Below, piece after piece: positions 1 through 64,000 of a stretch of DNA of 64,000 bases. Position numbers and translations under genes: made by a program. The notes below the pieces were generated by a model. The model was not told the origin of the DNA. It ran no database searches and worked only from the letters and a program-made list of their open reading frames with translations. Location: contig OZ024754.1 in the NCBI GenBank assembly GCA_964016885.1, positions 6,262,001 through 6,326,000 on the forward strand, given 5' to 3'. Source of the DNA: Eledone cirrhosa (Eukaryota). How positions within the stretch are numbered: the stretch's first letter is position 1; each line of letters begins with the position of its first letter.

Positions 1-340
1 CACCAGCACTACCACTTTACAGAGTGGACTGGATGCATTTTATTGTGGCACCAGCACTATCACTTTACAGAGTGGGCTAGGTGCATTTTATTGTGGCACC
101 AGCACTATCACTTTACAGAGTGGGCTGGATGCATTTTATCGTGGCACCAGCACTATCACTTTACACAGTGGGCTGGGTGCATTTTATTGTGGCACCAGCA
201 CTATCACTTTACAGAGTGGGCTGGGTGCATTTTATTGTGACACCAGCACTACCACTTTACAGAGTGGACTGGATGCATTTTATTGTGGCACCAGCACTAC
301 CACTTTACAGAGTGGACTGGGTGCATTTTATCATGGCACC
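1..340. repeat. 48-bp tandem array derived from a SINE internal segment
   Basis: Unit CACCAGCACTACCACTTTACAGAGTGGACTGGATGCATTTTATTGTGG, about 7 copies, truncated by the window edge. Confidence 0.9.
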
Positions 341-1404
341 AACATAAATAAAACAGATTGGTTACAGATGTAAGATATCTTGAATCATTTATAACTTTGG
401 CCGGGATTTTTACAGCCGGATGTCCTTCCTAACACTAACTACATTTACAGTGTGGAACTGGATAGCACCATTATGAGGAGGGACAGGCCAGTTGGCTGTG
501 CCGTACCTTTACCCTGCTTACAGTGGAACCAGTTTGGGAGCCACAACCATATTTACCGACAAATGAAAATGTAACCTGATTATATAGGGAAATATAAATA
601 TGTCAACTGCTACAGTGAGAAGTGTTCGAATGATGATAGCTGTGGCATGGAGGATACGCAGATGTTGGTCCAGAAAAAAAAAAAAAAAAGGACCAACCGT
701 ACCTAACTCATTCACCTATTTGGAACATGCACACACACACACACACAAAACATGACTGATACGAAAAGGAAATAGCTAATGATGGGAAATTTCCAAAATA
801 AAACAAGAGTTGTTCAATAATGGTAATAAAAGGCAGCAAATTGCCAGAATTGTTAGAAATGCTGGACTAAATGCTTTGAAGCATTTGTTCTGACTGAGCA
901 CCATGAGTTCAAATCTTGCCTAGGTCAACTTTGCCTTTCATCTTTTCAGTGTTGATAAATAAAGAACCGGGTCCAGGGATAATGGTCTGGCGGAATTATT
1001 AAAATGTCAAATGGGATGCCTTGCAGTATCTGTTCCAACACTGTATGTTCTCAGTTCAAATCCTGTCTCCTAACAACAGGAAAGTGGTGAGGCTGCTGCC
1101 AGGAACAGCAGCCAACAGATATTACCAGAAATGGAAACGACTGATGGAAACAGTTTCCATGGTCCGATCTAAAGATTGGAATTTACCTTTCTTAATAGTT
1201 AATTCTTAAATTTCTTAAATGTCTCCAAGAAAATAAATATTCAATAAACACAAAAACATTGAACGACCAAATAACACAAATATAATAATCATCACAGAAA
1301 CTTTCTTTTTCTGGTTTACAATTTTTTTCTATTTCAAAGGGATAGTTCTTATGAAACAGAATATTTACATAGATATTAGCTACTCTCACCATCACTACAT
1401 ACCC

Positions 1405-1872
1405 CTTCATAAAGGAACACAAGGAAGATTTAAACACTGGACCACGAGTCTTCACATCCTCGTAACACAAGGAAGATTTAACCACTGGGCCACGAGTCTT
1501 CACATCCTCATAACACAAGGAAGATTTAACAACTGGGCCATGAGACTTCACATCCTTGTAACACAAGGGAGATTTAAACACTGGGCCATGAGACTTCACA
1601 TCCTTGTAACACAAGGGAGATTTAAACACTGGGCCATGAGACTTCACATCCTCGTAACACAAGGGAGATTTAAACACTGGGCCATGAGACTTCACATCCT
1701 CGTAACACAAGGGAGATTTAAACACTGGGCCATGAGACTTCACATCCTTGTAACACAAGGAAGATTTAACCACTGGGCCATGAGACTTCACACCCTCATA
1801 AAGGAACCCAAGGACCAGGTTAACCACTGGGCCATGTGCCTTCACATCCTCATAACACAAGCAAGATTTACA
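1405..1872. repeat. 48-bp minisatellite abutting the CNOT4 donor site
   Basis: Unit ACACAAGGGAGATTTAAACACTGGGCCATGAGACTTCACATCCTTGTA, about 9-10 copies. Confidence 0.92.
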
Positions 1873-1875
1873 TAC

Positions 1876-1944
1876 CTGATAACCACATGTACAAGGGAAG
1901 AAATTTTTATCGTCTATTTCCAGAGGATCCATACATAGTGGACA
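1876..1944 (-). CDS. CNOT4: CCR4-NOT subunit 4 (E3 ligase) coding exon, N-terminal half of C4C4 RING
   Basis: Translates CPLCMDPLEIDDKNFFPCTCGYQ, near-identical to the recalled CNOT4 RING start (CPLCMEPLEIDDINFFPCTCGYQ). Flanked by acceptor TTTTCAG (AG at 1946-1945) and donor GTATGT (from 1875). 69 nt, phase 0/0. Confidence 0.93.
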
Positions 1945-2005
1945 CTGAAAATGAACAAATATAAATATATTAGACAAATACTTTCATATTTATAGTCAAC
2001 ATAAT

Positions 2006-2415
2006 TTAACCCTTTTCATATCAACCCACTCAAAACCACCTCTGGTTCAATGAAACAAAACCACTTATTTTAAAGGGCTCCAATTGAAATTGAAACTTTC
2101 CAACATAACTTTATATAAAAACCCTTTGTTATGATGAAATAATAATTTCAGTAAATCCCTCCAAATTTTTCATTTACCCTTTAGTTACCAACCCGGCCAA
2201 AATTAGTTCTGGTTCTATGAAATAAACCCACCCATTTTAAAGGTTTCCAATTTAAATAAAAATAAAACTCCCAACATAATATTATATAGGAACCTTACAT
2301 CAAGTTACTAACTTACTAATGAAATAATAAATAATTTTAGTAAATCCCTAAAAATTCTTCATTAATTAATTAAAATAGAGTGTATTTCATTAGACATGAA
2401 ATCATGAAAGGGTTA
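2006..2415. mobile_element. piggyBac-type MITE family B (two adjacent copies)
   Basis: TTAACCCTTT...CTGGTTCTATGAAAC...ATGAAAGGGTTAA. Older, more diverged relatives near 2717, 4030, 9835, 10885, 11915, 16300, 18545, 24903, 26541 and 27721. Confidence 0.72.
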
Positions 2416-3092
2416 ATTAAAATAGCATATATTTCATTTAAAATATAATAAAAAAAAAGGGTTAAAGAATTAATTTTCAATTAAAACCATACAATTATAA
2501 ATTTCAAAAATTAGAACAAAGAAATAATGAAGAAACTAAATAACTAACGACATGAAAAACTAAATCATTAATTAGTCCTTAGAATGACCTATTAGAACAG
2601 TTTTATTATTGATGTGTCAACAGAAGTCAAAGTAATTGGAATATTTGCTGATATCTTGTGATCAATTAATCTAATTAGTCAGTTCATCTGATAATTAAAA
2701 AAAATATTGATCGCTTAACTTTCCCAATACCAAACCATCTAAAGCTATCCCTAATTCTACAATATAGTTCGTCTCCTGTCTAAAGTCTGTCTGAAGCCCG
2801 GAGGTTCATCATGCCAATATTTATCCCAGTTTCATGGTGTGAAGTGACAGAGCACATGACACACCCCTGGACAAGACACCAGTCCATCGCAGGGTTAAAT
2901 CCTCAGCTATTGCTGGTACTCATTTTCAGGCTATGTCTTTTATTAGAAATATATCAAAAGGGTTAATAATATAGGCAGTGCCATTCATTAAAAATATGGT
3001 ATTGAAAGGGTTAATTGTAATAAAGAGTTGACTTATTAAAGGTGGTATAATCAATAGTTAAAGAATATTGATATATTAAACAGATTAATTAC

Positions 3093-3116
3093 CTCTATTT
3101 GATCTTCACCAGACAT
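3093..3116 (-). CDS. CNOT4: CNOT4 start-codon exon (exon 3093-3140, coding part MSGEDQIE)
   Basis: Pyrimidine tract TTTTCTTTCTGTTTCAG ends at 3141, ATG at 3116 in AATCATG context, 8 codons, then GAG|GTAAT donor. Phase 0 joins in frame to the RING exon. Confidence 0.82.
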
Positions 3117-6100
3117 GATTTTTGGATTTCTAGTTCAGTTCTGAAACAGAAAGAAAAATAAATTATCAATCTTATACAAGAAATTATCATTATCATTATT
3201 ATCATCATCATTATTGTAAGCAGCAAATTTATAGAGTCATTAGAATTTCAGATAGAATACATTGTGGTATTCGTCCCAGCTTTCAGTGTTCTGAGTTCAA
3301 AACACACCACAGTCAAATTTTCCTTTCAATCTTTGGAGATAGATTAGAAAAAAAAAAAGGACCAGTACAGTACAGAGATTGATTCTTCTAAAATCTTTCT
3401 CGAAGAAGAAGAAATCAGCTGTTCAAACCTGGGGAGATAGGGTCTGCCAAGTTAAAGTCCCACCCCCACAAAAAAAAGTCACAGCAGAGCCCCTACGGCT
3501 ATCAGAAGTAACGGATATATATATATATAAATAAATATATATATATATCAAGGAAAATACACAAATGTCATTTGTTCCAAATATATACAATACCAGTGTA
3601 AAAATTAAACAGAGAGCAGGTGAAAATATACTGACGAGAAATTCTTTGCAGAGCACCAAAAAAAAAAAGGTTTTGAGACATTTGCATTAGTGGAATTTAA
3701 AAGACAAAAGACAAAACCGAACTCAGACATTTTTCATGCAGGACATGGCACTGCTATCTAAATCATAAACAGTTTCTTTCATTAGAAATATAATAATGAA
3801 AGGGTTAAAGCTATGAAACTTTTCCAATGCTGTAGTCATGATAAACGCACACACACACAGCCAGCACTATTCTACAAGTTGACCAGTAGCATAAGAAGCC
3901 TAGTCATGGCCGAAACAGGATGTAATGTTAATGTGGATGATAGGGTGATAATAGATCATAATCTTGAAGATTGCATATGATGAAACAATGAATCATCAGC
4001 TGCACGTTGACATATTGTCGATCCTGTTGATACCTGACGACCTAAAACCTCTCCTGGTTCTATGATATTAAAAAAAACTATTGGTTTTAAAATGCTTATA
4101 TTTATCTCAAAACCTTCCAGCAAAATTTTACATAAGAACCTTTGTTAAGTTATCTTCCAAATGCCAGAAAAATTACGAGAAAGTTATATTACTCGATGTT
4201 AACTTTCTTTTATTAGAAATACTATAATGAAAGGGTTAATATAGTTACCATGAATAAATAATGGGGGTTAACAATTGAACACTTGAAAAAATCCACCTTT
4301 ACCCTTTTGTTACCATATTTGTAATGAAATATACTGCATAAGATATTTAAATGATTTTGAAAATAATTAAGAATTTGGGGGGATTTAGTAATATAACTAA
4401 CTTTCTCATTATTAAGCCATAACATAACTTTACCCTTTAGCATTTAAACCAGCTGTATCTGGCTAGAATTCTCTCATAGATTCGATATTGTGAGATAAAG
4501 CCTTTACCATGAAAATACAATAGTAAATATAGTAATGGAAATGCTAAAGGGTTCAAGGTTCTTATGTAAATGATGATGGAAGGTATTTAGATAAATATAA
4601 ACACTTTAAAGTGGTGGTAAATTAACAGTTGTTAGAACACAGGACAGAATGCCTTGTGGTGTTCATTCCAGCTCTTTGCGCTGTCTGAATTAAAATCCCA
4701 CTAAGGTCAACCTTGTCTTTCATCTTTTTGAGGTTGATAAAAGAAGTCCAGCAACAGTCGAATGCTGGAGTCAATTCTTTCTTTATATCTCCCACTTCCC
4801 CTCTCTCTGTTTCCTTCTCCAGAAGAAATTGGCTATGTTCAGACTTGATGAAGGGCTCAGCTCCACACAAATTTAAAATGTCATGATGTCACGCCCAAGA
4901 ATCTACCAGGAGTTACAGGTCCACACATACACACAAACACTTTAGCATTTAAACTGGCTGTATCCAGTCAGAATTCTCTCACCTCTTTATGTTCAAACTG
5001 GCCGTAACCAGCTGCTCATACTTATGTCAAGGAATTGTTTTCAAAATAAATAATATGAAAATAGAACAGTATACATAAAATAATGTAAATGCTAATGGGT
5101 TAAAGTGTCATGATAGCACCCCTAAGACTCCACCAAGAGTTACAGGTCCAGACATATATACATACATACGTTGGATGTGCAATGTCAATGTGCGTGAACG
5201 ACCAAGCATAGATGAGTTGAGAGAGAAACTGTGTATTAGAGGGATAAGTTGTAGTGTGCGGGAGAGAAGACTGCGATGGTATGGACATGTGATGCACAAG
5301 AAGTGCCAAGAAATCCCAGTAGAAGGAAGACGCAGTAGAAGGAAGACGCAGTAAAGGAAGACTACAAAAACATGGGTGGAGGTGGTGAGAGCTGATCTCA
5401 GATCACTGATGATCACAGAGATGACGAAGGACCGTGACAAGTGGAGAGAGGCTGTGCTGAATAGGACCCATCCCACCTTTGCAAGCAGGGAAAAGCGGAC
5501 GCAAAATGATGATGATGATACAAACACTATTGTATTGAAAAGCCAAGGTCAGATTCAGACAGTATGATATAGAAATGGTGAAATAAAACAAAACCATCCA
5601 GAAAGCTAAAAGAAGTTTAGAATCTGTCTTTTATAACAGGTAGGAAACACAATGGAGGAATACAGTCTTCTAGCAACTGGCATCTACTGGTCAATAAGAC
5701 AAAACCAATTCCTTTCACTTATGCTGCCTTCCATTCTTCTTCCTATATAAATTTTGAGGCATTGTACTTAAAAGAAATCAATAAAATAAAAAAATAATAA
5801 TAAACCCATTTTTTTTTCTACATTGAATATAATAAAAAATAAATGTATTTTATTGATTATTTTACACTAAAATATTCCATATTAAAGAATGGAGGCGACC
5901 AACATGACTGAAAAATCAATCAATCAATAGAGATGGCCACCAAGAAGTTAAAAAGAAAATATAGTGTTGTTAAAAAGACATTAGCTAAATTAGATGGTGG
6001 AAAGGTCCACCTAAGGAGTCCTGTCGCAAAGTGACATCCTATAAGCAATAATATTTCAGCCTATCAATGTAATATGGATTAAAGAGATTATCTTGGCTAA

Positions 6101-7506
6101 CACTGTTGACTCATACACTATATATCCCGACACCAACACCACTAACCACCAATAATTATCATTAATGTTTCAAATAAACTAGTCCAATTATCATTAATCT
6201 CAAGCTTATGACACTTATTGAACAAATACATAGCTAGCCATTCATTCTCTCTATTGAATCACACCTCTTTCAATGTTCTTCCTACTTAACTCTTTAAGCA
6301 CTAAATGAACTAATAGCTCTGATTTGACCTCCATACAGCACACACCACTGAAATCAATGATGTCACCTTTAAAGTATTATCCCCCCCAAAAAATTGATTT
6401 CAACCTTGATCCATTTCAACAAGTTTTTATATATATATATATATACACACACACATACATACACACACACACATGTAAATATATATATATACACATATCT
6501 ATATATATTAAGTGTGCTTAATATTCATTTACATTAGCTAATTAAACAATAAGTAGCAGTATAAGAACTAATACACTTACCAATGTTAACTATTAACGTC
6601 CTGTACCGCATGAAACCGCATTAGCAAAGCAGTATTGAAAAGTATACAACAGCTCTATGACTACAGTGTCACACTAGAAACTAGTCTTTAGGTCTAATAC
6701 TGCAAATGTTCACAACAATGTGTACACTAGTAAAGATATAAACATCTGAATTAACAAACAAAACAACTTTTAGATATATTTTCCGCTAAATCCTTATAGG
6801 ATGTTAAGAGTTTACATACAATTACAACAACTTAAACAGTAAGTTACTAATTTTAGTAAGTTACTAATTTTAATATCAATTGGCTTAGTAGTGTGTAATA
6901 GATTTTTCTCGTGACACCATAATTAACCATTTTGTGGCCATATTACACATATTTAATTCAATTAATGAAGAATTTTTTTTTGGGGGGGGTTTACGAAAAT
7001 AAGGAATTATTTCATTAAGAGGAATTTGATAACATAAAAGATTTGTATATAACAGTGTGAGACCTACAGCACATAGTTTGGTCAAACAACTAGAACCAAT
7101 ATAGATTCAGTGTCCCTTATATATTATATGTTTGCCTAAGTGACAACAACAACATGCACCGTGTCATGCAGGGTTTTCTAAATCAACACTCTTTGAAGTG
7201 GTTGATGATAGGAAAGGCATCCAGCCATAGAAAATCTGCCAAACAAAAGGGCAGGAGGAATTTTCAGCTGTGGCCAAAGACATGGCAACATCTCTAGTGT
7301 TGGTGTCATGATAAAATGCACTTGGTAGAGTACAAGATCATATGTAAGTGATTTGTGAGCCACCCGCCTGCCTGAGCACTCAGCAGAATGCAGAAACATG
7401 CGAGATGCTAGGCCCTAACTCCTCCAGTTGCAACATGATTTGAAAAGAGGAGAAAAATAAATAAAATGAAAAAACGCCATTCCTTGCTTGAAATGGTGCT
7501 ACGCAG

Positions 7507-7554
<48 letters not shown>

Positions 7555-7557
<3 letters not shown>

Positions 7558-7712
7558 TGCTTCCTTACAGTTTCCATCTATTAAATTCACTCACCAGGCA
7601 ACAGATGTCACAAGACTATAGTAGCAGATACTTGCTGAAGGTGCCAAGCAGCGAGATAGAACCCAAAACCATACAGTTCTGAATCAAACTTCTTTACCCC
7701 CACAGCCATGTA
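7555..7712 (-). mobile_element. old CORE-like SINE followed by (TG)n
   Basis: Degenerate tRNA head, GGCACCTTCAGCAAGTATC, GTGAGTGAATTTAATAGATGGAAACTG. A relative lies at 10350-10490. Confidence 0.6.
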
Positions 7713-8201
7713 TGTCTCTATAACTGTACAATTGATATATAAAAAAAAAAAGCAACTACTTAACACTTTTGATACTAAACCACCTCAAAACACACCAAGT
7801 TCTACGAAACAAAACTATTTTAAAATGTTTATATTTATCTAAAACCTTTCCATCAATGACCTTCTCCATCTCCATCCCTGTTGCTTTGGCCACAAACCAG
7901 GGCACTGCTGGCCACAATGCAGAAGAATGGAAGATAGCCAAACACTGAGACTTGACTGACCACTTCTTTTCGGTGCCGGTTGTTGCCAAGACCTCTGGTG
8001 TTTTTGGTCCCTCAACTGATGTTTTCCTCTGTAAAATTAGGAAACGTGCATCCCGTCTGAGGAAGTAGACCACCCCATGAGGTAAAGTGACTGAAGCAGT
8101 GAGTGTCACTGGCTGTTCTCCATGGTAATGCCTTCACTGTAGCCTGAGATATATGACAGACCGGAGTGTAGTCTGCCACCCCACCCCTTTTCTTTCATTA
8201 T

Positions 8202-8411
8202 TTAACCCTTTAACATTTAAACCAGCCATATCCGGCCAGAATTCTCTAACCTCTTTCTGTTCAAACTGGCCGCTCATACTGACATTAAGGTATTGTTCTC
8301 AAAATAAATAACATCAAAATCTCGTAGATTCGATACTATGTGAGATAAAGCCTTTACCAAAAAAAAAAATACAATAGTAAATATAGAGTAATGTAAATGC
8401 TAAAGGGTTAA
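8202..8411. mobile_element. piggyBac-type MITE family A
   Basis: TTAA-CCCTTTA[G]CATTTA...TAAATGCTAAAGGG-TTAA. Other copies near 4433, 4940, 10122, 12280, 17105, 17822, 20331, 20621, 22653, 22861, 26346, 27783, 28492, 43715, 52787 and 63735. Confidence 0.85.
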
Positions 8412-10121
8412 ATTTTTAAACAATCGCATTTTTAACAAGATTTGAACGAATTCTGAATTTCTTATGTATGTTAACCTAAAGTTAACTGTTTTAATGTGGG
8501 TTTTTGACTAAAAAATAGTCGATCAAATTGAGTATCTAAGCCCCTAGCGACAGAATAAAGAATTGAACAGCAACGCCCATAGAACAGTTCCACAGGCAAT
8601 GCTGTCCACATTTTTCCATTTCTAGAAGCTCATCTACTCAACTTGTTTGACTAAATTCAGTCAAATAACTCCTACATTGAAGCAGTTAACTTTAAGCTAA
8701 CAAACATTTGAAAAAAAAGTTTTATTTTTCTTATTGCAAACATATGATTTAATTGAAATTTGTTAAATAAAACAACTTGGTTTTTCAGGATGGTCACAGA
8801 GCACAGACAAACACGAAGAGAAAGAAAAAAAAAAAAAAAGAATACCACTGTTGTAATTTCTGAAAAAATGGGTGGAGTGGAGGAAATTAAGACGAAACTT
8901 TTCCTATAATAAATCACAATAAATTTCATAAGAATGTAAACAGAATGAAACTATGACAAACCAGACAATTATTATGGTGGTTGTGGATTGGCAGTATCGG
9001 TAGAGGGTCGGACCCCATACTTTGACGCATAGAGTTACGGCCCTTGCCATTCTGAGTTCAAATCCCGCCGAGGTTAACTTTGCCTTTCATCCTTACGGGG
9101 TCGATAAAATAAAGTACCAGTAATACACTGGGTTATTGCTGGCCTTGTGCCAAAAGTAGAAACAATTATTATGGTGGTTGGGTGGAGTTAAGGGTGTGTA
9201 GAGAGAGGAGAGAGAGAGGAGACGAGAGGAAACAAGTGCTTTTACTCCCACCATTTGAAATAATATCCACTCAGCCACTGCCTAAAATAGAAAGTAGATC
9301 TAGTCAAATTAACTTTCTAGACATTCTTGAATAAACTAGGTGGATAAAATGACATTTAGAATCGGGCTCAGTTTACTTGATTACACTCTTAATGATTAAC
9401 GTCCTGCACCACAGGAAACCACATTAGAAAGACATTCTTGAAAAGTACAAAACAGATCTATGACTGCATCACATTCAAAATTGATCTCTTTACTCTAATA
9501 TTACAAATTTTTACAACAATCTTTCAAGTAATAAAGATATTAACATATGAATTAACAAACCCATTCAAGAAAGACCTGGGCAGAGGTTATGAAAGCTGAG
9601 CTCAAATCACTGAGGCTCCCAAAGGATCAAAATGTGTGGAGAGATGCCATGCTAAGGAGGACCCATCCAACCCATGCAAGCGTGGAAAAACTGACGTGAT
9701 GATGATGATGATTCTAAGGTTTCTGCTAAATTATTACAAAAAAAAAAATTCATAAACAAACCTTAAATCTTTGTATACTTCCTCAAGAGTAATGTGTATG
9801 TGCTGTTAGCCCTATGTCGATAGGAGAAAGATCTGGTTCTACGCTACAAAACTTCACTTTGAAGTTTCCATATTTATCTTAAAACCTTCCCTATAAATTG
9901 TAAGAACCTTTGTTAAGTTATGTTCCCAACATCAATTTAATAATTGGAAAGTTAATTGTATTACTAAATCCTGCCAAATGCTTCATTCCTTTCAAAATGA
10001 TTTGAAAATCAGTATTTCATAAGAAATAAGGTCATGAAAGGGTTTAATGTGATGTTTATGAAGTGTCTTCGGTGTTTTATTGATAGGGACCCATTCCAGG
10101 ATATAGGGGTTAAATTTTTGT

Positions 10122-10336
10122 TTAACCCTTTAGCATTTACATTACTCTATTGTATTTTTGTGGTAAACACTTTATTTCATATAATTATCTCACAGTATCA
10201 AATCTATGAGATTTTCATATTTATTTTGAGAACAATACCTTAACATTGGTATGAGTGGCCGGTTACAGCCAGTTTGAACAGAAAGAAGTGAGAGAATTCT
10301 GACCAGATATGGCCAGTTTAAATGCTAAAGGGTTAA
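10122..10336. mobile_element. piggyBac-type MITE family A, opposite orientation
   Basis: Perfect TIR CCCTTTAGCATTTA and TTAA on both sides. Confidence 0.88.
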
Positions 10337-13300
10337 AAATATCTTTATGCTGCTGGCGCTGTATGGTAAAACAAAATCTACTTTGTAACCGTCTAGTTTC
10401 AGGGTCAGTCTCACTGCATGTTACTATAGCTTCGGGTTGACCAATACTTGAGTGAATTGCATTGACAGAAACGGTGAGAAAGACTGTCGCAATATATATG
10501 TGTGCATGTATGTGTGTGTGTTATCGTATACATCTTCATATTGACACTGTTAAAGAAAGTGCTGGCATTTGACCCACATCTTAATGATTCAACTAAAGTC
10601 CATCTTAAGCCAGAAGGCTCGTAAAGCCGGCACTTATTCCGGTTTCATGGCATGAAGTGACAGAGTACAAGACTCCCACCTGGACAGGACGCCAGTCCAT
10701 CTCAGGGTTAAACCCTCAGTTATTGCTGGTACTTATTTTCAGCTGAGTATACTGGAGCAATGGGAAATGAAATGTTTTGCTTAAGAATACAACACAGAAC
10801 CCAGCCCAGTAAAACCCATGACATTATGGTCGTAGGTCCAACACCCTTACTGCTACAGACAAAAATATTTATACATAAATATATTAATCCTTCCATTAAC
10901 ATATTTCTAATGGAAAACGTAACTTGTTATTTTCAAATCATTTTGAAAATGATAAAAAAAAAAAATTGAGGGCTTTAGTAAAATAATTTTCCAGTTATAG
11001 AAGCTGGTGTTTAGAACATAACATAAAATATGAACACTTTAAAATAAGCAGTTTTGTATCATAACCATAGACAGTTTTAGGTGGCTTAGAATCAAAAGGG
11101 TTAAAATACCCCACCTTTTATTGTCATTTTTCTTAACCACATATTTACATTTTCTGCTTAATTACTGATTAAGGTGCTAAAAGGTGGTAGATTATTCTTG
11201 AAACATTTCTAACTGAAATTTCCACTAATTAACCAAATAAAAACAAGCTAAGTAAACAATAAACATACTCCATACTTGGCTGACATCTGAATGAGGTGAA
11301 ATGCTAAGTAGAAACAAGTTCAAGTTAAATATTTTCATTATTGTTCACTCAATTAGTCTCCAGTAAAGCAGCTAATGTCACCAGTATCGCCAGCAAACAC
11401 TTCAACTCAGCTAAGACCAGTACCCTACAAATGAAACCTAGTAGGCTGTTTAAACCTTCACCTGGCATTTCCTCTCCCATGGTGGGATGTCAGTCCCTAT
11501 TCCCACCGCAGCAAATACCATATACCCTGAACTCCTCACTATAACTCCCCCACACTCCCATCAGTGCTTCCTCAGCCAGACCAGGGATACACTGAACACC
11601 CTAGTATTGTAACTTGTAACAGAGTAGTGCTGTTGCCACAATTAAAAAAAAAAAAAAAAGCACCACCCAGCCCACTCTGTAAGGTGGCAATGAGTGTCTT
11701 ATGACAAAAACAAAACCCAGTTTACCCTCTAGGGTGGTGGTGTCAGAACATGATAAAATACTCCTAGTAAACACTGTAAAGTGGCTGGCAATTGAAAGAG
11801 CATCCATCCATCCAACCATATAAAACAAGCCAAAACCAAAGAGCAGGACAGTCACCAGACCATTCTAACCTCATTTATTGACAGCCCATCTAACCCATCT
11901 GACCAGTAACGGTTAATGATATCAATCCAACCAAAACCAGCTCTGGCTCTATGAAACAAAACCTCCCATTTTAAAGAGCTCCTGTATAAATTAAAACTTC
12001 TCAACATGGTTTTATCTAAGTACAATAGGTTAAGTTATTGTCTGATAATTTTAGTAAATTTTTCATTAGAAATACAGTCACAAAGGGGTTAAAAACCAAC
12101 TCGATATACAATTCAAGAAGTTTGAAATGACCATTTTAATACTTTGGGATATGAAAACTAGTTTTTTTACTCTTAATATTTTGTAATGATTTAGCAGAAA
12201 ATATCTAAAAATCTTTTCCATAATTCAAATGTTTATTGAATCTTTACTAGGGGACAGATCATTGTGAAAATTGGCAATATTAACCCTTTAGCATTTAAGC
12301 CGGCCATATCCAGCCAGAATTTTCTCATCTCTTTCTGTTCAAACTAGCTGCAACCAGCTGCTCATACTGATGTTAAGGTATTGTTCTCAAAATAAATTAT
12401 ATCAAAATCTCAGATTCGATATTACGTTAGATAATTATGTAAGATAAGGCCTTTACCATGAAAATACAATAGTAAATATAGAGTAATGTAAATGTATTGT
12501 TTTTTACATTGCAAGAATGTCTTGCTAATGTGGTTTCAAAGACATAACCTCTCTTATGCTGGTGCACTTAGTAGAACATTGGACTGTATGTAAGAGAGAT
12601 ACAGACACCAGGCTTGACTGGGAGGTCAGTAACTCCGCTTCAGTACCGACTTGGTCTGTGAAAACTCGTCCAACCCTTACTAACATGGAAAGCAGACATT
12701 AACCGATGATGAAACACTTCAAAAATAACTTTCATTCATAAAGCCCGAGTAAGTTTCAGGTGCCTTAGTATCAAATTGGCTAAAAATAGTAAAATACAAA
12801 CAGGTTTTATTTATATATATATTTTTTTAAATAAAATTCCTGTAGTAAGCAATGTTCTCTAACAATGCTGTGGGAAAATATACAACTATTTTCCATGAAC
12901 TGGTTTTAATTCTCAGAAAACTAAATTTCCTTCACTTGCATTTTACTAATGCTTAAGAACAATCTCATTTTTCTATTTTATGCCTAATTAGAGAAATCAA
13001 CCGTTGTGAAAGATGTTAATGAGTAGAAAGGTAAATCAAATTCATTTTACCACCACTGATAACCATTGGTCAGTGAATGGGGATTTAAATTTAATTATTT
13101 AAAAATATATTATGTTACAAATAATATCTTAATGAAATAATAGTTTTAGTAAATCCCTCCAAATTCTCCAATTCAAAAAGCAGAAGATTTAATTCGAAAT
13201 GCTGTTATAAAAGGGTTTTAAATCTATGCACTGTAGTTCTCCAAAGATCATCCAGACATACACCAGACCTCATAGTAAACATAGGACATTCATACAGTTT

Positions 13301-14569
13301 AGGACCGTCACACATGTTTAGAACTGTCACACATGTTTAGTTGGTCCACTCCAGATATATGTGGTTAAGGGACAAGAGTTTGTAATTTTTATACCTTTGC
13401 CAATGTAAAATGGTAAAGCATTTGGAAGAGCATTCATCCATAGACAGCAAGCCAAAAGCAGAGCATACAAGCAAGACGTTGTCATCTGATCAATCTAGCC
13501 TCAGTATGTGACAAACCAACTAACTGATGCAAGCATGGAAAATAGAAGTTAAACGGTGATAAGCATTTTATAATAAACAGCTTAGTATCCCAAAACCAGG
13601 AGCAGTTTTAGATGGTTTGGTATCTAAAGAGTTATGCAAATCAAGCAGCATCTATTGGTTTACTCTCTATACCAAAACTCATTTTTCATGAAGGTAAATA
13701 AATGTCCCCTAAATTGAGATGATATTAAAGTAGTTCCATTATTGCGACTATGCGTGGGTTAGAAATTATACATTACTTGTGTCTATAGACAGGAGAGGTA
13801 GCATTTGAAGATACATACTGAATGGTCCAGTTGAAATATTGTGTGTGTGTGTTGGATATTTATCGGTTCTGATGAGAGTTCCTGTTGTTTGATCAACAGA
13901 ACATGCTAGTGAAATTGTCTGTAAGTGGCTGAGCATTTCACAGACATATGCTACTCTTAACCTAATTCTCAGGGAGATTTATCTAACGACACTTTCTAAC
14001 AAACCTGAACCTTTAAGCCACAGTACAACTCATGTTTTCCAGCCAGCTGACTGAACTGGGACATTGTGAAATAAGGTGCCATGATGAAAGGCACACAATG
14101 TTCCACAAGGAGTCGAACTCACAACCCTAAGATCACAAGCCCAACACTCTAACCACTAAACCACATGCCTCTACTTCTGGACAAAATATATGCATGTCGG
14201 AATAACCTATACTATTTTAGAAATACTAATTCACCGACACATTCCACATGAAATAAAAAATAGTGTTAACATTTCATGAAGTGTCTTAAAATGTTAACAA
14301 GAAGAGATTATACAATGGCAGGGGGTAGGGGAGAGGAGTCGATTAAAGTTATGTTTTGTTCTTTTTTGTCATAATCATTTAATAGTCCCTGTAGTAGAAA
14401 TAGGTTAACACTAAAAAGAATTCTAGAAACATAATTAAGTCTTAACCACATGAAACCACATAAAACCACATTAAGCAAAACATTCTTGAAAAGTAAAAAA
14501 TAGCTGTGTTCAGACTTGGAGGGGGGGGGGGGGGGACCAACAGGTTTTAAAGTGCTTAAGACATACCAC

Positions 14570-16135
14570 ATGTCACACCTACAACTCCATATCTCTATGT
14601 CACACCTACAACTCCATGTCAGTATGTCACACCTACAACTCCATGTCAGTATGTCACACCTACAACTCCATGTCAGTATGTCACACCTACAACTCCATGT
14701 CAGTATGTCACACCTACAACTCCATGTCAGTATGTCACACCTACAACTCCATGTCAGTATGTCACACCTACAACTCCATGTCAGTATGTCACACCTACAA
14801 CTCCATGTCAGTATGTCACACCTACAACTCCATGTCTCTATGTCACACCTACAACTCCATGTCTCTATGTCACACCTACAACTCCATGTCTCTATGTCAC
14901 ACCTACAACTCCATGTCTCTATGTCACACCTACAACTCCATGTCTCTATGTCACACCTACAACTCCATGTCTCTATGTCACACCTACAACTCCATGTCTG
15001 TCACATCTACAACTCCATGTCTGTCACATCTACAACTCCATGTCTATGTCACATCTACAACTCCATGTCTATGTCACATCTACAACTCCATGTCTATGTC
15101 ACATCTACAACTCCATGTCTCTGTCACATCTACAACTCCATGTCTCTGTCACATCTACAACTCCATGTCTCTGTCACATCTACAACTCCATGTCTCTGTC
15201 ACATCTACAACTCCATGTCTCTGTCACATCTACAACTCCATGTCTCTGTCACATCTACAACTCCATGTCTCTGTCACATCTACAACTCCATGTCTGTCAC
15301 ATCTACAACTCCATGTCTATGTCACATCTACAACTCCATGTCCCTGTCACATCTACAACCCCATGTCCCTGTCACATCTACAACCCCATGTCCCTGTCAC
15401 ATCTACAACCCCATGTCCCTGTCACATCTACAACTCCATGTCTCTGTCACATCTACAACTCCATGTCTCTGTCACATCTACAACTCCATGTCTCTGTCAC
15501 ATCTACAACTCCATGTCTCTGTCACATCTTCAACTCCATGTCAGTATGTCACATCTACAACTCCATGTCTCTGTCACATCTACAACTCCATGTCTCTGTC
15601 ACATCTACAACTCCATGTCTCTGTCACATCTACAACTCCATGTCTCTGTCACATCTACAACTCCATGTCTCTGTCACATCTACAACTCCATGTCTCTGTC
15701 ACATCTTCAACTCCATGTCAGTATGTCACATCTACAACTCTATGTCACATCTACAACTCCATGTCACACCTACAACTCCATGTCACACCTACAACTCCAT
15801 GTCTCTATGTCACACCTACAACTCCATGTCACACCTACAACTCCATGTCTATGTCACACCTATAACTCCATGTCTCTGTCACATCTACAACTCCATGTCA
15901 GTATGTCACATCTACAACTCCATGTCAGTATGTCACATCTACAACTCCATGTCAGTATGTCACATCTACAACTCCATGTCAGTATGTCACATCTACAACT
16001 CCATGTCAGTATGTCACATCTACAACTCCATGTCAGTATGTCACATCTACAACTCCATGTCACACCTACAACTCCATGTCACACCTACAACTCCATGTCA
16101 CACCTACAACTCCATGTCTCTATGTCACATCTACT
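14570..16135. repeat. 19-27-bp minisatellite (ATGTCACA[C/T]CTACAACTCC core)
   Basis: Dozens of tandem units in blocks of variants. Explains the 449/552/371-aa ORFs. Confidence 0.95.
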
Positions 16136-18590
16136 ACATACACAGAATAAAGTAGTCCTACAACATAGCCTCCACTTACAAAGATGGTGTGATCATAACT
16201 GGAATGACCTTTGCTCTATCAGGGTTGACCTGGAACTAAACCATTTAGTCTACATGACTACTACACAGTTTTAAGGCAACTGTTCCAATTTGTATATAAC
16301 TCTTTCATTACACTATTTCTAATGAAATAGTTTGTGTTAATTAACTAATGAAGAATTTGGGAAAGGTTTAATAAAAGTAAAACTTCATTAAGATGGTAAT
16401 TACAACATAAAATTATGCTGGAAGGTTTCCATTTAAAATGGGTGGTTTTGTTTCATAGAAACAGGCAGTTTTGGTCATGTTGGTATCCAAAATGGAGCTA
16501 AATATTTCACATGGGTCCTATTTTTTTAAAAATCCATATTAGCATTAATTAAAACGAAAAAAAAAAAAAAAACCCTTATTGCTTCCCAACTGTTAATCCA
16601 ATAATTGTTTCTACTTTTGGCACAAGGCCAGCAATTATCCCAGTGTATTACTGGTACTTTATTTTATCGACCCCGTAAGGATGAAAGGCAAAGTTAACCT
16701 CGGCGGGATTTGAACTCAAACCATAAAGGGCCGTAACTCTTTGCTGCAAAGCATGGCGTCCGACCCTCTACCGATACTGCCAATCCAACGATCCAATAAT
16801 GACAATAAATACGATACTGAAGGCCAGTTCCCACACTGGTTGGCTAGCAGAGCAAACTAAAGACAAGCTGATATCAAACTGTATTTGGTATAAATGAAGA
16901 TCTACTAACCCATATCATTATATGTTCATTTTCCTTTTTCAATAGATTTCGTAAACAAACAGTCTGCTTAGAAAATCCATAAGACTTTACTGTCTCTCAT
17001 ACCGGCTGGAAGTGAATCAGTGTTGACGAACACTAACAACTGTGAAATACATATAGACACCGCTCTCGTCCCAATGTCAAGGTAGCTATGATATGATCAC
17101 AGCTTAACCCTTTAGCATTTACAGTACTCTATATTTACTATTGTATTTTCATGGTAAAGGCTTTACCTCACATAATATCAAATCTATGATTCTCACAGTT
17201 TCTATTCAAACTGGTCATAACCGGCTGCTCATACGTCTGTTAAGGTATTGTTCTCAAAATAAATAATATCAAAATCTCAGGTTCAATATTATGCGAGATA
17301 ATTATGTAAGATAAAGCCTTTACCAACCACAAAAATACAATGTATATATATAAAGAGAGTAATGTAAATGTTAAAGGGTTAAAGAGCTCAGAGCTACATA
17401 CAATAAACCAGAGATTAGTCCATTGCATTTCTTTTAGAAATTTATCTAACAGGAAATCTAATGACATATGCTAAATGTCTTTCACACTTGTGGCTTAAAC
17501 AAACCAACACCAATGCTGTGTCTTGCCTAAGACTTTGTTTATTAATAGAAAAACATAATAGCCACTACGCCAATATCCTGGTTGGGAAGTTTTAATAATG
17601 AGACAAGCCATGATAAATCTAAACCAAGTTCACAACCAGAGCAATGGCAAGTTAAAAAGATAAACCTATTCTACACACTGGAAAATATCCAAAAAAGATA
17701 ATATATATTTTAAAATCCTATTATTGAACTACATAAAAATGTCAAGAATGTCACTTCCAAGATAAAAGAAAGGGTGCTGAAAATATAAGCTAACTTGAGG
17801 GACAAAATTTGAAAAATATAATTAACACTTCAGCATTTAAACTGGCTATATCTGTGAAGATGCATGGTTTAGTGGTTAAAGCATTGGGCTTGCAATTGAA
17901 AGGTCGTGAGGTCAATACTCAGACCGGGTGATGCGTTGTGTCCTTGAGCAAGACACTATTTCACGTTGCTCATTTGTGACCGAAAGGGGTCTTCGATCCG
18001 GCCAGAATTCTCTCACCTCTTTCTGTTCAAACCAACCGAAACCGGCCGCCCATACTTAAGGTATTGTTTTCTAAATAAATAAAATCTCATAGATTCGATA
18101 TCATATGAGATAAAGTGTTTACTACGAAAATACAATAGTAAATATCGAGTTATGTAAAAGCTAAAGGGTTAAAATATGATATATTGTCAAAATATGATAT
18201 ATTTACTCTTGCCTCAAGTGGGAAAACCCCCGTCCAAACCCATGCAAGCGTGGAACACGGACGCTAAACCCGATGATGATGATGATTGTCAATAATTACA
18301 AGAAACTGAAAACTGAGGGGAAAGTAATTCAAATTTCTTTTTAACTCATATTACCATAGATATGTGGATATACTATGTGCTGACACGGGAGGAAATTTAA
18401 CGGATCTTAGAGTGATTATGCTAGATTGAGACAAACGGAAAGAGTACTGTTCATTGGATGAAGGAAACTCGACTCGTGAGTGAGATTTTGGTTATATTTC
18501 ATAAGGCTATGACTGATATTTTAACAGAGACATCCAACCTATTATTAACTCTTTTCATACTAAACTATCCAAGAAGCCTCTTGTTCTATG

Positions 18591-18622
<32 letters not shown>

Positions 18623-20330
18623 CTATTTTAAAACGCCTGTATTTAAATTGAAATCTATTGTAGATTTATGTAAGAACCTTTTGTTACCACATGTGCCAAA
18701 AACGAACTTGATAATGAAAATCTAATTCTATTAAATTCATCCAAATTATTTTCGAAATTAATTAAAACACACAGGCTGTGTATTTCATGAGAGGTATGGT
18801 AATGAAAAAGTTAATCAATATGATGGAATATTTTATACCTAGGGATACAAATGAAATAAAACAAACCAACAAGTATGCCTCAAGGCAGTTACACGATATG
18901 CTAGAAACAGTAGCCTCAGATCTCACCCTATCATCTTAAAGAAATGACACATTGGACAATTTAGTTCCTGATATACAAAACGACTATCGTCATGGTTGGA
19001 ATGATTTTGATTATAAATGCTAGATAAAAGCTGACCTGGAACTAAACAACAACCAAGCACTGTACTCTGGGAATCTCAAAAATGTAAAATCAAATGGAAC
19101 TTATCTGTTCTCATTCAAGAGGACAAAACAAAAATGAGAATTCTGATGAGAAATGAAAAGAAAGAACCACTAGGTACTTGTGCAGATGTTAGAGCTACAA
19201 TTTCCAGGCAAAATGTAGAATGCAAGCGACAAAATCGTGTTGATAAGGTATGATGTGTATGGAAGATGAAGTGCCAATAACACTGAGTAAATGGTTGCAG
19301 AAGTAGAGGAAGACCACCAAGGAAAAACCTGAGCAGACAGGGTGAAAGCTTATCTTAGAAAACTGAACTTCACAGTGGGGAGGACAAAAGAATGCGACAA
19401 GTGGAAGACAGCTGTGCTAGATAAGAATACTTCAACCCATGCAAGTATGGAAAAAGAAAGTAGCTGTAAAAATGGTTTTCAATATACTATATACTTTTAA
19501 TTGCAGTTTTGTAAGCCACTACTTCTCTGAATTGAGAGATCACAGCTCCAATACTATGGGCATGTGGTTAAAATGTCTCAAGAAATTGCTGGACAGATTT
19601 TATGGACAAAACCAACTGGCAGGAGACCCAAGTGTAGACCCTGAGCAAGATGGCTGGTTACGCTAGAAGTTCTAGCCAAATCAGCTGGAGATGGTTGCTT
19701 CTGACATGACCCGCTGGAAGGAGTGTTTGAAGACTGACCCCACAACCTTCTCAGGAATAAGTAGGCAAAGAAGTTTTCTAAGCCCAGTAGGTAAGTTGCA
19801 TGCTTGTTTCATGGAAAAAGAAAATGTGACTTATTAGTATACATAATTACAAAGCACCTACAGTTGACTAGCAATAAAGATTGAAACGAGCACATCAAGT
19901 AGGGAGTTAATACAGCAAAGAAGAATATAAAAGACGGGGAAGAAAACAAAAGCTGTACTGAACAATGGCATTAAACCTTTTTATATCAATCAATGAAGGT
20001 GCGTGGCTGAGTGGTTAGAGAGTTGGATTAACAATCGTGAGGTTGTGAGTTCAATTCTCGGACCAGGTGATGTGTTGTGTCCTTGAGCAAGACACTTTAT
20101 TTCACGTTCCTTCTGGTAAATAGTATCAGCAGTGGAAAGATAATGGAAACATTGTTTCCTTGGTCTGATTTGATGAGGTCCACCCCACTCAGCAAGCAAA
20201 TGAGGTCTGGGATCTTGTCAATCAATCAGAACGATATCAATTAGGCCAAAAAAAGGTTCTGGTTCTACAAAACAAAACTATCTTTTTTAAAGGGTACCAA
20301 TTTAAACTAATATCTTCCAACATAATTTCA

Positions 20331-20848
20331 TTAACCCTTTAATGTTCAAACCGGCCAAAACCAGCCAGAATCTCTACCTCTTTCTGTTGAAACTGGCTAT
20401 ATAACTGGTCGCTCAAACTGATATTAAGGGATTGTTCTCAAAATAAATACTTTCAAATTTTCATAGATTCGATATTATGTGAGATAATTATGTGAGATAA
20501 AGCCTTTACCATGAAAATACAATAGAGTAATGTGAATGCTAAACGGTTAAGAAATTACAATATGATAAATTACTATCTTAATGCAATAATTTTCGTAAAT
20601 ACCATAAAATATTTCATTAATTAACCCTTTAGCATTTACGTTACTCTATATATACTATTGTATTTTTGTGGTAAAAGCTTTATCTTACATAATATCTCAC
20701 ATAATATCGAATCTATGAGATTTTGATGTTATTTATTTTGAGAACAATACTTTAACAGAAGTATGAGTGGCTAGTTACTGCTGGTTTGGACAGAAAGAGG
20801 TGAGAGACTTCTGGCTGGATATGGTCGGTTTAAATGCTAAAGGGTTAA
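20331..20848. mobile_element. two inverted family-A MITEs nested in a family-B MITE
   Basis: Copies at 20331-20550 and 20621-20848. Family-B sequence occupies the flanks and the spacer. Confidence 0.8.
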
Positions 20849-21311
20849 CTGAAATAGAGTGCATTTCATTAGAAACACAGTCAGGAAAGGATTAAGCAAA
20901 AAGAATGTAGCTTGGCATACAGACCTCCAAGAGGAATCTATCTTACAAAGATAGGTGCTTTCTTTCAAAGTTTAATAGATTTCAGGGGAAAGAAGAGAAA
21001 GCTCCCATTAAAATAATACTAAGACAGGAATTCTTTTCAAATTGATATTGTCAAATAAACTAATGTGTAGCTGACTTAATTGCAGCCAACCATTAATGTC
21101 AACACAATGGCAGCATTCAATTCTCATTCTGAGAGAATCTGTTATTTCGTTGCTCTGGAATATTATTTACTCTACAAGAGTCAGCAATTTTTATTGTGAA
21201 AGAAATTTTTTTCTTTCTTTTAAATTAAAAGCAAGCAGCTGAAAAATATGAATTAAGGAGGTAAAGACTTGTAGAGAGTTGTGAAGTCTAAGAAAAGCTA
21301 ATTGTCTTTGA

Positions 21312-21348
<37 letters not shown>

Positions 21349-21526
21349 CTGAAGACAGCATATATATGTGTAGGTATGTATATTCTTTCTGATAGTTTGT
21401 AAAAATTTTACATAGATCTATATGATATGCATACCAACACTAACATATATATCCTAGAAACGATCGTAAAATGATGAATTTTTTAATATAAGGAACTGTT
21501 TCTTTGTTTATTCATTATTTTTATTA

Positions 21527-21576
<50 letters not shown>

Positions 21577-21724
21577 CATCGAAGTTGTAGCCACAATATA
21601 ACAGGTACTAATCAAATTGTTTGAGGCAATCACAAAGCACTCAATGGAGCAAGAAGTTAATACATTATCATCCAAAGTAAACACAAAAATTAAAAAGTGT
21701 GACACCAAGAAAAACGACCGGAAA

Positions 21725-21760
<36 letters not shown>

Positions 21761-21777
21761 ATTGATGTTTACCTTTT

Positions 21778-21813
<36 letters not shown>

Positions 21814-22888
21814 TTTATATATATATATATATAGTCATTTCTGTTTACCTTTTACACACACATATATATATATATGAATTCCAGGTTCAATTGGGGGTAA
21901 CCACAATAAGGTACTCAATACATTAATAGCATGTAAACAACAAATTTAATATAGAAATGGCTTATACAGGACTAAAACTAGACAGTACCAACCCATTTTC
22001 TCTGGTATATTTCACTTGTATATAAATGTATCATTTAAGTTTAAAATTATCATAAAAATCTTAACCATTAAAAAATTTAATGACATCATCATTGTCTAAT
22101 GTCCACTTTACCTGGTGGACCTAGGAGTTTTTAAAAATTCAATAATTTTTTCCCCTAATTGCGTTTATTACAAAATTTGAATCAATTTCTTCATCCCAAA
22201 CTCCTAGGCAACACACACACACACAAATTCATTTCCAACCCAGGTCAGTATGGAAAGTGGACGTATCATATATATAACTACTTTCTCTGCTGACATAGGT
22301 GGAAGCTCTGCTTTATGTCTGAAATAAGCCAATCTTACAAACAGCACCAACTGACGATAGTGCAGGAATCACCAATTCTGCAGACAATTCAATATCTAGA
22401 AAGCTATCTAAACCATAGCAATTACAATCTAACCAAATAAATTTTGTTTAGTAGCAGACCTAGATAGACTCTATTGTAAATAATTGATTTCAGAGAAGAA
22501 TCTATTTTAAACAAACTAGTACCTTTTTTGCTTACATTTTATTTAGTTAAATAACAGTTTCCAATTTAGGCACAAGGCCAGCAATTTAAGTGAAGGGGAA
22601 AGTCGATTAGGTTGAACCAGTACTTGACTGGTACTTTATTCTATCAACCACCTTAACCCTTTAGCATTTAAACTGGCCATATCCGGCCAGAATTCTCTTA
22701 CCTCTTTCGGTTCAAATCGGCTATAACCAGCCAAGGTATTGTTCTCAAAATAAATAACATCAAAATCTCATACATTCAATATTATCTGAGATAATTATGT
22801 AACAAAGCCTTAACACAAAAAATACAATAGTATATATAGAGAAATGTAAATGCTAAAGAGTTAATCCTTTAGCATTTACTCTATATGT

Positions 22889-23231
22889 GGAGGCGCATGG
22901 CTTAGTGGTTAGAGCATGGGGCTTGCAATCGAAAGGTTGCGAGTTCAATTCTCAGACCGGGTGATGTGTTGTTTCTTTGAGCAAGACACTTTATTTCACA
23001 TTGCTCCAGTTTACTCAGCTGTAGAAATGATACGATAGGACTGAGGTCCCTATCATTCCACTGCAAAGTGGTCATGGAGGTGCCACGGCAAAAAAGCACC
23101 CAGCACTCACTGTAAATGAGGTTGGTGTTAGGAAGGGCATCCAGCTGTAGAAATCAAGCCAGAATTGGTTCCTGTCCCACCCTTGCAAGCAGGGAAAAGC
23201 GGACATAAAATGATGATGATGATGATGATGA
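22889..23231 (+). mobile_element. full-length modular tRNA-derived SINE inserted in a family-A MITE
   Basis: A/B-box head (TGGCTTAGTGG, GAGTTCAATTC), CORE-like TTGAGCAAGACACTT, GGAAGGGCATCC (Meta-domain-like), RTE-type tail plus (GAT)n. Confidence 0.82.
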
Positions 23232-26200
23232 TAGTATTGTATTTTTGTGGTTTTATCTCACATAATATCGAGTTTATGAAATTTTTATATTTATTTTGAG
23301 AACAATACCTTAATGTCACTATAAGCAGCCAGTTATGGCCGGTTTAAACAGAAACCGGTGAGAATTCTGGCTGGATATGGCTGGTTTAAATGCGAAAGGG
23401 TTTAGCTAAATAATCAAAAGAAGAGAAACAAGAAAGACTGCTTCCTTCAAAGAAATAAACTTCTACAGTTTCTCATCACCAGTGCAGTACCATAAAGCCA
23501 CAATCCTCTACTACTTATGGTCTGTTGTCATCTCGTGATTAGGTGATAAGCCATGGTTGTCACTGGGATTTGAACCAAAGAATGCTAAGTGCCTTAACAG
23601 ATGGTGCAAAGCATCTCGTCGTCCAACACTATGAATTCTGTCAATCCACCACTATACACTGGTCTGTGAAAGGATGAAAGGCAAAGCTGGTTTTGGTGGA
23701 ATTTGAACTTGCAATGCAATGGAAAGTACCAAAACATATTGCAAAGCATTTCATCCGATAAGACTGAGCCCTTATCATTAGAATGCCTGAGAAACCTTAT
23801 GTAATGCAACATTGGAGAAAACCAGCTAAACCTGCATAGGTGTGAGCTGTAAATATCTTCTTTCACCCCCACCCTCCATGGAAGTCTGTTGCATGTATAT
23901 ATATGTATGTGTGCATGTATCCGTGTTTATGTTCCACGGAGAAAAGCCAGTAACATCTACTGTAACAGCTATTCCATCACACAGGGCTCCTTCCTCAGAC
24001 GAGATGTACTTCACTCGATTTTGTGGAAGAAAACACCAGTTTTATCCTACCTATGCAAACACAGAAAAAGCAGGTGAAAAAAAACGATATGATATGGTAG
24101 TTTATGAATGAAAAGTATACTCTGAAATCCCTATCTAGCCACGCTATTTCTCCCGAACACATTTGAAACCTCAATTGTTTCATAGACATCCAGTTAAATA
24201 TTATTCCTATAGACTATACAGAGAAATTCAAAAAGCAGTTCTGGAGGAATTGACACACTTAACCTATATGATGATTTCTCTGCTAACAATAGTTGACATA
24301 TATGAATAACTTTTTATAGAACATGACTACTGTACCAAAGACACCACTTGCAAATGAATGCTTTGTCTTTTGAGAAGTCGTGCAGAAAATTTCTGTACAC
24401 CAACAGATCAACATTATCCTGCAATGATATGTTTTTTTAAGATAAGTTTCTTGATTCCAATGCTTATAGTGTCTTTACCATCAATTTTTAATGTGATGCA
24501 GTCATAGTGCAGTCATGTAGGCTTCAAGAATAACTAGCTAATGCGGTTTCATATGATACAGAGTGTAAAGAGCTAAATAGAAAATTAAGTACATCATAAA
24601 ACCAGAGGCAGTCTCAGGTGGGTCAGTATCAAAAGTGTTAAGCAAGCTAATGAAATGGGTTTATCCAGAAAGATTTTACAGAACACCAACACACTGGAAA
24701 AAATTACGAAGCAAAACTTATACAGTTCATCTTACAACACTTAAAATGAATTGTGACTTGTAAAAAAGCAACTAAAACCAGTGGTGCAAAGAAAGGCATC
24801 TGGCTGTAAAACATTGCTTCAAAAAGGACCCCATGATGAGTATGAAGCCTGTCAAGAGGCCCAGAAAGATGACCCTTGCTTTAGCAAACAAAATGGCTCA
24901 ATCCTTTCATGACCACAGTTTTAATGAAATACACTCTGTTTTAATTAATTGATGAAGGATTTTAAGGAATTTACTAAAATTATTAATTATTTCATTACTA
25001 AGATTGTGACTTAATGTAAGGTTCTTATATAAAATTATGTTGAAAGATTTTAATTTAAATTGGAAACCTTTAAAATGGGTGGTTTTATAGAATGAGAGCT
25101 GGTTTTGGCTGGGTTGGTAACTAAAGGGTCAGAATGTTTCAGTTGATATACAAGCTGTCATCAAATATAAAGATGAAAATTTGGCTACAAAAATCTACCA
25201 AATCTATGAGGAAAAAACAATATGGCAACAACAAGAATTCATTACAAATATAAAAAGCTCCATTAAAATTGTACATTACCATATAATAGGACATTTTTTC
25301 TCTCCTTTTAAATACATGAATTTAAGATTCTGAAAAAACCTGTTTTAATTTTTCTAACTTAAAAAAACAAAACAAAAAGAGCAAACTGGAAACATTTCTT
25401 TCAGAAAGTAAAAAGTCACAGTAAATATTGTCCCAAACTGTGAATGGGTGGTTTGCTTTATCCTTCATCCATAGAAAGTTATAATAAGGTACCTTCAGAG
25501 TAAGCTTGCTTTACAGGTAAGCTAAACAACTATTACCATATTTCTAATAAAGTAAACTACCTATGAATTTCAAAACATTTGACAATTTGGAGGAGTTTGG
25601 AAATAAACTACCTTTCTCATTGTTAAGCTGGTATTTGGAACGCGAGTTTCTTAGGACCAAGAGGCACTTATAGGTGGTTTGGTATCGAAAGAGTCAAACA
25701 TTTGTACTGATTACTATTTACAGAGAGGCACTGGGCTAGGTGATAAGATATCAGCTGTTCTCCTGATTGGTTGTCTAGCACTGCAATTTAGTCATCACAA
25801 TTAAATATATATATATATATATATATATATAACTAATTAATTATAAAAAAAGATTTCATCATAATTTTACATCCGTTTTTCCATGATTACATGGGTTTTC
25901 ACCAGCATAACAGCTCTTCACTTGTGGCTACATGTTATTTTTGTGAGGTTCAACATCCTGAAATCAGTTTTCACCATATCTGTGTGTTCATGTCTTCCTC
26001 TGCCACAGGTTGATTCTACTATTGTACCATTGCCACCATCTATACACATCATATCACATATCTATACTGGCACAACATCTCTTGTACACTACACCTCATT
26101 TCCCTTACACCTAGTTTTGTGCGAGTGAGTGTCTATGATTCATGTACACTTACATTACACATCCAGCAGAACATGTTCGCTTCATTTCTTTCTAGCCTCC

Positions 26201-28904
26201 ACACCATCTATATTCAATGCCCCTCTCTGGCCACAATGCATGCTTCATATGCAAGTTACATACTATCATTTTAGGTGCACACCATTTTTTAAAAAAAATA
26301 TCCTTACAATATACGTCTTTATACCTAATTTCCTAGGAAAGTAGTTTAATCCTTTAGCATTTACATTACTCTATATTCATGGTAACGGCTTTATCTCACA
26401 TAATATTGAATCTACAAGATTTTGATATCTATTTTGAGAACAATACCTTAACATAAGTAAGAGTGGCTGGTTATGGCTGGTTTGAACAGAAAGAGGTGAA
26501 AGATCTGTGGCCAGATAGAGTGGGTTTAAATGCTAAAGGGTTAACCCATTTGATACCAAACTGCCTAAAACTGCCTCTGGTTCTATAAAACAAATCACTG
26601 TAAAATGTTCATCTAAAAATATCATTCATCATACTTTTATGTAAGAATCTTTAAGATATGTTCCAAACACCAGCTTAATAATGAAAAAGTCATAGTACTA
26701 ATTCCCTTTAAATCCATTATTTTTTCAAATGATTGAAGATTGTAGGCAGGGTTTTTCATTAGAAATATGGTAACAAAAGAGTTAGAAAATTCTTAAAACA
26801 GAATCCTAGAACTCAAGCAAAAGACAACAGCAGTGGGTAGATGGAAGCAAACCAATTGTTATCTGCAAATGAAATAAAACACTTGCTATCTTGTTTCAAC
26901 AAGAAAACAACAGAAGCAATAAGAACTGTGCCTGTATGTATGTATATATGTGTATATGTATATACGTGTGTATGTATATATATATGTGTGTGTGTGTGTA
27001 GCAACATTTCTCAAGTAATAAAGGTTATAGACATACTAATTCATAACAAATGTATCACTAAGTGTGTGTGTGTGTGTGTGTGTGTGTGAGGAGCAGTCTT
27101 TCTCCAGTAATACAAGTTATAAACATACCAATTCATTACAAATATTTTATGCAATTATTATTAAAACAAAGTTGTTTGAAATTTGAAAATGATGCATGCT
27201 TTGGAGTTTTTTTTGTTTTTTTTTTAAGTTTGTAGAAAAGTGTACCGACCAGAGAAAATAATGAAATGTTTTGTAGAATTATATATAAGTTACATATAAT
27301 AAACAAACAGATGTTATAAATAAAATAATATAGCAGTAACAAAGTTGACAATGGTCTCCAGATGACATCCCAATGTCAACAGTTTGTTACAAATAACAAA
27401 CCTGACTTTAAATCCAGAATGTAGCGAAAATATTCCGTGATATGAGTTTAAAAATGGGTTTAGCAACAGGTACATCCATGGAATGGTAAATGTATCCCCA
27501 AACAAAGAAGACAATATCCGTTTTCTGTAACGTCATATCCTTTGAGAATAAAACTGTATCCATGTTAAGAGAAATCAAAATAAAAAAATACAAACAAGGT
27601 TATGGTGAGGTCTTCCGAGCCAGAAAAGATGTAAAAACCTTCAGATTCAGATCAGCAAGAATTAGCAATATTGCAGGCCAAATTCTGACAGAAGAATCAG
27701 CAATAGAGAAAGATGGTAGCTAACCCTTTTCATGCCAACACGTTCTAAACTGCCTCTGGTTCTATGAAACAATCACTCATTTTAACCCTTTAGCATTTAT
27801 ATTTACTTTTATATTTTCATGGTAAAGGCTTTACCGCACATAATATCAAATCTGAGATTCTGATGTTATTCATTAACAGGTATGAAGGCCGGTTATAGCT
27901 AGTTTGAACAGAAGAAGGTGAGAGAATTCTGGCCAGATATGGCTGGTTTCAATGCTAAGGGATTAAATTAAAAACTCCCAACATTATTTTATGTAAGAAC
28001 ATTTGTTATGTTACAAATACTATATCAATGAGAGAAAGTTATTTTACTAAATACCTCCAAATTCTTGATTTATTTTCAAAATAATTCAAAAACCATAGGT
28101 TATGTCTTTCATTAGACATATGGTAACAAAAGGGTTAAATTGAAATGTCAACATCTGAGAGCAACCAATATAAAAACTACATAATATGGAAAAGTTTATA
28201 TTTAATACTGATGGCATTGTTAGAATTGTAATAGCTTTTCAACACAGTTCATATTCTAAACAATATGGACTGAGAATAGAAGAAGAATAAAATTAATGTC
28301 GTAAAAAAAAATATTCCAGAATTTTCAAAGACAAAAACAATTAAGCAAGTTACTTCTATAAACAAAATAAATTTGTTTCATTTACATTTTGGAAGTTTTG
28401 ATACAAAAACAGATTTATACACAATCATCTTTATGTTCACTTTACCAGGCTGACATTGTTTGGACAGGTCACTACAGACTATGTCAGTATTTTAACCCTT
28501 TAGCATTTAAACCAGAATTCTCTCACCTCTTTCTGTTCAAACCAGCTGTAACCAACAACTCATACTGATGTTAAAGTATTGTTCTCAAAATATTATCGAA
28601 ATCTCATAGATTCGATATTATGCGAGACATTTACATGAGGTAAAGCCTTTACCATGAAAATACAATAGTAAATATAGAGTAATGTAAATGGCAATGGGTT
28701 AACCAGAGTTACTAACTTCTCAGGTGGGTTAGGGATCATATCTTGCTTATATAAGGTATTCCTGCACCTTACAGAGTGTATTTCATTGACATCTGCACTA
28801 GGGAGATTGTTATGTCCTTAACACAACAGAAAGGGCCTCTCAATTCTTCCTTTTTCCTAACACCTGTGTATAATATAAGTGTATGGCTGCATGTGTATAT
28901 ATGA

Positions 28905-28943
<39 letters not shown>

Positions 28944-28994
28944 GAACACCACAAATGCTTGTCTGTATGTGTGTGTGTTCAACACCACAAATGC

Positions 28995-29037
<43 letters not shown>

Positions 29038-30659
29038 GATGCACTACGTGTGTACATGTATGTTCAACAACACAGATGCACGTTTGTATGTATTCAACAC
29101 AAATGCATGTGTGTGTGTGTTTAACACCACAAATGCCTATATATATGTAGATGCATGTGTGTGTGTTTAACACCACAAATGCCTATATATATATATATAT
29201 GTAGATGCATATGTGCGTGTTCAACACCACAAATGCATGCATATGTGTAGATGCATATGGGAGCATGCACACCAGGGTAATTAGTAAATGGAAAATAAAA
29301 AAAAAACATTGCAACAATAATAACAGGAAGAATGAAAGAAAGTATGTAAAAAAACGCATCATTAAATATGCAACAAATGGATCTTCTAAACAAGAAGCCT
29401 CCCACAAGATAACGCACCCAGTACACTCTGTAAAGTGGTCAGCATTAGGAAGGGCGTCTAATCATGGAAACCAAGCTAAAAGGGGAATGAGTGAACTCTT
29501 CAGTCATGTCAAAGAGAGAATTTTCCTTGTGTTGGTGCCACGATAATACAGTCTGTAAAGTGGTTGACATTAGGAAGGGCATCCAAGTATAGGAACCAAG
29601 TGAAAAACTGGAACATAAGTGAGATGTGGCCTATGGTCCATCTAGGAAGGAGGTAGCATCAATTAAGCAGTGACCTGTAACAACCTGTCAAACTCCTGCC
29701 AACGTTGAAAAGTGGACATAAAATATCAGAGAGAGAGAGAGAGAGAAAGAGAGAGACTGATAGCAGGGTTTCTATCTATCTAGGGCGGGGAAAATTCCCG
29801 AGATTATTCTTGAGTGTTAGAGCTCCTAAGTACACTGCCATTAGGGGCTCTAACACTAGTGCTGTTAAATACACACTCCATGGTTCTTTTCAATGGCTGA
29901 TAATACCATACCGGCACCACTCGAGTACGGTAATTATTCAACCCATAAATGGGGCCCTAACAGGTATTACTACTCTGGACCAAAGCAGATCTGGGAGTGA
30001 TAACAACTAAGGCGTAACTGCACATTCCCCACAGCTCCTGAACTCCCGAACTGGAACCTTGCCACTGGATGCAGTTTAATGAAATACCCAGGACATATAG
30101 CAGGGTTTAAAGCCCTCTAAAAAAATGGAAAAGGATGAATATTGAACATCAATACTCACCCTTTTCCATTTTTTTAGACAATTTTAAACCACACTATCAG
30201 GCTAAAATTTCTTTAGTCAAAAATACGGCGAAAGCTTCTGTTTCTACTAAATTTCAAACTTCGCTCATTGTTCTAAAACAAACTTATATAAATATATATA
30301 TATAGATATATCTATGATAAAAAGTGCCCAGCCGAAACTGTAAAGTGATCGTGTAGGTGTCACGACAAAAAACAGCCAGTCCACACTATTAACTGGCCAT
30401 GTAGATGTCACGACAAAATGCACCCAGTCCACATTGTAAATGTGGTTGGTGTTAGGAAGGGCGTCCAGCCATAGACTCCAAGCCAAAATGAATTCTGGCT
30501 TGTGTGTGTGATAAAAAAAAGGCAAATGTAGTTAAGGCTTTTGAATATGAATTTCAATACAGAAAAACTATAGTGACCTCGAGGAGTTAAATAAGGAGAT
30601 GAAACTGTCCATTTTTTCGTTGTCCTATGTGCTCCACTATATATATATATATTGAAAGG

Positions 30660-31462
30660 CAGATTGTATGATGCTTGTATACGAACAGCAATGCTACATG
30701 GCAGAGGAACTGCGTAGACTGGAAAGGAACGAAGCATGCATGCTCCGTTGGATGTGTAATAGTAATATACGCGAACGGCAAAGCATAAATGAACTAAGTG
30801 AGAAATTAAGAATAAGAGGGATCAGATGCTGTTTACCCGAGGGAAGACTACGTTGGTATGGTCACGTGATGCGCATGAAAGACGACAGCTGTATAAAAAA
30901 GTGCAGGGCGATCAAAATTGATGGTAGTTACGGAGTAGGTAGACCCAGAAAAACCTGGCACGACTTGATAAATTCCGACCTTACACACTTGCACCTCTCT
31001 AAGACAATGTCACTGGACCGAGATCTTTGGCGCTACGCAGTAATACAGAAGACCCGCCTTGCCTATGTACAAAGCGAAACCTACAGTCAGAAGGCACCTC
31101 TTAACCAAATATACACCCCAATCCACTACCCCTACCCTAACCACCCCCTCTCTATAAAGTTGGTACCACAACATCTAGTCCAAATAAATGAGATAAATGA
31201 GATCGAGATCGTGTAGGTGTCACGAGAAAAAAACACAGTCCATGCTGTAATGTGGCCGTGTAGGTAACACGGTAAAAAGTTCCCAGTTCCACACTGTAAA
31301 TGTGGTTGGTGTTAGGAAGGGCATCCAGCCGTAGAAAACCTGCCAGATAGTCCTATATGAGCGAGACATGGTCACCCGATCAACCTTGCCTCAAGTGCGA
31401 CAACTCCCATCTAACCCATGCTAGCGTGGAAAGTGGACGTTAAACGAGGATGATGATGATGA
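30660..31462 (+). mobile_element. RTE-clade LINE 3' fragment plus composite 3' tail
   Basis: Translation LERNEACMLRWMC...RLRWYGHVMRM...GRPRKTW is typical of the RTE ORF C-terminus. Ends in (GAT)n. Confidence 0.85.
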
Positions 31463-31463
31463 T

Positions 31464-31497
<34 letters not shown>

Positions 31498-31523
31498 TAT
31501 ATACATACACACATACACACATG

Positions 31524-31858
31524 TGAAGGCACATGGCATAGTGTTTCAAGTGTTGGGCTTGCAATGTAGAGGTTGTGTGTTCAATTCTCGAACCAGGTGA
31601 TGTATTATGTCCTTTAACAAGACACTTTATTTCATGTTGCCCCACCTGACTCAGCTGTAGAAGTTGTGACGTTGCTGGTGCCAAGCTGTATGGGCCATCG
31701 CCTTTCCCTTGGACAACATCAGTGGTGTGGAGAGGGAAGGCTGGTATGCATGGGCGACTGCTGGTCTTCAACAAACAAAACCTTGCCCAGGCTTGTGCCT
31801 TGGAGGGAAACTTTCTAGGTACAAAACCATGGTCATTCGTGACTGATGTGGGCCTCAA
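31524..31858 (+). mobile_element. tRNA/CORE-like SINE with a different 3' half
   Basis: Same head as 22889. Relatives at 17855, 19994 and 63250. Confidence 0.72.
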
Positions 31859-31974
31859 TATATATATAGAGAAAGAGAGGAAAGAGGGACAGAGAGAGAG
31901 AGATAGCTAGATAGCTAAAGAGATAGCTATAGACCCCATCTCACACCTGCTACTCCATCCTCCCATTTCTGTCC

Positions 31975-32447
31975 ACTGTAAAGTGGTCATGTAGGTGACA
32001 CGACAAAAGCATCCAGTCCACACTGTAATGTGGTCGTGTAGGAGACATAGTAAAAAGGCTCCCAGTCCACACTGTAATGAGGTCATGTAGGAGACATGGT
32101 AAAAAGGCTCCCAGTCCACACTGTAAAGTGGTAGTGTAGGAGCCACGACAAAATGCACCCAGTCCATACTGTAAAGTGGTCGTATGGTCATGTAGGAGAT
32201 GCAGTTAAAAGGCTCCCAGTCCACACTGTAAAGTGGTAGTGTAGGAGACACGACAAAAAGCACCCAGTACACACTGTAAAGTGGTCGTATGGTCATGTAG
32301 GAGACACAGTTAAAAGGCTCCCAGTCCACACTGTAAAGTGGTAGTGTAGGAGACACGACAAAAAGCACCCAGTACACACTGTAAAGTGGTCGTATGGTCA
32401 TGTAGGAGATGCAGTTAAAAGGCTCCCAGTCCACACTGTAAAGTGGT
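31975..32447. repeat. SINE-derived tandem array (about 48/57-bp alternating units)
   Basis: Repeated CCCAGTCCACACTGTAAAGTGGT running into GGAAGGGCATCC and an RTE-type tail. Confidence 0.88.
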
Positions 32448-33400
32448 TCATGTCAGGAAGGGCATCCAGCCATAGAAAACCTGCCAGTGAGGGCCACCGA
32501 CCAATCTTGCCTCAAGTGGAACAAAACCGTCCAACCCATGCTAGCGTGGAAGATGGACGTTAAACGACGATAATAATGATGTTGATGATAGATGCAAGAA
32601 GTTGGTAACCCCGAGGTTAACCTAAACTTACCAAGCAAGTCGGTGGCTAATATCTTGGCCCTAGGATTAAAGAAAAAAAAAATTAAAGGACAGGGTAGAA
32701 TAATGTAGCCCAAATGTGGTGGAACGACTTGTTAGGGGTGGGTGGATGTGATAGATTGTGAAGGATGTTAACACAGCTTATCAAGTAAGTATACTGAAAC
32801 AGATGTACCCAAAACACATGTATACACACAGCTGTGATGATGACATCACAATTGCCAACATAGATTACATTGATGTTGGTGAGGGAAGACATTCTTATAC
32901 GGATATTTAAACAATATACACAATCATATACACACACACATTATATATATATATATACCTCTCCAAGACAATGTCACTGAACCGAGATCTTTGGCGCTAC
33001 GCAGTAATACAGAAGAAACGCCTTGCCTATGTACAAAGCGAAACCTACAGTCAGTAGGCACCTCTTACCAAAATACACCCCCGTCCCACTACCCCACCCC
33101 CTTCCGATGTTAAGTTATGTTGGTACCACAACATCCAGTCCTAAATAAATGAGGTCGTGTAGGTGTCAAAAAAACAACAAAAAAACACAGTCCACGCTGT
33201 AATGTGGCCGTGTAGGTAACACAGTAAAAACCTCCCAGTCCACACTGTAAACGTGGTTGGTGTTAGGAAGGGCATCCAGCCGTAGAAAACCCGCCAGACA
33301 GTCCTATACGAGCAAGACAACCAATCTTGCCTCAAGTGGGAAAATTACCGTCCAAACCCATGCTAGCGTGGAAGATGGACGTTAAACGATGATGATGATG

Positions 33401-33791
33401 ATCATCATCATCACCGTTTTACGTCCGTTCTTCCACGCTAGCATGAGTTAGACGGGTTGTCCTGTTCTGGGCAGTTTCCGGTCGGCTGACCTTATCTTGC
33501 TCATACGGGAACTGAATCTGGGTTGATTTCTACAGCTGGATGCTCTTCCTAACACCAACCTCATTTACAGTGAGTGCTGGGTGCTTTTTTTTGCCATGGC
33601 ACCTCCACGACCACTTTGCAGTAGAATGATAGGGACCTCAGTCCTATCATCTCATTTCTACAGCTGAGTAAACTGGAGCAATGTGAAATAAAGTGTCTTG
33701 CTCAAGGAAACAACATCCCCCGGTCTGAGAATTGAACTCCCAACCTTTCGATTGCAAGGCCAATGCTCTAACCAATAAGCCATGTGCTTCC
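33401..33791 (-). mobile_element. same modular SINE family
   Basis: Reverse complement of 22889-23231 with a longer tail segment. Confidence 0.82.
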
Positions 33792-33827
33792 ATTCAGCCA
33801 CATTATATATATATATATATATATATG

Positions 33828-34172
33828 CAGTGTCAATGTGCGTGACGACCCAGCATGAATGTGTTGAGAGAGAAACTGTTTCCAAGAGGGATAGAATGTA
33901 GTGTACGGGAGAGGAGACTGAGGTGGTATAGACATGTGATGCGCATGGAGGATGACCGATGGGTGAAGAAGTGCCAGGAAATGCCAGTTGAAGGAAGACG
34001 TGGTAGAGGTAGACCACGAAAAACATGGGCGGAGGTGGTGAGAGCAGACCTCAGATCACTGAAGCTCACGGTGGAGATAACGAAGGACCGTGACAAGTGG
34101 AGAGATGCTGTGCTGAATAAGACCCGTCCCACCCTTGCAAGCAGGGAAGAGCGGACGTAAAATGATGATGAT
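33828..34172 (+). mobile_element. RTE-clade LINE 3' fragment
   Basis: RRLRWYRHVMRMEDDRWVKKC...RGRGRPRKTW, (GAT)n tail. Relatives at 5175-5520, 9565-9710, 19200-19455, 40010-40225, 40230-40426 (-) and 43204-43680. Confidence 0.87.
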
Positions 34173-34357
34173 ACACACACATACATAACATATATATAAC
34201 CACACACACATGTAACCTCACACACACATACAACACGAGAGAGGCAAGGGTTTTGTAGAAAACAGGACCAAACAGGAGGTAAAACATTAAACCAGGAGAA
34301 TCTGTCAAGGACAAGATAGTATACTGGTGATTGGGAAACAGTTCATTATTAGCAAAA

Positions 34358-34548
34358 GGGCGGTGGATTGGCAGTATCGGTAGAGGGTCGGAGGCCATGC
34401 TTTGACGCATAGAGTTACGGCCCTTGCCATTGTGAGTTCAAATCCTGCCGAGGTTAACTGTCTTTCATCCTTACGGGATCGATAAAATAAAGTACCAGTA
34501 ATGCACTGGGTTATTGCTGGCCTTGCGCCAAAGGTAGAAACAATTATT
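34358..34548 (+). mobile_element. SINE with Nin-like domain
   Basis: CTTTCATCCTTACGGG[G/A]TCGATAAAATAAAGTACCAG. Near-identical copies at 8980-9170, 16603-16790, 54313-54492, 54575-54748, 57645-57750 and 61415-61590. Confidence 0.78.
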
Positions 34549-35284
34549 AGCAAATCTTCACAGATGTATTAGATTCATTTACAATCGATCGAATGTGTGG
34601 GCGCACACAGACAGACAGACAGACAGACACACTGATATCATAAGCAGAGAATGCTGTGATACTTTGTAGAAAGCTAAGGCGGGGCCGGCTGTCACAACAC
34701 CACCCACCATTAAAGCGCAGTGTCGACGACCGATTTACAGTATCTAAGCTTCGAAAGAAAAAAGAAAAAAATGAGAAAAAAACCCAGACCAGTCTGTCTG
34801 ATGTACACATACACCCACTACAACGAACTTCCATCCAACAGAGGTTGTATTTTAGTTAAATACCCATAATGATAAATAAACCTTGGATATATATATATAT
34901 ATATTATATATATTATATATATATATTCAGGTATTTGTCACCGTGAGTGGATAGGTGTTGGCTCATCTAAATCAATCTGGATAGAATAAAACCAACATCT
35001 GTTATGGCAGTAAAATTATTCTACTACGTAGCCAGCTTCCATCACCGGGACGCCTTCCCACATTGAATTGCTGGTCCAGATTGAGGCCTAAATTGAGGTC
35101 CACACTCACCACAAACGGCATAATCAATTAATACAAGGCATTACTAATATCAAATACTAACGTAATAATGTCTGTTTGTGTCAGCAAAGCTTTCATTAAG
35201 CTTCAATGAATTTCCTCAGTGGAAAAAACAAACAATTTAAACATTGCTAAAAGCGTCCAACTTAGATGAAGAGTATCTGATCGC

Positions 35285-35325
<41 letters not shown>

Positions 35326-35452
35326 GTGTGTGTGTGTGTATGTAATAAACAACACAACAATACAATTATTCCATGTATTGTTTATTACATAATTAAATAG
35401 CTCTGTTCTATATATAGAGCACTTTCCTTTACATTTTCTACGGAAATACTTT

Positions 35453-35494
<42 letters not shown>

Positions 35495-35509
35495 GAGAGA
35501 GAGAGAGAC

Positions 35510-35682
35510 GGATGTGGTTGACGGCTGAGAGAAAGGAGAACTCAATACCGAAGTAGAGTTTTAATAGCGAGTCTTGTTACTCTGGAGATTCGCCTGTTTA
35601 TCAGAGGGTCATCAGATACAGGTTCTTATCTGATGACCCTCTGATAAACAGGCGAAACTCCAGAGTAACAAAACTCACTATT
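35510..35682. mobile_element. fold-back element with degenerate hammerhead motif
   Basis: 56-bp inverted arms (35563-35682), 8-nt loop, CTGATGA...CGAAACTCCAGAGTA. Lies between (GA)n and (TA)n. Confidence 0.55.
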
Positions 35683-35717
35683 CACCCTATATATATATAT
35701 ATATATATACATACATA

Positions 35718-35818
35718 CAGGGTGTCCCCAAAAATGTATACACACTATGATTACCTATACAGGCAATGTGTATTAGAATGCTGTTGTAGTATGTATACAT
35801 TTTATTGGGACTCCCTGT
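35718..35818. mobile_element. Tc1/mariner-type micro-MITE
   Basis: TIR CAGGGTGTCCCCAAAAATGTATACAC in TA-rich flanks. A second copy lies at about 36289-36363. Confidence 0.7.
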
Positions 35819-36244
35819 GTATATATATATATATACATACATACACACACATAAAATAAACAGCTTTGTGTCATAGCTCTAGGGGGTGGGGTTGCAGCAA
35901 AAAGGGTTAATGAATACATTTCTACTACTCCACATTCTTTATTCACAACATTCCTTTTATCCGACAAAATAGTGAGGGGTGGGGGTGAAGTTGTGCGCAC
36001 CCCCCCAACCGAAAAAAAAAATTTAATAGACAGAAAAAAGTCGGGGATCGGGAGAGTTCTCTGATTTAGACATCAACAAAACAGTAGCAAGTATGTGTCT
36101 CTGTGTGTGTATGTATGTATGTATATATATATATGTATATATACACACGCACACACAGAGAGACAGAGATAGTGGTTTGCTCGTTATCTCTGTATCCTAA
36201 GATTCTGTGTATGATTGTTGGGTGTTAGTATCTACATAGTGCAT

Positions 36245-36289
<45 letters not shown>

Positions 36290-36362
36290 GGTGTCCCCAA
36301 AATATGTATACACACCGATTAGAATGCTGCTGCAGTGTGTATACATTTTTGGGGGACATCCT

Positions 36363-36402
<40 letters not shown>

Positions 36403-36636
36403 GTGCATGTATTTATAAATAAATTTCTTGCATAACCCCATCTAGCAACGAAATAAGAGGTAAGCGAACACAGCAAACCTAAAACTACCTAAGGGTACAC
36501 CATACTAAATACAATTTACCCAGTTAAAAAACGTAACCTTTTAACACATTAAAACAAAAACCAACCCTGGAACTTATAATTAATGAATCTAAACTAAAAC
36601 CATAACAATTAAAAAAAAACTATTTTTACTATTATT

Positions 36637-36671
<35 letters not shown>

Positions 36672-36672
<1 letters not shown>

Positions 36673-36868
36673 TATTAAATTGTTAAACAATATTCGATGA
36701 TTATGTCAAAGAATGATTTTTACAGTAGATTGGAAGCACTCAACGAATAAATAAATTTTGAGGAGTTAATATAAGTATTAATAAAATAGATGTTCTTTTC
36801 ATCAATTATATTTTATTATAATAAAATGTAATTGATCAAAAGAACATCTATTTTATTAATACTTATAT
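36672..36868 (-). mobile_element. fold-back element related to 42715-43115 (100-bp palindrome 36769-36868 plus extension)
   Basis: Loopless palindrome with 2 mismatches. The minus strand aligns by eye to the sequence 3' of the 42.9-kb hammerhead. Confidence 0.55.
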
Positions 36869-36927
36869 ATATATATATAAACGCATCGTCTTATATATAT
36901 ATATATATATATATAAACGCATCGTCT

Positions 36928-36958
<31 letters not shown>

Positions 36959-37150
36959 TCTCGCGAGAACGAGAAGATGCAATTTCCTTTCTTGCTTTTA
37001 TAGAAATAGTGAAAATTCAATACAAAATTATGAATAACAGATGGGAAGGGTAATGGAGAGACGGAGTGGGGGAGAGGTTAACAGATTAGGGAGGAAGGAA
37101 GGTCTCGAGAAGTGAAGAGTATATTATGGGAATTGAATTATCTTCCCTCC

Positions 37151-37201
<51 letters not shown>

Positions 37202-37784
37202 TAGAATACAACAAATATAAGTGTTTATAACTGATTCAGAGCACTCGACAGCTTTCTGGAGTAAATATTCAATGATATTAAAATATTTAATATTGTATAT
37301 ATATATATATATATATATATACATTAATTATAAATACATACATACATATACATTATCTATCTATACATACACGTACAGACATATATATATATATATATGT
37401 ATGTGTGTATACAGTAGACTCTGACCCACGGGCCATCGAAGGGATCAGTAGCTCCATTTTAAAATTTAACATAATTGAAACATCGTCCAACCCATACTAG
37501 CAAAGATGGACGTTACATACACACGTGTCTGCTGCCTTCTAGGTAACATTTGGTAGACAGAAACTATGCGAAAGTCCGCCATACATATAATTTTATGTGT
37601 GTGTGTGTGTGTGTGTGCTATTTATTTGTTTATCCCATAGCTTAGTACTTCAACGACAGACATCTATAAAATATACAGCAAACTTTAAAGTTAGTACTAT
37701 GGTCCATAAATCAACTAAACCTCTTTGAAGTGGTGCCCCAGCATGGCCATAATCCAATGACTTAAACCAGTAAAAGATTAACAC

Positions 37785-37819
<35 letters not shown>

Positions 37820-37975
37820 ACACACAAGAGTGTATGTATGTATATATATATATATATTTTCCTGCTCTGTAAAACACCTGATGTTCTTACATTGAGCTAT
37901 TTCTCTTACTGGTAATGAGGTAGTAGGAAATTACTGACCTTTCCTCTTTATAGTATATACATAACTATAAATAGT

Positions 37976-38029
<54 letters not shown>

Positions 38030-40639
38030 TACACTCTTATTTCTGTATGCATTCGGTTTAGAATAGTCACCATATCCCAGCATGTCGTAAAAGGGTTAGT
38101 ATCAGGAAAAGCATTCAACTGTAAAAAGGTTGCCTCAAAAAATCCTGTCAAACCCATACCAGCATTGAAAAGTGAACGTAAGAATGATATTCATAATGAC
38201 TCCTGTGTGTTGATACCTAAACCATGACACACACACATAATTAAATCAGGGGTAATGAATCCTATACACAATTTACTAAATTTTCAGTCAGAGACTGAAA
38301 ACAGAGCCTCACGGCAATCGTTAGTGACTGAAGAAAGGGAGACAATTTTAAGAAACTAAGCATAAATCTTCGAAAGCATTCCAATGTTACAAAAAATATA
38401 TATATAAAAAAAAAAAAGGAACAATTGGATCTTTGTTTTGCAAACAGGACATGACTGTGGGGGGGTTTTGGTTTTATAACATCTACATAGTAGAATCATA
38501 CATAGAGAAAATAGTGTACAGCTCACATCTATACAAGTGCAGTTGGCCTTATTTAAAAAGGGTGCACTCATGGGTTTCTCATAATAGGGGCCCCAATCCT
38601 ATTATGAAAATCAAAGCGAAGCTTCTTGCTCAAGAATACAATGCACCATCTAGTCTAGAAATCGAACCCACGACCTTATGATTGTCAATCCAACACCTGA
38701 CTGCTGATAAGTTCTTTTTAATTTTGCCATATGGAAAGAAAGTTTAGTATAGTTTTCATTAAGATCATCGTTTGACATCAGCTTTCTCTGCTAACAAAGG
38801 TTGGGCAGGTCTACATAGACCAAGTTAAGTACTGAAGCTGGGCGACTGACCTCCAAGACAGGCCAGGGAGAGTCCGCATCCCACTTACATATGGTTTCAT
38901 CTTCTATCGAGTACACAGGAGAGGTTGTTATGTTTTTGACACAACTGGAGGGTCCTCCCAACCCTTTGGTAAGTTTTTTATGGTTGGATGCCCTTCTTAT
39001 CCCCAACCACATTACAGCATGTACTGAGTGCGTTTATCAATACTAGGGAGGCTGTCATGTCTTTGACAACTGAAGGGTCCTCCCTACCCTTTGTTTGGCA
39101 AACTTTCTACGGTTGGATGCCCTTCATATCACCAACCACTTTACAGTATTGCCTGCTTGTGTTTATCATTTAGATCACCAACACTAGGGAAACTGCTAAG
39201 GGTCCTCCCAGCCCTTTGTTTGGCAAGGTTTCTGTGGCTGCATGCACCTCCTATCACCAACCACTTTACAGCATGTACTGGATGCGTGCGTTTATCGTGT
39301 AGATCAACATTTGGGAGGCTGTTATATCCTAGACACAACTGAAGGGTCCTCCCAGCTCTGTTTGGCAAGGTTTATATAGCGATATGCCATTCCTATCACC
39401 AACCACTTTACAGCGTGTACTGGCTGTGATTATTGTGTAGAACATTAACACTAGAGATGTCGTGTCATGACACAATTGAAGAGTCCATTCAACCCATTTA
39501 TTTATAGGCATGGTTTCAACAGCGGGATGCCCTTGCTGTCGCCAACCACCTTACAGGGTGTACGAGTTGATCCTTGTCCAAACAGATGAGCCCTTTCTGC
39601 TCTGTGGGACAATAGGAGGGAGTCCAGAAATAATTTGCATAATTAAAACTAAAAGCTGAGAGAAATTACTTGAAGGAGCCAATGGTATAAATTTAGATAT
39701 CACAGATTGGCATACACAAATATATATATATTTATTTAATCTCTCTCCAAGTCAGGTGACAGAAAAAAGACCCTAATGGCAAACATTAGCAAATCTGAAG
39801 GAGAATACACACATATCTATATAAAAACAAAAAAGAGGTACAAAAAGTCTTAGTTTCATGTTTTAAATGGAAAAAGGGAAAGACAGTTTGACGTGTCGGT
39901 CTTTAGCCCTTCTTCAGGAATACAAAAATCGAGACAGATCACAAAGGATAGATACAGAAAATAAAAGGTAGTCAAAGTAAATACATACATACATATATGT
40001 ATGTATGTAGTGTGTAAGAGAGAAGACCGCTGGTTTAGACATGTGATGTGTATGGATGAAGGACACTGAGTGAAGATGCCAGTAGAAGGAAGCAGCAGTA
40101 AAGGAGGATGGAGAAAAACTATGAAGAGGTGATGATACAGGAACACAGCGAGGAGTGGAAGGAGGTTGTGTTGGGAGTACCTATCAAACTCATGCAAGTA
40201 TGGAGAAGCAGATGTATGATGATATATTTATCATCGTCATCATTTTTGTGTGTTTTTCTATGCTAGCATGAGTTGGATGGGTCTTTCTCAGCACGACATC
40301 TCTACTCGCAGTGATCCTTTGGTCATCATCTCTGAGTTTCAGTGATTTGAGGTCAGCTCTCACTACCTCTGCCCAGGTCTTTCTTGGTCTACATTTACTG
40401 CTGCTTCCTTCCACTTCCACTGACATTTCCTAGAACAACTTCATCCCCAACGATCGTTTCAGAGGGTAGATTGATCATGGTAGATAGATTGATTTACCAT
40501 AATCAACCAACTCTCTGAAAAGATTGTAAAACAATGAACTAATTAAGAACCTATCTTCAAAGTTTTATTTTCATTGTTCAACACACACACACACACACAC
40601 ATATATACACACTCTTCAAGACTGCATGAAGTAATGAAG

Positions 40640-42300
40640 TTCTAACAATGGTATTGGCCCCGTCATAAACAGGTGGATACCTGTGTGTATATATATATAT
40701 ATATAATTATACTTGTGCCAGTGTTCACCCAGTTGCAGCCAGTAAATCCATAACAGTGTGAAGAGAGGTTGACCATGTAGAGCAACTACAACCAACATAT
40801 GTGGAGATTTTCAATCATTAATGACTCCAACAGTGAGCACCACATATGTGAAGAACAACAAATATTAATTCAAGATCTAACTTAATTATGCCAACCCCCA
40901 TTTTCAGCTGTGCATCTTGTCACTCATGCCATCCCATGTGAGGCCCTGGGTTCGCTTCAAATAATAATCAAAGGAGATGCCTTTTGAATAGAATTTGTTT
41001 CAGCGACCCAATCCAGGAGTAATGTTGAATTTTGGACTTTGCCAACACACCAGCTCAGAAGATTTGGTGAAAGGGAAAAAATAGTAAAATACTCCAACTT
41101 GCATAGCTGCTCCATCATTATGTCACTCTCATTAGTTACATTTTGCAGCTCTACAGAAAGATGGTACAAATGAGTGGTCAGCAGATGAGAATTTTGGGGA
41201 CCAGATGTATATCTGACTTGGACAACAGCAGACTTTGGACATGACCGAATACAGTGTGTGTGTATAGTTACGGTAGATGTCTGTCGTATCCTTACCGTGG
41301 TTTATGGCAATGAAGGTAGTGCTAAGACTCTTGAATTGATCAACTTCTAAAACCTCATCACTGAGCATAACGGGATCCTTTCACAGGGCAACACAAGTGA
41401 ATACTACTATTTTTTATGGCTACATTAATTTTCATGCCAACATACGAAGTATACATAGTGAGGCCTTTAATAGCTGATTGAACTGATATATTTGTTGCCA
41501 ATTATCAAAAGGTCAGTCAGTGACAGTGAAGTCTCTTCCTTCAGTAGCATCCAAGTAATCCTTTACAGCAAGCTCTATGATCCAATCAATAGCGTAGTTA
41601 AAAAGTATTGAAGAAAGAAGAGCTCTGCCAGACACCTAAGTGAATTCCAAATGAGTCAAATTCCTCAACATAACAGCAAACCTTTGCTGATGGAGAGCTA
41701 TACCAGAGGAAGAACAGAGCTCTACCAGATACCTAAGTGAATTCCAAATGAGTCAAATTCCTCAACATAACAGCAAACCTTTGCTGATGGAGAGCTATAC
41801 CGGAGGAAGAACAGAGCTCTACCAGATACTTAAGTGAATTCCGAATGAGAGATTCCTCACCATAACAGCCAACCTTTGCTGATAGAGTGCTATACGGGAC
41901 AAAGAACAGATCCCTGCCAGACACCGAAGTGAATTTTAAATGAGAGATTTCTCACCATAATAGCCAACCTTTGTGACAGAGAGCTATACTATAGTCTAGT
42001 TAGATCCTGCAGTTTTAGGGGTAATCCACCTGCAATTGTCATGTTCTAGAATGTACGGCAATTGTTAGAAAATCCACTAATTTCTGACTCAAATGTTGTT
42101 CCAGAACCCTGCTCAAGGTGAACATTTGATCAGTGCAGGCTCAGCCTTGACAAAAGCCATACTGATTTGTTTGTATACATTGATCTCCATTCTAGAACGA
42201 TTGTGAACATCTTGGCTAGAACATCTATCATACTGATGCTGCAGTAGTTGGTACAAGAATGTTTATCACTCTTCTCAAAGAAAGGGAGAACTGCATCACT
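40640..42300 (-). pseudogene. decayed RTE-type reverse transcriptase ORF
   Basis: Fragments ISMIDVLAKMFTIVLE, LSSILFNYAIDWII and EVLEVDQFK in the expected RT order. Frameshifted, with an internal 97-bp tandem amplification at 41620-41990. Confidence 0.65.
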
Positions 42301-42766
42301 CCCAGACACAATCAAATACACAAACACACCTATGTGTAAGTGGTTGGCATTAGGAAGGGAATCGAACAACAGAAAACTTGCCAAACAAAAGGTGGAGGGG
42401 TCCCTTCATCTATGTGAAGGGCACAGCAACATACCTCTGTAGTTCTGGTGGCACGATAAAATGCACCCAATACACTTGGTAAAGTGGTTGGTGTTAAGAA
42501 GGGCATCTTACTGTAGAAAACTTGCTAAACATAACGTTCAGAGGACTCTTCAGTTGTGCCAAGGACACAACCTCCCTAGAACTGATGCCCCAATAAAATG
42601 TACCAATACATGCTAGAGTGTAAGAGCAAACATGAGATGTGGCCAGTAGCATGTCTGAGAACAGTAGTTCCAATTGACCACCAACTTGCTCATTGTGTGT
42701 GTATATATATATATATATTATTCAGAATATTAATCAATGAAGACATTCACATAATCAAAATATATG

Positions 42767-42828
42767 TTTTATTATATATATTTCGAAGGTACTGTGCTGT
42801 TTTTTCAGTACGTCCTCATCAGATAAAA
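42767..42828 (-). ncRNA. minimal type I hammerhead ribozyme motif (mirror copy)
   Basis: Minus strand reads TTTTAT-CTGATGA-GGACGTACTG-loop-CAGTACCTTC-GAAA-TATATATA-ATAAAA. Confidence 0.7.
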
Positions 42829-42913
42829 TACACGAATAGATGTATGACATACCTCAACAGTCTTGATGGTTTAATTCAAGACTGTTGAGGTATGTCATAC
42901 ATCAATTTATGTA

Positions 42914-42975
42914 TTTTATCTGACGAGGACGTACTGAAGAAACAGCACAGTACCTTCGAAATATATATAATAAAA
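42914..42975 (+). ncRNA. minimal type I hammerhead ribozyme motif
   Basis: Stem I TTTTAT/ATAAAA. Core CTGACGA (42920-42926). Stem II GGACGTACTG/CAGTACCTTC with one C-C mismatch. GAAA (42958-42961). 2-bp stem III with palindromic ATAT loop. NUH triplet AUA, predicted cut after 42969. Confidence 0.7.
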
Positions 42976-44125
42976 CATTTTGATTATGTGAATGTCTTCA
43001 TTTATTAATATTCTGAATAATATTAATAACTCCAGAAAACTTGACTAGAGTGCTTTTAATCTATTGTAAAATTATATTCATTGAGTAATCAATGAACCAT
43101 ATTAATCTTTGGTTATTTATATATACACACACACAACATTTTTATTTCTAGTTTATCATGTTTAACACCCCCATGAAGCTGAAATATCAATATATAGAAT
43201 TGGATGTCACCTATTTTGAATGAAAAACTGAAGGAAAAGGTCTACACTAAATGTGTGAGAAGTGCCACAATTTCTGGGAGTGAAACATGGGCAGAGAACA
43301 CACAGGAGCAGAGAGCAGAAATAAAACTGATTCACTGGATGAAGAGAAAGAGGAAGGCAAGCAAAGAATTGCAAAGGGTGAAGAGGAATAGAGCATCAGA
43401 CGAATGGTGTGAAAAGAAACGGAATGAGGATGAAGAGAAAGAGGAAGGCAAGCAATGAATTGCAAAGGGTGACGGGGAATAGAGCCTCAGACGAATGGTG
43501 TGAAAAGAAACAGAATGACGATGAGATGGCTGCGTTGTGTGTTGAGGAAGGATGAAAGTGACTGGGTTGAGAGGAGTGATGAAAGTGAAAGGAAGATCAA
43601 GAAAAACATGTCTAAAGATGGAGAAGAAAATAAAAGCCAAGAGGGTTACAAAGGATAAAGGAAAATGGAGAAATATATCATGGGGATTGAAAGTCCTTAG
43701 TAAGGAAACTGCCCTTAACTCTTTAGCATTTAAATCAGCCAGAATTCTCATATCTTTCTGTTCAAACTGGCTGTAACTGGGCGCTCCTAGCGACATTAAA
43801 ATCTCATAGATTCGATATTATGTGAGGTAAAGCCTTTACCACAAAAATACAATAGTATATATAGAGTAATGTAAGTACTAAAGGGTTAATATGCTTGTTT
43901 GCAATAACTTCCAAATTTACTAATTTTTCATTTGCAATGTTTATAAGAAATTCCCTCAAAACCAAGTAAACTTCAAGGCATCCAATCAGACCCACCAACA
44001 TTTCCACCAATCCTACGACCTGGACAGCTAATATACTTTATCGACCTTGAAAGATGAAAGGCATAGTTGATCTCCACTGTATTTCAACAGCTAGAGCACT
44101 GTCAGATACATTAACATATGGTGAT

Positions 44126-44174
<49 letters not shown>

Positions 44175-44368
44175 GGTGTGTGTGTGTATTGACATGTGTT
44201 AAAATGCGCGCGTGTGTGTGTATATATATATATATCATTTAATGTCCATTTTCCACGCTAGCGCAGGTTGTCCCATTAGGGGCAAGTAGGGTCAGGTGAC
44301 CGTGTCTTGCTCATATAGGACTATTTCTAGCTAGGTTTCTACGGCTGGATGCCCTTCCTAACGCCAAC

Positions 44369-44956
44369 CACATTTACAGTGTGGGCTGGGTGCTTTTTGT
44401 CGTGACTCTTACACGACCACTTTACAGTGTGGACTGGGTGCTTTTAGTCATGACTCTTACACGACCACTTTACAGTGTGGGCTGGGTGCTTTTTGTCGTG
44501 ACTCTTACATGACCACTTTACAGTGTGGACTGGGTGCTTTTTGTCGTGACTCTTACACGACCACTTTACAGTGTGGACTGGGTGCTTTTTGTCGTGACTC
44601 TTACACGACCACTTTACAGTGTGGACTGGGTGCTTTTTGTTGTGACACCTACATGATCACTTTACAGTGTGGACTGGGTGCTTTTTTTACCATGGCACCT
44701 CCATGACTACTTTACAGTGTCGGCTGGGTGCTTTTTGTTGTGACACCTACACGACCACTTAACAGTGTGGGCTGGGTGGTTTTTTTGTCGAGACACTTAC
44801 ATGACCACTTTACAGTGTGGGTGGGGGCTTTTAGTCATGACTCTTACATGACCACTTTACAGTGTGGGTGGGGGCTTTTAGTCATGACTCTTACATGACC
44901 ACTTTACAGTGTGAGCTGGGGGCTTTTTGTTGTGACACCTACACGACCACTTTACA
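44369..44956. repeat. 48-bp SINE-derived tandem array
   Basis: Unit CCACTTTACAGTGTGGACTGGGTGCTTTTTGTCGTGACTCTTACACGA, about 12 copies, attached to a minus-strand SINE 3' end at 44236-44370. Confidence 0.92.
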
Positions 44957-46903
44957 AGTCGATACAGGACCAAGTTGATTGGTGATGTGCCATAATACAA
45001 AAGACCCTTCCACCAGTACAAGCACTACAATACTAAAAGTAAACATGGTGAATGACCGAAGGGTACAGTGATTTGGCAATCAAAACAGATAGTATATTAT
45101 CTGGTCTAGCATGTGACAAACTCTTGTCCATATGTCACAATAAAATGCACCCAGTACGCCCTGTAAAGTGGAAGTCCTGGTGCCATGGACAAATTTCCCC
45201 AGTACAACCTTAGCATTCTTTAGAAAGGGTATACAGACTGTGTATATCTGTATATATGGATGTGTGCATCTGTCTCGTCATATCTTCATATGGACAGGGT
45301 TTAAAAGAAGTGGTGATATTTGTTTACATCTCAGCTTAGTGTTCAGACATAAGTTAATACTATAAACCACATTTAAACAGTAGGGGGTAGTGTCAGGAAG
45401 AGCATTCAGTCACAGAAGAAAAAAAGCCTTATTAAGTCACATTCCACCCATGTTAACATGGACAAATCAGTAATTATGATGACATATATACAAACATACA
45501 TCTACACACATATACACCCCAGCCAAATTTACAGTCCTCATCGGAGCAAGGTACCAGTGTGGTCAACTCTGGCCAGACTTGTCTCCCAACCTGAACGACC
45601 CGTCTAACCCATGCAAGCATGGAAAAAATGGTCTCTAAACGGTGATGATGATGCTGATGATACACACAAGTTTATACACTTATGTACATTCTGAAGGTAG
45701 TGTTCCAGTATGCCTAAAACAAACTACTGGACCACACACATGTCCAGCCCACTCTAAAGTGGTAGTGTTGGTTACTACGATAAAATGTAAACCAATACAC
45801 AGTGAAGTGGTTGGTGGTAGAAAGGACATCCAGATGTAAACATCACACCACACTGGAACGTATGAGCAAAAAGATGTGGTCATCTGACCTGACTCATCTC
45901 AGAGACTGACAAAACCTGTCCAACTTATGGCCGGCATGGAACACGGATGCAAAACGACGACGATGATGATGATGACGACGACGATATAAGCTGTTATTCC
46001 GTTGTGTCCATTTCGTCGTCTTAGAACGGGTGAGATGTAAAATCTATCTTTCCTGGATATGACGTTGACCTAATCATAGAAGACAATACGATTTACTGAG
46101 ACAAGATACAATATTTTACCTTTGGAAAACGACAGAACGCCCCCCATAAGACTTGAAACAGACGTACCATGAACACACAAGTTTCATAGATCAATGTAAT
46201 CTTCATTCGGCAATCGTCATAACAGACGAAATAAGTGTTTGAGTGGGTAGTGATGGAGAGATGGCGTTTCAAAACTCACATAGGCTAAACGGAGGCTATG
46301 TGTGTATTACACGAAGAAGAAAAAAAGAAAAATGTACCCAATACACTCTGTAAAGTGATTGGCATTTGATGGTACAGCATCCAGCTGTAGAAACCACGAC
46401 ATATGCAACCGAGGAGACCATTGAGTACTGACAATCTGTAACGACCCGTCCAACCCATGCCAAGAATTATGATCATATCTATATCTATATATAAAGAGAG
46501 AGAGAGACACACACATATATATGTATTTATATTCCGTCCTTATTACATATACGGATGTAATAGGCGACTAGCTCAACCATCAGCACATTGTCCTTGGAGC
46601 TTCGAAAAGCAATGTCACCCTCCACTGGATTTGAAACTAAACACAGTGGAATATCAAATTCGATGCAAGCTTTCGTAGTCATACATAGCAACATACACAC
46701 ACACACACACACACACACATATCTATTTATATATATATGGAGAGAGAGAGAGAGAGAGAGAGAGTACAGGAGTTGGGATAACGAGCTAATTAGAATGACC
46801 AACTGGGGGATCGAAACAGGACTGTCCAGAGCCTAGCTCCCCAGAAACTTTACTGTACAATATTGCCAACCTATATATCATATACGAACTAGGAAAGAAG
46901 TGC

Positions 46904-46957
<54 letters not shown>

Positions 46958-46964
46958 ATATTTT

Positions 46965-47002
<38 letters not shown>

Positions 47003-47050
47003 TGAAACGAAGTCATCGGATATGACCGAAAAATCTTCGATCGCTTTCCT

Positions 47051-47081
<31 letters not shown>

Positions 47082-47228
47082 ATATGCATGTATATGTGTA
47101 TAATATGTATAAACATACATACATGTGATATGAATGTATATCACATATTTCTAGAATAGTTGATAATATATGGTCATGAGCTGTACATGCAAACATGACA
47201 GTAGCTATAAACACAAATATAGGTATAG

Positions 47229-47267
<39 letters not shown>

Positions 47268-47421
47268 GAGACCGATTTCTATTATATACCCCCAGCACAG
47301 CGAGTATATATTATATTATACATACATACATACATATACACACAGTGAAAGACATCGGATAGCAACATAGCTATTTATAATAAATATATACAACAGCATC
47401 GAGAGTAAAGATAGGAAGGGA

Positions 47422-47466
<45 letters not shown>

Positions 47467-47562
47467 CTTTGCTTTCTGTCAAAAATAAAGATGATAATGA
47501 GTAGATAAATTAACAGAACGATCTAGAAAAAAAATCATTACATATATATATATATACATATA

Positions 47563-47594
<32 letters not shown>

Positions 47595-47694
47595 GTCAGT
47601 GATACATATGCTGTATGTCTGCTACGTGGTTCTCACCGAGACAGTTGTAACAAAACATTTCAAAGTTAATAAGGATAGACAACACACCTAGGTG

Positions 47695-47741
<47 letters not shown>

Positions 47742-47891
47742 GGCGACTGACATTTTCTTAATTTATTTAACCACGGAGCAGTCATGTTTTCTGAGCTTTT
47801 TCAATAAGGTAATGGGCTTAAATAACCCGGCCATCACTCTTACCTTAAGGTGACAGAAGAGCCGAAGCTAAACAGAAATAAGACTACACAC

Positions 47892-47922
<31 letters not shown>

Positions 47923-48099
47923 ACCATAGCGTAGAAATAAACACACATACATTACCTATATATATATATATATGTGTGTGTATGTGTGTTAAATTATGCT
48001 AATGTAATTTAAATAAAAAGGAGACGAATGGTTGAATGTAAGAGATTTGTTAAAAGAAATAAACGTTGGGGATTTTAAAGGATTAGACGACATTGAGAT

Positions 48100-48905
48100 T
48101 GTGAGAGAGAGAGAGAGAGAGAGAGAGAGGACAGAAAGAGAAGGAGAGAGAGTGAGAAACAGAGAGAAAGATGTTTTTATATGGTGACCAGTAGTGGTAG
48201 TAACTGTTACAATTAGTAGTAGGTCGGAAGGGTAGAGAGAGAGTGAGAGAGAGATAGAAAGAAGGACAGATAGAGAGAAAGACAGACAGACTGACAGAGA
48301 AAAAGGACAGACAAACAGATAGAGAGTAAGAGAAAGAAAGAGACTGACAGAGAAAACGGACAAACAGATAGAGAGTAAGAGAGAGAAAGACAGAGAAAAG
48401 GGACAGACAAACAGATAGAGTAAGAGAGAGAGAAAGAGAAAGACAGACAGACCGACAGAGAAAAAGGACAAACAAACAGATAGAGAGTAAGAGAGAGAGA
48501 AAGAGAAAGACAGACAGACCGACAGAGAAAAAGGACAAACAAACAGATAGAGAGTGAGAGAGAAAGAGAAAGACAGACAGACCGACAGAGAAAAAGGACA
48601 AACAAACAGATAGAGAGTAAGAGAGAAAGACAGACAGACTGACAGAGAAAAAGGACAAACAAACAGATAGAGAGTAAGAGAGAGAGAGAGAGAGAGTGAG
48701 AAAGAGGACATAGATAGAGTGAGAGAGAAAGAAAGAAAAGGACAGCTAGATAGATAGAGTGAGAAAGAAAGAGAAAGACATAATAGATAGACAGAGTGAG
48801 AAAGAGAAGGACAGACAGACAGACAGATAGAATGAGAAAGAGAAGGACAGACAGACAGATAGATAGAGTGAGAAAGAGAAGGATAGATAGATAGAGATAG
48901 AGAGA
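48100..48905. repeat. purine-rich (GA)/(GACA)/(GATA) compound repeat with higher-order unit
   Basis: Recurrent GAGAAAGACAGACAGACCGACAGAGAAAAAGGACAAACAAACAGATAGAGAGT. Confidence 0.9.
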
Positions 48906-50275
48906 TTTTAATTAACCCTGTCTGACTCACTAACACCCGACAGAATAAACGAGTAGTAATAGCAATTAGAAATATGTACGGAACCTCCTTAGTGTCGGCC
49001 AGAAGTGTAATAGTAATAATAATAAGTATATGAACTATAGTGGCCGTCGTGAAGGGAGCAGTCAGTATGTATGGAAAGACCATGTTACAAACAAGCTGAA
49101 CACATCGATAATATATTACGATTGCTATTCAGCAGTTTACACATAATTATATATATATATATATATACATACATATATATTTATACATATACTTTCGTAA
49201 TCAGTTTAGACAGATATATATATATATATATATATTTGTGTGTGTGTGTGTAAATATATATATATATACATACATATTCACACATACAAAAGTGTACTAA
49301 TTGCAACTGGCTCCCGCCGTAGTGTATACGGTATAGTTAATATATATATATATATATGTATGTAAATATATAATGATTACTCCACCATTGGTATAATAAA
49401 TCCGTATATATATATATTTACAAACAATAGCAATATGAGAAAAAATAGAAACATTTCCTTCCTCCCTCGTTATCGATACAATACAGCAGAGTCTCTATAA
49501 ATATATACAAACATAAAACATTATCTGACATATAGTGTGTTTATATACATTATATATACATTTATAAGTGTATATATGTATGCATATATATATTTAATAT
49601 ATAAAGGTGTATCTATATATATGTATGTATAAAGACCTATGTATATATATCTACATAAAGATATGTGTATGTGCATATATATATATAAGTATAAGATGTT
49701 TGTGTGTAGATATATATATGTATATATAAAAGATGTGTGTAATATATATATATATATATATAAAAGATGTATGTGTGTAGATATATATATATAAAAGATG
49801 TGTGTAGATATATAGATATAAAAGATGTGTGTAGATATATAGATATAAAAGATGTGTGTAGATATATATATATATATATAAAAGATGTATGTGTGTAGAT
49901 ATATATATATATAAAAGATGTATGTGTGTAGATATATATAAAAGATGTATGTGTATATATATTATATATAAAAGATGTATGTATATATAAGATGTATGTA
50001 TATATATATATATATATACAAGAGATGTGAATATATATATATATAAAGAGATACAGAGTCAATACCCCCTTCTTCCTCTATAGATAGAATGAGACGTTGG
50101 TGGGGTAGCAAAAAGCGGAAAAGAAGACAAGCAAGCATAGTCAAGAGACATTATTAGCTTTAGAGATAAAAACCAACCCGAAGCTAACAAGACATCGACA
50201 CAGAAATACACATGAACATATAACGATGGTTAGGCTGTTAAAATGTATGTTTGATATTCGGACATTACACCTTAC

Positions 50276-50350
50276 CTACCTAAATATAAGGCCTGGCCCC
50301 AGAAAAAAGTTTTCCAGAAAATAGCTATTTACTGTTGATGCCTCAGCCAA
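50276..50350 (-). other. putative non-coding first exon of CNOT4 (5' boundary uncertain)
   Basis: Strong donor AG|GTAAGG at 50276/50275 just downstream of a CpG-rich patch. The link to CNOT4 is inferred, not shown. Confidence 0.45.
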
Positions 50351-50460
50351 AACAGGCACTGCGCAACTCGCCTGCGCAGACAGCGTCAACTCGACCGAAA
50401 AAAAAAATAACGTTTGCCAAATAGCCTTTAAAACCGAGCTACGGATGCTCAATCGCGACA
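50350..50460. promoter_or_regulatory. CpG-rich putative bidirectional promoter with NRF1-like TGCGCA motifs
   Basis: TGCGCA at 50360-50365 and CGCCTGCGCA ending 50378, local CpG excess, outward-facing splice donors on both sides. Confidence 0.55.
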
Positions 50461-50511
50461 TAAACTACAAAGGGAAATAATCCAGGGGGAGGAGGCGTTT
50501 GGCAAGAAGGC
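50400..50511 (+). other. putative first exon of a divergent plus-strand transcript
   Basis: GTAAGT donor at 50512-50517 followed by T-rich, intron-like sequence. No downstream exon recognised. Confidence 0.35.
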
Positions 50512-52786
50512 GTAAGTTATAAATTAACAAGGGAGCGTTCGTTAATTTCACATATGTCCTTCCTTTCCTTCTTTTTTATTACATTTTTGTGTTGTTTTCT
50601 GTTTATTTGTTGGTTGGTTGTTTTTTTTGTTTCTGTTCCCCCTCCATCCCCGCTTTTTTTTTTTTTACCTCCTCACAAATAATTGTTATTTCTCGTTTTC
50701 TTGGTAATATCGGTAATGTGTATATCGCTCGCTTTTTTTTTTTTTTTTAAATATTTCCTTTGCTGTGTCTTGTCTTGTCATCTTAATATTTCATCATCAT
50801 CATCATCAGAGAGAGAAAGAAAGATAGACAAAGAAAATATTTCTTGCTTTTTTTTTTTTTTATTTTTAACACCTCCCCATATCTCTCTCTCTCTCCACCC
50901 CGATTAGTTTATGAAACTCAAACTAACATACTCCCGGGGAGCTTAAAAAAAAACACACACACAAAAAAGACAAAAAACACAAGCAGAAACACACACAAGA
51001 AAAAAAAAATAGCACGATTTTGTTGTTTTTTTTACCGACGTTGTTTTTTCCAGGAATGTCATCTTAGAAGTGAATCTAAAATTGCAAATGTTCGGTGACA
51101 TGACGATGGTAATAATGGTATTTTATGTAGAAACAGTAGAACGCAGTACTGTACTAGATGCCCCCCTTGTCTCTCTTACTTTCTAGGTTCAAATCAAACC
51201 ATCATTATGTTATTGTTTCTTCTCTTCATCTCTTACCCACAACGAAGTACATACAGTAAATATATACCAATAGTAGTTATTCTGTACAACCACTCAACTT
51301 AAATCGCTTATTTTTCTCCTCTACAAATATGTCAACAAACGAAATCATTTTGCCCCTATCTCTTCTGTTTTGTTTGTTTCTATTTAAAAGGCGTTTGGTT
51401 TTGGTCGAGAATGCATGCGCTTCGTTGCTACAATATTTAGTTTCATGCTATGGTTATGGTTATTCAGTTCAAATCTCGACTATATTTTTACTATTTTATT
51501 TTTTTTACACATAAATGTCATTTTTTTTTTCGGCGTTGATAATTGATAAAGTAACTATCAATCACACACTGGAATTGGTTCTAGTCAACTATAGAATATC
51601 CCTTGTAAGTTACTCAAAAGAAACCATTACAAGCTTTAGATTCAAAATAAAAAAAGAGAACGTTATATATATGTGTATATATATATAAAAGAATGAACAA
51701 CGGGATTATACATCCATATATATATATATATATAACAAATTTAATATAGAAATTTAAATTTGTTGTTTACACTCTACTAATGGATTGAGTACCTTACTTA
51801 CTGTGGTTACCCCCGATTGAACCCGGGATTCCTATATATATATATTACATTCTTCATGTTTAGATAATGCAATCTTCTAAATTTTATTGTTCTGGGTATT
51901 ATATTATGACATGTGCAAATTCTTTTGGAGGAAAAAAAAGTTATTTGCTGCCAACATTCCAGCATTAAAAATGCTTGATGGTGGTGAGTTCCGTTGTTTT
52001 TTTGGGGTCACTAAGACATGACTTGAAGACGTTGGTCAAACTGACATATCTTACGTGAAGACAAGAATTCAGCTACACCTGCCATTGGTATTGAACACTG
52101 GCATAGAATGGCAGCTGAAGAAATGTCCTCAATTGTTTAATATCCGTTTTCCTTGCTAGCAAAGATTGGACATGTCACCACAGACAGGTCAGAACTTAGA
52201 CAGATTCTCTGACCTTCAGGTGGGTCATGGATCTGACATATTACACCATGTAAGTGCATTTAATCATGCCACCAACACCAAGTTGTCATGTCCTGGGCAT
52301 AGCTAAAGAGTTCCCCGCACTTTGTTTGGCAGGTTTTCTATTGCTCGGAGATCAATGAGTCACTCTAGGTAGTACGGCTATTTCTCCGAATCAAGAGATC
52401 ACAGCTCCAATATTACAGACGTGGTTAAAATGTCTAAGGAAAGAAGAATCACTGGACATATGTCATGGGTAAAGCCAGCCACCAGGAGACCCAGTGGTAG
52501 ACCAAAAGCAAGATGGTTGGTCTTACTTGAGGATAGTCAGATTAATTGAAGATGGTTTCTTATGATAAAACTCTCTGGAAGATGTGTCTGAGGACATGAC
52601 CCCTCTGATCCTCCCAGGAATAAGTGGAAGAAGCACAAGTGGTTGGCATTAGAAAGGGCATCAAGCCATAGAAACTATGCTCCCGGTACAGCATGGGTTC
52701 TATGGCTTCATGCCCTTTCTAATGTCAATCACTACAGCACCTACTAGGAGCTTTTTATCATGACTCCAGCATTACCACCTTACACC

Positions 52787-52993
52787 TTAACTCTTTAGCA
52801 TTCTATATTTACTATTGTATTTCCACAGAAAAGGCTTTATCTCACATAATATCAAATCTACGAGATTTTGATATCATTTATTTTGAGAACAATACCTTAA
52901 TATCAGTATGAGCGGACAGTTACGACCACTTTGAACACAAAGAGGTGAGAGAATTCTGGCCGGATGTGACCAGTTTAAATGCTAAAGGGTTAA
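52787..52993. mobile_element. piggyBac-type MITE family A
   Basis: TTAA flanks, TIRs, shared internal sequence. Confidence 0.85.
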
Positions 52994-53066
52994 ACTATTT
53001 AAAATAATAGGCCTTTCACTCCAATTTTTAGTATGTATATTTGTCTAGCTTTAAGTGGTGTCCTAT

Positions 53067-53222
53067 CAGTGCTAGACTTAGGACAAATGAGGCCCTGTAC
53101 TAGTTAAGTTATGGGGTCCTTACTTGGGCCCTGAAGGAGGTAAAAAGGTTTTTTAGCAGAAAGATGGGCCCCTCCTGGACAACGGGGCCCTGTGCTTAAG
53201 CACAATGGTAAATCTAGTACTG
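53067..53222. mobile_element. hAT-type MITE
   Basis: TIRs CAGTGCTAGACTTA / TAAATCTAGTACTG. 8-bp TSD TGTCCTAT / TGTCCAAT. Confidence 0.8.
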
Positions 53223-54104
53223 TGTCCAATGCACTATGCTCATAATTGTAATGGGTTAAAAGTAATTGAGATCCATTATGGAGTTTGGAACTGCAAATTA
53301 ATGAAACACATGTTAGTTATTTAGTTCTACAGTGCTCCCACTGCATACATTGGTTATCTGTACTTCTCTATGGTACCTAGGATAGTAATTCCGCACCTCT
53401 TTATGGTTCAGCCTTCCACTAGGCTCTACACTTTATTCCACATGCTCTGCAGATATTACCTTGGAGTAGGTAACACTAGCAAAACAAATTTGGAATGTTA
53501 ATTCACTTATAGAAGAACACATGATGAAAGAAATTGAGAAATGGTTGTATTTACAGCTCCATACAAACCATCTCTTATAAATATTGTCACTTTACTCTAC
53601 ATAGAAACCTCCCAAAAGTAAATAGGAGTTAAATTATATAACATCAATTCTGTCTATCATGACATTTAGAAGAGGAAGTGCCAAAAATTGTCTTGAGGGA
53701 TCCTCGGCAGGGTGTGTGAAGACATGTAGAATCATGTCACATATATTGACAGCCTGAAGCTGGACACTGGCTTGGGATATATCCAGGAAGTAACGATAGC
53801 AATGATAGACAGAGAAATGTGGTGCATATCATGTTATATACATTGACAGCCTGAAGTAGGATAATGTATGAAATCTATCCTGGAACTGTAGATGACAATG
53901 ATGGACATAGAAGTTTGATGGAGGTCTTGTCACATATATTGAGAACCTGAAGTAGGACACTGGCCTAGAATATATCCAGGAACTAAATATAGCAATGATG
54001 GACAGAGAAGTGTATAAAAGGGACTTTTTCTACTTGGAAGAGGTTGGAATTGAGGATAACTAATTAACTAACTAACCCTGTTATCAGGAAAAGTGTTAGC
54101 TAAC

Positions 54105-54310
54105 CAATATATTAATAGCTAACCAACATAATAATAGCTAACCAATAAATTAATAGCTAACCAACATGTTAATAGCTGACCAACATAATAATAGCTAACC
54201 AACATATTAATAATTAACCAACATAATAGCTAACCAACATAATAACTAACCAACATAATAGCTAACCAACATAATAATAGCTAACCAACATATTAATAGC
54301 TAACCAATAT
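54105..54310. repeat. short tandem repeat AATAGCTAACCAACAT
   Basis: Repeated 16-20-bp units. Confidence 0.85.
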
Positions 54311-55286
54311 ATTTGTTTCTACTTTAGGCACAAGGCCAGCAATTACCCAGTTCATTACTGGTACTTTATTTTATCGATCCCGTAAGGATGAAAGGCAAAG
54401 TCAACCTCGGCGGGATTTGAACTCAGATCGTAAAGGGACGTAACTATGCTGGAAAGCATGGCGTCCGACCCTCTACCGATACTGCCAATCCAATATATTA
54501 ATAATTAACCAACATATTATAACTAACCAACATAATTGCTTAGTAACATATTACCAGCTAACTAACATAATAAAAGTTTCTACTTTTGGCACAAGGCCAG
54601 CTATTTCTCCAGTGAATTACTGGTGCTTTATTTTATCGACCCTGTAAGGATGAAAGACGAAAGTTAACCTCAGCGGGATTTGAACTCTGACCGTAAAGGG
54701 ACGTAAGTCTATGCTGCAAATATGTTGTCTGACCCTCTACCAATCCAATAGCTAACCAATATATTAATAGCTTGTTCAGTTACAATTTTTTGCATTGAAG
54801 AAATAAATGGAAAGGAAAATGCAAACATTCAATTAAAAAGCTGGAAACAGCAAAGTTAAGTAAGATGAGGTCTGTTTAATATTTAAATAGATGTCTGTAC
54901 TGTTTCTATGAACTAGACACAAATTAGTCAATAGCTATTGTCCATCTTGCTTGTAAACAGACAATATATGTTGTTACATTTCACAGCACAACTACAAGTT
55001 GTTAGACCACTGTATAATTGTTGAATTCATCTGTGACTTACTCCACTCTGTTCAAATCATACCCTGGTACGAGCTAATGAGTGAACCTTTATAGAAATAA
55101 CAACCAAATTTCCCTCAACCATCTTAAGAAATGACTGATATATTAATGTAATTCTAGACAAGTCTGTCCTAAGCCTTTTGAGTTATCAGGCTGGAGCTTA
55201 TGCAGTTTTTAATTGCATTAAGTGACCAAGAGTTGAAGACACTCATGGACAGGCCACCAGTCTATTATTAGTGCTTCCAGAGAGTT

Positions 55287-55545
55287 TTATCGGGAGCAAC
55301 CACCTGCAATTAATCTGACTATCCTCAAGTAAGACCAACCAAGCTTATGGATGTTATCCAGCCATCTTGCTCTTAGTCTACCACTGGGTCTCCTGATGGC
55401 TGGTTTTACCCATGAAATATGTCCAGTAATTCTTCTTTCCTTAGACATTTTAACCACATGTCTGTAGTATTGGAGCTGTGATCTCTTGATTCGGAGAAGT
55501 AGTTGTACTATTTGGAGTGACTCATTGACCTCCGAGCTATGCACC
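55287..55545 (-). mobile_element. RTE-like LINE 3' relic
   Basis: LLRIKRSQLQYYRHVVKM...RPSGRLRARW. Relatives at 19505-19770 and 52350-52630. Confidence 0.65.
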
Positions 55546-56394
55546 CTCATCATCATCATTGTTTAACGTCTATCTCCCACGCTAGCATGGGTTAGGTAGG
55601 AGTTGTCCCACTTGAGGCAAGGTTGGTCGGTTGACCGTGTCTCGCTTATATAGGACTATCTGGCAGGTTTTCTACGGCTGGATGCCCTTCCTAACCCCAA
55701 CCACATTTACAGTGTGGAACTGGGAACTTTTTACCGTGTTACCTACACGGCCACATTAGAGCGTGGACTGTGTGTTTTTTTGTTGTGACACCTACACGAT
55801 CTCAATCTTGATCTCATTATCTCATTTATAAGTTATATTACATCTAGAGATACTTATCCACCCAGCTTATATCACAACTACCCATCATATTTAGTAGCCA
55901 TATTTCTACAACCTGCGACCCCTTTTCTAGTAGAACAGCTCTGTCAATACTTCAAGAAACATATTTAGGAATGTTTTTTTTCTAAACTTTATTTTCTAAA
56001 TCTGAGAGTGTAACACCATTGTAAAGTGTGTGTGTCGGAGAGGGGGAGTATGGTGGAAGCAGTGCCTTCCAGTCCCCCCCCCCCTTACTATGTCAAGTTC
56101 CAATTAAGATTTCTGACACAAATGACCCCTAACCAAACTCATTCAACTCTATCAATATTCCCTAATCCTAACAATGAGTTAACTGACTTTCAAGGAATGA
56201 ATGAAAATAAATCTCAATACAAAACCACGACTGTTGTTTTTTCTTCTCCGTTTACTTCCATGATAAAACCACATTTATAACATTTTGAGGGTCATATTAA
56301 GTTGAAATATAATCTCCTTTAATCCTCCTCATTTTACTAATCGTGTCTGATAATCCAATAAATGGATTTATTGCCAAATTATCGCACTTCATAG

Positions 56395-56620
56395 TTAACC
56401 CTTTCATTACCATATTTCTAATGAAAGACAATGTCTATGTCATTAACCCTTCCATTACCATATTTCTAATGAAAGACAATGTCTATGTCATTAACCCTTC
56501 CATTACTATATTTCTAATGAAAGACACTGTCTATGTCATTAACCCTTTCATTACCATATTTCTAATGAAAGACACTGTCTATGTCATTAACCCTTTCATT
56601 ACCATATTTCTAATGAAAGC
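56395..56620. repeat. 48-bp tandem array of a MITE terminus
   Basis: TTAACCCTT recurs at 56395, 56443, 56491, 56539 and 56587. The unit matches the end of the second TTAA-MITE family. Confidence 0.9.
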
Positions 56621-56689
56621 CTTGTGTTGCCTCAAGACTTTAGTGAATGACATTTACTCAAGATGCCAAGTAATGGGACTTTATGAATG

Positions 56690-57265
56690 CTAAGTCTATT
56701 GCAGGATTAACTCCCCAGCTACTACTGGTACTCACTCTGAGCTGCATGTACTGGAGCAGGCCAATGCTAATCCATGCTTTCCTTGGCATTAAGTGACTGA
56801 GAGTACAAGAGTCTCCCTGGATAGGATGCCGGTCTATTGCAGGATTAACTTCCCAGCTTCTGCTGGTACTCACTCTCAGCTGAGTGTACTGGAACAACTC
56901 CATGGATAGGATGCTAGTCTATCACAGGATTAACTTCCCAGCTACTGCTGGTACTCACTCTCAGCTGAGTGTAGTGGAACAACTCCCTGGATAGGATGCC
57001 GGCCTATCACAGGATTAACTTCCCAGCTACTGCTGGTACCCACTCTCAGCTGAGTGTAGTGGAACAACTCCCTGGATAGGATGCTAGTCTATCACAGGAT
57101 TAACTTCCCAACTACTGCTGGTACTCGCTCTCAGCTGAGTCTACTGGAGCAACATGAAATAAAATGTTTTGCTCAAGAACACAACACAGCTCCTTGTCCA
57201 GGAATTGAACTGATGTCATTATGATCCTATGACAAACATCCTAACCATTCGGCCATGCTCCTTCA
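56690..57265 (-). mobile_element. tRNA-derived SINE with internal 85-bp tandem amplification
   Basis: Units start at 56813, 56898, 56983 and 57068. tRNA-like head at about 57180-57265. Relatives at 2790-2930 and 10620-10855. Confidence 0.75.
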
Positions 57266-57429
57266 CATGTTCTAAAATAACAACCTATCAAATCACTATA
57301 CACAACATTTGGAGCTGTGTTCACATTTGCTCCTCACTTCTGACATAACATTTTGTTTTTATTATTATTTCTTTTTTAAATTTTGGTGATTATGTGAGTA
57401 GAATGCACCAGAATATGAATGGTAAGGGT

Positions 57430-60400
57430 AAAGAATGGTGGTGGTGATGGTGATGGTGGTGAGGGTAGTGGTGGAGGTGGTGATCATTCTGGCTGGTAGT
57501 CCTATTCTGTAGATGGTGGCAGTGGTGGTAATCATTCTGGCTGGTAGTCCTGTTATGTAGATGGTGGTAGTGATCATTCTGGCTGGTAGTTCTGTTATGG
57601 TGATGTTGGAAGAGGCGGTGGTGGTGGTGGTAATACATGTATAATTGTTTCTATTTTTGGCACAAGGCCAGCAATTACCCAGTACGTTACTGGTACTTCA
57701 TTTTATCGACCCCGTAAGGATGAAAGGCAAAGTTAACCTCGACGGGATTTAATGATAGTTGTATTGTGCAGATGATGGCGATGGGGATGATGATGGTGGT
57801 GGTGGTGGTGATGGTGGTATGATAGTTGTATTGTGGAGATGGTGGGGATGGGGATGATGATGGTGGTGATGGTGGTATGATAGTTGTATTGTGGAGATGG
57901 TGGGGATGGGGATGATGATGGTGGTGATGGTGGTATGATAGTTGTATTGTGGAGATGGGGATGATGATGGTGGTGGTGGTGGTGATGGTGGTATGATAGT
58001 TGTATTGTGGAGATGGGGATGATGATGGTGGTGGTGGTGGTGATGGTGGTATGATAGTTGTATTGTGGAGATGGTGGCGATGGGGATGATGATGGTGGTG
58101 GTATGATAGTTGTATTGTGGAGATGGTGGTGGTGGTGTTACATGCATTCTGGTAGTTCTGTTATGTAGTTGGTGGCAGAGATGGTGGTGGTATTACATGT
58201 ATTAAGATAGTTGTGTTATGTAGATGGTGGTGGTGGTGATGGTGATAGCTGTATTATGTAGCAGCAGCAGTGGTGGTGGTGGTGGTGATAATGATGATAG
58301 CTGTAATATGAGGTTGGGGTGGGGGTGAAGAGAGCTGTAATATGTGTGGTGGTGGTGTTGAAGATAGCTGTTATGTGTGGTGGTGAAGATAGTTGTGTTA
58401 TGTGTGGTGGTGGTGGTGGTGAAGATAGCTGTTATATATGGTGGTGGTGGTGAAGATAGCTGTTATATGTGGTGGTGGTGGTGGTGAAGATAGCTGTTAT
58501 ATATGGTGGTGGTGGTGGTGAAGATAGCTGTTATATATGGTGGTGGTGAAGATAGATGTTATATATGGTGGTGGTGGTGGTGGTGAAGATGTTATATGTG
58601 GTGGTGAAGATAGCTGTTATATGTGGTGGTGGTGAAGATAGCTGTTATATGTGGTGGTGGTGAAGATAGTTGTTATATGTGGTGGTGGTGGTGGTGAAGA
58701 TAGCTGTTATATGTGGTGGTGGTGGTGGTGAAGATAGCTGTTATATATGGTGGTGGTGAAGATAGCTGTTATATGTGGTGGTGGTGGTGGTGAAGATAGC
58801 TGTTATATGTGGTGGTGGTGAAGATAGTTGTTATATGTGGTGGTGGTGGTGGTGAAGATAGCTGTTATATATGGTGGTGGTGAAGATAGCTGTTATATGT
58901 GGTGGTGGTGGTGGTGAAGATAGCTGTTATATGTGGTGGTGGTGAAGATAGTTGTTATATGTGGTGGTGGTGGTGGTGAAGATAGCTGTTATATGTGGTG
59001 GTGGTGGTGGTGAAGATAGCTGTTATATATGGTGGTGGTGGTGAAGATAGCTGTTATATATGGTGGTGGTGGTGAAGATAGCTGTTATATATGGTGGTGG
59101 TGGTGGTGGTGAAGATAGCTGTTATATATGGTGGTGGTGGTGAAGATAGCTGTTATATATGGTGGTGGTGAAGCTAGCTGTTATATATGGTGGTGGTGGT
59201 GGTGGTGAAGATAGCTCTGTTATATATGGTGGTGGTGGTGGTGAAGATAGCTGTTATATATGGTGGTGGTGGTGGTGAAGATAGCTGTTATATATGGTGG
59301 TGGTGGTGGTGGTGAAGATAGCTGTTATATATGGTGGTGGTGAAGATAGCTGTTATATATGGTGGTGGTGAAGATAGCTGTTATATATGGTGGTGGTGGT
59401 GGTGAAGATATTATGTAGATTGTGGTGATGGTGATAACTGTATTTGTAGATGGTGGAGGTGGTGGTGAAGATAGATGTTTTATGGTGGTGGTGGTGGTGA
59501 TGGTAACTGTATTATGATTAAGTGGTGGTGGAGGAAGTGGTGATGAAGATAGCTGTGTTATGTGCTGGTGGTGGTGGTGATGAAGATAGCTGTGTTATGT
59601 GCTGGTGGTGGTGGTGATGTTGATAGCTGTGTTATGTGCTGGTGGTGGTGGTGATGTTGATAACTGTGTTATGTGCTGGTGATGAAGATAGCTGTGTTAT
59701 GTGCTGGTGGTGGTGGTGATGTTGATAGCTCTGTTATGTGCTGGTGATGATGAAGATAACTCTGATATGCAAATGGTGACATTGAAAGTGGTGGTGATGA
59801 TGGTAGTGATGTTGGTGTTGAAAATGATGGTGGCAGTTGTGCTAATGAACTGGTGGTGGTGGTGGTTGTGTAGTGGTGGTGGTGGATGTGTGGGTGGTGG
59901 AGTGGTGGTGGTGGTGTTGGTTTTGATGGCTGTGTAGTGGTGGTGGTTTTGATGGCTGTGAAATGATGGTGGTGGATGTGTGGGTGGTGGAGTGGTGGTG
60001 GTGGATGTGTGATGGTTATGTGGTGGTGTAGTAGTGTAGTGGTGGTGGTGGTTTTGATGGATGTGTGATGGTTATGTGGTGGTGTGGTGGTGGTGGTTTT
60101 GATGGCTGTGATGATAGCTGCATAAATGTTGATGATGATGGTGGTATTAGCAAGTAGCAGTGGTGGTGGTGGGGTGAGTATGTGTCTGTGTTTGTGTGCA
60201 TTAGACAGGGCTTAGGAGGGAGGGGAGAATCAGGGGAAGTGATGATGCTGTTGCAGCTGCTCTTGTTTTTCTCATAGTGGTGGTGGCAGCGGTGGTGGTA
60301 ATATGGTGGTAGTGGTTCTGTGGTGGTGGCTCTGTGGTTGTGGTGTTTATATGGTGGTAGTGGTTCTGTGGTGGTGGCGGTGGTGGTTCTGTGGTAGTGG

Positions 60401-60490
60401 TGGTGGTTCTCTAGGAGTGGTGTTGGTGGTGGTGGTAAGTGATTGGTAGCAGTGGTGGTGGTGGTAGTGTTGGGTGTGGAGGTGGTCGTT
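57430..60490. repeat. (GGT)n-based compound minisatellite
   Basis: Units such as (GGT)3-6GAAGATAGCTGTTATAT and GATAGTTGTATTGTGGAGATGG. Confidence 0.93.
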
Positions 60491-61089
60491 GTGGTTTTGA
60501 GATGTTTTGTTGGTCAACGATGTTTGTGTCAATGTGAATTTACTGAAATGCAATATTGCTTCTGCTGCTGATAATAATAATAATGAAATTATTGTGTACA
60601 GTGCTCAGGTGCACTACAACTCATCAAAGGTGCATGTATAGTACATAGAATAATGTACACATGTCAGGAAAATGAACAGTGTATGAGTCATGAAATACAT
60701 GATGATGATGATGAGGAGGATAATGATGAAAATAACGATGATGATGATAATGATGATGATGATAAGGATGGTGAAGATAAAAGTGAATTTCCTGGTAAAA
60801 GGCCAAGCCTGTAGAGTAGACTCTGAAGAGATGGATGGATCAAATTGGTGAAGACACTGGAATACTGCTGCTCACACTGGAAAGGACCACTCTGGACAGG
60901 AAGAAATTAAAGGGTTTTGTGGGACATGAAGTGTGCCAGAATCTCATTGGAATTATGCAACTGGGAGATGAGATGAAGGAATATATTACAAATAACAAAT
61001 TATAATGGTTTCTGATTTAGACACAAGGCCAACAAATTTTTAGGGAAAGGTGGGGAAAGTTGATTAAATCAACCCCAGTGCATTACTGG

Positions 61090-61362
61090 TACTTTATTTT
61101 ATCGACCTGAACAAACTACCTGCATCAGTTGTTAGCTGTCGAGACACTGCATCCTTTAAAACCTCCATGCTTCCTGAGATTCGCCAATACTACACCTGAT
61201 ATTCCCCCTTCATCCACATACACACATGTATATCATGAGTCATGCACTATTCACTTCCCTGACATTTGTATATTTTTCTATGTACTATACATGCACCTTT
61301 GACGAGTTGTGGTGCACCTGAGCACTGTACACAATAATTTCATTATTATCATTATTATTATT
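61090..61362 (+). mobile_element. CR1/L2-like LINE 3' end with (ATT)n tail
   Basis: NKLPASVVSCRDTASFK resembles the CR1-type C-terminus. Inverted partial copies at 60570-60700 and 61628-61690. Confidence 0.6.
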
Positions 61363-62285
61363 AACCCCTTGTAGGGATGAAAGGCAAAGCTAACCTTGGC
61401 GGGATTAATAATAATAATTGTTTCTACTTTTGGCACAAGGCCAGCAATTATCCCAGTACATTACTGGTACTTTATTTTATCGACCTTGTAAGGATGAAAG
61501 GCAAAGTTAACCTCGGCGTGATTTGAACTTAGACCATAAAGGGCCATAACTCTATGCTGCAAAGCATGGAGTTTGATGCTCTACCGATATAATGATAATG
61601 GTTTCTGATTTAGGCACAAGGCCAACAAATTATTGTGTACAGTGCTCAGGTGCACTACAACTCATCAAAGGTACATGTATAGTACATAGAAACGTAGAGG
61701 GACACAAAGATTATTGTCCGACACTCTACTGATTCTGCCAATCCAATTTCAGATAAAATGCTTTGCAGCATTCATTCGAGTTCACTTAACCCTGAATTCA
61801 AGTCCCACCAAAATCTATTGTGCCTTTCATCTTTTTGAGGTCAATAAAAAAAGTAGCAATCCAGTACTGGGGTCGATTCTTCCTCCCTCTCTCTCTCACT
61901 TCCTTGCTATCACTCCTTGTTTCAGACCTGAGGGACGAGCCCTGTCAGGTTTAAAAAGTGTCCAAGAAATGCCATATATCACTATGCTGTCCCTACAACT
62001 CTACCAGGAGTTACATACAGGTCTATACATCCATTGTAAATTACAATGTATAGATGTGTAGGTGGTCAACAGAATCAGTTTAGCAGATTGTGTACAAAGT
62101 TCAGAGATATTTGCTTCTTTCTATAATAGAAGATTACATTGTTTCTCATTGAGTGGTTGGTTGATAAAGAGGAACCAGTTAATCCTACTTCATGGTTTAG
62201 TGATAAACAGTAGGAATAGAAACGACATCATACTATTACAAACTAACAAAATGTCCCAAACTATTGCAGTAGTAGAGTGTTGTCT

Positions 62286-62670
62286 TATGAAAGTGTGTGG
62301 TCTTGTGGTTAGGGTATTCAGCTCACAATTGTAAGATGAAGTGTTGTCTTGTGAAGGCATGTGGCCTTGTGGTTAGGGTATTCGGTTCACAATCGTAAGG
62401 TTGTGAGTTCAGTTCCTGGCGGCGCGTTGTGTCCTTGAGCAAGACACTTTATTTCACGTTGCGCCAGTCAACCCAGTTCGCAAAAATGAGTTGTACCCGT
62501 AACTCAAAGGGCCAGCTTTGTCACATTCTGCGTCATGCTGAGAACTACATTAAGAGTATGCATGTCTGTAGAATAGTCAACCACTTGCATGTTAATTTCA
62601 CGAGCAGGCTGTTCTACTGATTGGATCAACTGGAACACTCGTCGTCATAACCAACGGAGTGCCTCGTAAA
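62286..62670 (+). mobile_element. tRNA/CORE-like SINE with duplicated head and 13-bp TSD
   Basis: TSD TAGAGTGTTGTCT at 62273 and 62671. A relative lies on the minus strand at about 13860-14172. Confidence 0.8.
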
Positions 62671-62799
62671 TAGAGTGTTGTCTATACAAACAGTTCTGAA
62701 CATGTGATTTAACAATCACATACAATGCTTTAGCTTCTATCTTGAGTGGCTCTTGGGCACTATGACATTTCTATTATATTATATCATACTTATTTATTT

Positions 62800-63235
62800 A
62801 TCTTCGTTGCTGTAGTGGAGTCTGTGCTGCCGTACTGGTCTGAGACATGGACACTGACCAAGAAACTCACTCAGATGGCGGATGGGTGCTACACAAGAAT
62901 GCTGAGGATGGCTCTGAACATTAATCAGTATACACTGAGGGTGCAGAACTCAGAGCTGTATGGGAGCCTCCCAAAAGTCAGCTCAAAAATGACAGAGGTT
63001 AGCTGGACATGCTCACCGACATCCAGAGTTGACACTGCACTCAGTGCTCCTGTGGGAACTTCTGCATGGACACACTGGAAGAGGCGGACCGAGGTTAACA
63101 TAAGTTGATGCCCTAAGGACAGAAACTGGTCTCTTGGAGACGCAGGACATGGCAGCGATAATGAGGGACAGAGACCGCTGGAGAGAACTCGTTCATTGAT
63201 CTCGGGAATTTTACCCGCCCTAGATAGATAGATAC
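62800..63235 (+). mobile_element. RTE-like LINE 3' fragment with (TAGA)n tail
   Basis: AVVESVLPYWSETWTLTKKL...DGCYTRMLRMALNI. Confidence 0.75.
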
Positions 63236-64000
63236 TTATTTATATATTATGTGAAAGTGTGTGGTTTAGTGGTTAGAGTGTTGAGCTCAGAATCATGAGA
63301 TTGTGAGTTCAATTTATGATGCATTGTATCTTTGAGCAAGAAATTTTATTTCAGATTGCTCTAGTTCACTCAGCTGGTAAACAGGAATTGTGATATCACT
63401 GGTGCTGAGCTCTATCAACTTTAACCTTTCCCTTGGACTACATCATATATAATGTATCTATCTTCTTATTGAGTCACTGCATCACTACACCACACACATC
63501 CAGTGTTGCACACAGAGCCTTGCCTGGGATGTTAACAGTTCAAGGTCGTTAAGTATTCATGAATCTTCAAGACTGGGGCAAAATAGAAGGTGCTCCATAT
63601 TTTATAATTGCCCACATTGGCAGTTGGAATCATTATTGGTGGTATATCCCCATTTCTGAAGGTTGACTCTACAGAGATCAACAGCTGTTTTATACTCACT
63701 GGTCTTGAATAATTGTCCTCACCTCCAGATTATTAATCCGGCCAGAATTCTCTCACCTCTTTCTGTTCAAATTGGCTGTAACCGGCCACTCATACTGATG
63801 TTAAGGTATTCTTCTCAAAATAAATAATATCAAAATTGCATTGACTTGATATTATGTGAGATTATTATATGAGATAAAGCCTTTACCACAAAAATATGAT
63901 AGTAAATATAAGGTAATATAAATGCTAAAGAGTTAATTTCTCAGCTTTTTTCCAACTCCACCGCTTATTCATTAATTTTGCTAATCTATCTCTGATGAAA

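Follow-up and report, generated by a model that had tools for sequence, protein, structure and literature searches.

Inverted pLTRs that carry a ribozyme on each strand and a tail on one side only have already been published for Penelope-like elements (PLEs). In the Hydra clade of C-terminal EN+ PLEs, Penelope-13_HM is listed as having a 5'-truncated inverted copy and a ribozyme on both strands (Craig et al. 2021, PMC8557442), and in vitro work on Poseidon from Anolis reveals that the PAc protein, a predicted dimer, cuts and extends both target strands with uncut RNA as the template (Frangieh et al. 2024, PMC11167929). The inverted structures, the tail, and the microsatellite bias are called unresolved in the accessible PLE literature. 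The fold-back described here, from the genome of Eledone cirrhosa, belongs to a family that resembles Hydra-clade PLEs (Penelope-13_HM and Hydra-1_Obim) in its ORF motifs, its (TA)n target, and a sense-strand hammerhead near the 3' end (PMC8557442). It is probably a single, likely dead insertion of a PLE with Hydra-type motifs, in which two leader copies lie back to back in (TA)n and were likely made as two separate cDNAs at insertion.

The fold-back lies in the window, i.e., the whole 64-kb stretch of DNA that was analyzed, and consists of two divergent arms (42717-42877 and 42876-43021) that meet at 42876-42877. The arms align with each other over ~150 nt with 6 substitutions and one 4-nt indel, and the hairpin 42715-43025 has a predicted free energy of -215.6 kcal/mol. 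Only the right arm continues into a 92-nt tail (43022-43113), the sequence of which is absent from the left arm, and both ends of the fold-back run into (TA)n within a (TG)n(TA)n(CA)n repeat. A pattern scan for type I hammerheads on both strands of the window found exactly two sites, one per arm, with cores at 42920 (plus strand) and 42822 (minus strand) and predicted cuts after 42969 and 42773, respectively; the two motifs differ only at N7 and at one base of loop II. Consistent with the initial annotation, the arm alignment and the scan thus reveal a fold-back with a hammerhead in each ~150-bp arm, intact cores, and no further difference within the motif. The span given there (42715..43115) includes the inverted arms but also takes in the tail carried by one of them. 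The focal copy has neither the TATA-like nor the Inr-like motif of the family. The features are as follows.

42693-42716: left target flank, (TG)n(TA)n
42717-42877, minus strand: short arm, an inverted leader copy (+14 to +170 from the inferred RNA start) without the tail, ending in (TA)n
42767-42828, minus strand: type I hammerhead motif of the left arm, core start 42822, predicted cut between 42773 and 42772
42876-42877: inversion junction, a 2-nt overlap absent from the other 34 pairs examined
42876-43021, plus strand: long arm, leader +25 to +170 (pLTR part)
42890-42895, plus strand: candidate splice donor, GTATGT at +39, kept in sister families
42914-42975, plus strand: type I hammerhead motif of the right arm, predicted cut after 42969
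42914-42919 and 42970-42975, plus strand: stem I of the right arm; core at 42920-42926 and 42958-42961
42927-42957, plus strand: stem II of the right arm with a conserved C.C mismatch; stem III is a 2-bp palindromic stem
43022-43113, plus strand: tail (+171 to +263), which is 5' UTR upstream of the ORF start in tandem elements
43029-43054, plus strand: first copy of the RCTC...GAGY motif, 7 nt past the short end
Second copy of the RCTC...GAGY motif: just past the tail end in full elements, not within the window
43114-43136: right target flank, (TA)n(CA)n, a microsatellite that hides any target-site duplication

The core elements CUGANGA, GAAA, and NUH are intact in both arms. A search of 41000-45000 against Rfam (E ≤ 1) returned no hammerhead family and only sub-threshold miRNA models on palindromes; therefore, the hammerhead call rests on the core and on covariation. 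The covariation set comprised 20 motifs from the focal and sister families, which are related sequences and were picked without a pairing requirement. The core is invariant in 20 of 20 sister-family sequences, which is partly imposed by the search pattern, and in stems I and II 94.7% of the cells are paired, with 12 of 17 pairs changed on both sides. None of 500 shuffles reached this pairing and slid controls gave 38 to 56%, although kinship among the sequences prevents these values from being read as a probability. The compensatory stem changes indicate that selection acted on the hammerhead motif in the lineage of the element. In the focal family itself, however, the core is no better kept than its neighbors (variation of 0.026 at core positions compared with 0.031 at other positions). 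With the core intact in 59 of 74 full arms, two intact cores are what would be expected of a young copy, and any special meaning of them is not supported. Thus, both motifs are found by pattern but not by the Rfam hammerhead models, and the conservation anticipated in the initial annotation is seen as stem covariation across sister families but not as a better-kept core in the focal family.

The short palindromic stem III is predicted to form an 8-bp intermolecular duplex between two copies (-4.6 kcal/mol), and the predicted ribozyme fold of a monomer lies 4 to 8 kcal/mol above the minimum-energy fold. The monomer is therefore predicted to be unstable, and a dimer via stem III is possible. Together with the core and the stem covariation, the predicted duplex agrees with the earlier description of a type I hammerhead with a short stem III. 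It had also been proposed that the antisense arm is made first whichever strand is transcribed; this holds, and in the full hairpin of either strand the ribozyme fold would cost ~85 kcal/mol, so that the hairpin is predicted to exclude it.

An exact 31-mer of the hammerhead motif has 748 matches in the genome and its reversed control has none, which indicates that the fold-back is not a chance structure. The genome holds at least 748 arms of this kind, the focal ones included. A search of the 3.0-Gb genome with one arm yielded 1,589 candidates, 40 of which were scored, and the near-full matches share 93 to 100% identity. The ribozyme region of a third family, used as a query, returned no match, probably because AT-rich words are skipped. 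The loci analyzed are the best 30 of 40 scored among 862 to 1,589 candidates per search and not a random sample, so young copies are favored in the family counts. The focal arms differ at 6 of 146 positions, compared with a family mean of 4.6 (31 pairs), and the focal locus is likely an ordinary, dead copy among hundreds. A further fold-back of the same family (L014, C14:6356770-6357184) lies ~52 kb from the focal one, and fold-backs have been duplicated along with their flanks in two cases (L004/L021 and L010/L011).

Longer genomic copies found with the arm lead into ~1.1 kb of AT-rich 3' UTR and then into disrupted frames that carry RT and GIY-YIG-type motifs, in line with the PLE pLTR origin that the initial annotation had proposed. 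In L066, a partial tandem, the pLTR is followed by the same 92-nt tail and then by ~50 nt to an ATG, which indicates that the following unit has the tail as its 5' UTR. A protein search for the parent ORF gave 51,051 candidates, 131 of which were scored. The parent ORFs carry RWR (L066 and L102), DKT (L094, L099, L100, and L102) or DKA (L066), in agreement with the RWK/DKT signature, as well as YRDD, CxCX5C, CxxCxxE, and CxH, and CCHH is absent from them by eye. RT motifs precede C-terminal GIY-YIG-type motifs in a single ORF; among the aligned proteins, YxDD occurs in 43/43 and a GIY-YIG-like motif in 40/43, and both are also present in the family's own copies. The CxCX5C linker and the CxxC and CxH around E and N are present in frames of L062, L072, and L064; in the alignment CxCX5C, CxxC, and CxH occur in 40, 40, and 41 of the 43 proteins, and the Neptune-type linker occurs in none. 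These ORF features define the Hydra clade (PMC8557442), and the (TA)n insertion and canonical HHR of the focal family also agree with it. The distance from pLTR to pLTR, 3.85 kb in L066 and 3.39 kb in a tandem on C3, exceeds the <3 kb of the clade, although "generally under 3 kb" is a general, nondiagnostic feature in the same source (PMC8557442). The 189 homologues of the parent protein (E ≤ 1e-10) include coral, bryozoan, and Argonauta proteins, and their profile matches a retron RT (E of 0.007). Pfam detected neither RT nor GIY-YIG in parent ORF pieces from the family's own copies, and no intact ORF of the exact focal family was found among the loci read; a 935-amino-acid frame in L093 was rejected as an intact parent, since the start of a PLE RT is joined there via an (ATT)n run to the RT of another retroelement. 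Judging from motifs and a by-eye comparison with the published alignment, the parent is a PLE with Hydra-clade motifs. The element family is new and its kind is already known. Asparagine-rich low-complexity stretches occur in the RT-EN linker of the parent ORF (L062, L072, and L094), and fragments of a second PLE type (Pfam GIY-YIG match, E of 3e-4) adjoin family copies in L016 (2496-3149) and L064.

With leader positions counted from the A of the TCACT motif (+1), the outer arm ends are fixed at +170 or +263. Exactly one tail is present in 25 of 25 divergent pairs from loci that were not selected for tails, a count from which overlapping or refetched loci were dropped (L010/L011 are one duplication). 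One tail was also found in seven of eight pairs of the sister family, the eighth having none, and two tails occurred in 1 of 17 pairs of a tail-selected set. The tail is found on the long or the short copy alike. Distinct centers were found in 34 of 35 closely joined pairs, which indicates that a new fold-back forms with every insertion and that the structure does not propagate itself.

In 15 of 35 pairs, the arm that extends further 5' ends precisely at +1, and in 25 of 35 it ends between -3 and +4 (long-armed pairs are outside this count); solo arms likewise stop at +1. This position is 32 nt below the start of TATATAAA in the focal family, and six arms of the sister family stop at the homologous base (0 to +3), 33 nt below its TATATAAA. 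Exact genome matches fall from 353 for +1 to +24 to 192 for -10 to +14; on C1 and C2 alone the same step is only 80 versus 69, and part of the step may be mutation. Outside these two largest contigs, leader-only copies seem to be relatively commoner (273 versus 123). A G precedes +1 in 7 of the 15 exact stops (P = 0.006 against composition and 0.20 against equal odds), which weakly supports a cap signature. Ribozyme structure as a stop for the RT was rejected, as +1 sits ~59 nt upstream of stem I.

Minor alleles are shared between the arms of a pair 29 times across 31 pairs, compared with 5.6 ± 2.1 expected (0 of 5,000 permutations), fitting either one template or later conversion between arms. 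One template does not explain six pairs that are discordant for the common A allele at +32. At this position (42883 in the window) there are three common alleles, C, T, and A, which are often discordant within one insertion. The scissile bond lies within 20 of the 21 new tail arms, which indicates that the templates were uncut. Cut-RNA templates were rejected because only L127 of these arms begins at the cut-site region, in a TA run that makes the start ambiguous. In L127 (1380-1650), the tail arm starts beside the ribozyme end of a different family and is a possible cut-RNA copy. The donor-like GTATGT at +39 is conserved across families, and its position resembles that of the 5' intron of Drosophila virilis Penelope; a YAG acceptor is present in L066, L077, L090, L091, L092, L088, and L102 and is not clear in L099, L100, and L104.

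Each outer end is followed ~5 to 8 nt later by an RCTC-loop-GAGY motif. The search pattern permitted either pairing and retrieved 39 instances: 26 are ACTC/GAGT, 7 are GCTC/GAGC, none is ACTC/GAGC, and 6 have single changes. The ACTC/GAGT form follows the short end and the GCTC/GAGC form precedes the ATG, and the spacing is maintained even in L105 and L107, which represent the most distant families encountered. Visual inspection revealed a similar GCTC...GAGCAC hairpin directly 3' of the ribozyme in Hydra-2_Amil, a coral element. From this arrangement we infer that the motifs may set the priming sites.

In the two-cDNA reading that we favor, the transcript would start at +1, below the TATA-like box of an upstream pLTR, as suggested by motifs and end positions. 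The element protein would then nick both strands of the (TA)n target, and one target end would prime at +170 and the other at +263, each site being set by the RNA motif 5 to 8 nt further 3'. Both cDNAs would run through the uncut ribozyme to the 5' end of the RNA, and their 3' ends would be trimmed and joined via microhomology or a few added bases. The ribozyme would function for the parent element, with dimerization or assistance from a protein as the likely route to activity; in the focal copy it would be carried along as a passenger, and any transcript of the intron is predicted to trap it within the hairpin.

Alternatively, the same element could have gained its second arm by self-priming, in which cDNA or antisense RNA folds back and is copied, with the tail asymmetry arising from nuclease trimming at one end. 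Self-priming has been proposed for the head-to-head pLTRs of rotifer Penelope elements (PMC3846280), it accounts for allele sharing within pairs and for one tail per pair, and short inverted repeats in the first 30 nt of the leader are used at several junctions. However, the template arm should then always be the tail arm and reach further 5', whereas the further-reaching arm carries the tail in 18 pairs and is the short arm in 17 (six with split arms), and in the sister family the short arm reaches as far or further in seven of seven one-tail pairs. Asymmetric opening of a snap-back hairpin could also randomize which arm reaches further. Many junctions have added bases and no loop, and the solo arms stop at +1 too. 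Self-priming is therefore considered unlikely.

That the fold-back is itself a nonautonomous mobile unit, MITE-like or retrozyme-like and transcribed and copied whole, was suggested by the initial annotation and fits the hundreds of similar-sized fold-backs; the first 100 of the listed 31-mer matches include 15 divergent pairs. Whole-unit copying is largely refuted, however, by the distinct centers, by spacers that range from none to >3 kb, and by the lack of promoter-like motifs in the focal copy; in addition, no head-to-tail short monomers were found among the loci read, and A>G is not above T>C in the copies (0.0058 versus 0.0070). We regard such a unit as very improbable. Two known classes were rejected as well: a non-LTR retrozyme, since head-to-tail tandem monomers each with an HHR are not seen among the loci read, and a MITE, since uniform copies and a fixed internal sequence are lacking, the centers differ, the ends are asymmetric, and the parent is a retroelement.

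Recruitment of the focal copy by the host, with the hairpin or ribozyme regulating CNOT4 pre-mRNA via editing, small RNAs, or conditional cleavage, also has very little probability. The following candidate host features were identified in the window.

1837-1944, minus strand: zf-RING_4 (CNOT4-type) exon
3093-3116: short candidate first coding exon
50272-50420, minus strand: candidate promoter, 5' UTR exon, and donor, from the sequence only

The RING exon and the candidate exons and promoter near 50.3 kb suggest that the element is probably in a long CNOT4 5' intron; an intron of ~47 kb, in which the antisense arm would be read first, is plausible if the 50.3-kb exon belongs to CNOT4. The likely intronic position and the near-perfect 150-bp duplex predicted on either strand, which could be an ADAR or Dicer substrate as the initial annotation had proposed, are what recruitment would call for, but the divergence of the arms and the intact cores are ordinary for the family and the same geometry is present in all such copies, so nothing marks the focal copy as recruited. 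Other features of this region include a candidate bidirectional promoter at 50272-50520, where both strands have donor-like sites, and a 175-bp element at 43715-43889, bounded by TTAA and with 8-bp inverted ends, which has very high depth in all four runs and joints that go back 55 to 61 nt; we presume it to be similar to a piggyBac-type miniature element. A palindrome at 44111-44202, in which short unique arms flank (CA)n(TA)n(TG)n, has many sub-threshold matches to miRNA models, and tandem repeats occur at 41619-41994 (95 to 97 bp), 43337-43518 (91 bp), and 44373-44600 (48 bp).

Finally, an assembly artefact due to a chimeric inverted read has a negligible probability, since, although no single run X1 contig spans the fold-back, its arms differ and only one has the tail, the anatomy repeats at dozens of loci, and X1 contigs agree without difference with the unique sequence on either side (X1 possibly derives from the source sample). 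Reads of X1, X4, X5, and X6, which are mostly from other copies and give no flank coverage in the RAD runs, contain no joint that bypasses the entire element.

We propose tentatively, as a possibility that is more doubtful than the two-cDNA origin itself, that in Hydra-type PLEs two copies of an RNA hairpin motif in the leader seat the subunits of an RT-nuclease dimer at the two start sites, where each would extend one cut (TA)n end by copying the same unspliced RNA as far as its capped 5' terminus. The tail and the inverted head-to-head arrangement would then follow from a single rule, as would the retention of introns by these elements if both sites lie in an intron that begins at the +39 donor. 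No paper stating a two-cDNA origin, a start-site stop, or a repeated motif for PLE inversions was found in a literature in which subscription journals are incompletely covered. The family is a natural record of PLE insertion, and the fixed start sites, the adjoining repeated motif, the one-tail rule, and the +1 stop yield exact predictions for the existing in vitro assay. Such stubs risk being misfiled as MITEs or host intronic ribozymes.

Compared with known systems, the focal family is distinct from Hydra-1_Obim, which is a different family with an unlike ribozyme sequence. Hydra-clade PLEs generally have a unit of <3 kb and a tail of 30 to 40 nt, whereas the focal family has a unit of 3.4 to 3.9 kb and a 92-nt tail, and many of its insertions are leader-only fold-backs (PMC8557442). 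Pairs of minimal HHRs in PLEs of Schistosoma mansoni are, like the focal pair, type I hammerheads on opposite strands, 100 to 700 bp apart, with a long stem II and a palindromic stem III region (Cervera and de la Pena 2014, PMC4209133). Unlike them, the focal motif combines a 6-bp stem I and a short stem III with a conserved C.C mismatch in stem II after 3 bp. Non-LTR retrozymes (bioRxiv 10.64898/2026.07.22.740005) share with the focal fold-back a type I hammerhead, a PLE origin, and a noncoding nature; however, they are head-to-tail tandem units, whereas the focal copy is an inverted insertion that was made once.

The Penelope elements of Adineta vaga are similar to the focal family in having head-to-head pLTRs with the tail on one of them, a pLTR with a TATA box and a TCACT Inr-like motif, and asparagine-rich inserts in the ORF (PMC3846280). 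Self-priming on antisense RNA was proposed for them, but the end statistics of the focal family fit two cDNAs better. As in the focal family, Poseidon PAc uses two internal start sites that bound the tail in vitro (PMC11167929). The PAc start sites lie 111 to 118 nt inside the ORF, whereas those of the focal family are both in the 5' UTR, each before a copy of the repeated motif.
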